A stretch of 64,000 nt of DNA, from NCBI RefSeq assembly GCF_009914755.1, contig NC_060931.1; one strand, written 5' to 3'. This DNA is from the human T2T-CHM13v2.0 reference genome, Homo sapiens. Both the position numbers and the translations under genes were made by a program. Below are positions 1-64,000 of this stretch, in pieces. The notes below the pieces were generated by a model. The model had not been told where the DNA came from. It made no database searches and saw nothing but the letters and a program-made list of their open reading frames with translations. The first letter of the stretch is position 1. Every line of letters starts with the position of its first letter.

Positions 1-269
1 CAAGAGTCACCTTTATGCCAGTTCCCAAGAAGTTCCTCATCTCCATCTGAGACCACCTCAACCTGGACTTCATTGTCCATATCACTATCCGCATTTTGGT
101 CACAGCCATTCAACGAGTCTCTAGGAAGTTCCAAACTTTCTCACATTTTCCTGTCTTCTTCTGAGCTCTCCAAACTGTTCCAAGCTCTGCCTGTTACTGA
201 ATTCCAAAGTCACTTCCACATTTTCAGGTATCATTACAGCAGCACTCCTCTCTACTGGTACCAATTTAC
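1..269 (-). mobile_element. THE1-int (MaLR internal region, 5' part), continuing beyond the left window edge
   Basis: Minus strand reads GTAAATTGGTACCAGTAGAG...GAAAATGTGGAAGTGACTTTGGAA..., the start of THE1 internal sequence, directly after the LTR end. Confidence 0.9.
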
Positions 270-633
270 TGTATTAGTCTGTTCTCACATTGCTAAAAAA
301 GACATACCTGAGACTAGGTAATTTATAAAGGAAAGATGTTTAATGGACTCACAGTTCAGCATGGCTGGGGAAGTCTCACAATCATGGTGGAAGGCAAAGG
401 AGAAGCAAAGTCATGTCTTACATGGTTGCAGGCAAGAGAACGTTTGCAGGGAAATTTCCCTTTATAAAACCATCATATCTTGTGAGACCTAGTCACTATC
501 ATGAAAATAGCATGGGAAAGACCTATCCCCGTGAGTCAATTACCTCCCACCAGGTCCCTGTCAGGACACTTGGGAATTATGGGAGCTACAATTCAAGATG
601 ATATTTGGGTGGGAACACAGCCAAACCATATCA
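270..633 (-). mobile_element. THE1 (THE1B/C-like) MaLR 5' LTR
   Basis: Minus strand TGATATGGTTTGGCTGTGTTCCCACCCAAAT...GAGAACAGACTAATACA; TG..CA termini; 364 bp. Confidence 0.92.
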
Positions 634-2580
634 CCAACTGTATCTAAATTCTAATGTTAAACAAGAAAATTGTAAAATATAGGCTAATCTTTGCTTTTTA
701 TCCATACACTAATGAGCTTTATTTATGTGGAAATAATAACAAAGTTATTTTATGCTGCTAAAACTAACTTATTTGAAGTTCATGATATTTTATCCTTTAA
801 TGATTCTAAAATATGCTTGCAACCACAATCTGCTGTCTTTTCTGAGACAATGTTTTCTATATATAAGAAGTAGCAAAATGTAGTAAGAAAATGACAGAAC
901 TGGGTCTGGAGACCTGAATTCTAGTCCTAAATACACTGCTGGTCACTTCTCCAATCTGGGGTTTCCATTTGTAAAATTATATTCCACAGATATTGAAATA
1001 TTTAAATACTAATCTGTGAATGTTTGTTTCTGAACCTCACTTTGTCACTTTAAAACAAAATTATGTAATTATTTTACAATAAAGAATATGGGAGAATTAA
1101 TTCTCCAGCTTTGTCATTTTATTCTTTCTTCTCTAAAACAGATGCTGCAAGTATTACCAAGTGTCTTCAGCCTTGGAAAGATAAAACTTCCTTTGCTTGC
1201 TGCAGTATTTATGTATACAATTGATTCATTAAACAAGGGATGCATTTTTAAGAATGGCTTGATTTTCTTTGGAAAAAACGGTTTGCACTAAAAACATTAA
1301 ATCAGGTGCAGTTTATGTGCCAATGAACCAAGGAACAGCAGACAGTAAATAAAGTTGAGAATACTGCACATTCAAACAGAAAGAAAATGAGAAGAGGAAA
1401 CTGCACCAGTATTGAACTAACATGGAGGGCATAAACTAAACAGTGACTGACACAGTTTAAAATTGCTTTCATTCTTTCTCAACACTTTTCACTCAGTGGC
1501 TTCTTTACAGCTTTCAATTAACCTGCTCCCTCTGCTTCCAATTGCTCTTTCTTACTGCCAATGATATTTAAAAGATACACTAAATTATAGATTCAGAAAT
1601 GTTTGGAAAAGACTCTGTTAATAGTTTTGCTATCCTCAGATGGCTTTAAAATTTTGAAGGGTGCAAACTGCTAAACTAAGAACAATATTGGTGTCAGGAT
1701 TCTTGGAGACCAGAACAGTCAATCCCAGGGTGACCAGCCAGCCCAGCAGATACTGAGATACTGACTGCACTCCTGCCAATGGAAGACCATCCAGGCACAA
1801 CCTCCTGAAGCCTTGGCCCTTTGCCTACAACGCACGCCTCAGAATGATGTCCGCATTTGAAAAGGATTTGTATTTACCACATCATTTATCATTATATTTG
1901 AACTTTTTAACATGTACTCTGGAAACATGTAAGTCAAACTCCCTTCATGACCACTTCCATCATGATGGTGTGAATCTCATGCCTATTATAAAGAGATCCA
2001 TCATCCATGGCAGTCTACTGCTCCTGCACCTCTAGACTGGAATTGACTTGCCATGTGAGTTGTCTTGGTCTCTTTGTTTTTACAAAGTTTGACTTCTGCT
2101 TCCCCAACCTTTAGAATGCTGTAATAACAAGAAGTTTGCATATGCATATGGAATGCTCATGCACAATTACATTTGAGTGCACAGTGAGTAATGTGGTATA
2201 TTAACCAACAGTGCTTAACCTTAAAAGACATTTGACAGAGAATCACCCACACTTTTCAATGAAATTAAAATGAACAGTTAGAAATAACACTTCCATGGAA
2301 TTACCTTATTTATTTTAGGAGCAAAATGGAATGAAATGAATTAGAGACTCTTACACAGGCGTTAGTTCATGTTTGTCATAACAGCAAACAGAGCCATTGG
2401 CATATGTATACCAATAACTACAATGAGAGGTAGAAAGAAATGAGCACCAGCCAAGCACATGGGAGTTTTGAGTGGAGGATTAGTTACAGTTCAGAAGATC
2501 CCAAAATGTTTTGTTGATTGTCATCATTTAAGGTAAGCCCAAGACTATAGGGAAAAATTATATACAGAGAGTCAGAGGGA

Positions 2581-2595
2581 AAGGAGGGAGGGAGG

Positions 2596-2627
<32 letters not shown>

Positions 2628-2643
2628 AAGAGAAAGAGAGAGA
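2581..2643. repeat. (GGGA)n/(GA)n polypurine microsatellite
   Basis: Direct reading. Confidence 0.95.
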
Positions 2644-3845
2644 ATTGTGGGACCTAGAGATAATTACAGGATAGCTGCTTCTAGAGAAACCAGAAGAGAA
2701 GACATGGCATGTATAGAAAACTATAAATAGTTCAGCAGTCTAGATAATACTAATATATTTTTATGTACTGTCAAATATAAGTATATATTCACATAGAAAG
2801 AAACATATGCATAAAGAGACATACACCAAGAGTTAACAGGAGGCTTTTGTATTGTCGCACTACTATTGGAAATTTCCCAGTTTCTTTACTTTGTGCACTC
2901 CTAGTACTCTAGGAGGCTTCATTTTATTTCCACTAATGACAGTTTATCTTCAAGTTAGTGTGAAAGCTGCAGGCTATTATCATTGAAACACTGGGTAATA
3001 TTTTTGTACAAATTTTTTTCCCCAGTGAATTTCATTTATTTCCTCATAACCTCTCTGTTTTGAAGATGGTCTCTATTCAGTGTAGGAAAATTTCTCTACT
3101 GGAAAAAAAATGGAAAGATCTGCAATATTATACAGGTTGAAAAGTTTTTCCACTTTCATTTTTCCTAGTGTATGATAGCATAAACTAGCATTTTTTTACG
3201 TTGTAAAGGCAAGAATGATGTAAAAACCAGAAAAGAATTAATGTACGTAAGCTCATTGTTATTATTCCTCATAGCAAATAATATCACAAAAGACAAAACA
3301 AAGGAATTATTTGTAGGAACTTACTAAAGAATGTCTGTTTGCACAAGTTTAAAATTTGCTAAGTCTTCTCATCAAATAAATTTAAACAGCTTACTATGAA
3401 GATTGATAGGTATTTAAACTGACCTTAGAAATCAGGTATATAATTTCTGACTTTTTGGTTTTGTAATTAAGACGTGACAGTGTGACTGAAATTTAAATTC
3501 AAGAAATTAGACCAGCAGCTATACCTTTAAAAGTACCTGTAGATTTTTGTTCCATGATACTATTTTAAAATGTACTCAAAGCTTGCAGGTTTAATTACAG
3601 GATCACTAATTTGTTTCCAGATACAAGAGACTTAAAATTTAAGTATAACTTTAAGCCAATATTTAATCATTCAATTGTTCTTCAAAATATTAATCTTCTC
3701 TGTATTTTTAAGGAAAAATGACTTATCTAGTCTAACAGTATGCTGACTTCATTTCTTTTTTCCAGCATTAAATTACATATAAACCAGTTTTTCAAGCTTT
3801 AAAAATATGGCTCAAATTAAAAGCCGGTTTCTTGAGGTTTTCAGG

Positions 3846-4218
3846 TATATTAGCCCATTTTCACACTGCTATAAAAATACTACCTGAGACTGGATAATTT
3901 ATAAATGAAGAGGTTTAATTGACTCACAGTTCTGCATGGCTGGGTAGGTCGCAGGAAACTTAGAATCATGGTGGAAGGGGAGGGGGAGCAAGGCATGTCT
4001 TACATGGCAGCAGGAGGGAGAGAAGAGGCGGAGCTCCAGGCACTTATCAAACAACCAGATCTCATGAGAACTCACTCACTATCATGAGAACCGCATGGGG
4101 GAAATCACCCCCATGATCCAATCACCTCCCACCAAGTCCCTCCCTACACATGTGGGGATGACAATTCGGATTATAACTTGAGATGAGATTTGGGTGGGCA
4201 CACAGGCAAATCATATCA
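3846..4218 (-). mobile_element. THE1D/MSTA-like MaLR solo LTR
   Basis: Diagnostic plus-strand blocks TGAGACTGGATAATTTATAAA, AGATCTCATGAGAACTCACTCACTATCATGAGAAC and GATGAGATTTGGGTGG...CATATCA. Confidence 0.88.
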
Positions 4219-6245
4219 TCAACTATCACTAATATTCCTGCTTACAATTCAGAAATATACCCCATTTTGGTACAATTTGGAAATATAGGGAAAGTGATAT
4301 ATTCTCTGAGCACTTTTCCCTAAAATGTCAATTATAAATTGAAGATTCAGAAAATGTGTTGATTTTTCCAAAGTTGTGTCAAATAGGTAGATATATGACT
4401 GGAACGATTAACTCAAAAGTGAATGACTTATTCGTTATATTGAAAATAGAAAGCCCAAGTCCCAAAATAAGAGATATATTCTAATTTCTATGTATCCCCC
4501 AGGATTTGTGCCTCCCATTTGTTTAATTGGGTGTTGCTAGTGAAATGGCAGTCTTATTAGCTTTAACGTATTTAAATTTATGTTCCTGACTCATGTGCCT
4601 TGTTTTCAAACCAGTTCAACCATCTACGTTATGGTATCATCTTACATCTTCTATCTTAAATGTTATACAAAGTGTGTAAGATCTCAACTTGTCTTCATCC
4701 TAAGAAAAATTCCTGCAATGTTGTCAAATTTGAAATCCTTTTTCTTATATTCTAGGTTTCAGTTTTTACAGTGCCAATAAGAAGAAAAATGACCCTGGCA
4801 TAGAACTTTTTTTTTTTGTTTTATCATTGGTGCTATATGTGAATTCCAAGGTAGTGTTTTGATGAGGAACATGTTTAGTGAGAATAATTTCATTGATTTC
4901 TTGGCATTTTTATTAGTATATATTGAAGATCCAGAACCATCTATTCTTTCAAGAATTATCTTAATATATCAACATATACTACATTTCCCTAATCTCTACT
5001 CTGTATTCATTTAGTCAACACAACCAAATTCATAATCTTCTTTGTATCTACATTTGTCGATTTTTTCCAAGACCCCTTTATTTTCCACTATCTCCTTCTC
5101 CAAATAATGATGGTTGTAACTGTAAGTTCTTATTCATATCCACCTAATCATCAAGTATTTCTGTTAATTCTCCCTTTAAAACATGCCTAAAAATTATTCC
5201 ATCTCTGTTACTTGTTGGGGACACAATAACCTCTTAGAGATAGAATCCAGCAAATGGAGTGGATGTCATTTTTTTCTTGAAATATCAATCTAAATTTTAG
5301 TAGAGAAATAGCAGATATAATTGTTTACTTGAAATCAATATAATGCACTAATCCAAGATGCCAGGGACTAAGAACTTGAGACAGTTCAACAGGCTGAGTC
5401 ATAGGAATGGGCCTGTAGGGATGGGTAGAACAGAAGATTGCACAGGGCAGGACAGAGGAACAAATGAGATAGGAAGGAATAAGAAGGAAAGATAGAGATC
5501 AAGGTGGGAGTACCTACTATAACATACAGAGAATGAAAAATAAGATCAGTTACCACAGGAGTTAAATAATTAAGGTTGTAATTTTATCACTGCACATGAC
5601 TGGAAGGAAAATATCCTGTTTTGTCCCTTTTTACTTGTATACAAATGTTTCAGCTGTAATAATTTACTGTGGCCATAAAAATAAATGTTCCATTTGAAAA
5701 CACTTTACCCCCACCTTTTAAAGGGTGTCGACTTCATTCAGGTCAATAGAGAAATTAGAGAGGGTAGAAGGAAAAAATTGAAGATGTGAAAGGTGATGTA
5801 GAATCAATGTGACAATGTAATTCATTTACCTTTTAATAAAAATTACACACAACTTCTCATTGCTTTTCTTTTCTTAAAGATCATGAGCTGAAATTTTAAT
5901 ATTTCTGTTTCTATGCTTGAAAAACAGTCTTTCTCCCTTGCCCCTACCATAAGCAGTGGCTAGCTAAAATAAACTAATCCAAAAAGTTTCAGTTCTTTCC
6001 TCAAAAAATCCCATTCAATGAAGTCCGAAAATTAGTTCTAAGGATATCTCAATTTATGAGTGACAGCTTCTGGTAGTGTGAAGAAGTAGAATCTGTCTAA
6101 AATATTCACATGATAACTGTTTTCTTTTTCCAAGACTAGAGCCATTATAAGCTGAAATATAGGTAGAGCCAGGTGCTTCACAACAATGTTTCAGTGATGG
6201 ACCACTTCCACATACACAAGGATGGTCTCATAAAATTATAATACT

Positions 6246-6591
<346 letters not shown>

Positions 6592-7670
6592 TTACTATGC
6601 TTTCCTTTGTTTCTATGTTTTTAGATACACTAATGCTTACCATTGTGTTACAATTCTCTACAGTATCCAGGAGAGTAACATGTACCAATGTATAGCCTAG
6701 GAGAAATAGGACATGCCATATAGCCTAGGTGTCTAGTAGATTATGCCATCTAGGATTGCGCAAATGCACTCTGCGATGTTTATATCATGGAATCCCCTGG
6801 AGGACACATTTCTTAAAATGCAGCCCATTTTTAAGTAACACATGACTCTGTATTCCATCTTCTAACCCTTCTGCTTCTGGAAAAGCACAGACTTCAGGCC
6901 AATACTGAGTATGGCCTCTGAACAGAACCAAAAGAGATGTTGCAGGGTAAAAAGGAGTTAATGAAAAGTTTTTTGTTTGTTTGTTTGTAGCCTGGATAAT
7001 TTGGGTTAAGATAATGTTTCAACAGGAACAGACCCTGAATTACTGAATCCAAAAGGGATGTCTTGGGTTGTTTCTCACGAGTGGTCATCAGATTTGTATT
7101 TCTGCAAAATGAGATTTTCCATATTTTTGTTAGACTTCAGCCAAAACTTTTGCTGTGTAGAAAGGGGAATGCAATTTTTCTTATGGTATCAATGAGTGAG
7201 AACATACAAATATATAAAACATTAGTGTTAATGAAAAGAAAAAAAAGCTAAAAAGTGTAAAAGTGAATCACCCTGTTAACATTTATCTGAACTTTCTGGG
7301 GGAGAAACCTGATGTCATAGACCACAATTAGAAAGGACTGCACTTAATAGGAACTTTGAGTAATTATATGAAACAGGACAAAATATTTAAAATACTTTTA
7401 AGTATCCTAAAAAAGAAGAAATATCACATTAAAATAACATTCAGAGATGATTATTGGCAGCTCCTAATTGCCAATCCCTCTGCTGGATGTTCAAGATACA
7501 TTAATGCAATATAGACAATAGCCTGAGCCTTACCTTCCACAAGTTTACTGTTTGTTGGATTTTCCAGCATATTTAAAAGTGGAAAATGATAATGCAAAAG
7601 AAGAGGATCAATATATCCTGAAAGAAGAAAAAATTCCAAATGAAACAGAACTTTTTTTTAAATGTCCCAC

Positions 7671-7673
<3 letters not shown>

Positions 7674-7709
<36 letters not shown>
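7674..7709. repeat. (TG)18 microsatellite
   Basis: Direct reading. Confidence 0.97.
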
Positions 7710-7712
<3 letters not shown>

Positions 7713-8639
7713 CAGAAAAAAATATTTATTAAGGAAGAACTGAAAATTGACATATTGCTTCAATTACATTGTGTTTGGAATCATACATAATTTTTCTTTA
7801 GTTAATACTTTGTGAAATATATTTAAATATACTCCTGAATTTAACTGGTCACAAATCACTTTGTCAACTTCATAATATGCCAAGTTAGAGAAACACACAA
7901 TAAAATAACATCTTTGGACAGTCGGTCTTCTTTAGAGCAATTGTAGTAAGGTTAGTGATACAGCAACAACACAAAACAACAAAAAACCAAATCAAATCGA
8001 CAAAAAAGTCACTTTTGCTTTCACATTTTCCACATAGTAGGGCCTTAGGGATGACAATCCTGATGGTGGTGAGTGAGATTCTCATTTGTATATAAAACAT
8101 ATTGTCTTCATTTATACTGCATCCTTATCTGTGCTTGTCTGGAGAAGCTGCTAATGGAGATTATCAGGGGCTCACATCACATCATGCCACCTTTTTGAGT
8201 TGCCACAGTTGAGTTGCCATAGGCAAATTGGTATATTTTCATGCCACATAGCTACATGAAAATACACCAGTAACAGTGTAGAAGAGTTTTTTACTGGTCT
8301 CTATTCATAACCTACATTATCTGATTTCAGCCAAGATATTTTTTTAACTGATGGCTAAATGTTATTGAAAATTAAATCTCCTCTTAAGGATAAAACTAGA
8401 TCAGTCGTCTCTTGAGTGAATTTCTCAGATTTAGTTGTAGAAAATATCATATGTATCTAATTCTAATTTGAATGTTAAAAATGTTAAAAAACTTAATGCC
8501 TGTGTATAAAGAGCCATTAAAAAGAAAATCTCGCCTTGACTCAGCCATTACACTTCCGGCAATCCAAACTATATAGAAACCTATGCCCCCAGAATTTATT
8601 GTTGTATGTTTAAGACAATTAATTTAAATAGCCAAAATA

Positions 8640-8960
8640 TTTAAAAATGGTGAACAACTGCACAGAATATAAAATGTCTACTAGATGAAATGCTACTAGA
8701 TACACTGTTATGTAGCTATTAAAATTGCATTCATAAAATATTTATAATAATATACAAATTAAATCTGTCATGGTTAATTCTATTATCATATAAAACTGCA
8801 TAAAAATAATGAGTTCAACTATGATTACAGAAAATGTACATTATAGAGGCAGAAATAATTACATCAAAATATTGACAACAGTTGTCTTTGGTAGTGGGAA
8901 TTTGAATCCATTATCTTTTCCTATTTTTTTGTACTTCATACAATAAGCATATTTTGATGT
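8640..8960 (+). mobile_element. Ancient L1M (L1ME/MC-like) 3' fragment
   Basis: Degenerate 3'-UTR-type blocks (TATGTAGCTATTAAAA; CAAAATATTGACAACAGTTGTCTTTGGTAGTGGGAATT). Confidence 0.45.
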
Positions 8961-9080
8961 GTAAATACATAAACATCTTAACTATTTTGTAAATCCTGTT
9001 CTCTGATACACTTTAGAGCTACAAGCCTTTGGTTAGTTTCTGCAAAAGTTTTTTGTTCTGTGTTGCTTTGTTTTCGTCTC

Positions 9081-9910
9081 TATAAAAGAACAAACTTTTC
9101 TCTATGCTCTTACATCACAACAATCAACACAGAAGGTTTTTGTGACCAAGTGAGCTTGGGTTTTCCCACACACATCAAGCAAGCAATCAATTCTGCAGCA
9201 GACACAGGTTGAGTGTCCTCTAATTCAGTTCAATTCTAACACTATCCATCTGGAGTTAGCATCAGATCCCAGGGTGAGGACTCAGTTTTCAAGAATGCCC
9301 CCTCCCACCACTTCAGAAGTCAACAGAAAGGTCTGCCTCTTTCTGATGGACAAGCTACAAATCATTCCTACAAACCCTTCCTTTGGGTTCAGTTAATTTA
9401 TTAGAGCTGCTTACAGAACTCAGGGAAACATGCTTACTTGTTTATCACAAAGGAAGTTACAATGGATATTGGTGAACACCAGATGAAGAGATGGGCAGGG
9501 AAGGGGATGAGTGTGGCAGTGTACAGCTTCCATGACCTCTCCAGGACCCTCCAGAAGCCCCCAAGTGTTCGAATATCCGGAAGCTCTTTGAACACTTCTT
9601 TTTGGGTTCTTACAGAGTTTTCATTACAAAGGCATGATTGACTAAATCACTGGCCATTGCTGATCACCTTAACCTTCATCCTCTTTCTCCTCTCCTGGGG
9701 GTGGGTTGGGGCAGAAAGTCCCAACCCTCTAATCCTGCCTTGGTTTTTCTGGTTAATAGCCCCATCCTGAAGCTACCTAGGGACTGCCAGCCCTCAGTCT
9801 ACTAGTCAACTCAGTAGCATACAGAATTTATTACTTTGAAGATTCCAAGGATTTTAGGAATCATATGCCAAAAACTGGGGATGAAGAACAAATATATATA
9901 TAATATCACA
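9081..9910 (-). mobile_element. MER21-family solo LTR
   Basis: Minus strand TGTGATATT...ATATATTTGTTCTTCATCCCC...GGCTGGCAGTCCCTAGGTAGCTTCAGGATGGGGCT...AGGCAGGATTAGAGGGTTGGGACTTTC matches the MER21 consensus. Confidence 0.85.
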
Positions 9911-12900
9911 CACCAAATTCTGAAATTGAAAATAACCAACCCTGCTTATGAAAGCATAGTTGTGATTTTTTGGGGGGAATCCTTTAATTCGTAAATTATA
10001 TACTGTACCTTTACTACATATATGACTTTTCAATTATTTAATAAATTATTGATGGCATCATAGCATTAGTTTTAATATATTCATGTTGACTTGCTATCAA
10101 CTCAAGGACTTCCTTTCAGCTAAATAAAATATATCCATGGGGAAAATTCTTGTAAAACTTTGTTTTATGCACTATTTTATTTACATCTCAGAGATCTAAA
10201 TTATCTATTCTAAGATTAATTGGGCCAACAATATCTTAAGAAAAGAAATGACAGACTCTAAATTGGAAATTAAATATCAGTCCACTAATTAGTTAATAGA
10301 TCTTTTAATACTGTCTCTAAGTGATCAAAATGTTCTGTGCTTCTGCTGACTTCTAGCACTGAAACTTGTTCTTAAAACCTGTAATCAGAGGAAAGAGTAT
10401 AATGGGAATTGTAATAGGTATACCTTTTTTTATTAGCTATTCTCTGATATGCACTGATATGGATGCTTTGCATATGTCACAATTATGAGTAAATATACAT
10501 TATATCTCTTCTGAAGTAGATATTTACATGCCTAGTTTACAAACAGAAACAACAGTAGAAAGGTTATGAAAATTGCCCAAATTCCAAAACCCAGAAAACT
10601 GACAGATTATCTTTGTATGGAGTCTCTCTCATGCCAGTCGTTTGTTGGTGGTGGTTTAATGTGGTCGTGGATCATATAGTAAATACTTTTCAAATGTTTC
10701 AACCATAGAGTTAAAACATCTTAGATATTTAAACTACATTTATAATTCATATTAAAAATATCAGCTCATAATTTTGTCATCCCCCAGTGTTTTTACAACT
10801 GATTATTGTATATAACTAATGGCCCCACCCTTCAGCAAAATGTCTTTAATATTTTAATATTCCTATTTTTACCATGCAATGGGACAGGCAATGTAAGGAG
10901 TGCCATATTTTCAAATTGAAGCCAGACATGGGAACATTACATAAAATGTATAAAATATACTTCCCTAAAAGAAAACGAACTCTCCAAGAGATAAAATAAG
11001 GAAATATACTGAGGCATTGACAGTAATTTGCCTTCACAGTGTCCTCCATAACTGGAGACTTAAGAAATATGAGTGAAGATATATGTCAGTAAATTGTAGG
11101 CAAGTAAGCAAGTGTTTTAATTATCTTCCTGTGATTTTCTGTCTAAATATGAAGATATCTAGAATCCCTTTCTCTATTCCAAGAACACATTTATTATTGT
11201 TCACTGACAGCATAAGTTTCTCCCTACCATCACATTTATTATTGTTTAATTAAACAGAGACAAGTCAAGTGGTTCAGAAAGAAACCAAGTAAATGAATCC
11301 CCATCAGTCTTTACATAATTAATGATATTCTCTGTAGACTGCACAATTTATTAAATTGCTGAGCAGAACCACTTCAGATACACATATTTATGTATTCTGA
11401 GTCAAAGACTATTCTAGAAACTGTAGAACATTGGAAACTAAAATAAGTCAGTGGATTTTTTTTAAAAATGTGTAAGTATGACAAAATTTAGGAGAGTAAG
11501 AACTATTAATAGTGCCCCATTACTTCTTTTTTCATTTTCAGAACCTTTAATGTAGTGCTATAGCAATTTTGAAAGTAAAATCACTTAAGAAAAATAATAT
11601 GAAAAATTAAGATATTGGAAATAAAGTATATAATAAAAAAGTACTGATTTCTAGGGAAAAATAAATAATTCCCCACACTCAGACCAGATACTTTTCTCCC
11701 TATGGAGTAAATTACAAGTGAAATTTTACATTTGAATGAATCCGGCCATAGGATATATATTGTAATTATTAAAAGTCTAACATAGCAACTTGAATGTTTC
11801 AAGAGACTTGCTATTTTATATTTAATATGAGTGAAAATATGTTTTAGGAATATGTTTTTTGTTCCTTAAGATTAAGTTTTGTATACAGAGTCATAGACAG
11901 AAGTTTTATTCTTTCTGTCTCTGGGAGAGCACAGCAGTAATGATTCTCTATGAGGCTACCAACATAGCAAAATTAACCAGGAAAAAGCAGGCTCCTATGC
12001 AGAGCCTATTAATAAAGAAGGTAATGACCTCTAAGCATTTTATTTGTGTTTCGTTTAGGCAGAATTCTGTTTTGTCGTATTTTACACATTATTCACAATA
12101 CTGTTTTTCAAGGACATATCACAGACTAAAATCACTGACCCAGATGACAAAAATTATAACATAAGTTTGTATTGTGAATGTCAATCATAGCTGTTAAAAC
12201 TAATGTATGCTGTTAAAGAAAGAGTGTGTTGAACCATTCCAGCAAAATTTTTAGTGGGAAAATCCATTAAATAATTCAGGAGAAATTGTAATAATTAATC
12301 ATTGGCCTTGAATAAATTGCTAGAAGAAAACAACATACTATGTTGTGCTTAATGAAACATATACGTGAAATTATTTTCAATTTCTGAAACGTATCATTTC
12401 AAATATAATGAGAATTCTTTCATTCATGAGTCATAGATAATATCAAAGCTGTCTTGGATGCTGTTAGGACACAGTATTTCTGGGATACTATTAATCAAAC
12501 TGAAGAAAGTAAAAATAGGTTTATAAAGTAGTCTAGACCCAAAAGGGAGGATAGACATTAATTTCTTGTGTGATATATTGGATACATTAATATACAATGC
12601 ATCTTTAGTACTTGACCTTAAGTGTCAAGAATATAATGCACCATTTCTCTTTTATAAGCAGTACTTTAAAGAGGTGTTTCTGGTCAACATTATTTTGTAC
12701 TGCAAGGTTAAAATGATGAAATGCATAAAAACATGAAATACACAACTTATTAAAATGCAATTCACCAGTCCATGTTCAGGTGTTTCTTTAATGTCAGACC
12801 TCAACAACAACACTTTCAGATAAAAATTAATCATCAACATGATGCTGTATGGTAATGGCATGAATTTTATTTCCATTTAAATGTTTACATTTCTCTCAAA

Positions 12901-13670
12901 TCACCAAATTAATAGTACCTTTAAGTCTACAATCAAAATACATATTTAGATTTGTTTCTTTTATGCTATTTTTGCAGCAATTTTTATTGATAGAGTATGT
13001 GGGTCCTTAGCTAACACCAAGTATTCATTGGTAATGATATCAAGGTAAGAGCTCTCAAAAAACAACATTGGCCTCAAATATTCACCCAAAACCTAGCTGT
13101 ATGATTACTGCTTGACCAAGTGCCTTTGACAAAATCTATCTAAAAAAAATCAGACCTTACCTCCCTTTTCCAGTGGAGCCTTTTAAGGTATTCACAGCTT
13201 TCATTCTAATTTATTGTGACCCCATATATCTACAAGTGTAATTGGACTCTTAAAGTTTTTAGACCAATCCACCACTAGTAGCATAGTAGAATGTATCATG
13301 CGGTACCGTGAAAAATAATGGGAACTGAAATAAGAAAGACATTCATTTATATCCTGTCTAAATCAATTACTCTCTTGGAGACTTGGTTTTCTTTAATGGG
13401 GATTAAAATGCTTTCCATTCAAGATGTACTGAGTTTAAAATAAGCATCATACAAATAATATCTTGGTGTATGGTAGGTTTCCATAAATTTTATCTAGCTT
13501 CCTTCAAATAACATTATACAAATAACATACTACATTCCTACTAGATTTCCATCAGTTTTAGTTGAATCCTTTCAATCTCCTTCTTTTCATTTATCAATCA
13601 TAACAATGTGTTAGACAACAGAAATTTTTTTTAGTTACAAAATACTTTCTTCAAACAGAACAGGACCGTG

Positions 13671-13693
13671 TTTTTTTTTTTTTTTTTTTTTTT
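13671..13693. repeat. poly(T) tract, about 23 nt
   Basis: Direct reading. Confidence 0.95.
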
Positions 13694-16159
13694 AACTCAT
13701 TCATGAAACAAACATTTTTTGAGGCATGGTTATTAGCAAAAACATTCCAAATAACGAAAGAGTGGAGGATGGATAAATGAACCTGCTGTTGGTTTCTCCC
13801 TTTGTTCTAAATAATAGATGTAGACATATTTTAATAATAGCGATTAGATGAAAGTCTGCATTATATAGTTTAAATTACTTTAAAATCTCTGATGGAACTT
13901 AAAACAAGAGAACAAGTAACAGGAACTTGAGAGTTAGAAAAATATTTTTTAAACTTTAGGCAGAAATAAAGCCCAAAATTTTAGTATATTTCCTGCCAGA
14001 TTATTTTATATCCTAGAGATACCATTAAGAAATGAAATAGAAACAAAAAGCTGTTGTAATGTAGAAACAGTTACCACAATTCAGTAAATACATAAGTAGG
14101 ACTTAATTTTTTTAGTTCCTAAAGTATGTTCTTATTCATACTATATATGACTTTAGCAGACTTATTTACTTATTTATTTACTTTGAAGGAGGGAGTGGTG
14201 GTGTTTGGGTATATAAATAAATGTTAGCTGATGACAAAGCAACTCTTTTAATTTATGAATAAAAACTGCTAGGCATTAAAAGTTATTTCCTGAATTATCT
14301 ATTTCCCAAGGTTTAAATCTTTAACTTAATACTCAATATGTAAGTTTTCATCCTGTGAAAAAAAAAATTACTAAGTGTAACAGAATTTCTATATTTCACT
14401 CTCTTCTGTCAAGAAAAATTTCTTTTAAAAGACTAATTATTTATAGTTGAAATAAGACTGATTAGTGTTGCTTGTTCCAATGACTAATTAATGAGGAAAT
14501 GGCATGTCCTTACCCTTTGATTTCTTGCTGATTAATAAATCAATAAAGTATTACTGGAAGGAAAAAAAAAGCACAGAACCACACTCATATAATGAGATAA
14601 TGGTTGCCCTTTTTCACTTTCTGAAAACTCATAGTCTGAAAAAAAAAAAAGTCCACATCATAAATGAAATTAGCTGGGCCCATTGCCAGACTTTTGAAGG
14701 AGGACTAGAATTGATGGCTCATGAAGATTAAATTATTTATTCACTCCTGGAACATGAAACACCAGGACAGAGTTGGGACACAGCCATTATGGTCGCAGCT
14801 TGTCATTGCCCTTGCTGCTGTGGGTTTCATTTCTTAATATACAGGAATTTCAAACTTCAGGTTTGTTATTATAGGTCAGTTCTTGAGATGGGCCTCAATC
14901 TAGTCCACATCTTCATGACACATCCAAGATAAAAATAACTGCTAAGATTTTTGGTGTTTCCCAGTCTGAGTTTCTAAAGACATCACAGAGTAATAAAAAA
15001 AAAAGTAACCTATATAATGTAGGCAGGCATTAGCCACCTTTGAGCCTTTTATGCTGTGTGGATATAACAGCTCCAAAGTGAGGAATTAGGGGCTTCATTG
15101 TAAACCCCTAAAACTTGAGCTCCTTTGATGCCTCTTTCTGTAGGTGATGCTGTCGCCATTTAAATACCTGGAAATGAGCCATATGAGGTGCAGAGCTAAT
15201 CTTAAAATCCAAGTAGAAAAGACTTCAGCCTTCCATTGGCCCTCAAGAAGTCACAGTCAGAACCGGTTTGAGAGACAGGTAGGCTACCTCACTTACAACC
15301 CTACGAGTAGGCTGTCTCCCTAGCCACAGGATTCTCTGGGTCTCTTATGGGCACTGCATGCAAAACTTCCTTCACCTTGGATCTCTTAACTTTAGCCTCC
15401 TGAATCATCCTGTTCTTATGCAACATCAGCTATCATTTTGAACTCAACTAGTCCATTGCCTGAAGCATAAGAGTCCTAAAGTGTCAAGGCCAGTTGAGGC
15501 CTCACCCAGCTTTGTGATTTTAAGGCTGCACTTTTATAGATGCCACTGAAATATTCTTTAGATTTCATGAAATTTTGAGTTCACAAGACTAATATTTATA
15601 CCTTAAAGAAGAATGCTTATAGATGATCTGGCTTTATTGCTGCAGACAGAATAAATTAGACATTTTTTACAAAAGTCAAATGTAAAAGTATAGTATCTAG
15701 GATTTTTGTGCTAGTACTTAAAATAAAGGAAATGTTTGAAATAAAGGGAAATTTATCCAAAATATAATTATGTAATCAATCAATTAATTCAAACTGATTT
15801 TAGTAAAACTTCCATCTATAGAACAGCTTTCTTTTAATGAATAAAATCATTAATGAAGGCATATTGTAAACATAAATATATGGACAGAATAGTCCAGAAA
15901 ATACAGAATTTGGATGCGTTGCGTGAGTTGTCGAGGTGAAGAATAAAGCATCTTGGACAACAGGTTGAGCATTTCAACAAGAAGAAAACTTACTGTACAG
16001 GGCCTGGCTGCTGTGTGCTCCCCTAGATGCCTGAAGGTTCTGTCTCAAATATACCATTCCCACCTCCTCCCTTCTCCCCCAGATTAAATCTGTTAGTGTT
16101 TTGAAATACCCAAACTTTTCATGTTTTTAATAGACATTTTGAGTAACTCTGGACAAAAA

Positions 16160-16370
16160 GGCATTGCTAGATTATGATGAATATATGCACTCTGGAGTTA
16201 CTATATCTGAATTCAAAAGGTGCCCTGAAATTTGCTCATTCTGCAGCCTTTGTTTGGTTACCTAAACTCTTTAAACCTCAGTGCTACCATATGTGAAGTG
16301 AAGATGATTGTCTTCCTATTAAGACTGTGTGGGACTTGAGTGATGTAGTACACAAAAGCACTTAATACAT
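16160..16370 (+). mobile_element. MIR SINE
   Basis: CTCTGGAG...GAATTCAAA (B-box remnant), core TTACCTAAACTCTTTAAACCTCAGT..ATATGTGAAGTGAAGATGAT, tail AAAGCACTTA. Confidence 0.65.
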
Positions 16371-16419
16371 AAGATGACTTGGAAGAGAAGAGATACTAAA
16401 ATGGTGTATTTTAATTTTT

Positions 16420-16637
16420 CTCCGCCTCCCGGGTTCAAGTGATTCTCCTGCCTCAGCTTCCTGAGCAGCTGGGACTACAGGCATGCACCACCATGCCCAA
16501 CTAATTTTTGTATTTTTAGTAGATACGGGGTTTCACAATATGGACCAGGCTGGTTTCAAACCCCTGGCCTCAAGGGATCTGCCTGCCTTAGCCTCCCGAA
16601 GTGCTGGAATTACAGGTGTGAGCCGTTGTGCCTGGCC
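16420..16637 (-). mobile_element. Alu (AluS-like) lacking its 3' ~60 nt and A-tail
   Basis: Reverse-complement Alu from the head (...CCTGGCC at 16637) to GGGAGGCGGAG, then non-Alu sequence. Confidence 0.9.
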
Positions 16638-19600
16638 TGAGTATACTGTTAATATAGTTTTCCACCACCGGTTACCAGGCTATACCTATATCATAAATCA
16701 AGTAATCCTATAAATCTCTTATCAGAAAAATATAGCTATTATCCCCACTAACCATTGCAAGACTGACGGAATTCTAATATTTACCAGAGTACTTTGGTCT
16801 AATGGCAAGGGGGCCAAGTTCTCTGTTGCACTGTGAATGGGTTGTCGGGTAAGACAGACAAGACTACTTCATTTTTTTTTTTTTCGTGGTCACATGTGTC
16901 TAACCCTGGACGGTCATCTCATTTCCACACACTTTTGTTTTAAGGTAAGAGGCCTAAATAATTAAGAACCAATCAACTACCCTGAGATAAGATTTTGCCT
17001 CAATAGTGGAACATAACACCTGAAAGGAAAGTGAAATTGAATGTTGATTTTGGAGAAAAGAAAGAAGAATGAAAGCAAATTTTTATGTGTTGACTTAGAT
17101 AGAGGCCTTGCAAACATAAACACATTTAACCAGCAAACAACTCTAGGGCCCTTTGCACCAAACGATGCAAAATAAAAATGCATTAATTTCATTCCAAAAG
17201 CTGCATCCGTGCACTTTATGTAAGTTGCTTAAAGATTAGGAAATCAGTTACTGTGCATAAAGTTGACCTTCATTTCAGACATCTGAAAAAAATATAGTTT
17301 TAAGTTAGGATGATGATAATTTTCCTCCGGCAATTTCGAAAGAGGTGTAATTTTGTAGCTAAAGTCGAAATCTTGAAAGAAAAGTCTACCTTTCAAATAT
17401 GAATTCTTAATCATTACCTTGATGTAAAATCAATTACCATTACCAAGCAAAAATAAGTAAGTGCTCACTTTTTTGTGAAGGTGACATTATTCTTTTAATG
17501 CTGTATTTTTAATATTTTCCTTTTTGCTTTATAATGGGCCCACTTAGATGTATTTTTGTTTTCCTTAGTCCAAATTTTAGTAACAGTTTTGTGCTTTGGA
17601 TCCTGTCCTGATGGGTTTGTAATAATTTTTACAGAATTTTTAAAGAGATATTACCCTAAAATATTAGAGTTCCATATAGGTTCTTGACCACAAACTAGCA
17701 GAAATGTGAATAGGTATATTGGAATAGCTTGGCCACTTCAGAATTAGTGAGTCAAACATGAGGAAATACTATAAACTAGAGACAGCAGACCTAGAATTTA
17801 TATATTATTTATTCAACATTAACAGTATTATCAGTAAATATTCTAAAATTACAGTAATGCTATTAAGGAAAGAATTTTCTGTAGAGTATATAAAGACAAA
17901 TTCTATATTTTTTAAGTTTATTAATTAAGTATATTAAAATTTCTTATCACAGAATGACTATGAATAATAATAATTCATCCATAGATAGATACAGCTTTTC
18001 TGGTCTGTAGAAACTGCTAAAATCTTATCGGATTCATATACTGAAATTTTATATTTTGTCATGCTGTAATGCTCATTCAAAGATATTAAGATTCTGATAA
18101 GAAGTGTTTTCTAAAAGCAAAATAATATTTTTGAAAATCCAGGATATATAGTTTAATATACAGAGCTTCTTAAAAATACATCCAGATCGCAGAGTGTATT
18201 CAACTAATAGTGTGTGAAACAATTAATCACTGGGGGTCAGTTTTCTAATTTAAAGTGAGGTGGTTTGGCCTGAAGTACATTATTTTGAAGCCCCTACTAT
18301 GATTCTGTGAACTATTTGACTTACTAAATAAATGTGGATGGAAGACGTAGCATTCACCAATGGTCCAGGGGATGCTAAAAACAACAGAACCCTTGCTAGA
18401 TTGACCTAATTGGGAGTCTGGTGTGTCCCTGTTTTAAGATGGTGAGTTATCTAACAGGCACAGAACATTCAGCCCAGGTATGTACCCTACCTTTAATCAT
18501 CTGGACGTATAATGATTTTGAGCATTAGATTCCCAAAGTCATGAATCCTGTTGAAAGAGCACCAATGAAATTCCAAATTGACCAGAGTATTTTGCCATAA
18601 TATTATCAGGTTATTTTATGAGTAATTACATTTTATTATAGCAATTAAGACATCTAATTTTGCCAGTATGGAACAACTAAATATGAGTTTAAGTTTGAAT
18701 GATGAGAAGATTTCAACTTCATCAGGGTGATGAAAAGGTACATAGAATGGTCATGAAGTAGAATGAAATACAGTTAGAAAATACTGATCACTCCAGCATG
18801 TCTAGGGCATGGGGCCCTTATAGACACAAACAAAATGCTCTTCATAGGTGATGCTTGGTTTCTGTTCAGTACATTGTGTTCTTCCAGGTGACTAAAATTG
18901 ATTATTTGATGATGCCTGCTAATATCTCCCCCTTACTGGAGTTAACCTGAACATGAGATGCTGTGATTGCCAGGGCTGTCTTGTGCTTAACAGTGTTCCT
19001 CATTGATTCAGTCTGAAAGTCTAAAGTGCTCTCAACAGTGTAGCCCCTTATGCCATTGGACGGCTACTGTAGAAGTGTCCTTGGAAAACACTGAATTTTA
19101 TCAACGACTGGGGAGTAGTTGATTAATTTTTAACGTACTTGCTTCTATAAATCTAAGTTGCCATTTCCAGATTAATTTCATTTCAGCAGAGTTGTTTATG
19201 TGCATATAAAGGTATAATTTTTAAAAAGTGAAATTTCAATACATGTCCAATTCTGTTGGCAAACCTCAAAATTTAAAAGAAGCTTTCTTTATATTTTTAA
19301 ATTATGCTTCTATGGTAGCCATAAATCTCAGTGCACTTTTCTGAGTGGAAGCCTTGGCTATTGATCAACCTTTGGTCTTCTGCAGCTGAGTTAAATATCA
19401 TGGAAACATTAGTGTTGAAAACTAAATAGATGAAATTGTAAAACCTACTTTACTTAACTCAGTGACAGTAGTATTTGTCATTTATTTACATGACGACACT
19501 GAAAATCAATCAAATGTCAGATTCCTTTTAACTACTTTAACAGAATATGTGAGATTGTTGTATGTTGGGCAACTCAAGAAGTAATTTATTCAAACCCTAA

Positions 19601-20469
19601 TGCTGGAAAGTAAATAATATGACTAGAATGACTACTCTGGTTAGTAGAACACTTTTCATCAGAAAGTTGTGAGTTAAAAGATTTTAAGTAACCCAATGGG
19701 AACTAGATTCAAATATCCCAGTTCCCAAGCCATGTTCTCTAATTCAGATATAAATATTAGCAATAAGGATGAGTACCTCATAATCTTTGTGTTTCCGTCT
19801 GTAGAAATAGCTTAATGCCACCTGTCAACCAATGTCTGAATAAACTAAATTTGGTAAATAAGATGCCATCATTGTTTTTCCATGGAATTCAGAGGATTCG
19901 GTTACTGAAATCCATGGCATTAATTTTTCTGCCTAACAGCCTACACTCTATATTGATTTTTCATATAGATTAAATTTCCTTTTTAAATTTGCATTGACTC
20001 TTTAGGCTTCGGTTTCCTCATCTGAAAAGCTGGTAAAACAATAGTGCTAGGAAGAGGCTTCATTGTGAAGTCAACAAAGATTACACCTCAAGGCTACATT
20101 TGCAAGTGCCTACACAATATATGTGCATTGCTATATGTTGTTGTAAAATTTTTGAATAAGACATTAATGCATTCATTTTCTTAAAGAAGGACTCTCATAT
20201 TCTTTAAAACTCAGACCCCACAATACCCAGATCTACTTTTATACAAAATCCCTAAGGATGTGATAAGGACTAAATAAGATCATGTAAATGCTCTTTTTTT
20301 GCAAAGTATGTGCTTAAATATAAACTGTTGTCATTATGAAAGTCATTCAGTGTAGGGTTCTATACAGTTCAGGAGTCAAAATACTCACTTGATACAGTGA
20401 CTGTCATTGTATTTACCATTCAACATTGTTTACATTTACATACGTGGCTTTGTTATTTCCAGAAGGGAA

Positions 20470-20565
20470 AATCCACGTTCACCTTGTTTGCCTTTCAACC
20501 CCAGACACTAGGATGGTGCATGGCACACTGAAGACACTCAATAAATATTTATTTTATTAATGAAT
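20470..20565 (+). mobile_element. L2 3' end fragment
   Basis: CCCCAG..CTAGGATGGTGCATGGCACACTGAAGACACTCAATAAATATTT...ATGAAT, typical L2 terminus. Confidence 0.6.
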
Positions 20566-21925
20566 ATGAAATATGACTTAGCAGTACAGAATAATATTCA
20601 AATTGTGAAATAAAATACACTGAGGATCAACACTGTTATTTAAAAGATTCTGTTGATCCTAAATTTTACAATGAGTCATTAAATGTATTGCTCAGCTTTC
20701 ATAATCTTCAATCTATAATGGTTTATTTTTCAAAAAGGCTTTAATTTCCTTGGATTGTTGTAAAGTTCAGAGTTATTCCTTTAAGAAACAGGCTATATTG
20801 CATTGCAACAATAACCCCAGAAAAATAACATTAGTAGAAATAATATAATTAAATATTCATATAAGATAATTGACTTATCTGCTTTACTCAAATGGATTTT
20901 AATGATAATATTGGACTAACCCTATGTGACAGCATCTGCTGCTTTTATGCACTGTCCCCTTACCTCCCTCGGCCCCCTGCTTTGCCAATCCTTCCGAACA
21001 TACCCTGGAACATTTGGCTTAAAGTTTCAGAAAATCTGCTCCGTTTGATAATGTCAACTCATCACATTTCAGTTAAGCAGACATCAAATCAAATGACTCA
21101 TGTCACAGATACATAAATATTACGTACATGGAAAGGAAATTTTTAGCTATAAATGCATAAAATCTTCTGGTTTGTAAACCTGAACTACATTTTAAAATTT
21201 TGACAGTAAGAGGAAACTGATGTGAAACTAATACATAACTCTCAAATAATCCAATGGCCAACTGATTTGGAAGCTACTCATACAAAATAATATTTGCATT
21301 AAAAAATGTCCTTTCCTTAAAGTTACTATCTTAACAAATGTACAATCATAAATCTACTAAAGGTAAACATCATTTCTTATAAGAAGGATATATTGAACTG
21401 CATACACATCTTACTGTCTTCAAATTCCTTCAAAAATATAATTAACCCATCCACCTTATCAGGGTTAGCTCAAGGAAATTCGAAACCATCATAAGCTAAA
21501 AATCGTTATGTGATTGAACCTCATCACTAGATAAGTGATTCTGACAAAATTGCCATTTTATGGAATTGATCAGAAATGCCATTCCAAGAAAGAGGGTTCG
21601 CCTTATGAAAAACCATATATATTTTTATATCTATATTATCTTATATGAATAATATATATATATTTTTTTACTTGCCTTTGGAAAGAACTTTGTAAAATTT
21701 GTTAAACTTCCTGTATGGAATGAAGTACCTTATTACACATTTCTACTCTTGTTAAATAACTGGGGGAAATGTGTTATATCTAGGCCTCACTTTATAAATA
21801 TTTGTTGAACTTATTGAATTCAGACAAGGAAGGCCAGAGGGGTTTGTGTGAGCTGTTCTCTGCCGTCGGCTGATATCGCATTTGCTTTGATAAATAATAT
21901 TTTACCTTCCCATTTGGGTAATGCC

Positions 21926-22347
21926 TGCCTTAGGTTGAGTTCTTCTTAAAGCAGATTCTTAGATGAAGATTCATACAAGTGGTTTATTTGTGAATTGAAA
22001 GAAATACATGGGGTTATGGGGAAATGAGACAGGGAAGGGAGGCCAGTTGCTAAAGTCAAAACAGGTGCCTCTAAGCTAGCTGCCACGGGAAGGGAATGTA
22101 GATGAGTGTCCATATGTCAATGCCATTGGTCATTAGATGTTTTTGATGAGGACTGCTCCATGATGGTTCATTTCCTGGCTCTTGCAGGCTGTCATGAAGG
22201 TGGCAAATGAGTCTTCAGGGACAGGAGAGCACCCTCAGGAAAAGAAGCCAAGAAGCCAGGGGTTGGCTTTCTCTTGGAAGTTAGGCAGTGGTTGATGAGG
22301 TGATCAAGGTGGGAGATATGAGTGGAGAACAATCAGCGTCTGCCAGA
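21926..22347 (-). mobile_element. LTR16-family (ERVL) solo LTR
   Basis: Plus-strand TTAGGTTGAGTTC..AAGCAGA..AAGTGGTTTATTTG, GAAATGAGACAGGGAAGGGAGGCCA and GAGATATGAGTGGAGAACAATCAGCGTCTGC are the reverse complement of the LTR16 consensus. Confidence 0.7.
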
Positions 22348-23284
22348 ATGACAACCATTTTTCACATCTTCCTTAATATTTTAAAAAACAGATATATTCT
22401 AAGACTTTTCTTATAATGACTAGAGAGGGTTTTAAAAAGTGGTTTTATATTTGATGGAACCCTTGTTGGTGCTGCAGTTAAAGAGTTACTTCAAAATCCT
22501 GCCTCAGCACACCCTGTTCCTTTTTCTTTGCACTCCCCGAAGCCAATGTTTCAGAAGCAACTGCCGATCAGCAGAATTCATCTGTTTCTCCCACAGGGCT
22601 AATCCCTGACCGACCTGGAAGCCAAGCCAGGCTCTAACCTGGCAGACTCACTCTTCTCCTGCTCCTCTTTTACGTAATCCCATGCTTATTGATTCTCTAG
22701 AAAATCTGTTTTCCTTTTGCTCAAAGCAGAGTACAAAGCAAGAAACTGCCTCGCACTCTGGAGAAAACACATGAAATCACAAGCTATCCAGTGACTGTCA
22801 TTCCATAAAATAGCAGTTCTATTAAAGTGCATTATGTAAAAATGGGATTTGTACTAGAGTTGTTTTATAGGAGGTTGGTTTATATCATCACCTGTTTCAT
22901 TGAAAATTTGGTCGGTGATGAGTCATCCATAAAACTGGCAGAATAAAACTTCAGGAGTGGCTGTTGTAAAGTTCTTCTAAGGCTCATAAAACCGGGTTAT
23001 GCGCTTCCACAGTTTTGATATTGCTCAAACATTTTATCAAAAGAACGTGAATATCATCACTGCTACATTTTAATTTGATTTTTAGGAGCTTTCATTTTTA
23101 ACTTTCCTTCCATGACCCCTGATCTTTTATTTGAAAGTATGGGAACACTTGACCCATTGTTCCTCTTCACATTGGATCAGAGAATACAAAAGTTAAACTC
23201 TTACACACTGCTATAGATAAGAGAGAGTTTAAATGTTAGTTATAGAATAAGAACCTTAACGCTTTTGTGATTATATAAAAATAA

Positions 23285-23635
23285 AAGCTAGCATTTGCTG
23301 AACATATGTACTGTTTCAAACATTACATTGACTTATGACTCACTGTTTACGTTCATTGCATCACATACTCTTTATGACAATCCTGTGAAATAGTTGCTCT
23401 TTTCTTAACTTTTATTTCAGGATCGGGGTACACATGCAGGTTTGTTATACAGGTAAGTTGCATGTCACAGGGGTTTGGTATACAGATCATTTCATCACCT
23501 AGGTAATAAACATAGTACCCAATGGGTCACTTATTATTATCCACACGTATTAATACTTAGAAGAAACCTGAGGCGCAGGGAAATTAAATAACCATTTAAG
23601 GTAAGAGTCAGGAATCAAACCCTAGTTTCTCTACA
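23285..23635 (-). mobile_element. MIR interrupted by an L1 3' fragment
   Basis: GCTAGCATTTGCTGAACA...ACAATCCTGTGAAATAG | TTATTATCC...GAAACCTGAGGCGCAGGGAAATTAAATAAC. Confidence 0.55.
23399..23527 (-). mobile_element. Old L1PA/L1PB-type (L1PA13-16-like) extreme 3' end
   Basis: AACTTTTATTTCAGG.TCGGGGTACACATGCAGGTTTGTTATACAGGTAA.TTGCATGTCACAGGGGTTTGG.ATACAGAT.ATTTCATCACC. Confidence 0.8.
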
Positions 23636-23694
23636 CGAAAGTATGCTTTAAAAAACTCTACTGTGTTATGAAATAATATGTGCCCATGTGAAAG

Positions 23695-23900
23695 AAATAT
23701 ATAGACAAAATTAATCTAGGATGGAAAATATCACAGTGGTGGTTGCCTCTGGGTCGGGGGATTGAGACTGACCTGGAGGGAGCATGAGAGAACTTTCCAG
23801 GGTAATTGAAGCCTCCTATCTTAACCAGCACATAGTTATATATAGATTGTAAGAGTATATGCATTTGTCAAAACATATTCGGTGGTAACACTTAAGATCA
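23695..23900 (+). mobile_element. L1ME-type 3' fragment
   Basis: CAGTGGTGGTTGCCTCTGGG...GAGGGAGCATGAGAGAACTTTCCAGGGTAATTG...TATATGCATTTGTCAAAAC...CACTTAAGAT. Confidence 0.65.
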
Positions 23901-23905
23901 ATGTA

Positions 23906-24048
23906 ATGTTGTTCCCCTCTTAACTTATGGATACTAGGCTTAATATATGGGTGATGACATAATCTGTAAATAAACCTCTATAATACAGGTTTACCTATGT
24001 AACACACCTGCACGTATATCCCTGAACTTAAAATACATGTTTTTTAAA
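23906..24048 (+). mobile_element. Short L1PA/PB 3'-end insertion with 12-bp TSD
   Basis: GGGTGATGACATAATCTGTA..AAACC...TTTACCTATGTAACA.ACCTGCAC.TATATCCCTGAACTTAAAATA; AAGATCAATGTA duplicated at 23894-23905 and 24049-24060. Confidence 0.8.
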
Positions 24049-24261
24049 AAGATCAATGTATGGACCAAAGGCAAATTATACAGGCACACCTTCCCAGGTG
24101 TGCTATCCTCCCACCTCTGTTTTTAGTCATAGAATCTGAATGGAAGCAGCCACTGCCCTCATCCTGATCCCCAAACCACGTGAGAGTTCAAACGTTGTGC
24201 ACAAGACCCAGTCCAGCCAGTAAGAATCCTTACCAAGAACTTTTATTAAAACATTGCCATC

Positions 24262-24677
<416 letters not shown>

Positions 24678-24721
24678 CTACTTGCTGACAACCAAGTCCT
24701 CCACTTTTGGAGAAGGTAGTC

Positions 24722-24830
24722 TAACACTTCAAATGTGGCTAATTCAACTAATGAACTTTTATTTAATTTTAATTAATTTAAATTTAAATAGCCACACATG
24801 GCTAGTAGCTAACACACGGAATGGCAAAGC
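24722..24830 (+). mobile_element. MER3 (hAT-Charlie) 3' half
   Basis: CACTTCAAATGTGGCTA...TTTTATTTAATTTTAATTAATTTAAATTTAAATAGCCACACATGGCTAGTAGCTA. Confidence 0.75.
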
Positions 24831-24959
24831 TTTGGGAGAATGAGTCAGATATCCACAGGGTGTAAGACATAAGTAATAAGAAGAAAGAGCCCTGATGGAA
24901 CTGGATCTCTCTGGAAGGGCAGCTCCACCCCTGCCCTTCTTGTAATCTGGAGATGTAAG

Positions 24960-25318
24960 TGTATTAGTCCATTTTCACGCATTATAAAGACACTATCTGA
25001 GACTATATAATTTATAGAGGAAAGAGATTTAATGGACTCACAGGTCCACATGGTTGGGGAGGCCTCAGGAAACTTAACAATCATGGCAGAAGGCAAAAGA
25101 GACGCCAGGACCTTCTTCGCAGGGTGACAGGAAAGACAGAAAAGTTCAGGGGAAATTGCCATTTATAAGACCATCAGATCTCACGAGAAGTCACTCACTA
25201 TCATGAGAACAGCATGATCATAAATCACCTCCCACCAGGTCCCTCCCTCCACACGTGGAGATTATGGGGATTACAATTTGCGATGAGATTTGAGTGGAGA
25301 CATAGCCAAACCATATCA
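24960..25318 (-). mobile_element. THE1D-like MaLR solo LTR
   Basis: TGTATTAGTCC...AGCCAAACCATATCA; perfect 5-bp TSD GTAAG at 24955-24959 and 25319-25323. Confidence 0.92.
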
Positions 25319-25927
25319 GTAAGCTAATGAATACACATGCCTTCATCTCTGCAAATGATTCCCCTCCAGAATATTACCCTTTAAAGTTACGATTAATAAC
25401 ATAAAAATCTTTATAATGCTGTTTGTAAAAAGCATAAAATGCAAATGTGTGGGCTGAGGTAACACTTCACTATAACTAAGTTTCCATTTATCTAACAAAT
25501 AGTTAGTAGATAAACCCAAATGGCTAATTATTGTAAACTTTTCCATCTTCATAAAAATGGAAGATAATATAAATAGACGAACAGCACTAGCACCTTCAGG
25601 GCACCAAGAAGACAGGAGGCTGAGGCTTGGAAAGAACAATCTTCACAACTTTTTCTAGGATTGGTTGTGTTAATTTTCAAAAGTCTCAGGTAAATGAGAT
25701 GGGTCTGGAGCAATACCTTTGCATGATTTATGTGATTTTTTTTACACTTGAATTACTTCAAGGAGCTTTCCAAAGAATGTTTTAACATACTGTGACCAAT
25801 AATGTCAGAGCTGATGGCAGCATCTGTGATTATACTTTTGAATTCTGGCTGGTAGTGTCAGATTTGTAGACTGACATTATTATTTTTATAATAGAAGTTA
25901 TAAGAACACAACTCTAAAGATTATGGC

Positions 25928-26132
25928 TCATAGAATTTTAGAGGTGGAAGAGGCCCTTAGAGAACATCTAGTACAGCCCCTTAATTTTACAGATGAAGAA
26001 ACAAAAGCCCAGGAGAGGCAAACTGAGTTGCCGCAGGTGATGACACCTAATTACTGATCGAGCTGACACTAAATCCAGTTCTCCTAATCCCCAAAGCTTG
26101 CTGTCAGTGAGCCAATCCCAATACATCATACC
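25928..26132 (-). mobile_element. MIR3/MIRc
   Basis: TCATAGAATTTTAGAG.TGGAAG..GCCCTTAGAGA.CATCTAGT.CA.CCCC.TAATTTTACAGATGAAGAAAC. Confidence 0.75.
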
Positions 26133-27288
26133 ATTCTGACTTTTGCCTTTTCAAATGATGTCTTAATTACCGTTGATATATTTTATAATTTTGTAAGAGC
26201 TGACAAATTTGTCAGGACAAAATTTCATATAATGTGATATATTTTGTGACTTTGGCGTCAAGGAATGCTTGTATAAGATGTTTGCCCTTCATGAAAATCT
26301 TGAAGTATTGGGGAATGCAGGCTAAAAAAAAAATCACTAGTTTTCAATGAAATTTTCCAGCTAGGTCTAATATCAATGTATGCAAAATTATCTTAAAATT
26401 GTCTGTATTTGCCACCTATATCATCATTTACAGTATGATAGTTGCAGGAAGGACACAAGCTCAGATTTGGGTAGACCAGGTTCAAGTCAGCCACAGCAAC
26501 TTCTTAACTGTTCAGGCTTTGTTTGTTCTTGTGAAAAAGAGATTAAAATTGTACTAGTATAGAAAGCACCTGGTATTATAGTTTGTCCTATAGAGATAAT
26601 AAATATATAGTAAAACTTAATGAATTGGATTATACACTAGAACATTTTCACATTTGAACTAATAGTGTGATTGTTATGTAATAAATGTGGTTAATAAAAT
26701 ATTGATACAGTATAAAATATATAATATCTGATTAATACTAATATAATTCTGTTACACAAAAACTTTTAAAACGTTATGAATGAAAAAAATTAGTTATAAG
26801 CATTTGAGAAGATTTTGCCTGGGATTTGGAATTATTGGAAACCTAGTAGATCCATCTTCTTGCAGACCTAGAATAGAAACACTTTGGAACTGAAAAGAGA
26901 ACAAGAGATAAAATTTTGTTGCACTGCTTTCTGTTCACCTTCCTCCTGACCCTTCAAATATTTCATCCCACCCAGTCTGAGGCCTATGCCCAAAGTTTGA
27001 TTATACATTGTTATTAGATAATGTTTGTGCCTATCATCACTGAGAAGTACTTCCAGAGTCCAGAGTCGTCTTCACTTGCATTATACCACAGGTTGGTCCT
27101 TAATCCGTGTGAGAATGAATCTGCATGAGTTGAATCACTCCATTTCTGAATGGACCCTGCAGGTCCTCTTCCCACAACCATGAACAACTTTAGGATATTG
27201 TCACTTTTGTAACTTTTTTCTTTCTCACATCCTCACAATATCCTCCCTTTGTGTCCTTCCCAATAATGCTCACACATGATTCAATAAC

Positions 27289-27488
27289 TGCAACAATTTA
27301 TACTGAAGGCTATATATGCAACAATATATACTGCAACAATATATACTGAAGGATATACTGAATTTATACAGAAGGATATACGTATAAATATACGTTTAAA
27401 TATACGTTTAAATATACTTATATTTAAACAATATATATTGCAACAATAGATACTGAAGGATATACTGAATTTATACAGAAGGATATAC
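27289..27488. repeat. Complex AT-rich nested duplication (50-bp block twice, plus shorter sub-repeats)
   Basis: TGCAACAATA(T/G)ATACTGAAGGATATACTGAATTTATACAGAAGGATATAC at 27332-27381 and 27439-27488; GTTTAAATATAC-type 12-mers lie between them. Confidence 0.9.
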
Positions 27489-28186
27489 ATATCCACTGCT
27501 TCAGATCCTTGTCTTAAACCAATCTGGAGATATTCAAATTATTGATAACCCTCCAGACCTGGAATCTGAAGCTGTAGACCTGAAGATTAGCCTGATATAT
27601 TTATTTTCCCAATATTTATAATCAATCAGATAAAGAGTCCGATATTTTCTGGGTAAAATCCTAGGTAAAATATCAAATAAAATTCACTGGAAGTACTCAT
27701 TATATAGCAGATTACTGAATGACTAAAAAACCTAATAGAGAATTCTGTTGTGAGAGCACTTCTAACATAAATTTATTTTATAATGGCAAATTTCATTAGA
27801 ATTCAGAAAATGTAATGTCTATTCAGGACTGTTTACTTCTTAACATATTAAAGACAAACTATATTTTGCTAGGTGAACAAGTATTTTTCTTAAGTCAATA
27901 CAAAGGATTTGAAAATTAAATTTTCATTGCATTCAAGGAAAAGACAATGAGGTTCCTATCATTTATGTATCCTCAGTGCCTAGCATGGTAGCAGCACATC
28001 ACTAATTCACAAGTGTTTGTGAAAGGAAGGAGGGAGGACAAAAGAGAAAAGGAAGGAAGAAGGTTTGTTACAGCATGTCAAGAAGGTGGAAATAGAACTT
28101 AGATTCAAGACTCTGGTTTTTGATTTCCCTTTGAAATACCCATTTTTTAAAAATGCTTATGTTACCTAGAAGTGATAATTACTAAG

Positions 28187-28573
28187 TCATTCATTCTAGC
28201 AAGAAACATCTGAGCTGCTACTATGTGCAGACACCTCTGGGGATACAATACAGGTGAAACACAAGCCACTGCCCTCCAGATATCCACAGGCTGACAAGAG
28301 AAAGGATACTTTGTACATTTCTGTAAACTGCTATCAAGAACATAGTAATGTCCTGTAGCCCAATGATGGAAGGAGGCTGGAAAATGGCAAGAGAGCAAAT
28401 AAATTTGGAGAATAATTGCTTGAGCAAAATTTGAACACTTAAGAGAAAATCAATGGTCAGATATGTTAAAAAGATGGAATTCCTGGTAGAGAGGATGGCA
28501 AATGAAAGGATTGGGGCATGAAACTGTGGTGAAATTTCCCTAAACATTCAGTTAGTTTGGTATGACTAAAGCA

Positions 28574-28575
<2 letters not shown>
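28187..28575 (-). mobile_element. L2 3' region
   Basis: TCATTCATT..AAACATCTGAGC.GCTACTATGTGC.GACAC..TGGGGATACA...CTGCCCTC, reverse complement of the L2 tail. Confidence 0.65.

Positions 28576-28576
<1 letters not shown>

Positions 28577-28606
<30 letters not shown>
28577..28606. repeat. (GT)15 microsatellite
   Basis: Direct reading. Confidence 0.95.
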
Positions 28607-28610
<4 letters not shown>

Positions 28611-28687
28611 CACATGTATGTAGGTATATGTGCATGTGTATGCATACATGGATGTATAGAACATAGGGTAGGGGTGGGAAAAGGTAA

Positions 28688-28989
<302 letters not shown>

Positions 28990-29059
28990 AGGAAAAGGTA
29001 AATTTTTTAAGATGACAGTGAGGACACTTGGTCAAGATGAAACAATAGTAAGATCAGGG

Positions 29060-29278
29060 ACTATGTATGATGCCTATATGTGCCAGGCACTGTTGTAATC
29101 ATTTTATACACACTAACTTATTCAATGAACACATAGACACAAACCCACACACCTTTGAGCTATATCCCATTGTGATCATCCTGAGGTACACAGAAAGTGC
29201 TTTGTTCTTGTCACAGAGCTAGGAAGCAGCAGAGGCAAGAGTTGAAACTAGCCAGTCTGTAGAGACTCGCATATTTCA
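29060..29278 (-). mobile_element. MIR
   Basis: TGCCTATATGTGCCAGGCACTGTT...CTGAGGTACA...GTCACAGAGCTAGGAAG..GCAGAGGCAAGAGTTGAAAC. Confidence 0.6.
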
Positions 29279-30497
29279 TGCCAAGATGTTTGGACAAGAG
29301 AGGAACTGAAGCATGCTAATAATGTGATTAATATCCCTAGATTCTGACTAAGTTTGTGGAAGTTATTTATAAGGAGGAAAGCTGGAGAACCAAGGCAACA
29401 GGTCTTCTTGGGGTCAGATGCAGTAGCTCAAGATAGCAGAAAGAGGTCAGTGAAGAGACTTTGATCTAGAACACTGAGACCTGGTCACTAGCTTCAGTAA
29501 GAGTGGACATGGGGAGGACTCACTGTCACCCTTCTGTCTAGTTTAGGTGAATGAGTGAGAATGAGGAGTTTGATTTCCTTAGTGAACCTCCATAGGAAGT
29601 GTCTGGCACACGGCTGGAATGCATAAGATACAGCTCTGGCAATCTTGACTCTAGACAAACATGGAGTTACTATCTTCTTAACTGGAATAGGTAGAAATGT
29701 AGGACAAATACCACTGTCAAGCTTCCCGCTTTTCACTTTTATTTGTTATTATAATGTAGCTATGGAAGATATGCAAAGAAGGAAAATAAAGTAACCTCCA
29801 CACCAAAGTATTATTATTAATAAAAAATAAACACCTAGCTCTTATCCTAAAGAGGTTATTACCAAGTGGTGAGAAATAGTTATAAAGTATAATAAGTACA
29901 TATAAGCCTTAAATTTCCAAACAGATTTGCATAATTTAGCATAGCTTGTGGGTAATGATGATGATAAAATCACTAAACATCTGCTAAGCATTTAAACAAC
30001 ATTTTCCTTCCGTTAGCATCAGTTGCTGGAAAATAACATACTTTGGCTCAAATTGTCCTGTTAAAAATATAGTTTGGGGCCAGCAGAATTTTATTCATGC
30101 TTTTATTTGGAGTCTCCACTTTTTTCTGTAAATGTATTTATAGCCAAAAGCTTTCACCAGTTAGGAAATGCAGCAGATGCCAATAAGTACATTCATTATT
30201 TTGATTATGGCAATGTCAGACTTTCAGAAAACTTCCTCCATCTCTATCTGTAGCACAACCTCACATAGGGAGGGACCATGTGCTGGTCAGGAAATAAACA
30301 GCTTTCTGGCAGGAGTTAAATGAAAATACTGTTTATTACTCTTATAAGATGTTATAATTGACGGTTTTATTGTAATACAATAGCGATTATGACATGTTGT
30401 CCCAAACCCTAATTTTGTTGTTTTGTAGCAAGTTACATTTTTATCAAGGAACACAGTGGTTTAAAAAAAAAAAAAAACCCAAAAAACTAAGATTTGG

Positions 30498-30977
<480 letters not shown>

Positions 30978-32406
30978 TTAGGGATTGATCACTCAATTAC
31001 ATTCTGGATGAGAAGAAAAAAAAAATCCTATTGGTGTTTTTATGTGATTACATTTAGGGAGAAAAAGTTTGGAAAGCTAAGAATCTTTTGTGGGAAGACA
31101 AAAAGAAAGAGCTTTTAAGGGGCACTTTGAATACAGAGAGTGACTTTAGATAGCTAGCAATGCTGTTTAAAAGTTACATCATGGCTTTAAGCAAAATCAA
31201 CAGCAGTGAAACAAACTGAACAAGCAGAAAAAAATATAACTCGAAACACTGATGAGTAGTAGTTTTTGAAAGTGAATTCATCCAATAAACTACATCAAAT
31301 AAAGGCAAATAAAGACAATCTAAGCTTCATTCACAAAGTACATAGAGAAAAATGCTTGAAAATATATCACATCCAGGAAGAATTTTTTAAACTGACAGGT
31401 GAAGTTATTTTACTATATATAAATTCTTTAAGGTGGCAGATATCTTGTCAAATGACCACCCTTACAGGAGGACAGTCAACTTGATTCTAATTAATAAACA
31501 AAGTTTTAATGGAAATCCTAGAACACGTAGATTCATGAGACTCAGCATTCAACTTGGAAACCCGCAGAAACTGTGTATCTAAGCCACTCTAACCAAATAG
31601 AAGAAAACCTTCTACATATTATGTGCCAGGGAGACGTTAGGCATTAGCAGTGCACAGACAGTCATGGTTCAGGCTTTGACGCTGATGACAACTGGTGGAA
31701 TGTGTGTTATCTACCCTGTTATTGTACTAACCTATCCTCTATCCTCATCACACAGTATGAGAACTACAGTAGCTTGTCTTCTGCCTAAAATCTCCTACCA
31801 CTTCCACAGTCATTTAATCTGCCAGCTCACTGTTATGCTGGTATTTTTAAGAAATAATTTCATATAATTAGTCTCTTTCTGGATGAAACACTGCTAAGGT
31901 GTTTATTACTAACCTAAATTCAGTCCTTTTCAGCTCTTTCACTCTTTGTAATCCAATTCCATTCTTTGCAGCCAGTATTCATTTCTGCTTGTTCTGAAAT
32001 CTATCCCATCACTTAGGATTTGGAAACTAGCAGACATGAAGATTGGCTACAAAGAATGTAACTAGATTTTTAAACAGATTTAGCTCTAATCCCATTTCTT
32101 AGAACAATTCCCAACTTGAAACAGGAAATATCTAGATGGTTTCACTGTCCGATTCTGTGGTGACCCAACCTCTTAGCACTCAGATTCTGCCTCGGCCCTA
32201 CTGAGATTACTAGTCTTACCCAACATACAACTTCCTTCCACATCTACCAGGTTGAGGAATGAAGCAAATTATGTGAAATAGGAGAAATACTTTTAGAGGA
32301 AGCTTGAGTATTGGTGTATTGGGATAATTTATATGGGATGGTAAAGTTAGAGGGTAGATGATGGCACTTCATTACATCTGCAAAATTTTAAAAAAAATTA
32401 TCCTAG

Positions 32407-32733
<327 letters not shown>

Positions 32734-33082
32734 CACGTTCTGGAAGTAGTATGAATGGTAGGTTGAGAGATGAGGGTAAATTCAATTGAGAAAGGGATGC
32801 AAATGAGAACATAATTATTAGTAATCTAAAAGAGAAATGGTGAGGGGAAATTTTTAATTAAGATAAAGTAAAATAATGGTGAAATCATGAATTTTTTTAT
32901 TTTGTATTTCATTTTTAAAAATCATAACCACATGTACACTTCATTACTTTAAGAATTGTTACTTTTGAAAGAAAAAATAGTCATATCCATTGACTCTCAA
33001 ATATTCTTAGGAGTTATTTATACTAAATGAATGAAAAAGGCAGAGAATACAACTATGTATAAAATATGAGCCCAATTTTTTA

Positions 33083-33519
<437 letters not shown>

Positions 33520-34267
33520 TCATTGGTTGACTCTAGTTATTGACACTATAACTGATTTGCATCTTCTTTCTTGCACTTTCCTAATTTAGAAAATTCAATT
33601 AATATTTCTTTAATAAAGAGAACATTGAGTGTATCTAAAAGTATGTCAATTGGTGAGTAATGAAAGAAAGTGTCAATAAAAATAACCGGAAGAGTGCAGA
33701 GAACAGGTGTAGAAATATCAAAAAGGACAAGCTGACAAAAGTTTTGATTGGTGGTTCAGGGATAATAGAGAGAGGGAGAAGGCAGGCATCCATGATAATT
33801 TACATTTTCAGCTGCATGTTATGCATGGCTGTTGATGGAATCAGCAGTGCAGAAGGCTCAGCATAAATAAATAGGAGGTGAGAATTGTTCCAAGTGAAGG
33901 AGAGGTTGGCTGTGGGAACATTCGGTCTCAAAGCAGAGGAATATTTTAACACTGACATACTTTCAAATTGCTACCCATGGTAACAGTTAAAAGCAACTTC
34001 ACTGTATTTGGTTTTGTTATTATTATTATAAACTTCCACTTCCTACAAAGCATGCACTCCGTCTTTGCACCTGAAAGGAGTTGTTTTCACTGCTGCCCTC
34101 TACCTTGGTTCATGACTGGGAGAAAAGAGCTGAAATTCTACAGGATTCATTTTGAGAGAGAGAATTCAAAGCACTATAGCGTTATAGCTGCAAATATCCA
34201 AGCGATATTTGGGGATAAGTGTGTGACACTGAGGAGAAATAGAGTTTGAAGATAATAGTTTAAATCT

Positions 34268-34343
34268 TTGTTTAGTAGTAAACACTTTCATTAGTGGCCT
34301 AAACACCTTGTTTAGTAGTAAACACTTTCACTAGTTGCCTAAA
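34268..34343. repeat. 40-bp tandem duplication (1.9 copies)
   Basis: TTGTTTAGTAGTAAACACTTTCA(T/C)TAGT(G/T)GCCTAAA twice, 2 mismatches. Confidence 0.92.
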
Positions 34344-34555
34344 TGAAACTCTCAACAGCATAACTTTCTAGCTGCATAATTTCGGCAAGTCCCTTAATCT
34401 CACTGGACCTCAGTCTTCTCATATGTTACATAAAGACGATAACAGTATAAATTCTGTAGAGTTGTATAAAAGTTAAATGAATGAATAGATGACAACAGCT
34501 TAGAACATGGCTTTAGCAGATTGTAAATACTATGTAAATATTGGATATTTTATTT
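34310..34555 (+). mobile_element. MIR
   Basis: CTAGCTGCATAATTTCGGCAAGTCCCTTAATCTCACTGGACCTCAGTCTTCTCATATGT core; AAGTTAAATGA..CAGCTTAGAACA tail. Confidence 0.75.
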
Positions 34556-35308
34556 TCAGTATATGTATATATTCTTTCTACAGAGCAAGCTCTTTATGCA
34601 TTAATAGTAATCTTGCTAAAAATCCAAATCTATTCAGAATGAGTACTACAGAATTTTTCTTATAGAAATATTACCAACATTAACTCCTCTCTTAGATAAA
34701 TGTGATTCACATTTCATCTCTTTATGCAATTTCCTTATTGTTTTATCATTTTCCTATTGCTCTATTCTATAAATAATGAATACAGCATTTTAATGATTCT
34801 TGTAAATAGAGACCACATTTTTTAACCATTGAGCATACGGACAAATTTTATTCATAATATTTTATTTCTTTCATTGTACTTGAGATTAATAGCACAATTT
34901 CTCATCCACAAAGTTTATTATAGGTTGTAAAAATGAACATGATCTCTCTTCTGATTGGCTCAGAAAAGAAGTTTAATCTTATGTAATTATCTTTCGAATC
35001 ACACATGCATCAGTACAATCAAGCTCTCTATCTATTAGATCACTGAACCGTTTCACATGAGTTTACAGATTAATATTCATATAAAACTATATATCTTTCA
35101 GCATATCTCCTCTTGGTAGGTTTTCTTAAAGAAAAACAAAAAAGGGTAGCAAATTGGAACCTTGGATATGGAAGAACTGCTTAAAAAATATTCAATGAAT
35201 TGCCATCGGGTCACTTTTTCCCCTTATAAATAAAAAGTTGGGGTATAAAAGCAGAAATATCATTATAAAAGAACTGGAATGTCAGAAAACACTAAGAACA
35301 TTCTGTTT

Positions 35309-35502
35309 CAGTGGTATACAAACTTGTTTGTCCTTTTAAGCCATGAAACTTTTTCTTTAAACAAAATTTCTTCAAAGGTCTAATTCTTAAAATAGATAAA
35401 CTACTGTGAAGGGCAGATGCTACGAGGACACCCCATGACCCAACTCCCAAAGCCTTTCTTTGTAATCTCTCTGCTCCAGGTAGTGGTTTGAATAAGGACG
35501 GC
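35309..35502. mobile_element. hAT-Charlie relic (MER112-like)
   Basis: CAGTGGTATACAAACTT terminus, TTTAAACAAAATTTCTT...AAAATAGATAAA body, GGTTTGAA at the other end; highly diverged. Confidence 0.45.
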
Positions 35503-36755
35503 CTAATCCAAACATTGCCTTTTAGAGAGACCTTGAGAAGCAGTGATGTAGCCTAGGTTACAAGGTAATCCAGTAAAATGCATCCATGAGTTCCATGCGC
35601 TGACAGAGAATGCATTATTACATTAATTTTTTTTTTATATCATCCCAACTATGGAAACTTCAGTTGCCAAATGCTACTGCTACATAATGTATTCATCTTT
35701 TGGTAGTAAACTTCTCTGCTCCAGTTTATTTTTCAGCCTATGAAGTTTTTTGTTTTTATTTCTTATTAAAAAAATCTCAATTTAGAAATAAAAATGAGAC
35801 AAGCACAGTCAAAATTTAAATTAGCTTGGTTTCAGTTCCTATTATTAAAGAGATTTTTAAAATATCCTACTTTTGAACATCTTTGCTGCCATCCTTCATT
35901 TCTCTCACAAGGGAAATATAATTCAGCAGAGTCAATCGTGACTGTTTTGAATATGGTTTACTAAATTCACAAACAAAAAGTGTCTCTGATAGTCAACACA
36001 AATATATAAACAAGCATTGAGTAAACGGCAAGAAGGATAAAAGGCATTTTTCCAAATGAAGACTTCCATTGAAAAGAAGAAATTCAATGAACCTTCCTTA
36101 AAACATATGAAACATTCTATTGAATTTTGATCTAATAAAAAATTGTATTAAATTTGCTGTATTAGAACTGTTACACACTTGAGATCAAAAAAGAAAACAA
36201 AAAATGCCCTAACTATAGGTAGGGACATTGTAGGACTAATGGAAGTGAGTATATAAGTCCACTTGGCACCAGAGATTTTTTTCTAATGTGGAAGTGTCAA
36301 AAGAATTCTGCTCCACTTCAAAGCAGTGCCTGGCAGGAACAGGAAAGCATAAATGTCACTGAACAAACTTAGAGACAAGCACTTCCTTCACTGAAGAGAA
36401 ACCTGATATCTTTCTAGAAATTCTAGTATGCTGATACAAAATGCTAGACACTATCTAATTTCATTCCTCCATATTAATCAGCACCTTAATGTATGTTGCA
36501 GTTTATAGACAGTAAATATACTTTAATATTTTCTTTCTTTGCATGGGTAAAGAATAAAGAATGCAAGTCAATAGAAAAGAAAAATTTTAAAATAATTGTA
36601 GTAATTGGCTATAACTGGTGAGTATAGCTTGGCTTTGGAGTGATGTAGCCCTATCTTTGAATGCTGGCTCCACTATTTGTTATCTATAGAAATAGACAGG
36701 TCATAGAAAGCATTTCCCATCTGGCAATGTACTTGTGAAGATTAATTAAAAGTTA

Positions 36756-37214
<459 letters not shown>

Positions 37215-38747
37215 TCAAGTAATGGGGAAATGTTTTTGGAAAATAGATATGGATCAAGTAAGTTAGGAGTTCTGACCCTGCAACATGGAAATAGGGCACA
37301 CCCAGGTCCCAGTTCAGAAACAAGGTAAAGCTATAGTGGTACTCTTGGCCACATCTCCTTAGTAAGACGCAGGAGTGAACCTGTTTTCCTTCAGTATTGT
37401 GACTAGCTCTACTCTACTTCTGCATCAATCAGTCCTGTTCGCAGCAACTAGTCACCTCCTCCTTTGTTTAATGTTCATCATCTTTAAACATCGACCTGCT
37501 TATAGTATCCACTTACTCCCATGTCTGCTGACTTATAGAAAAGCAAGGTACAGGTATGTGAATGTAGAATGAGCACAAAATATAATTAAATTAAAGCGTA
37601 ATCAGCAGAAACTCTGTGCTTTTGCGTAGTAATCCTACCAGTGAATGATTCTTTCTTTGTATCCTATTTTGACCCATCAAGACAAATTTTATTGGTCTAA
37701 TTAATAACTAAGATCCCTTCTGAGCAAAGCTCTTCTGTGAGACTACATACAGACCAGTCTATAATTGCTCTGATGAAGTGCATCCGGGAATAGGGTGAGG
37801 ATTGGTGTCTCGTGGCACCTATCGCAGCCATTTATCCTGGAAGAATTCCCTGGAAAGGAACTGCACATGTGGCACACACTTTTAGACTTAGCATTTCTAT
37901 ACTTCTCTTGTCCATTTGTGCAGAAAGGTGGAGAGATAATTCAGAAAGAGAGCTAGTTTAAAGCTAGAATAAACCATGCAAACACATTTTTTTTCTAATT
38001 TTTGCAACTTTTCTCCAATATCCTGAAGGTTAAACAGAGGTTATTCTGTTCTGTTTTCTATACCCATGCTAAGGTTCAAGAAACTATAAAAGAGGCTGGC
38101 TAACTATCTCTCAAAAGGCTTCCTAGGAGAGGTTTTCCATGGCCCTGGGTCTGGACTTCACCTAGAAGGATTTAAATCTGAGTTGATTAACAAGATGATA
38201 TCCTTCATGGAAAAACTCACAGGGGCAAAGCTCAAAATAAGCTTGTTATATATATAAAAAAGACAATTTATCAATTTAGAAAAGATGCCCTGAATGCCTG
38301 TATGTGTATGTGTGTTTGTGTAATTTTATATATTAAATAATATATAATATAATAATATTTTAATTGACAGATAAATTGCATGTATTTATCAGCCTATATT
38401 TTTCATGACATAGTTTTTCCTCTGGAAAAGGTAAGTAGAAATCTAAATTAAAAGCTGTATATTGCTCAATGAATTTGAAATTGAGAAATGTGTGTAGTTC
38501 AAATATTTTGTCTAGCTACCTATAGGGATATGCTTGGCCTAAAAAAATCTTTGAGCCAGAGATTCTCCTCATTTGGAGTGAGACTAGGTATCCTCCATAT
38601 TAGCCTATAAGAATCTATTGTTTTTTTGGTTTCTGCTGTGGAACACTTCTCCTGTTGGGACATTCTGCATTATTTATATTAGTACATCAAATCAAGGTAT
38701 AGACTTGTTTGAAAACTATTCTATCTCTCTAATAACCCTATACACTT

Positions 38748-38997
38748 ATTCATTCATTCATTCAAAAACTTACTTACTCTGCACTTATTATGTGCCTGAC
38801 ACCTTAGGCACACAATAAGTGACAAAAACAATGTCAAAGACATTGACATTTGACGTTGACAAAAACAATGTCAAAGACATTGACATTTGACGTTGACAAA
38901 AACAATGTCAAAGACATTGGGGGATACAAGAGTGAATATGGAAAGCAATGTCTTTTTCTTACTTGGCCCTTAGGCTCCAGTTAAGGTAGAGAGACAA
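38748..38997 (-). mobile_element. L2 3' end containing a young minisatellite
   Basis: (ATTC)n tail, CACTTATTATGTGCCTGACAC, GGGGATACAAGAGTGAA. Confidence 0.65.
38820..38919. repeat. 37-bp minisatellite, 2.7 perfect copies
   Basis: TGACAAAAACAATGTCAAAGACATTGACATTTGACGT at 38820, 38857 and (partial) 38894. Confidence 0.97.
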
Positions 38998-39519
38998 AAA
39001 CCCATTTAATTATTCCATCTCTCACTCTATTGCATAATCTCAATCTATTGGAATGTAATCGGTTTAGGGATTATATGTTATAGAACATAATCTACATGTT
39101 AGAGTATACAATCCCAATTGATCCTGCAAACATTTCTAGAAAAAATCCTATCAAATGAGTAATAAAGTGTTCTAAGCACTAACTAGAAATGTATTCAGGT
39201 GAAAAAGAAAAATCCAAAAAAAAGTGTTTTTTTTTTATTATGGTTTACTTGAGAATAGAACTTAAGATAGGAACATTTATCACAGATTTGACTCTTCCAT
39301 AAAGGATTGATCAAAGAGCTTAATTCTCAGAAGGTAACTTAATTCACCTTGCGATGAGGTCAACATGACTATTTACCTCATAAGCAACTTGAATTTTCAT
39401 AGTATAATTAGCCAGTGGTTTTTCAAGTCTAAAGAACAGCCTTTGCCATGCTAAAACATGATGAAGCAGTGACTCACTACAGAAGACAAGCCTTTTCAGA
39501 ATATACTCTGTGACTCTTT

Positions 39520-40787
<1,268 letters not shown>

Positions 40788-41437
40788 ATCTTTGAACTGA
40801 AAATTCACATCTTAATTTGCACAGAGTATTCTGAAATATCAAATGTATACCTATATTGGAAACTTTACCAGGTAGCACTGCCACATTCAGTTTTTACATA
40901 AGAAACTGAGCATTTTAGCATATGAGTTGGGAAGTCAATTGTCCTGCTTGATTTCCTATTTGGCATGTCTGTGATAATATTGAAATTGCTTAATGATTTT
41001 ATTTATTCCTTGGAGAGGTGGATCCGTACACAATAAGCATTTGCAAACACCTGGGACAAAGTATGGACCTCTGTCAGCATAGTCTGTTTATAGGCCTAGG
41101 AAAGTATGAACAGAGAGTTGAGAAGGAAGAGGCAAAGGCATGTTATTTTACTGAGACACAATGAAATGGCTGTACATAGAAAATACATCTTAAGATATCA
41201 GAGATAAAAGCTATAAAAGAGGCAGGAAGAACAAAATGTAAAAATTCAGATAGTTTCACTTATTTTTCCTTTCTACATCCTTTTTTTTTTTTAATTGGGA
41301 ATCTTAGATTGGTGGGTTTTGGGGGAGGGTGGAGTTCCTTTTCTGAGGTCCTTTATTTTCTGCTTGAGTGCCTGAAAATAGATGCAAGACAGAGAATGTC
41401 TCCACTGACTCTCACGGTGGCTGTTTATTCAGAGTGC

Positions 41438-41847
41438 AGCCTTCATTTGGCTCTCCTGGAAGCTGGCTGTGAGACAAGGAATCCAGGCCAAGTTCTTTAT
41501 TTGGCAGGGAAGTGGAGATGTAGATAGAAAAGAAAAGGCAACTAATAACACATTATCAAGTCAGTTACCAGTACAGGTAGCTGTAGCTTAATCCCACTGG
41601 GAAACTGAGAACCCTTAGAAAAGTTTGCCATCAGCATCATCTTCTCTGGGGCATAAGGGATCTGGGGTTCTTATACCCCTTTTCCCCAAGTGGTCATGAT
41701 CTCTCTTGTACTTCCAGCCTGTGGTGTTTTCAGGTGCACAGGCCGTGGCTGCGTGAGAAAACTCTCAGCCCGTTGGAAGTCAGGAGTGCACCACAGTGAA
41801 AAGGGCTATGGGGGCAGAGATGGATAGAGCATGACAGTTCTGCTGTA
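41438..41847 (-). mobile_element. LTR16C-like (ERVL) solo LTR
   Basis: TGAGACAAGGAATCCAGG.CAAGT..TTTATTTGG, TTATCAAG.CAGTTACCA...AGCTTAATCCCACTGGGAAACT, GTTGGAAGTCAGG, GACAG.TCTGCT. Confidence 0.75.
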
Positions 41848-42007
41848 AGTGGCCCAAGTTGAAGGGAGCTGTTCTCCCGTCTGCCTTTTTGCCTTCTTAT
41901 AAAAACCAAATTAGCAAAGACATTGATACATAGACTTGTCTTATAACCAATTATGGACTTATATTAATTACCCATTAATATTCTCTGATCCATAGTACAT
42001 ATGGAAA

Positions 42008-42040
<33 letters not shown>
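42008..42040. repeat. (TG)n(CG)n alternating purine-pyrimidine tract
   Basis: Direct reading. Confidence 0.95.
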
Positions 42041-43629
42041 ATTTGTAAAATGCCATTATCCCTGGTATTCTATATTAGCCTAAGCTTAAAATTCAGTCCT
42101 TGTACTGTTACTTTTTACTGTACATCTGTGACAAAATTAATACTGCCATATGATGGGTGCCTAACACCACCCACTGCTTTTAAATTATATTCTCATTTTT
42201 TGTTATTCAATGATGGTTCAACTATTTCACCAAGAATTAAATAGAAGTAAGAGTCAAAATGACCAGGATATTTTCTCTAATACCGCTGTGTACTATTAAA
42301 AAAATAATTAAGATTTCTTTATTCATATCAATTATGAGTTGATGCACTGAATGATGTAATATTTATTCATGTTAACAGTGGAAAATGTGAGTGGGAACAG
42401 CTTTCATATGGAATGCTTTTCTTGTACTTTAGAAGTAAATAATTAAATAAATAAGAGTTCTAATTTATGGGAAAATTGTCTTATATGAGTTGATTTTCTA
42501 AGCCTTTGTTTTACCAGCCTGAAAGAGGAATGCTACACAGTCATATTTTAATGGCTTTGTTTATTCTTTTAGAAAAAGTATCAACATGACATCATCTGAG
42601 GCTAGGTTGTGCTGCATACTAATAAAAACCTGAGAAATGTATGTTTGACTTCTGATGTAAAGGTTTTCTTTTTAATATAGACTTAATAACAATTTCATAC
42701 TTAACCGATGAGAGCAGCAAATTAATCAAACAAATCGAACATTTTCTTCTCCAGGGAACTGGGGAAGCTTCTGATCCCTTGATATGATTATATCTATATA
42801 TCAAATTCCATACTAATGACCCCCAAGAGAGATGGCTTTATCAATAAGATTGTAAGTTATTAATTAATTAATTAGTCTCCTGGAAATTCTACTGTGTGAT
42901 TTTCTGTTTTTACCTCACAGGAGGGAGTTCTGAGTTACCTTGCTTCTTCAGAGGGTTAGATTTTTCATGTTTCAGGGTTGAACAATGAGGTGTAGGCAAG
43001 AGCTCAAGATAGCATTTGAGGGGCTTCGTTTCTGTATTTTAGACTATTAAGCTAACTTCTATAAAGGGAAAGTACTAACGTTGATATTTAGAGAAAAACA
43101 CGGGGGGAGCTAAAACAAGACAGAGAAAGACAATTTGATGCCCTTAGGATGGGGTGATGACAACAGGTTTGTTCCAACATAGCAGCCATCCACATAGCTG
43201 TACCAGAAGCAGGACCTTGGCAGGGAAGTTCTGTGGCCTTGTGTGACTTTAACCCTGGGAACCCAGCAAAGATTTCTGTAGGCAGAGTTGATACAAAAGG
43301 GAATGTTCTCAAAGTAGCCACCACTTTAAATGAATAAATAGCACCTCAGTAGAAGACCACTGGCCAGTGTTCTGTCCAAATTCACACATGGAGGCAAAGG
43401 TAGCCATACAAAGTGATGAATACTGAGTTTCTTGCTAATTTCATTGAATGGGTAGCTTGAAACAATTACTTTGATTTAGAAAAAATAATGAGATCTGACA
43501 TACTTTGCATTGCGTCTTCAGTTTTTCTGATCAATCCGTAAGTTACATGATCTTCACATACAAACTAAGACCATTCACATAAAAGAGAGAAAAGGAGTAA
43601 TTATTTTTGCTTTCTTAGCAAGTGCCTAG

Positions 43630-43965
43630 AATAGCATTTTCCGGTGCATGCACTGGGGACAATCAGGGCCATAAATTTCTGATATGAAATACATTTAAGA
43701 AATACCAATATGAGGGCAATGGAAATTTCCGGTGCATGCACTGGGGACAATCAGGGCCATAAATTTCTGATATGAAATACATTTAAGAAATACCAATATG
43801 AGGGCAATGGAAATTTCTTTGGTAATTTGCAAAACATATTAACATATTAAAGGTTCTGAAGTAACCCATTGTTACTAGTTTAACTTTCTTTAACCCAGAA
43901 TTGCCCAAACTTACTTGAGCATAAAAGTGTTTTAACACTTCTGAGAAATATCCTTTCAGATACCA
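43630..43965. mobile_element. hAT-Charlie relic (MER103C-like)
   Basis: ATTAAAGGTTCTGA..GTTTAACTTT.TTTAACCCAG.ATT.CCCAAACTTA.TTGA block. Confidence 0.45.
43638..43817. repeat. Perfect 88-bp tandem duplication
   Basis: 43638-43725 is identical to 43726-43813, followed by TTTC (43814-43817), the first 4 nt of the unit. Confidence 0.98.
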
Positions 43966-44710
43966 GATGGCTAGATAAAAATAAATAGTTGTTCTACATT
44001 GTAATAGCATCTATTACAGTTTCAAATCTAAATATCTGTCTTTGTTCCAAAAGGAAGCTTATGTATATGATTGTTTTTATTTTCTATGTAGACTCACAAA
44101 AGGAGAGACATAGAAAATTTAACTCTACACTATCATTCCCCCAGATTCAACTCTGGCATGATAAAGATCCTAGAGTGTATTACAAAGAGGTCACCCTTAT
44201 AATATGGTAAATGCATATCTTCTGCTATAAATATTTTCATAAAGCTCTTCTCTTAGTCAAGGATTGAGAGTACAACTGGCCGTCTTTAGGAAATAGGAAT
44301 CAGGAACGAATGGTTGTTGCTCAAAAGCATAACATTTAAGTGGGTTAACAGAGCACTTATATGAATGAGCAAGAAGATAATTGTGCTATTACACACAGTT
44401 TTACGACCATTAAAATACCTGTTCTAATTTGGCATCAGATACGTGAGCACAATGTGAAGAGCCTGAGGTTGGAATGAGAGCAGGAAAAATGTCCGAAGTT
44501 TGGACAGGGAGCAAAGAAATTGAGAAAATTATAGAATTGAAGAGAAAACCATGGTGAGGCACAAAAAAGCTGTATAATTATATGAATGATATTAGGTGGT
44601 TGGCAATAAGCAATTATTAATATTTTCTTTTATGAGTGAGGAAAAAAAAAGTATGGTCATAACAGAGGGAATGCAATTCGAGCATAAGAAGAAACACGAG
44701 AGTATTATGC

Positions 44711-45082
44711 TGTAGTAGTCCAGTCTCACTCTGCTATGAAGAAATACCTATGACTGGGTAATTCATACAGGAAAGAGGCAAAACTGACTCACAGTTGAGC
44801 ATGGCTGGGGAGGCCTCAGGAAACTTGCAATCATGGCGGAAGGCAAAGGGGAGGCAAGGCACCTTCTTCACAAGGCGGCAGGAAGAAGTGAATGCAGGAG
44901 GAACTACCAAACACAAAACCATCGGATCTTGTGAGAACTCACTCACTATCACAAGAACAGCATGGGGGAAACCACGCCCATGATTCAATTACCTCCACCT
45001 GGTCTCTCCCTTGACAGGTGAGGATTGTGGGGATTACAATTCAAGATGAGATTTTGGGTGGGGACACAGCCAAACTATATCA
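44711..45082 (-). mobile_element. THE1D-like MaLR solo LTR
   Basis: TGTAGTAGTCC...GGGGACACAGCCAAACTATATCA; TSD TATGC/CATGC. Confidence 0.92.
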
Positions 45083-46850
45083 CATGCTAAAGCAGCCAAT
45101 AATATCTCTAGGAAAATGTTGTAGTTTAGGGTAGATATGTGTTTGGAACAATTTAGATTCAAAACTCACAGAATTGTGAGTAGCAACAATGATTACTCTT
45201 AAATTAGTAATGCTGGAATATAGGTAATTTTAATTGTGTGTTCTATTCTGTGGTGCCAGTGGCATTTTCCCCCCTGATGTTATTTTTCTGCAGCTCCGGC
45301 TTTGTACATAAATGGATAATAGTGCTCCTTGGTGATCTATTTTCAAGTCAAAATTCTTTCTTATTTTCTGCTGAGGTTTAGCATTCCGTGGATAAAAAGC
45401 AAAGTTTTTCATTCCACAGCAAAATATAATGGTTAAAATACCAACAGCTTTACAGGAAAGAGGACCAGCCTAATAACCCTGAAATAGTCGCAGTTAGTGA
45501 ACCCTTAGGCACAGTTTTCTCAGTAAAAAAATAATGTGATAGTTGATAGGATAACCTGGAGAATCCCACTAAGTGCTGATGTATAGACACTGTTTCAATC
45601 TTCTCACATTCATCTGACTTCCCTCCAGCCTACCTCAGTGCTGTGTTATCCTGTGTATGGACAGATTGCATGTCAGATTCCTAATTTTCAAATCAATTTT
45701 CAAATTAATAATTTAATAATAATGTCTTATACTTATGTATATTTCAAATCAACCCTGGTAAATCTGATACTTGTGTTTTATAGTCAAAGTTGAGCATTTT
45801 ATGAATGCACCTTGTAAATATCACATATCAGGCAAGCACTAGAAAACCAAATCACAAACTGAACCAGGTTATCTTCCAACATTTGCCAAAATGAGATGCA
45901 ACACATCTGAGGGAAATATGTATTAATCTTTCTTGTAAGTTATCTGAATTGGTTTAATGGAAATAAAATTTTAAAAACTAAAATATATTATAAATTCTCA
46001 TGGATCTGTCTACATTGGTTTATAATTTATTTTTTCATTAGATTTATAAAGGGGCAATGTAAAAATTAACATCAGAATATCTTATATAACCCATTTTATC
46101 CATTGTAATAAAGTTTATTGAACACCTGCTATGTATAACTTTTGTTTTATTTCCTTTTAAATAATAGAAACTGTATTAACTATTGGGTTTCACATTTTCC
46201 TTTGGCTTCCATGAAGCTCCTGCCTAAATTTTTTGCTCAGGCACAGAAATGAATTTATCTAGGTTAACTGGATAACAGTGCATCGACCTCTATTTTACTT
46301 ATAGTAGAATTTTATCTACATATTATTTCCTGTTCTGTTTTATATACCTTTAGCAGTGTAAGCTACCTTAAGCCTTTGCAGAAATCAAATGAACTATAAG
46401 TCATATATGAATAAATAAATGCTAGGTCTAATATAGAAAAATTAATACCTTGAAATAAAGGTTTATTGAGTCTTTTTTCAGAGAAGAAGCATTCCTCTAA
46501 TGAAAAATATTAATCAGAACCATATTTGCTAATTAATAATTTAATGATAATGTCTTATGCTTATGTACATTAAATATATTTATATATAAATGATAATAAT
46601 AATGCCTCACACTTATGTACATTAAATGCATATAATATATAATTATATATCTATATTATCACTTCTCACAGTGACCTTAGGAGGTAGACATTTTTTCTCA
46701 AATTAAGTGTGAAAAATTAGAATTCACAAATTCCAGGATTTGAACTAAAGACAACTAATTCTACATAAAGTGGTTCATCTGTAAAATTTAGTGTTTAGAA
46801 CTAATGTTTGCTATTTGCATAGGGCTGCAGTATGAAAGAGTGTTGGGAAA

Positions 46851-47270
46851 TGTCATTAGCCCGTTCTTGCTTTGCTATAAATATCTGAGACTGTGTAATT
46901 TATAAAGAAAATAGGTTTAATTGGCTCATGGCTCTGCACGCTGTACAAGTACGGTGCTGGCATCTGCTCAGCTTCTGGGGAGGCCTCAGGGAGCTTTTAC
47001 TCATGGCAGAAGGCAAAGCAGGAGCTTGAACATCACATGGAAAGAGTAAGAGTAAGGGAGAATGTGGTGGGGGAGTGCCACACTTTTAAACAACCAGATC
47101 TCATGAGAGTTCACTCAGTATTGCCAAGATAGCACCAAGCGGGTAATGCTAAACATTCATGAGAAAACTACCCACATGATCCACTCAGCTCCCATCAGGC
47201 CCCACCTCCAATACTGGGGATGACAATTCAACATGAGATTTAGGCAGTGACACATATCCAAACTACATCA
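46851..47270 (-). mobile_element. MSTB-like MaLR solo LTR
   Basis: GGTGCTGGCATCTGCTCAGCTTCTGGGGAGGCCTCAGGGAGCTTTTACTCATGGCAGAAGG...CATATCCAAACTACATCA. Confidence 0.88.
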
Positions 47271-47857
47271 GGAGGTAAGGCATTTAGATATATGTGTAGA
47301 CTTCAAACCTCCTTGCTGTCTCTTCAGTCCTCTAAAATGAGGTGTGTCTAAAGAAACAAAAGCTTTCATACAGACCTGTACCCTAGTGGAGATACTGAGT
47401 CATGTTGACAAGGATTAAACTAGTCTATATAGGCCATCACATAAAAATAAGCTTTATTTAGCCAGACAACAGTAACCATTGTGTTCACAAGAACACATAC
47501 ATACAAGCATGGCTGTTTGCTCATAGTAAAATTTTCTTTCCTCTAGCCATCAAATTATCTTGAAAATTTGCTGAACTCTTCACTGTACTAACTTAAAAAG
47601 ACCATGCAAGACTTATAATAACTCATTGCATGAAGATGCCTAAGTCATTAATGTGACATTTTTTTTAGAAAGACAGCCTTCCACAAATCTATTTCTAAAT
47701 ATTAGAGGAAATTGTGAAATATGGTTCAGATATGATAGAGAATCATAGCCCATAGTTTTTTCCTGGTGTAATAAGACTTGTAACATTTTCAAGAAATCAA
47801 GTTTAAAGTCAATCCATAACTCTAAGAAGAATCCTACAGCCTCCCTAAAATTTGAAA

Positions 47858-47921
47858 TTATATATATACCTATACACACACACACACAAACACACACGCA
47901 CACACACAAACATATATATAT
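47858..47921. repeat. (TA)n/(CA)n compound microsatellite
   Basis: Direct reading. Confidence 0.9.
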
Positions 47922-47964
47922 GAAAAGACTCTATTAAGATAAAAATACTACCTAGAAGCCTAAT

Positions 47965-48200
47965 GGGGAAAATATGGTTAAGTTTGCTCACACTGAATTG
48001 GAACAAAATAGGATTGAAATTTTATTCCACCATTTAAAAAGCATATGACTTGGGAAAATTACATAACTTCTTCACATGTCAATTTCTTGAGCTATAAAAA
48101 GAGTTCAATAATATAATTTATCTCATGAGGTTGTTGTGAGGATTAATTGTGATAAGGCATGTGAAATGTTTCACTCATTGTTTTTGTAAGTATTGAGTAA
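47965..48200 (+). mobile_element. MIR
   Basis: TATGACTTGGGAAAATTACATAACTTC...TATCTCATGAGGTTGTTGTGAGGATTAA.TG.GATAAGGCATGTGAAATG. Confidence 0.75.
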
Positions 48201-48307
48201 AATCACTGAACTGGTGATAAAATACCAGGTATAAAACTGACAATCTATCCAAATTGATTTTTGTCTTAACACATTCAGGGCAGAAGAAAATGAGAAAAAA
48301 TAAAACA

Positions 48308-48629
<322 letters not shown>

Positions 48630-49868
48630 CTAAAAACATGGATACCCAAATAGAGTAAATTAAGAATCTAGAGACATTAGTTATCTGAAAACTATTCAGA
48701 AACTCTGCACAAACTTTTGATATTGGATTGATTAACTTTGATAATGACCTTATTTTTGGAGTAAAGTGAACACAAATATCAGTGTATTAGCCCATCCTAA
48801 AATATTATTTCATAAAAAATTAATTCATCATAAAATAACACTACATATCACCCTGCTTTCATTTTCTTAACTACATTATAGAATGATAGCACATTTAGAA
48901 GATGATGTCATCTTTCAATTAATAAAGATAGTTGTGCCTCTTAGAGAAAGGTAATAATTTCAAGAAGCTGGATGAGCTGCAAATCTACACAAATATTTTT
49001 AAGAACATATATCTATTTAACAATTTTGTGCTCTCTCAATTTTATTTTTGCTGTTTTTAGACATATGGATGTTTCTATTTTTGAAATTCTTTCTTGTTTT
49101 TGTTTGTGATTTCTGTTTTTTAGTCTTCCTCCACCAAAGCTGTTTAGTAATCTAGTTTTTTTCCATTTCATTATTTGATTAGTTATATTTGATTATTAAT
49201 CTATCAAAAATTACTTCTTCAGTTGTGCAACGTGGCGATCAAAATTGATTCTCAAGTAAATACCTCAGGTTCCTAGTACCAATTATTGTCTCATCTTAAT
49301 ATTTATTCCTTAGTTTATTATTTCTCCTTTATTTATATTAATTATTTATGTATTGTACAATATAACTCCTACATATATAACAGGTTATATTTTTGCATTG
49401 CCATTTCTGGTTGATTGGTCTGTCTATTCGTAGGTTAATACCAGACCATTTTATTGATTTTATTCTTACATTTCCAGATCTTCTCTTTTGGGCAATACTT
49501 TCTGATTTGAAAGGAAGTAGTGAAAAAGTTTTACAAAACAGAGAGGAGGAACATGTGTTGATCAGTCACATGGTTTGTAAAGCAAAATATTGGGGTTTGT
49601 TGTATAGTGTTTACTTATTTTAAATATTAATTTTTTCTATTCAAAGAAAATATTTAATGGTGAAAATCATGAATTTTGGATATAGATGTGGGTTCGAATT
49701 TGAACTTTGTAACTTAATGGTTTTTTAATCTCTGGTAAAATCCATTAAATTCTTTCAAGCTCCTTCCTCTCTGAATGGGATTATTAATATGAATCTCATC
49801 AGTTTAGAATGAGTCCTAAGTGAGATTACAGAGGAATAAATAAAGCACAGCTTACTTGTGATTGTAAG

Positions 49869-49881
49869 TTCCTGTCTTCTT
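49869..49881 (-). other. HERV-H polypurine tract
   Basis: Minus strand ...TTCTTATTAATAT-AAGAAGACAGGAA (consensus AAGAAGGCAGGAA), normally followed by TGTCAGG of the 3' LTR. Confidence 0.9.
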
Positions 49882-50619
49882 ATATTAATAAGAAAAATAA
49901 AACGAAATAGTGCTAAAGTGTTGGGACAGCGAAAATTTTTGGAGATGGTATGGAGAGATAATGGGCGATGTTTCTCAGGGCTGCTTCGAGCGGGATTAGG
50001 GGCGGTGTGGGAACCTAGAGTGGGAGAGATTAAGCTGAAGGAAGATTTTGTGGTAAGGGGTGATATTGTGGGGTTGTTAGAAGGAACATTTGTAATTTAG
50101 AATTATTGGTGATGGCCTGGATACGGTTTTGTATGAATTGAAAAACTAAATGGAATAAGAGAAGGAGAAAAACAGGTATAAAAGGTCTAAGAATTGGGAC
50201 GACTCAGGACATCTGATTAGAGAGTGCCTAAGGAGGTTCAGCATAGTCCTGCCAGCAAAGATTATTTATTTACTTCAAGAGTTAAGAGTGGCAGTTTGGG
50301 GATAGCACCAGGAGGTATCAGCTTTGATGACTTGGAGAAACAGTGTAAACCGGCAGTGTAAACAAGAGCAGGGCATGCATGAGTAGTTGAGAACGGTGAA
50401 TAGGAGTATGACTAGACACAAGATAGTAGGAATGACAAGTTTTTTGGGGGCACAGTCTAAGTTGATCTGGTGTCTGGAATGAGACTGGGGCCTAATAAAA
50501 AGGAGCGTCTATACAGGAGCTCAAATGGCCTGTACCTTGTAGCATTCTGAGGACAGGTCTGACTTCTGAGAAGGGTAAGTGGTAAAAGTATTGTCCAGTC
50601 CTTTTTAAGTTGGTGGCTG

Positions 50620-50790
50620 AGCTTGGTGAGGTGTGTTTTTAAAAGACCTTTAGTCCATTCTACTTTTCCTGAAGACGGAGGACCATAAAGGATATAAAGG
50701 TTTCACTGAATACTAAGAGCCTGAAAAACTGCTTGGCTGATTTGACTAATAAAGGCTGGTCTGTTATCAGACTGTATAGAGGTGGGAAGG
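50620..50790 (-). pseudogene. HERV-H integrase core remnant
   Basis: Manual translation SIQSDNRPAFISQISQAVFQALSIQ*NLYILYGPPSSGKVEWTKGLLKTHLTKL (SDNGPAF and QSSGKVER motifs, one in-frame stop). Confidence 0.85.
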
Positions 50791-51849
50791 CTAAACTGAG
50801 GAGTTATGTCTGACAGAAGGGAAGAAATGACTGCGGTGGCCTTCTCAGACCCTGTAGGAAAGGACTCTACCTATCCAGTGAAAGTGTCTACCTAGGCTAA
50901 GAGGTATTTTAGTTATCTGACTCGGGGCATGTTGAGTAAAGCTAATTTGCCAGTCCTGGGTGGGGGCAAATCCTCGAGCTTGATGTGTAGGGAAGGGAGG
51001 GGGCCTGAATAATCCCTGAGGAGTAGTAGAATAGCAGATGGAACACTGAGAAGTTATTTCCTTGAGGATAGATTTCCATGATGGAAAGGAAATGAGAGCT
51101 TCTAAGAGGCGGGCTAGTGGCTTGTACTATAGCATAGCCTGCCTTTGCTTGTGTGTGGCGATTAGGCCTGGTGGAACTGCCATCAATAAATCAAGCGTGA
51201 TCAGGGTGAGGAACAGGAAAGAAGGAAATATGGGGAAATGGGGTGAATGTCAGGTGGATCAGAGAGATACAGTCATGGGGGTCAGGTGTGGTATCAGGAA
51301 TAATGTGGGAGGCCAGATTGAAGTCCGGGCCAGGAACAATGGTAATTGTGGGACTTAACAAAGAGTGAGTACAGCTGAAGGAGCCAGGGAGCAGAAAGTA
51401 TATGCGTCAGCTATGAGGAAGAAAATAGATTTTGGAAGTTATGAGAAATGTAGAGAGTAAGTTGAGCATAGTTTGTGATTTTGAGGGCCTCTAAAAGTAT
51501 TAGGGCGGCAGCAGCCGCTGCACGCAGACATGACGGCTAGGCTAAAACAGTAAGATCCAGTTGTTTGCGCAGAAAGGCTACAGGGTGCAGTCCTGGCTCT
51601 TGTGTAAGAATTCTGACCACACTAACCATGCCTAGGAAGGAAAGGAGTTGTTGTTTTGTAAGGGATTGAGGTTTGGGAGATTAATCGGATACGATCAGCA
51701 AGGAAAGCACGTGTGTTTTTATGAGAATTATGCCGAGATAGGTAACAGATGAGGATGAAGTTTGGGCTTGACTGAAGTAATGGGGGCTGTCTGTGAAGCC
51801 TTGCGGCAGTACAGCCCAGGTAATTTGCTGAGCCTAATGGGTATCAGGG

Positions 51850-52158
51850 TCAGTCCAAGTGAAAGCGAAGAGAGGCTGGGATGACGGGTGCAAAGGAATA
51901 GTAAAGAAAGCATGTTTGAGATCCAGAACAGAATAATGGATTGTGGAGGGAGGTATTGAGGATAGGAGAGAGGATAGGGTTTGGCACCATGAGGTGGATA
52001 GGCAAAACAATTTGGTTGATAAGGCATAGATCCTGAACTAACTTGTAAGGCTTGTCTGGTTTTAGGACAGGTAAAATGGGGGAATTGTAAGGAGAGTTTA
52101 TAGGCTTTAAAAGGCCATGCTGTAGCAGGCAAGTGATAGCAGGCTTTAATCCTTTCAA
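51850..52158 (-). pseudogene. HERV-H reverse transcriptase N-terminal remnant
   Basis: [44 protein letters not shown]...VPNP, then frameshift. Confidence 0.9.
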
Positions 52159-52562
52159 AGCATGCTATGGGATGTGATATTGGCATTGAGTGGGGTAAGG
52201 GTGATTAGGTTTTAATGAGATGGTAAGGGGTGCATGATCGGTTGCCAAGGAGGGAGTAGAAGTATCTTATACTTGTGGGTTAAGGTGGGGTAATACAAGA
52301 GGAGGACGCAAAGGAGGCTTTGGATTGGGAAGAAGGGCAGCAATGAGATGTAGCTGTAATCCAGGAATAGTCAGGGAAGCAGACAATTTAGTTAAAGTGT
52401 CTCGGCCTAATAAGGGAACTGGGCAGGTGGGGATAACTAAAAGGAGTGCTTAAAAGAGTATTGTCTAAGTTGGCATGAGAGTGGGGGTTTTAAGAGGTTT
52501 AGAAGCCTGGCTATCAATACCCACAACAGTTATGGAGGCAAGGGAAACAGGCCCTTGAAAAT

Positions 52563-52600
52563 AAGGTAATGTGGAGTGAGTAGCCTCGGTATTGATTAAG
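52563..52600 (-). pseudogene. HERV-H protease active-site remnant (degenerate)
   Basis: Manual translation LINTEATHSTLP, where an active enzyme has LIDTGATHS. Confidence 0.8.
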
Positions 52601-52799
52601 AAGGGGACAGACTTACCCTCCACTGTGAGAGTTACCCGAAGCTCGGCGTCCCTGATGGTCTAGGGGGCTTCCGAGGCGATCCGACAGCATCAGTCTTCAG
52701 CCGCTAAGCCAAGAAGATCTGGGAAGGAGTCAGAGAGCCTTCGGCCAGAGTTCCAGGGGCTCTGGGAGTGGCTGCCAGGTGAGTTGGACAGTCCGATTT

Positions 52800-53036
52800 C
52801 TAGTGGTGTCCTGCACAGATGGGACTCGGCTTAGGAGGAATCCTGGGCTGCAGGCATTCCTTGGCCTGGTGGCCAGATTTCTGGCACTTGTAGCAAGCTC
52901 CTGGGGGAGGAGGTTCTGGAGGAACGCCTGGTCGCTGCGTTTCAGATGTTTGGAAGTTCTTGTGTGCTGGAGATGTGGCTGGGGTTTGTCTCACAGTGGA
53001 GGCAAGGAATTGCAACTTTTTTCTATTATTGTACAC
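52800..53036 (-). pseudogene. HERV-H gag nucleocapsid remnant
   Basis: CCHC knuckle CYKCQKSGHQAKEC at 52854-52895; the second knuckle is degenerate. Confidence 0.9.
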
Positions 53037-53977
53037 GTTGAAGGCGAGGTTAATTAAATCCTGTTGTGGGGTTTGAGGGCCAGAATTTAATTTTTGGAGT
53101 TGTATTTAATGTCGGGAGCAGACTGGGTAATAAAATGTATTTTGAGAATAAGACGGCCTTTTGACCTTTCAGGGTCTAGGGCTGTAAAGTGTCTCAGGGT
53201 TGCTGCCAAACGAGCCATGAACTGGGCTGGATTTTTCATATTTGATGAAAGAGCCTAAACGCACACTGATTTGGGAGAGGTCTGATAAGGAAAAAGGAGC
53301 ATTAACCTTGACTATGCCTTTAGCTTCAGCCACCTTTTTAAGAGTAAATTGCTGAGCAGGTGCCGGAGGGCTAGAGGTGGAACGAAACTGTAAGCCGGAC
53401 CGGGTGTGAGGAGGGGAGGTGATAAAAGGATTATAGGGTGGAGGAGTGGAGGCTGAGGAAGAATTGGGACCTAGCTCAGCCTGGCCAGGAGGGGAGAGGT
53501 AGAAAAGGAAGATTAGAAAGACTCAGCGAAGCTTGGGGTTGGGACTGAGGGGACAGGTGGGAGGGAAAGAAGGAAGATTTGGGATGAGTTACATTGGGAA
53601 CAGAGACTAGAGATGCACTGACATGTAAAAGAGTGCCTGGACATCAGGCACCTCAGACCATTTGCCCATTTTACGACAATAATTATTTAGATCTTGCAGG
53701 ATGGAAAAATTGAAAGTGCCATTTTCTGGCTATTTGGAACTACTGTCGAGTTTGTATTGGGGTCAAGTGGCATTGCAGAAGAAAATAAGACGCTTAGATT
53801 TTAGGTCAGGTGAGAGGTGAAGAGGTTTTAAGTTCTTAATAACACAGGCTAAAGGAGAAGAAGGAGGAATGGAGGGTGGATGGTTGCCCATAGTGAAGGA
53901 GGCTAGCCCAGAGAAAAGAGTAGAGACACGGAGAAGGGTTGGGGGTTCTTGCCCTCCAGAAAAGCAGAGAAGGGGTT

Positions 53978-54262
53978 GGGGCACAGAGATACGAGGTCAG
54001 GGCACGGAAATAAGGGATCGGGGTGCAGAGATATAAGAGGTTGGGGCACGGAAATAAGGGATCGGGGCACAGAGATATAAGAGGCTGGGGCACGGAAATA
54101 AGGGATCGGGGCACAGAGATATAAGAGGCTGGGGCATGGAAATAAGGGGTCGGGGCACAGAGATATAAGAGGCTGGGGCACGGAAATAAGGGATCAGGGC
54201 GCAGAGATATAAGAGGTCCGGGTGCGGAAATAAGGGATCGAGGCGCAGAGATATGAGGTTGG
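53978..54262. repeat. 44-bp tandem repeat (about 6.5 copies) in the HERV-H pre-gag leader
   Basis: GGGGCACAGAGATATAAGAGGCTGGGGCACGGAAATAAGGGATC units starting at 53978, 54020, 54064, 54108, 54152, 54196 and 54240. Confidence 0.95.
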
Positions 54263-54711
54263 AGTATTTGCCCCTCCTCTAGAAAAGCAGGACTTGCCGC
54301 TCAGGGTGAAGGAGAAGGGGTTGGGGGTTTCTTGCCCCCCAGAAAGGCGGAGAAGACACGGAGAGAAGGGGTTGGGGTACTTGCCCTTTCCCCAGAAAAG
54401 TGGGACTTGCCGCTAAGGGTGAAGGACCAAGGCAGGCATCCCTGCGTGGTCTGACACCTCTGAAACCTGGGTGAATAATCAGGGACGCATCCCTGGAATG
54501 ATTAAACACCAGGGGAAGGCTGCCTTCCCTAGTCCATGACCAGCGCCGGAGTTTTGGGTCCAGGGATAAAACGTGTCTCCTTTGTCTCTACCAGAAAATG
54601 AAAGGAATTGAAATTAAAAGAAGGGAGAGATTGACGTGTGGCGCCAAGATTGAAAGGAGAAAGAGGTTGAGGGATGGTGAGGGAGGTTGGAGAAGAGAGT
54701 AAAAAGGGGCT

Positions 54712-54720
54712 GCTTACCGG
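54712..54720 (-). other. HERV-H major splice donor
   Basis: Minus strand AATCCG|GTAAGC about 125 nt downstream of the PBS. Confidence 0.75.
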
Positions 54721-54842
54721 ATTTTAAATTGGTGAGATGTTTACTGGGCTGGTCGGTCTGAGGACCTGAGGTCGTACGTGGATCTTTCTCACGAGCAAAG
54801 AACAGGAGGACAGGGGATTGATCTCCCAAGGGAAGTCCCCTG

Positions 54843-54860
54843 ATCCGAGTCACGGCACCA
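54843..54860 (-). other. Primer binding site complementary to tRNA-His
   Basis: TGGTGCCGTGACTCGGAT, 2 nt after the LTR end. Confidence 0.95.
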
Positions 54861-54862
54861 AA

Positions 54863-55275
54863 TTTCATGCGCCTCCGTGTGAAGAGACCACCAAACAGGC
54901 TTTGTGTGAGCAATAAAAGCTTTTAATCACCTGGGTGCAGGCAGGCTGAGTCCGAAAAGAGAGTCAGTGAAGGGAGAAAGGGGTGGGGCCGTTTTACAGG
55001 ATTTGGGTAGGTAAAGGAAAATTACAGTCAAAGGGAGGGTTGTTCCCTGGCGGTCAGAGTGGGGGTCACAAGGTACTCAGTGGGGGAGCTTTTGAGCCAG
55101 GATGAGCCAGGAGAAGGAATTTCACAAAACAATGTCATCAGTTAAGGCAGGAACAGGCCATTTTCACTTCTTTTGTGGTGGAATGTCATCAGTTAAGGCA
55201 GGAACCGGCCATCTGGATGTGTACGTGCAGGTCACAGGGGATATGATGGCTTAGCTTGGGCTCAGAGGCCTGACA
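54863..55275 (-). promoter_or_regulatory. LTR7 5' LTR (413 bp), LTR7up-like layout
   Basis: TGTCAGGCCTCTGAGCCCAAGC...two GTTCCTGCCTTAACTGATGACATT repeats around CCACCACAAAAGAAG...ATTAAA...GCGCATGAAA. Confidence 0.95.
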
Positions 55276-57947
55276 GTAAGTGTTCAGTAAATGTAATTAG
55301 TATAATTATTAAAATATTCATGATTATTATTCCTTTAAAATATTCTAGAAATCTTCATGTTATCTAATCTGGAAAAGAATTTTTCTAGCTCCATTGCTAA
55401 AAAAATTCTTCAAATTCAAATTTATTTCTGTATCTCTTAATAGAAATGAGGAAACGTATTTCCTCTTCCTGTAATAGTAGTCTCAGAACACGTGACTGTC
55501 ACTTGTGTGTCTCTGTGAGTGACTGTGTGGAAAGAACTTATCTGACTCACTCACTTCTCTGTGCCTTGGCTTTGGGTATATGGCTGCAAGTCTCTGCTAA
55601 TTACTCCTATGCCACTTTCAGCACAAATATCACTTATTATGTGCTGCTTGAATATTATTTTCTTTATTTCTAAGTTTGGTCCATTCAGTCCTCTCATGGC
55701 ATGAGTTGCTTTTCTTATTTCCACATAAGTATTTGAAAACTTGTCAGAATGCTATTTTCATTAGACACTTTTCATTATTACGCTGTCATCACTGAACAAG
55801 TTTATTTCAAAGCCTTTTGAGAAAAATGACAGAAAACATAGCATTTTATTTCCTTGGCCGTTCATTAGATTAGAAATGTCAAGAAAGACTTAGATTATAC
55901 TTATTTTTATTAAAAGGAATGAGAGACTTTTCTTGAAAAAAAGAAAAAAAGAAATTTAAATTTTGAATGCTACGTCTTAGGGCTCTATGCAGTGAAACAT
56001 TTTCTCTTCATTGTTTAGAAAGACTTACATTTTATTTTAAAATTCCTGCCCGTCTTTTTCTCTTGAAGAGATAAGATACTCTAATCATTCTAGAACACCA
56101 GCTATTAATCTGAAATTAAATCTATTACGTGCCAGAAACAAATTACCCCAAAGTTAACCTAAAATATCATCAGGGTAACACCTTCAGTTACAAATTATAG
56201 TAACATCTTAGATAATAAATTTCAGCAGCTATTAAAAGAGAGATGATAATAGTACCTTTGTCTGAGGCTTCTTATGATAATTGACTTTAAATATGTAGAG
56301 CATCTAATACTGCATGTGAGGCTGAATTCTATGAAATTACTAATACTGAAGCATTTTTGGCCTACAGAAGGAACGGTTTCATGTGGTTCAACCGAAGTGT
56401 TGCTCGTTAATTTTGAGTTTCCCATTCACCACTGCACTGACCTTTAGCCAGGACAGTACTTACTAATTATAATTTAAAGGTCGCATGGATAGAGAGCAAG
56501 GCAGACTTGTTACGACAAACCTGTGTCTTGTCTATCTTGGTATGGTGGTGCCTCAGTTAGCACAGGGCTTTCACTCTCTTACTATGGCCAGCTTCACAGT
56601 CTCTGTGACCCTTCAACCTGTCCCATGACTTCTGCTTACCCGTGGCCATGGTGTCTACTGATGGCATCACTATGCTCACTGCCTTCACCCATATGATTCT
56701 CATATGTGTAATTTACTAGCCAGTATCCAGCAAGGCCTGCTGTGTATGGGAGCTGGTGCCATAGAAAGTGTGGATGAGGTTATGTGTAGGTATCTCTGCT
56801 GGTGGTGGGTTGATGATAACCATATTTGACGCCCTTAAATTTCTAAAATTAGGAGTCATTGTATTCATTCTAGATTGAGGAGGATAGCATTTAAATGGGG
56901 CTTAAGTATGCCTTGTAAGTATGTAAAAAGATATAAAATTACCATGCATACTGTCTTTCAATAACATAACAAGACTGTAGTTTAGTGAGCTCAAGGTGAC
57001 AAAATAGCCATTATTTTCTTACTGTGAGAGTCATTTTGTTTATTGTTTGCATGAGTGACAATTTTTCCAATGAAACTTTCTTGGTTAATAGACCCTTTCT
57101 TATACATAAATATGAAATAAGAGGGTGATAGAAATCAGATATTATATCTAGTTTTTATGACTAGCAGATTACACAGAATAAAAACATCACAATGACACAA
57201 AACATAATCTTACACATTAGACAAAGGCATACAACTTTAAAAAATATTGCAATCAAAAAGATGTAATTAAATTACCCTGATTCATTGAAACTTTAGCTTT
57301 TAAAAGGTTCATTTTTGTGGGTATAAATAAATTTTGTTATCTTAATTTTATACAAGTTACAATTATATTATTGTTAATGACAGATACCAAATTTAATAAT
57401 GTCACCTTGTTTTATGTTTTATAAAATTTGCTTCATTTTTCCACCTAAGCAGATATGCTGTCAAAATGTGGTGTTACCTGAAATTTTAAAATGCATCTCT
57501 TTTCCTTGTGTAATTTTATAATAAAATAGTTAAGAATGAAGAATTATAAAAAAGTTAAGAATTTTATTTTGAAGACTGATATTCTAAGTTGCATATAGCA
57601 AAGAAGTTACGAACTTTTATAGTCAAGGACCTCATAACACATGATAGATGCTAATTTTAATTAAATTTATTATTTCAACTTTGAAAAATGGGGTAGGAGG
57701 AGAGTATGAATCAGAGGATGAAGTAACTCACAATTTAGGCTATAGGGGCCACATTTTTCTAACTTAATATTCCATGATTATTTCCAAAGGTTACTTAAAT
57801 CCAATATATGACTCAGAGCTTCAGACTTAACGTCATACATTTTCACATAGGTTTTAATTTGTGGAGAAAGGACATATTCTGATATTATTATAGAAAAGCC
57901 ATTGGATTCTATGGTGTGATAATAAGAGATTTCAGGTCTGGGTCTTC

Positions 57948-58394
57948 TTTATCAGTCAGCTTTTGTATTGCAATAACCTACAATCTCAATTCTCAAAGGC
58001 TTAGAGCAAGATCATTTGCTTTTTGTTCATCTGAGGACTGCCGGGTGAGTTTGGGTTGGCTGGGCTCAGTTTCACTGGGCTTTTGATTCCAGGAGCCCAG
58101 AGTGAAGCAGCAGCCACTATCCTGCAGTTTTCAACGCAGAGGACATACCAGGGGAGACAGAGGCTGAGCCAAATCAAATAATCACATTGAAACCTTTTGC
58201 TTAATCATACCAATGTCATGGCTGCTCATATTCATTAGCCAAAGCAGCCACATGACTTGGCAGAAGTTCATAGGGTTCTGATGCTTATTCCTCCCATAGA
58301 ATGAACAGGAATTCTCATATAACTATAATTGACTATATCAAATCCCATTGCTGGAAGTGGGTGAATAGCTGGGAATAGTAATCCACTGTATTAC
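57948..58394 (-). mobile_element. MLT1 (MLT1I-like) MaLR solo LTR
   Basis: TATCAGTCAGCT...GGCTGGGCTCAG...GAAGCAGCAGCCACTA...GCTCATATTCATTAGCCAAAGCAG.CACATGAC...GAATAG.TGGGAATAGTAATCCA..TATTACA. Confidence 0.7.
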
Positions 58395-59164
58395 ATATGC
58401 CACCAAATGATTCAGCAACTTTCCAGTTTCCTACTGGACAGAGAGAGGCCTGTCTCTCTGGAAAGTCGCTCCTCCTTTATATGACCGCCCTGACAGACCT
58501 TGCACTTGCAACTTGACTCCCTGCTGAAAACCACTTCTACTCTGTTTTCGGAAATACCTGTAGTGTCAGTAGACAAAGTAGAACAAAATGAGAAAATAGA
58601 GAGAGGATGGGATCTGAAAACTAGTATAAGTCAGGGCAGGAAAAAAGGAAGAGTCTGAAAGCAAGCTTGGAGAGCTGACTCTTAGACCAGAATAGAAAAC
58701 ATTTTCTTCAAAATATTCGCCCCTTTTCAAATGCAGAATTAGGCCAGTTATGTTTTAGGATACCCATTGCCTTATATTCTTAAAAAGAAAAGAAAAAGAA
58801 GGAAAAGAAAGAGATAACACTTAATAGTCCATAACAAAGTGTCAACGGGATAGACACATGCTTATTCAAACCACAGATATGATCCAGTTAATTTCCTTCT
58901 TAAAATGTGCCCATAGTGTCTTATTGCCTCATCGTAATGATAATAATGAGAGCAACAATTATAATGGCAAAAGCAAGGACTCCTGCCATTTACTGTTTGT
59001 GTATTAAATGCTCCACTCTACACTAAAAGCTTTATGTACAGTCTTATTCCTCAAAATAAATATGAGAAAAACAACTTTACCAAACTCACATAGTTAATAA
59101 AAGTATTTTTATGAGCCACCACAATACTCAAAAATGGTGCAATACTGTGTTTTCATGAATTTCA

Positions 59165-59640
59165 CCCAATCTAGCTTTCCTGACTCATCTCTTGCCTTCC
59201 CCTCTGTGATTGCTAAGTACAGACACACAGAAGTGCTGCCATTTCCTCACTATACTCTACTATTTCACGCCTCTGTGAGTCTGTATCCATGAATTTCTCC
59301 ACTTGGAATGGCTTTTCTAGCCACACTACTCCTTTGCCAACCTAACAAATTCTGTTTCTCTTCTAATGACTCTTCTAGACGCAGTCCTCTGCCACCTGCT
59401 CTAGGAAGGTATGCCATAGGTAGATAAGTTGTCTCCTGCATTTGCTTGCAGTCTCCACACACTGCAGCGATCACATACACCTGCACATAAAATGTCTTTG
59501 CTATACATGCCCATTCCTGGGCCCACACAAGTCTTCCACCCTTCCTCAGGTGTGAATACCTTAAGGGTCTTCTTTATTCCTATTTTATTTTATATTCCAG
59601 TGTATGTTCTAACAAGTAATCAAGTGACTTGAATGGAAAT
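59165..59640 (+). mobile_element. L2 fragment
   Basis: Pyrimidine-rich L2 3' region (TCTCCACTTGGAATGGCTTTTC, CCTAACAAATTC, TGTGAA..CCTTAAGGG...TATATTCCAGTG). Confidence 0.55.
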
Positions 59641-59814
59641 CTCAATAGCCAAACTGAGTTGTTGCTGTACATTTTTAATATTTAACAGAGAGATGGATCT
59701 ATTGGAGGCAGTCATCTGAGATGATCAGATATAATGGCCAATAGCAACTATGCTAATCATAAAATTTAAAATGTAAAAAATTGCTTCGTCAAACTGTTTT
59801 AAAAGATGTATCTA

Positions 59815-60299
<485 letters not shown>

Positions 60300-63200
60300 C
60301 TATTCTCTGGTTTACTCATCCCCAGTTTTCCAATCCATCAATAAGGATAGCCTCAATTATCTAATAAGCATTTCATGTGTATTTCAATAAAATAATGCAT
60401 TTTAATGAAAAATTCTTAGAATAGTTCTTGGCACATGCCATATTTAAATGTCGCCACTGCCTCATTCATACAGATCGTACCCAAGTAAAAGTGTATATAT
60501 GGAGAATAAAAATGAAAACAGGAAGTAAGACAGTAAATGGAGGAAGTCATTTAGATTTGATAGCATGGTTTCCAAAGGCAGTGTCCTATTAGAAGTGTTC
60601 AGGTAAATAAAACGTTATTGGCAGAGACAGATGGTAAAGCCATTTTAGAAATAAAAATTAACCAGGTAAGCACATGCCAATTTTGGGAAAACAATTTATT
60701 GTACCTTTTTTTCTGGAGCTTATTTCAATGTAAAAGTACTTTAAAAACTTAGAAAATAGGGTACATATTAGGTAAAAGAGAGTCTTGCAAAAATGGATCC
60801 AGCAAATATTAGTGAAGAGAAAAAGATGATCAGAACTCTGAGTTTCAGTGATTTGTCTTGTACCATATTCAAGCTGTAATCACTGAAGGTAGGAAACAAA
60901 CCAGCAAAACATTTGTAAGGTGATGGTATCATTTAAAAAAAATAGAGAAACATTACAGACAACTTAAATTGGAAACAAATTGGAAACAATTTTTAAAGTT
61001 ATATAAACACCACATTTCAAAAGGATTGCATGATATCAGAATGGGAATTTCTAGTAGAAAGTTGAAAAAAAAAATGAGACTCAAGGGAGACTGTTAGTGT
61101 GGTGGTAAGATTGGGTAGAATAATTCAGATCTCAACCATGGGAATAACCTGTTGAATAATCATGTGAATACTAACAGGTCACAATAATCCCGTGAATGAA
61201 CATGTTGAATTTCGGCATAGAGAGACAGCATTGTTATTGCCAAAAGAGCTGAGTAGAAAGGAATTTTGTGATGAGTGATTTCAAGCTACATTTCTCTGAG
61301 TATCAATGTGCCCATCTGGAAAATGCAACAATAAACAGCCCTCACATAATTGTGAATATTAAAAGATTATTTGAAGTGTCTACCACTTTGCTGATAGGGA
61401 TTCAACAAAATTAAATTTTTCATACCGAAGAGTAGAATTTTCCGTCAGTACCTCATGGGGCATCAACAATGATGATAAGCAGTAGAGGCTGACTTGATAT
61501 TAGATAACATTAGGTGACCAGTGAGCCAAGACATTCACTTCTTTGGCTTTCCTTCAGTAAAGTAAGTTACCTAAAATCTGAATTAGAGTAAGCAGATGTT
61601 GACAGGGATAAATGAATAGGAAAAGCATGCAGAGAGTTAAGAAAGAAGGCATCTAGGATATTTGTCAAGAAGGATTAAAGGCAGGTTTTATGTATGCAAA
61701 CCTGGATGGTGAAAATGGATAGTTTACTGTGCTGACTTCGTTCAGAGGTGGTATAATTAGACAGAGAGACAAAGCCGCAAATGTGACTTAACTTGGGCAC
61801 AGACTATGAGATAGTTGGCATTTGTAGCTGGAAAGTGTAAGGGCCGGTTCCAGAGGTTTGCACTGTAGCAGTCCATTGTGATGACAAGATCCTGGAATTC
61901 ATCATGAGACAGAGTGAATTATGTGGAGAAGGAAAGTGAAAACAAGAAGGATGAACCCAGTCTGGTGGAATTTATGTCTTCCTCCCTTCTAAATTTTGAC
62001 TGTGAATAAATCTTGTTGCAAAAGAAAAGGTCATTATTAATAGCATCAGTCATGGATGAAAACAAATTAGAAAACTTGTTTGTTTTATTGAACATGATTC
62101 AGCAGCAGAGGTGATTTGAAATATCCTATAGGGAAGGAATTCATGCATGCATAAAGTGTGTTGGGGCAAACCCTACTGGAAGCTTCTTTGGGTCATAGGT
62201 CTTCCTGGCCTTTTCATTTGTGCAGCCTCTTGGCAGGTCATCACTACTTTCTAATTCTAAGTCCTGAAAATTGCCTATGAGGTAAGTTTCTATTTCATTA
62301 AATGTTCTATTAAGACAAGTTTTCTATTGTCAGTTTTGTTATGACCAAATTCATAAATGGAACATATAATAAAATGTTAGGAAATTTGGACATTTTATTT
62401 CATGATTATTGATTTCTAAATTTATGTAAGGTCCATTCTGTGAAATTCCTAGAGAAATTTAAAGAGTTTTCTTTAGAATATTTTATTTGCAGTTATTGAT
62501 ACATGTAACAAAAATATGGGTAGTATTTTTGCTTTCTATGACAAAATATTTATAGTTAAGATATTAAAAATATAACGAATATTAATTATACAAAAATAAT
62601 ACATTTTAGAATGATAATTCAAATACAGAACCCATCAAAATCAATAACTATATGTTAGTATCAATAAAATGCCAATTAAAAATATAAGAAAATATGAGAA
62701 AATACTAAGAAAATATAAGAAAATAATTTAAGAAAACCTCTTAAGAGATAGCTTAAGAAACTTTCTTTTACCCATAAAATCCCATGCCTTACCACAACAC
62801 GGCAATGCAGATATTTCCTTCAATTACTGGTGGGAAAAAAAAACATGAGATTTGAAATATCAAATAAAATGTGTAAAATCAAAAAAATAAACAGTAAGCT
62901 AAAACTTGGAGGTTTTTATTTTTTCCCTACTACATCTCTAAGGCGTTGTGAGATTCATTTAAGCTAGAACAAGTAGAATGTGTTCTAGAAATGGCATCCA
63001 TAGGATAGTTTAATAACCGGAAAACAATTATCCACAATGTTTCAAAGCATACATTTGGTTTGTTTGTTTTTAGCATTTTAATTTGTAGGTTCATTCAAGT
63101 TACCACATCCACCAATTAATTGCAAAAGACCTAGCCACAGGCAATAGTTGACTACTTTTGCTTTCCTTTATTTGAACAACTGTTATTATGCAGATTTCTT

Positions 63201-63699
63201 GTTAGAATTATTCTGCTGTAAGAGAGTGAAGTCTACCTAATTTCATGAATATAAAGGGGGAGATGAATTATGAGAAATATACAGGAGTACTCCATGAAAC
63301 CCAGCAACAAAAAGTACAACTGGAAATTACAACCAGAGCCAGAAGCAAGAGTGGTATAGGAAGAAAGATGGCTACTTCTTACATCTCTGCCTCTTTTTCT
63401 TATCTTTCTATATATCTGCTCTGTTTCCCTTTCTGTGTCAGTAAGGCAATACCTTCTGCTGTTTACAAGGCCCCAAAATGACTGTTTTACTTATACCTAG
63501 GTGTACTTGACTTTCCATTTTCAAAAACTATCACGTACTTCCAGATGTAAAAGGATTATGTCTCTTGGATTAAATTCTAGAGGAATAAAATGGGATTGGC
63601 CCAGGTGTTCTAATGGACAGTATTTCTTTCTGTGAGAATGAAGGGAAGAGACAGCAGAATATGAACATGGAAGCCCTGGCCCAATACTTTAGCCTAAGC

Positions 63700-63824
63700 C
63701 AGTGGTTTTCAAACTTGAGTCCCCATCAGAATCACTGGGAGGCTGTGTTAAGACACAGATTGCCAGCAAGTTTTCAGGTGATAATAAGGTCACTGGACCA
63801 GAGAACATACTTTGAAAATCACTA
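63700..63824. mobile_element. MER5A (hAT-Charlie), internally deleted
   Basis: Terminal inverted repeats CAGTGGTTTTCAAA / TTTGAAAATCACT; CATCAGAATCAC.TGGAGG...TTAA.ACACAGATTGC. Confidence 0.8.
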
Positions 63825-63934
63825 GTTATGCTGTGGGATTGTAACAGTTCTCAACAAGAGGAAATGGACAAATATTCCAACGATGTGCTATCTGTACCTT
63901 TTTGTGCAATTGAGCCGCTTTGATTATCCAGCAA

Positions 63935-64000
63935 TTTTTTTTTTTTTGGAGACGTGGTCTTGCTCTGTCACCCAGACTGGAGTGCAGTGGTGTGATCTCG
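63935..64000 (-). mobile_element. Alu 3' end, cut by the window edge
   Basis: Poly(T) then GAGAC..GGTCTTGCTCTGTCACCCAGACTGGAGTGCAGTGG. Confidence 0.9.

What the first reader, a model, noticed from the sequence alone, without database searches (positions are those of the whole stretch)
49864..55280. One-LTR HERV-H provirus: 3' LTR missing to the base, yet TSD and host target intact
Seen: on the minus strand the internal region runs to the last base of the PPT (AAGAAGACAGGAA, 49869) and passes straight into host DNA, with no trace of the TGTCAGG... 3' LTR. GTAAG flanks both ends (49864-49868, 55276-55280), and the interrupted MIR tail reads through without loss when the element is removed. Established: retroviral integration yields two LTRs; LTR-LTR recombination leaves a solo LTR, not LTR plus internal region; random deletions normally remove flank or leave LTR stubs. 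Inference: this may be an integration of an atypical substrate, either a 1-LTR circle opened at the PPT/U3 junction or a linear cDNA that failed strand-displacement synthesis. The PPT end (..CAGGAA) resembles this family's non-canonical U5 end (..CATGAAA). Alternatives are an exact LTR-length deletion through 2-nt AA microhomology, or an assembly/editing artefact.
Basis: partly seen in the sequence, partly recalled or inferred. Interest (0 to 1): 0.85.

Follow-up and report, generated by a model that had tools for sequence, protein, structure and literature searches.

The report
One-LTR HERV-H provirus, made at integration
This human endogenous retrovirus copy has only its left terminal repeat yet sits in an undamaged, duplicated target site, and it is one of about eleven such copies in the genome, which points to a rare alternative way this virus family inserted its DNA.

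Summary
On the minus strand a 413-nt LTR7 (55275-54863), a primer-binding site and a 4,994-nt internal region end at the last base of the polypurine tract (PPT, 49869). CTTAC flanks both ends, and no second LTR7 lies anywhere in the 64-kb window. Of 823 sites carrying the HERV-H PPT 16-mer, 11 run straight from the PPT into host DNA. All 11 have a perfect 5-bp direct repeat matching the 5-mer before their 5' LTR. Nine end at the CA inside the PPT, 4 nt upstream of this copy's end. One ends at a second GACA 10 nt further on. Only this window ends at ..CAGGAA. For two of the loci the rebuilt empty site is collinear with other Alu or L1 copies. Recurrent, base-exact ends with family-typical duplications fit integrase joining an aberrant right end at the PPT/U3 junction, and do not fit random deletion. 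For this locus I give that reading about 0.78. An exact LTR-length deletion through AA microhomology keeps about 0.12, because its end register is unique and ape orthologues could not be examined. Nine literature searches found no description of this class.

The parts
55276..55280 (-). Upstream copy of the 5-bp target-site duplication (CTTAC on the minus strand, GTAAG on the plus strand)
   Evidence: Read directly; identical to 49864-49868.
54863..55275 (-). 5' LTR7, 413 nt, starts TGTCAGG and ends ..CATGAAA; overlaps the RefSeq enhancer feature 54679-55450 given by the hub
   Evidence: The same start motif follows the PPT in the great majority of the sites read. Seven normal two-LTR copies end ..TGAAA.
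54843..54862 (-). TT dinucleotide plus 18-nt primer-binding site (TGGTGCCGTGACTCGGAT)
   Evidence: The same site, allowing CpG decay, recurs after U5 in the genome. That it matches tRNA-His is recalled, not tested.
49869..54862 (-). HERV-H internal region, 4,994 nt, degraded (no long reading frames); includes a 44-nt-period tandem array at 53938-54289
   Evidence: 24 stop-to-stop frames of 70 aa or more, longest 158 aa; 12 were sent to Pfam and 1 of those 12 hit a family. Tandem array: family D1.
52854..52898 (-). Remnant of a Gag nucleocapsid zinc knuckle
   Evidence: Pfam zf-CCHC, E 5.1e-06, residues 70-84 of the frame 53105-52803; nucleotide coordinates are my arithmetic.
49869..49881 (-). 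Polypurine tract AAGAAGACAGGAA, the right end of the element. The CA at 49874-49873 is where nine other one-LTR copies end
   Evidence: genome scan.
49864..49868 (-). Downstream copy of the 5-bp target-site duplication (CTTAC), directly abutting the PPT

Best explanation
The element is a HERV-H provirus that never had a 3' LTR in the chromosome. Shown: it consists of a 5' LTR7, a primer-binding site and an internal region up to the last PPT base, bounded by a perfect 5-bp duplication. At least ten other HERV-H copies have the same architecture. Inferred: integrase joined two ends in one concerted reaction, which is why the duplication has the family's 5-bp length. The left end was the normal U3 terminus (TG..). 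The right end was an aberrant terminus at the PPT/U3 junction. That junction reads GACA-GGAA-TGTC, that is CA, four bases, TG with inverted GACA/TGTC arms, the geometry of an LTR-LTR circle junction. By analogy with gammaretroviruses (recalled), plus-strand priming probably starts two bases before the TG. A plus strand stalled at that nick, a 1-LTR circle, or a full linear DNA cut at this junction would each offer a 3' end ..GACAGG, which is CA plus two bases, the canonical processing substrate. Processing there gives the nine copies ending ..GACA. In this window the joined 3'-OH was four bases further on (..GGAA), exactly opposite the normal U3 cut. It ends in AA, as the family's natural U5 end does (..TGAAA). 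Which DNA form supplied the end cannot be told from the sequence. Consequences, also inferred: the copy has no LTR polyadenylation signal at its 3' end and cannot collapse to a solo LTR.
For: (1) Anatomy and 5 of 5 duplication at this locus, with no LTR7 remnant in 64 kb.
(2) Recurrence. Of 823 sites with the PPT 16-mer, control 21, 11 in HERV-H context continue into non-LTR DNA. Two more are Alu insertions at the PPT.
(3) The 5' LTR start was located for all 11. The 5-mer before it equals the 5-mer after the right end in all 11. Nine are in the CA register: GTAAC, GTTGC, GTGTT, GTAAT, GGAAC, TGGAC, GTCAG, CTGAT, ATAGC. One follows a second GACA 10 nt on (GAGGG). This window has CTTAC.
(4) Target intact where testable: the rebuilt empty site of the contig 9 locus is collinear across the junction with 10 of 10 Alu hits in the window, and that of the contig 16 locus with 2 L1 copies.
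(5) Normal two-LTR copies end ..TGAAA followed by the duplication: 7 evaluated, with 5 of 5 in 3, 4 of 5 in 1, 3 of 5 in 1 and none in 2. So 5 bp is the family's length and AA is its natural right terminus.
(6) Precedents. HTLV-1 proviruses without a 5' LTR carry the 6-bp repeat next to internal sequence and are read as made before integration (PMC6950816, section 8, passage read). HIV-1 integrase cleaves the palindromic 2-LTR junction internally (PMC1905944, abstract).
Against: This window is the only one of the 11 whose end lies at ..CAGGAA, so recurrence supports the class more directly than it supports this register. The junction has a 2-nt AA overlap with the expected U5 end, so an exact LTR-length deletion would leave the same sequence. 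No orthologue, second haplotype or read data could be examined. The MIR read-through at this locus was not verified. The scan sees only copies with an exact 16-mer and ends lying between the CA and LTR position 5. It has about 94% nominal sensitivity from the two complementary patterns. A control window upstream of the PPT was inconclusive, so the background rate of 3' truncations elsewhere in the element was not measured. The position of the plus-strand priming cut and the substrate preferences of HERV-H integrase are inferred, not measured.
Confidence: 0.78

Rival explanations
1. Post-integration deletion. A normal two-LTR provirus lost exactly its 3' LTR by end joining or replication slippage between the AA that ends the PPT and the AA that ends U5.
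For: The junction is compatible with a 2-nt AA overlap. This locus is the only one in its register among the 11. One class member (contig 1, 3.69 Mb) shows that large internal deletions do occur in these elements.
Against: Both breakpoints would have to fall on the LTR boundaries to the base while sparing the duplication. A 2-nt overlap gives no targeting. Ten other loci show base-exact loss with no consistent overlap, for example CA|TGGAC, CA|CTGAT and CA|ATAGC. So a boundary-specific process exists in this family and need not be invoked twice. No LTR stub and no flank loss is seen.
Confidence: 0.12
2. One-ended integration. Integrase joined only the U3 end, and a broken or incomplete right end was attached to the other side of the target by host end joining, helped by short overlaps.
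For: In the CA-end loci the first base of the duplication is G in 6 of 9, the same as the next PPT base (binomial P 0.003-0.01). One locus has a 4-nt overlap (GGAAC). In this window the host base before the duplication equals the last PPT base.
Against: Host-mediated joining gives deletions, duplications and rearrangements of variable size, as described for aberrant HIV integrations (PMC5041404, abstract as shown in the search listing). Here all 11 loci have exactly 5 bp. The viral end is the same nucleotide in 9 of 11.
Confidence: 0.05
3. Assembly or editing artefact that dropped the 3' LTR.
For: None from the sequence.
Against: A collapse would not recreate a perfect duplication abutting the PPT. 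The same architecture recurs at ten other places on eight other contigs.
Confidence: 0.01

Closest known systems
HTLV-1 defective proviruses lacking the 5' LTR (made before integration)
   Same: One LTR is missing, the family-length short repeat abuts internal viral sequence, and the reading is that integrase used an internal sequence as one end (PMC6950816, section 8, passage read; the primary paper was not seen).
   Different: There the 5' LTR is missing and the internal end lies at varied places in pol or env in somatic tumour clones. Here the 3' LTR is missing, the end is the same nucleotide of the PPT in 9 of 11 germline-fixed copies, and a sequence reason (CA-4 nt-TG with GACA/TGTC arms) can be named.
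Integrase cleavage of the palindromic LTR-LTR junction of 2-LTR circles
   Same: The CA-four bases-TG geometry is cut internally by integrase to give integration-competent ends (PMC1905944, abstract; related titles in the listing).
   Different: That work concerns the true U5-U3 junction of HIV-1 in vitro. Here the proposed site is the PPT-U3 junction of HERV-H, the product keeps one LTR, and the activity is inferred from genomic fossils only.
Solo LTR from LTR-LTR recombination
   Same: A provirus-derived locus with a single LTR and an intact duplication.
   Different: A solo LTR has no internal region. This copy keeps all 4,994 nt of it, so homologous recombination cannot be the route.
HERV-K(HML-2) truncated provirus at 6p25.2
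   Same: A provirus without a 3' LTR still flanked by a duplication. The authors remark that keeping the duplication after a 3' LTR deletion is unusual (PMC5488345, discussion passages read).
   Different: It is a single locus with a 111-bp flanking duplication of uncertain origin, not the family's normal length, and no defined viral end motif.
Aberrant HIV/RSV integrations with one normal and one host-joined end
   Same: One viral end is abnormal.
   Different: Those come with variable host deletions, duplications and inversions (PMC5041404, abstract in the listing; the RSV work is recalled only). Here the duplication is exact at all 11 loci.

Membership tests
HERV-H (LTR7 / HERVH-int) | LTR7 that starts TGTCAGG and ends ..TGAAA | tested here: met
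   The same start follows the PPT in the sites read, and the same end is seen in 7 normal copies. The names LTR7 and HERV-H come from the finding and my recall; no repeat library was available.
HERV-H (LTR7 / HERVH-int) | Primer-binding site for tRNA-His two bases after U5 | tested here: inconclusive
   An 18-nt site is present at 54860-54843 and recurs after U5 genome-wide. Its match to tRNA-His is recalled, not tested.
HERV-H (LTR7 / HERVH-int) | Family PPT motif at the 3' end of the internal region | tested here: met
   The 17-mer has 804 genomic sites against 4 in the control; the 16-mer has 823 against 21.
HERV-H (LTR7 / HERVH-int) | Retroviral coding remnants between the LTR and the PPT | tested here: met
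   zf-CCHC in 1 of 12 frames sent to Pfam. No pol or env domain was detected in those 12 frames, as expected for a degraded, deleted copy.
Canonical two-LTR provirus | A 3' LTR between the PPT and the downstream duplication | tested here: not met
   The PPT abuts the duplication; no second LTR7 in the window.
Solo LTR | An LTR alone between the two duplication copies | tested here: not met
   4,994 nt of internal region are present.
One-LTR provirus formed at integration | A duplication of the family's length directly abutting the internal end | tested here: met
   CTTAC on both sides, 5 of 5. A 5-bp duplication is seen at 4/5 or better in 4 of 7 normal copies.
One-LTR provirus formed at integration | The same internal end used at independent loci | tested here: inconclusive
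   Met for the class: 9 loci end at the PPT CA and 1 at a nearby GACA. This window's own register (..GGAA) is unique among 823 sites.
One-LTR provirus formed at integration | Host target otherwise intact | tested here: inconclusive
   Shown for the contig 9 and contig 16 members. At this locus only the duplication speaks for it; the MIR check failed for lack of a reference.
One-LTR provirus formed at integration | All orthologous carriers share the one-LTR state | not testable with these tools
   No primate genome or second human haplotype is held.
Post-integration deletion product | Breakpoints unrelated to element boundaries, with LTR stub or flank loss | tested here: not met
   Both breakpoints sit on the LTR boundaries and the flank is kept.

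The most novel reading that the evidence does not exclude
HERV-H integrase used the PPT/U3 junction as a second attachment site. The junction (GACA, four bases, TGTC) mimics an LTR-LTR circle junction. It offers a canonical CA two bases before the presumed plus-strand start, whereas the family's true U5 end is the non-canonical ..AA. About 1 in 75 fixed HERV-H copies (11 of about 800 scanned) would then be fossils of integration from 1-LTR circles or from reverse-transcription intermediates that never completed PPT strand displacement. A mirror case that begins at the primer-binding site with only a 3' LTR (contig 6, 124.03 Mb) suggests the other nick of the same intermediate can also serve. 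The rule would predict one-LTR copies in any retroelement with a CA placed this way, and none in families without it.
Probability: 0.45. Interest if true: 0.85.

Novelty: new variant of a known kind. Interest (0 to 1): 0.72.

Why it matters
Textbook integration gives two LTRs, and the only recognised one-LTR outcome in genomes is the solo LTR. A recurrent class of LTR-plus-internal proviruses with exact duplications is direct genomic evidence that a retroviral integrase accepted an internal pseudo-end in the germ line, at a measurable rate and at a defined nucleotide. This bears on long-running questions: whether circular or incompletely displaced reverse-transcription products can ever integrate, and how strict the CA rule is for a family whose own U5 end breaks it. 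The question becomes testable by comparative genomics alone. In practice such copies cannot be removed by LTR-LTR recombination and lack a 3' LTR polyadenylation signal. Their LTR7-driven transcripts, if any, must run into host DNA, here antisense in a CNTNAP2 intron with an annotated enhancer over the LTR. Repeat annotation pipelines would file them as ordinary truncations.

Tried and rejected
(1) MIR read-through at this locus. The empty site was rebuilt in a script from the host flanks and searched against the rest of the window and all held loci with short words. No significant hit spanned the junction; the best was E 0.15. This is not evidence either way.
(2) Control window just upstream of the PPT. 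It gave 86 hits against 45 in the reversed control. About 38 are HERV-H with point changes or a 4-nt deletion, and the rest cannot be told from chance because no upstream context is printed. Inconclusive.
(3) A pattern joining the expected duplication to the LTR start for the contig 19 locus returned 0 hits. The 5' LTR was later found by fetching and showed why: the flank is GAGGG, not CGACT.
(4) Trailing N in a pattern is trimmed, so flanks had to be fetched or a final degenerate base used.
(5) Continuations first taken for candidates and rejected: GAGGCCTCGAC.. and TAGGCCTCGAC.. are an internal second PPT copy of a HERV-H subtype, and two loci are Alu insertions at the PPT.
(6) Reading the contig 5 (22.21 Mb) junction as ..GGAA|CTACA gives no duplication; the CA register does.
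(7) Two of nine normal-control 5' windows missed the LTR start and were dropped (L145, L147).
(9) Nine literature searches and passages of six papers found no description of one-LTR HERV-H copies with duplications. Subscription-only papers, including the early RTVL-H literature, are not in the library, and no supplements were opened.
Full report
**What is in the window**

On the minus strand the host sequence ..GAACA CTTAC (55280-55276) is followed by TGTCAGG.., the start of an LTR7 at 55275. The LTR is 413 nt and ends ..GCATGAAA at 54863. Then come TT and an 18-nt primer-binding site (54860-54843).

The internal region of 4,994 nt is degraded. There are 24 stop-to-stop frames of 70 aa or more, the longest 158 aa. 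Of the 12 frames sent to Pfam, 1 matched a family, a Gag-type zinc knuckle (E 5.1e-06).

The element ends ..ATATAAGAAGACAGGAA at 49869 and is followed at once by CTTAC (49868-49864) and unrelated DNA. The 5' LTR has no second copy or fragment anywhere in the 64 kb; the only other hits are chance matches of 12-30 nt. The one unverified detail is the MIR read-through.

The window's own genome could be searched by pattern.

- The PPT 17-mer ending ..CAGGAA occurs 804 times against 4 in the reversed control. The 16-mer ending at the internal CA occurs 823 times against 21.
- *17-mer followed by a base other than T:* 39 sites, all read. Thirty are LTR7 with a changed first base or two, 1 has a 1-nt insertion, 1 is an internal second PPT copy and 5 are chance matches outside HERV-H. 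Two run into host DNA: this window and G000:C5:22207778.
- *17-mer followed by T and then not G:* 36 sites, all read. Twenty-three are LTR7 variants, 12 are the internal second PPT copy, 1 is a small duplication, and none runs into host DNA.
- *PPT cut after its CA (next base not G):* 31 sites, all read. Twenty have the LTR after a point-mutated PPT, 7 are chance matches, and 4 are HERV-H ends running into host DNA.
- *Two complementary patterns asking only that LTR position 4 or 5 be wrong:* 38 and 12 sites. These re-found the cases above and added five more, read. They also showed 2 Alu insertions at the PPT.

In all, 11 HERV-H 3' ends pass from the PPT into non-LTR DNA.

**Duplications**

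I located the 5' LTR start of all 11 and compared the 5-mer before it with the 5-mer after the right end.

| Locus in G000 | Right end and following 5-mer | 5-mer before the 5' LTR |
|---|---|---|
| C1:3.69 Mb | CA\|GTAAC | GTAAC |
| C3:57.35 Mb | CA\|GTTGC | GTTGC |
| C4:155.14 Mb | CA\|GTGTT | GTGTT |
| C4:159.45 Mb | CA\|GTAAT | GTAAT |
| C5:22.21 Mb | CA\|GGAAC | GGAAC |
| C5:96.67 Mb | CA\|TGGAC | TGGAC |
| C9:118.97 Mb | CA\|GTCAG | GTCAG |
| C16:53.64 Mb | CA\|CTGAT | CTGAT |
| C23:112.50 Mb | CA\|ATAGC | ATAGC |
| C19:30.96 Mb | second ..TTGACA 10 nt on \|GAGGG | GAGGG |
| this window | ..GGAA\|CTTAC | CTTAC |

Nine loci match 5 of 5 in the register of the CA inside the PPT. C19:30.96 Mb does not match in that register (CGACT against GAGGG), but GAGGG follows a second ..TTGACA 10 nt downstream. 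I count it as a probable variant. This window matches in the ..GGAA register.

By my arithmetic from those coordinates, the copies span about 4.1 to 6.5 kb from LTR start to right end, most of them 5.3-5.8 kb. They lie on nine contigs with unrelated flanks, so they are independent insertions.

For two loci the rebuilt empty site could be checked against other copies of the repeat they landed in. The contig 9 target is collinear across the junction with 10 of 10 Alu hits in the window. The contig 16 target is collinear with 2 L1 copies.

**Normal copies as controls**

I read both junctions of seven ordinary two-LTR proviruses. All end ..TGAAA. The duplication after that end is 5 of 5 in 3 copies, 4 of 5 in 1, 3 of 5 in 1 and absent in 2. 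Two further controls were dropped because the fetched stretch missed the LTR start. So the family's duplication is 5 bp, and its natural right terminus is AA, not the canonical CA.

**Interpretation**

Random deletion cannot put one breakpoint on the same nucleotide nine times and the other on the LTR/host boundary every time, with overlaps as weak as none (CA|TGGAC, CA|CTGAT, CA|ATAGC). An exact duplication of the family's length at both ends is the signature of concerted integrase joining.

The sequence offers a reason. The PPT/U3 junction reads GACA-GGAA-TGTC. GACA is the perfect inverted repeat of the U3 start, and CA-four bases-TG is the geometry of an LTR-LTR circle junction, which HIV-1 integrase is reported to cleave internally (PMC1905944, abstract).

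By analogy with gammaretroviruses (my recall), the plus strand starts two bases before the TG. An upstream plus strand stalled at that nick would then end ..GACAGG, which is CA plus two bases. Completing the LTRs requires displacement synthesis through the PPT (PMC13082151, abstract start in the listing). Failure of that step, a 1-LTR circle, or internal cutting of full linear DNA would all expose this end. The fossils do not tell these apart.

**Where this locus sits in the class**

This copy keeps the four bases GGAA that the nine lack. Its joined 3'-OH lies exactly opposite the normal U3 cut, at the AA|TG boundary, and ends in AA like the natural U5 end. I read it as a rarer register of the same event.

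The rival is a later deletion of exactly one LTR through the AA overlap. Its prior is very low, since both breakpoints must be exact. A boundary-specific route is now shown to exist in this family at roughly 1% of copies. That is why I put 0.78 on integration-time origin and 0.12 on deletion. The rival cannot be dismissed without orthologues.

One-ended integration with host end joining (0.05) has a hint in its favour. The first duplicated base is G in 6 of 9 CA-end loci, the same as the next PPT base (P 0.003-0.01). But it does not predict an exact 5 bp at all 11 loci. An artefact is very unlikely (0.01).

**What is known**

Nine full-text searches found no account of one-LTR HERV-H copies with duplications. 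The HERV classification paper (PMC4724089, passages) and the HERV structural-variation paper (PMC6298018, term search) do not mention them.

The nearest precedents are these:

- HTLV-1 proviruses without a 5' LTR whose 6-bp repeat abuts pol or env, read as integrase recognising an internal sequence (PMC6950816, section 8).
- A single HML-2 provirus without a 3' LTR flanked by a 111-bp duplication that puzzled its authors (PMC5488345, discussion).

The early RTVL-H papers are not in the library and no supplements were opened, so a brief earlier mention cannot be ruled out. I rate the finding a new variant of a known kind: defective proviruses formed at integration, but here recurrent, germline-fixed and tied to a defined pseudo-attachment site.

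**Limits**

- The scan needs an exact 16-mer and detects ends only from the CA to LTR position 5.
- The background of truncations elsewhere was not measured (one search was inconclusive).
- Names of repeat families (LTR7, MIR, Alu, L1) rest on the finding's text and my recall, because no repeat library was on hand.

Noticed in passing
G000:C6:124028458-124034367 (locus L148 for the 3' end): Mirror case. A HERV-H copy whose primer-binding site is preceded by host DNA ..GGGAC then TGT, not by U5 (1 of the first 100 of 133 listed sites). Its 3' LTR ends ..CATGAAA followed by GGGAC. So this is a provirus with only a 3' LTR, a 5 of 5 duplication and a left end starting TG within 3 nt of the primer-binding site.
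   Followed up: partly
G000:C19:30961562-30965659 (loci L112, L149): A one-LTR copy of about 4.1 kb whose right end is not the PPT CA but a second ..TTGACA 10 nt further on, followed by GAGGG, the 5-mer before its 5' LTR. The extra 10 nt resemble the sequence after the internal second PPT copy.
   Followed up: partly
Nine CA-end loci: The first base of the duplication is G in 6 of 9 and GT in 5 of 9. G is also the PPT base that would follow the CA (binomial P 0.003-0.01). This is unexplained. It may reflect flap pairing during gap repair or a target preference of this abnormal complex.
   Followed up: partly
e.g. L056, L068, L073 (G000:C3:58635089, C11:77487768, C14:14902710): A HERV-H subtype carries a second copy of the PPT motif about 530-545 nt upstream of the true one, continuing TAGGCCTCGACTTAC.. 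instead of the LTR. It accounts for 12 of the 36 sites.
   Followed up: no
G000:C5:98943776 and G000:C11:70229619 (L125, L128): Alu elements inserted within the last bases of the HERV-H PPT, at two independent loci.
   Followed up: no
G000:C1:3693961-3700504 (L150): In this one-LTR copy the 5' LTR is itself cut down to about 32 nt by a later deletion reaching about 1.6 kb into the internal region, yet both duplication copies survive.
   Followed up: partly
Normal two-LTR controls, G000:C1:76.73 Mb and C11:127.80 Mb: Two of seven ordinary proviruses have unrelated 5-mers at their two ends, as expected if they arose by recombination between different proviruses or suffered flank changes.
   Followed up: no
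window 53938-54289: A tandem array with a 44-nt period (8 overlapping register copies of a 132-nt unit, 61-92% identity to the reference copy) inside the internal region near its 5' end (family D1).
   Followed up: no
window 43630-43805: An 88-nt tandem duplication, two copies 97% identical, in host DNA about 6 kb from the element (family D4).
   Followed up: no
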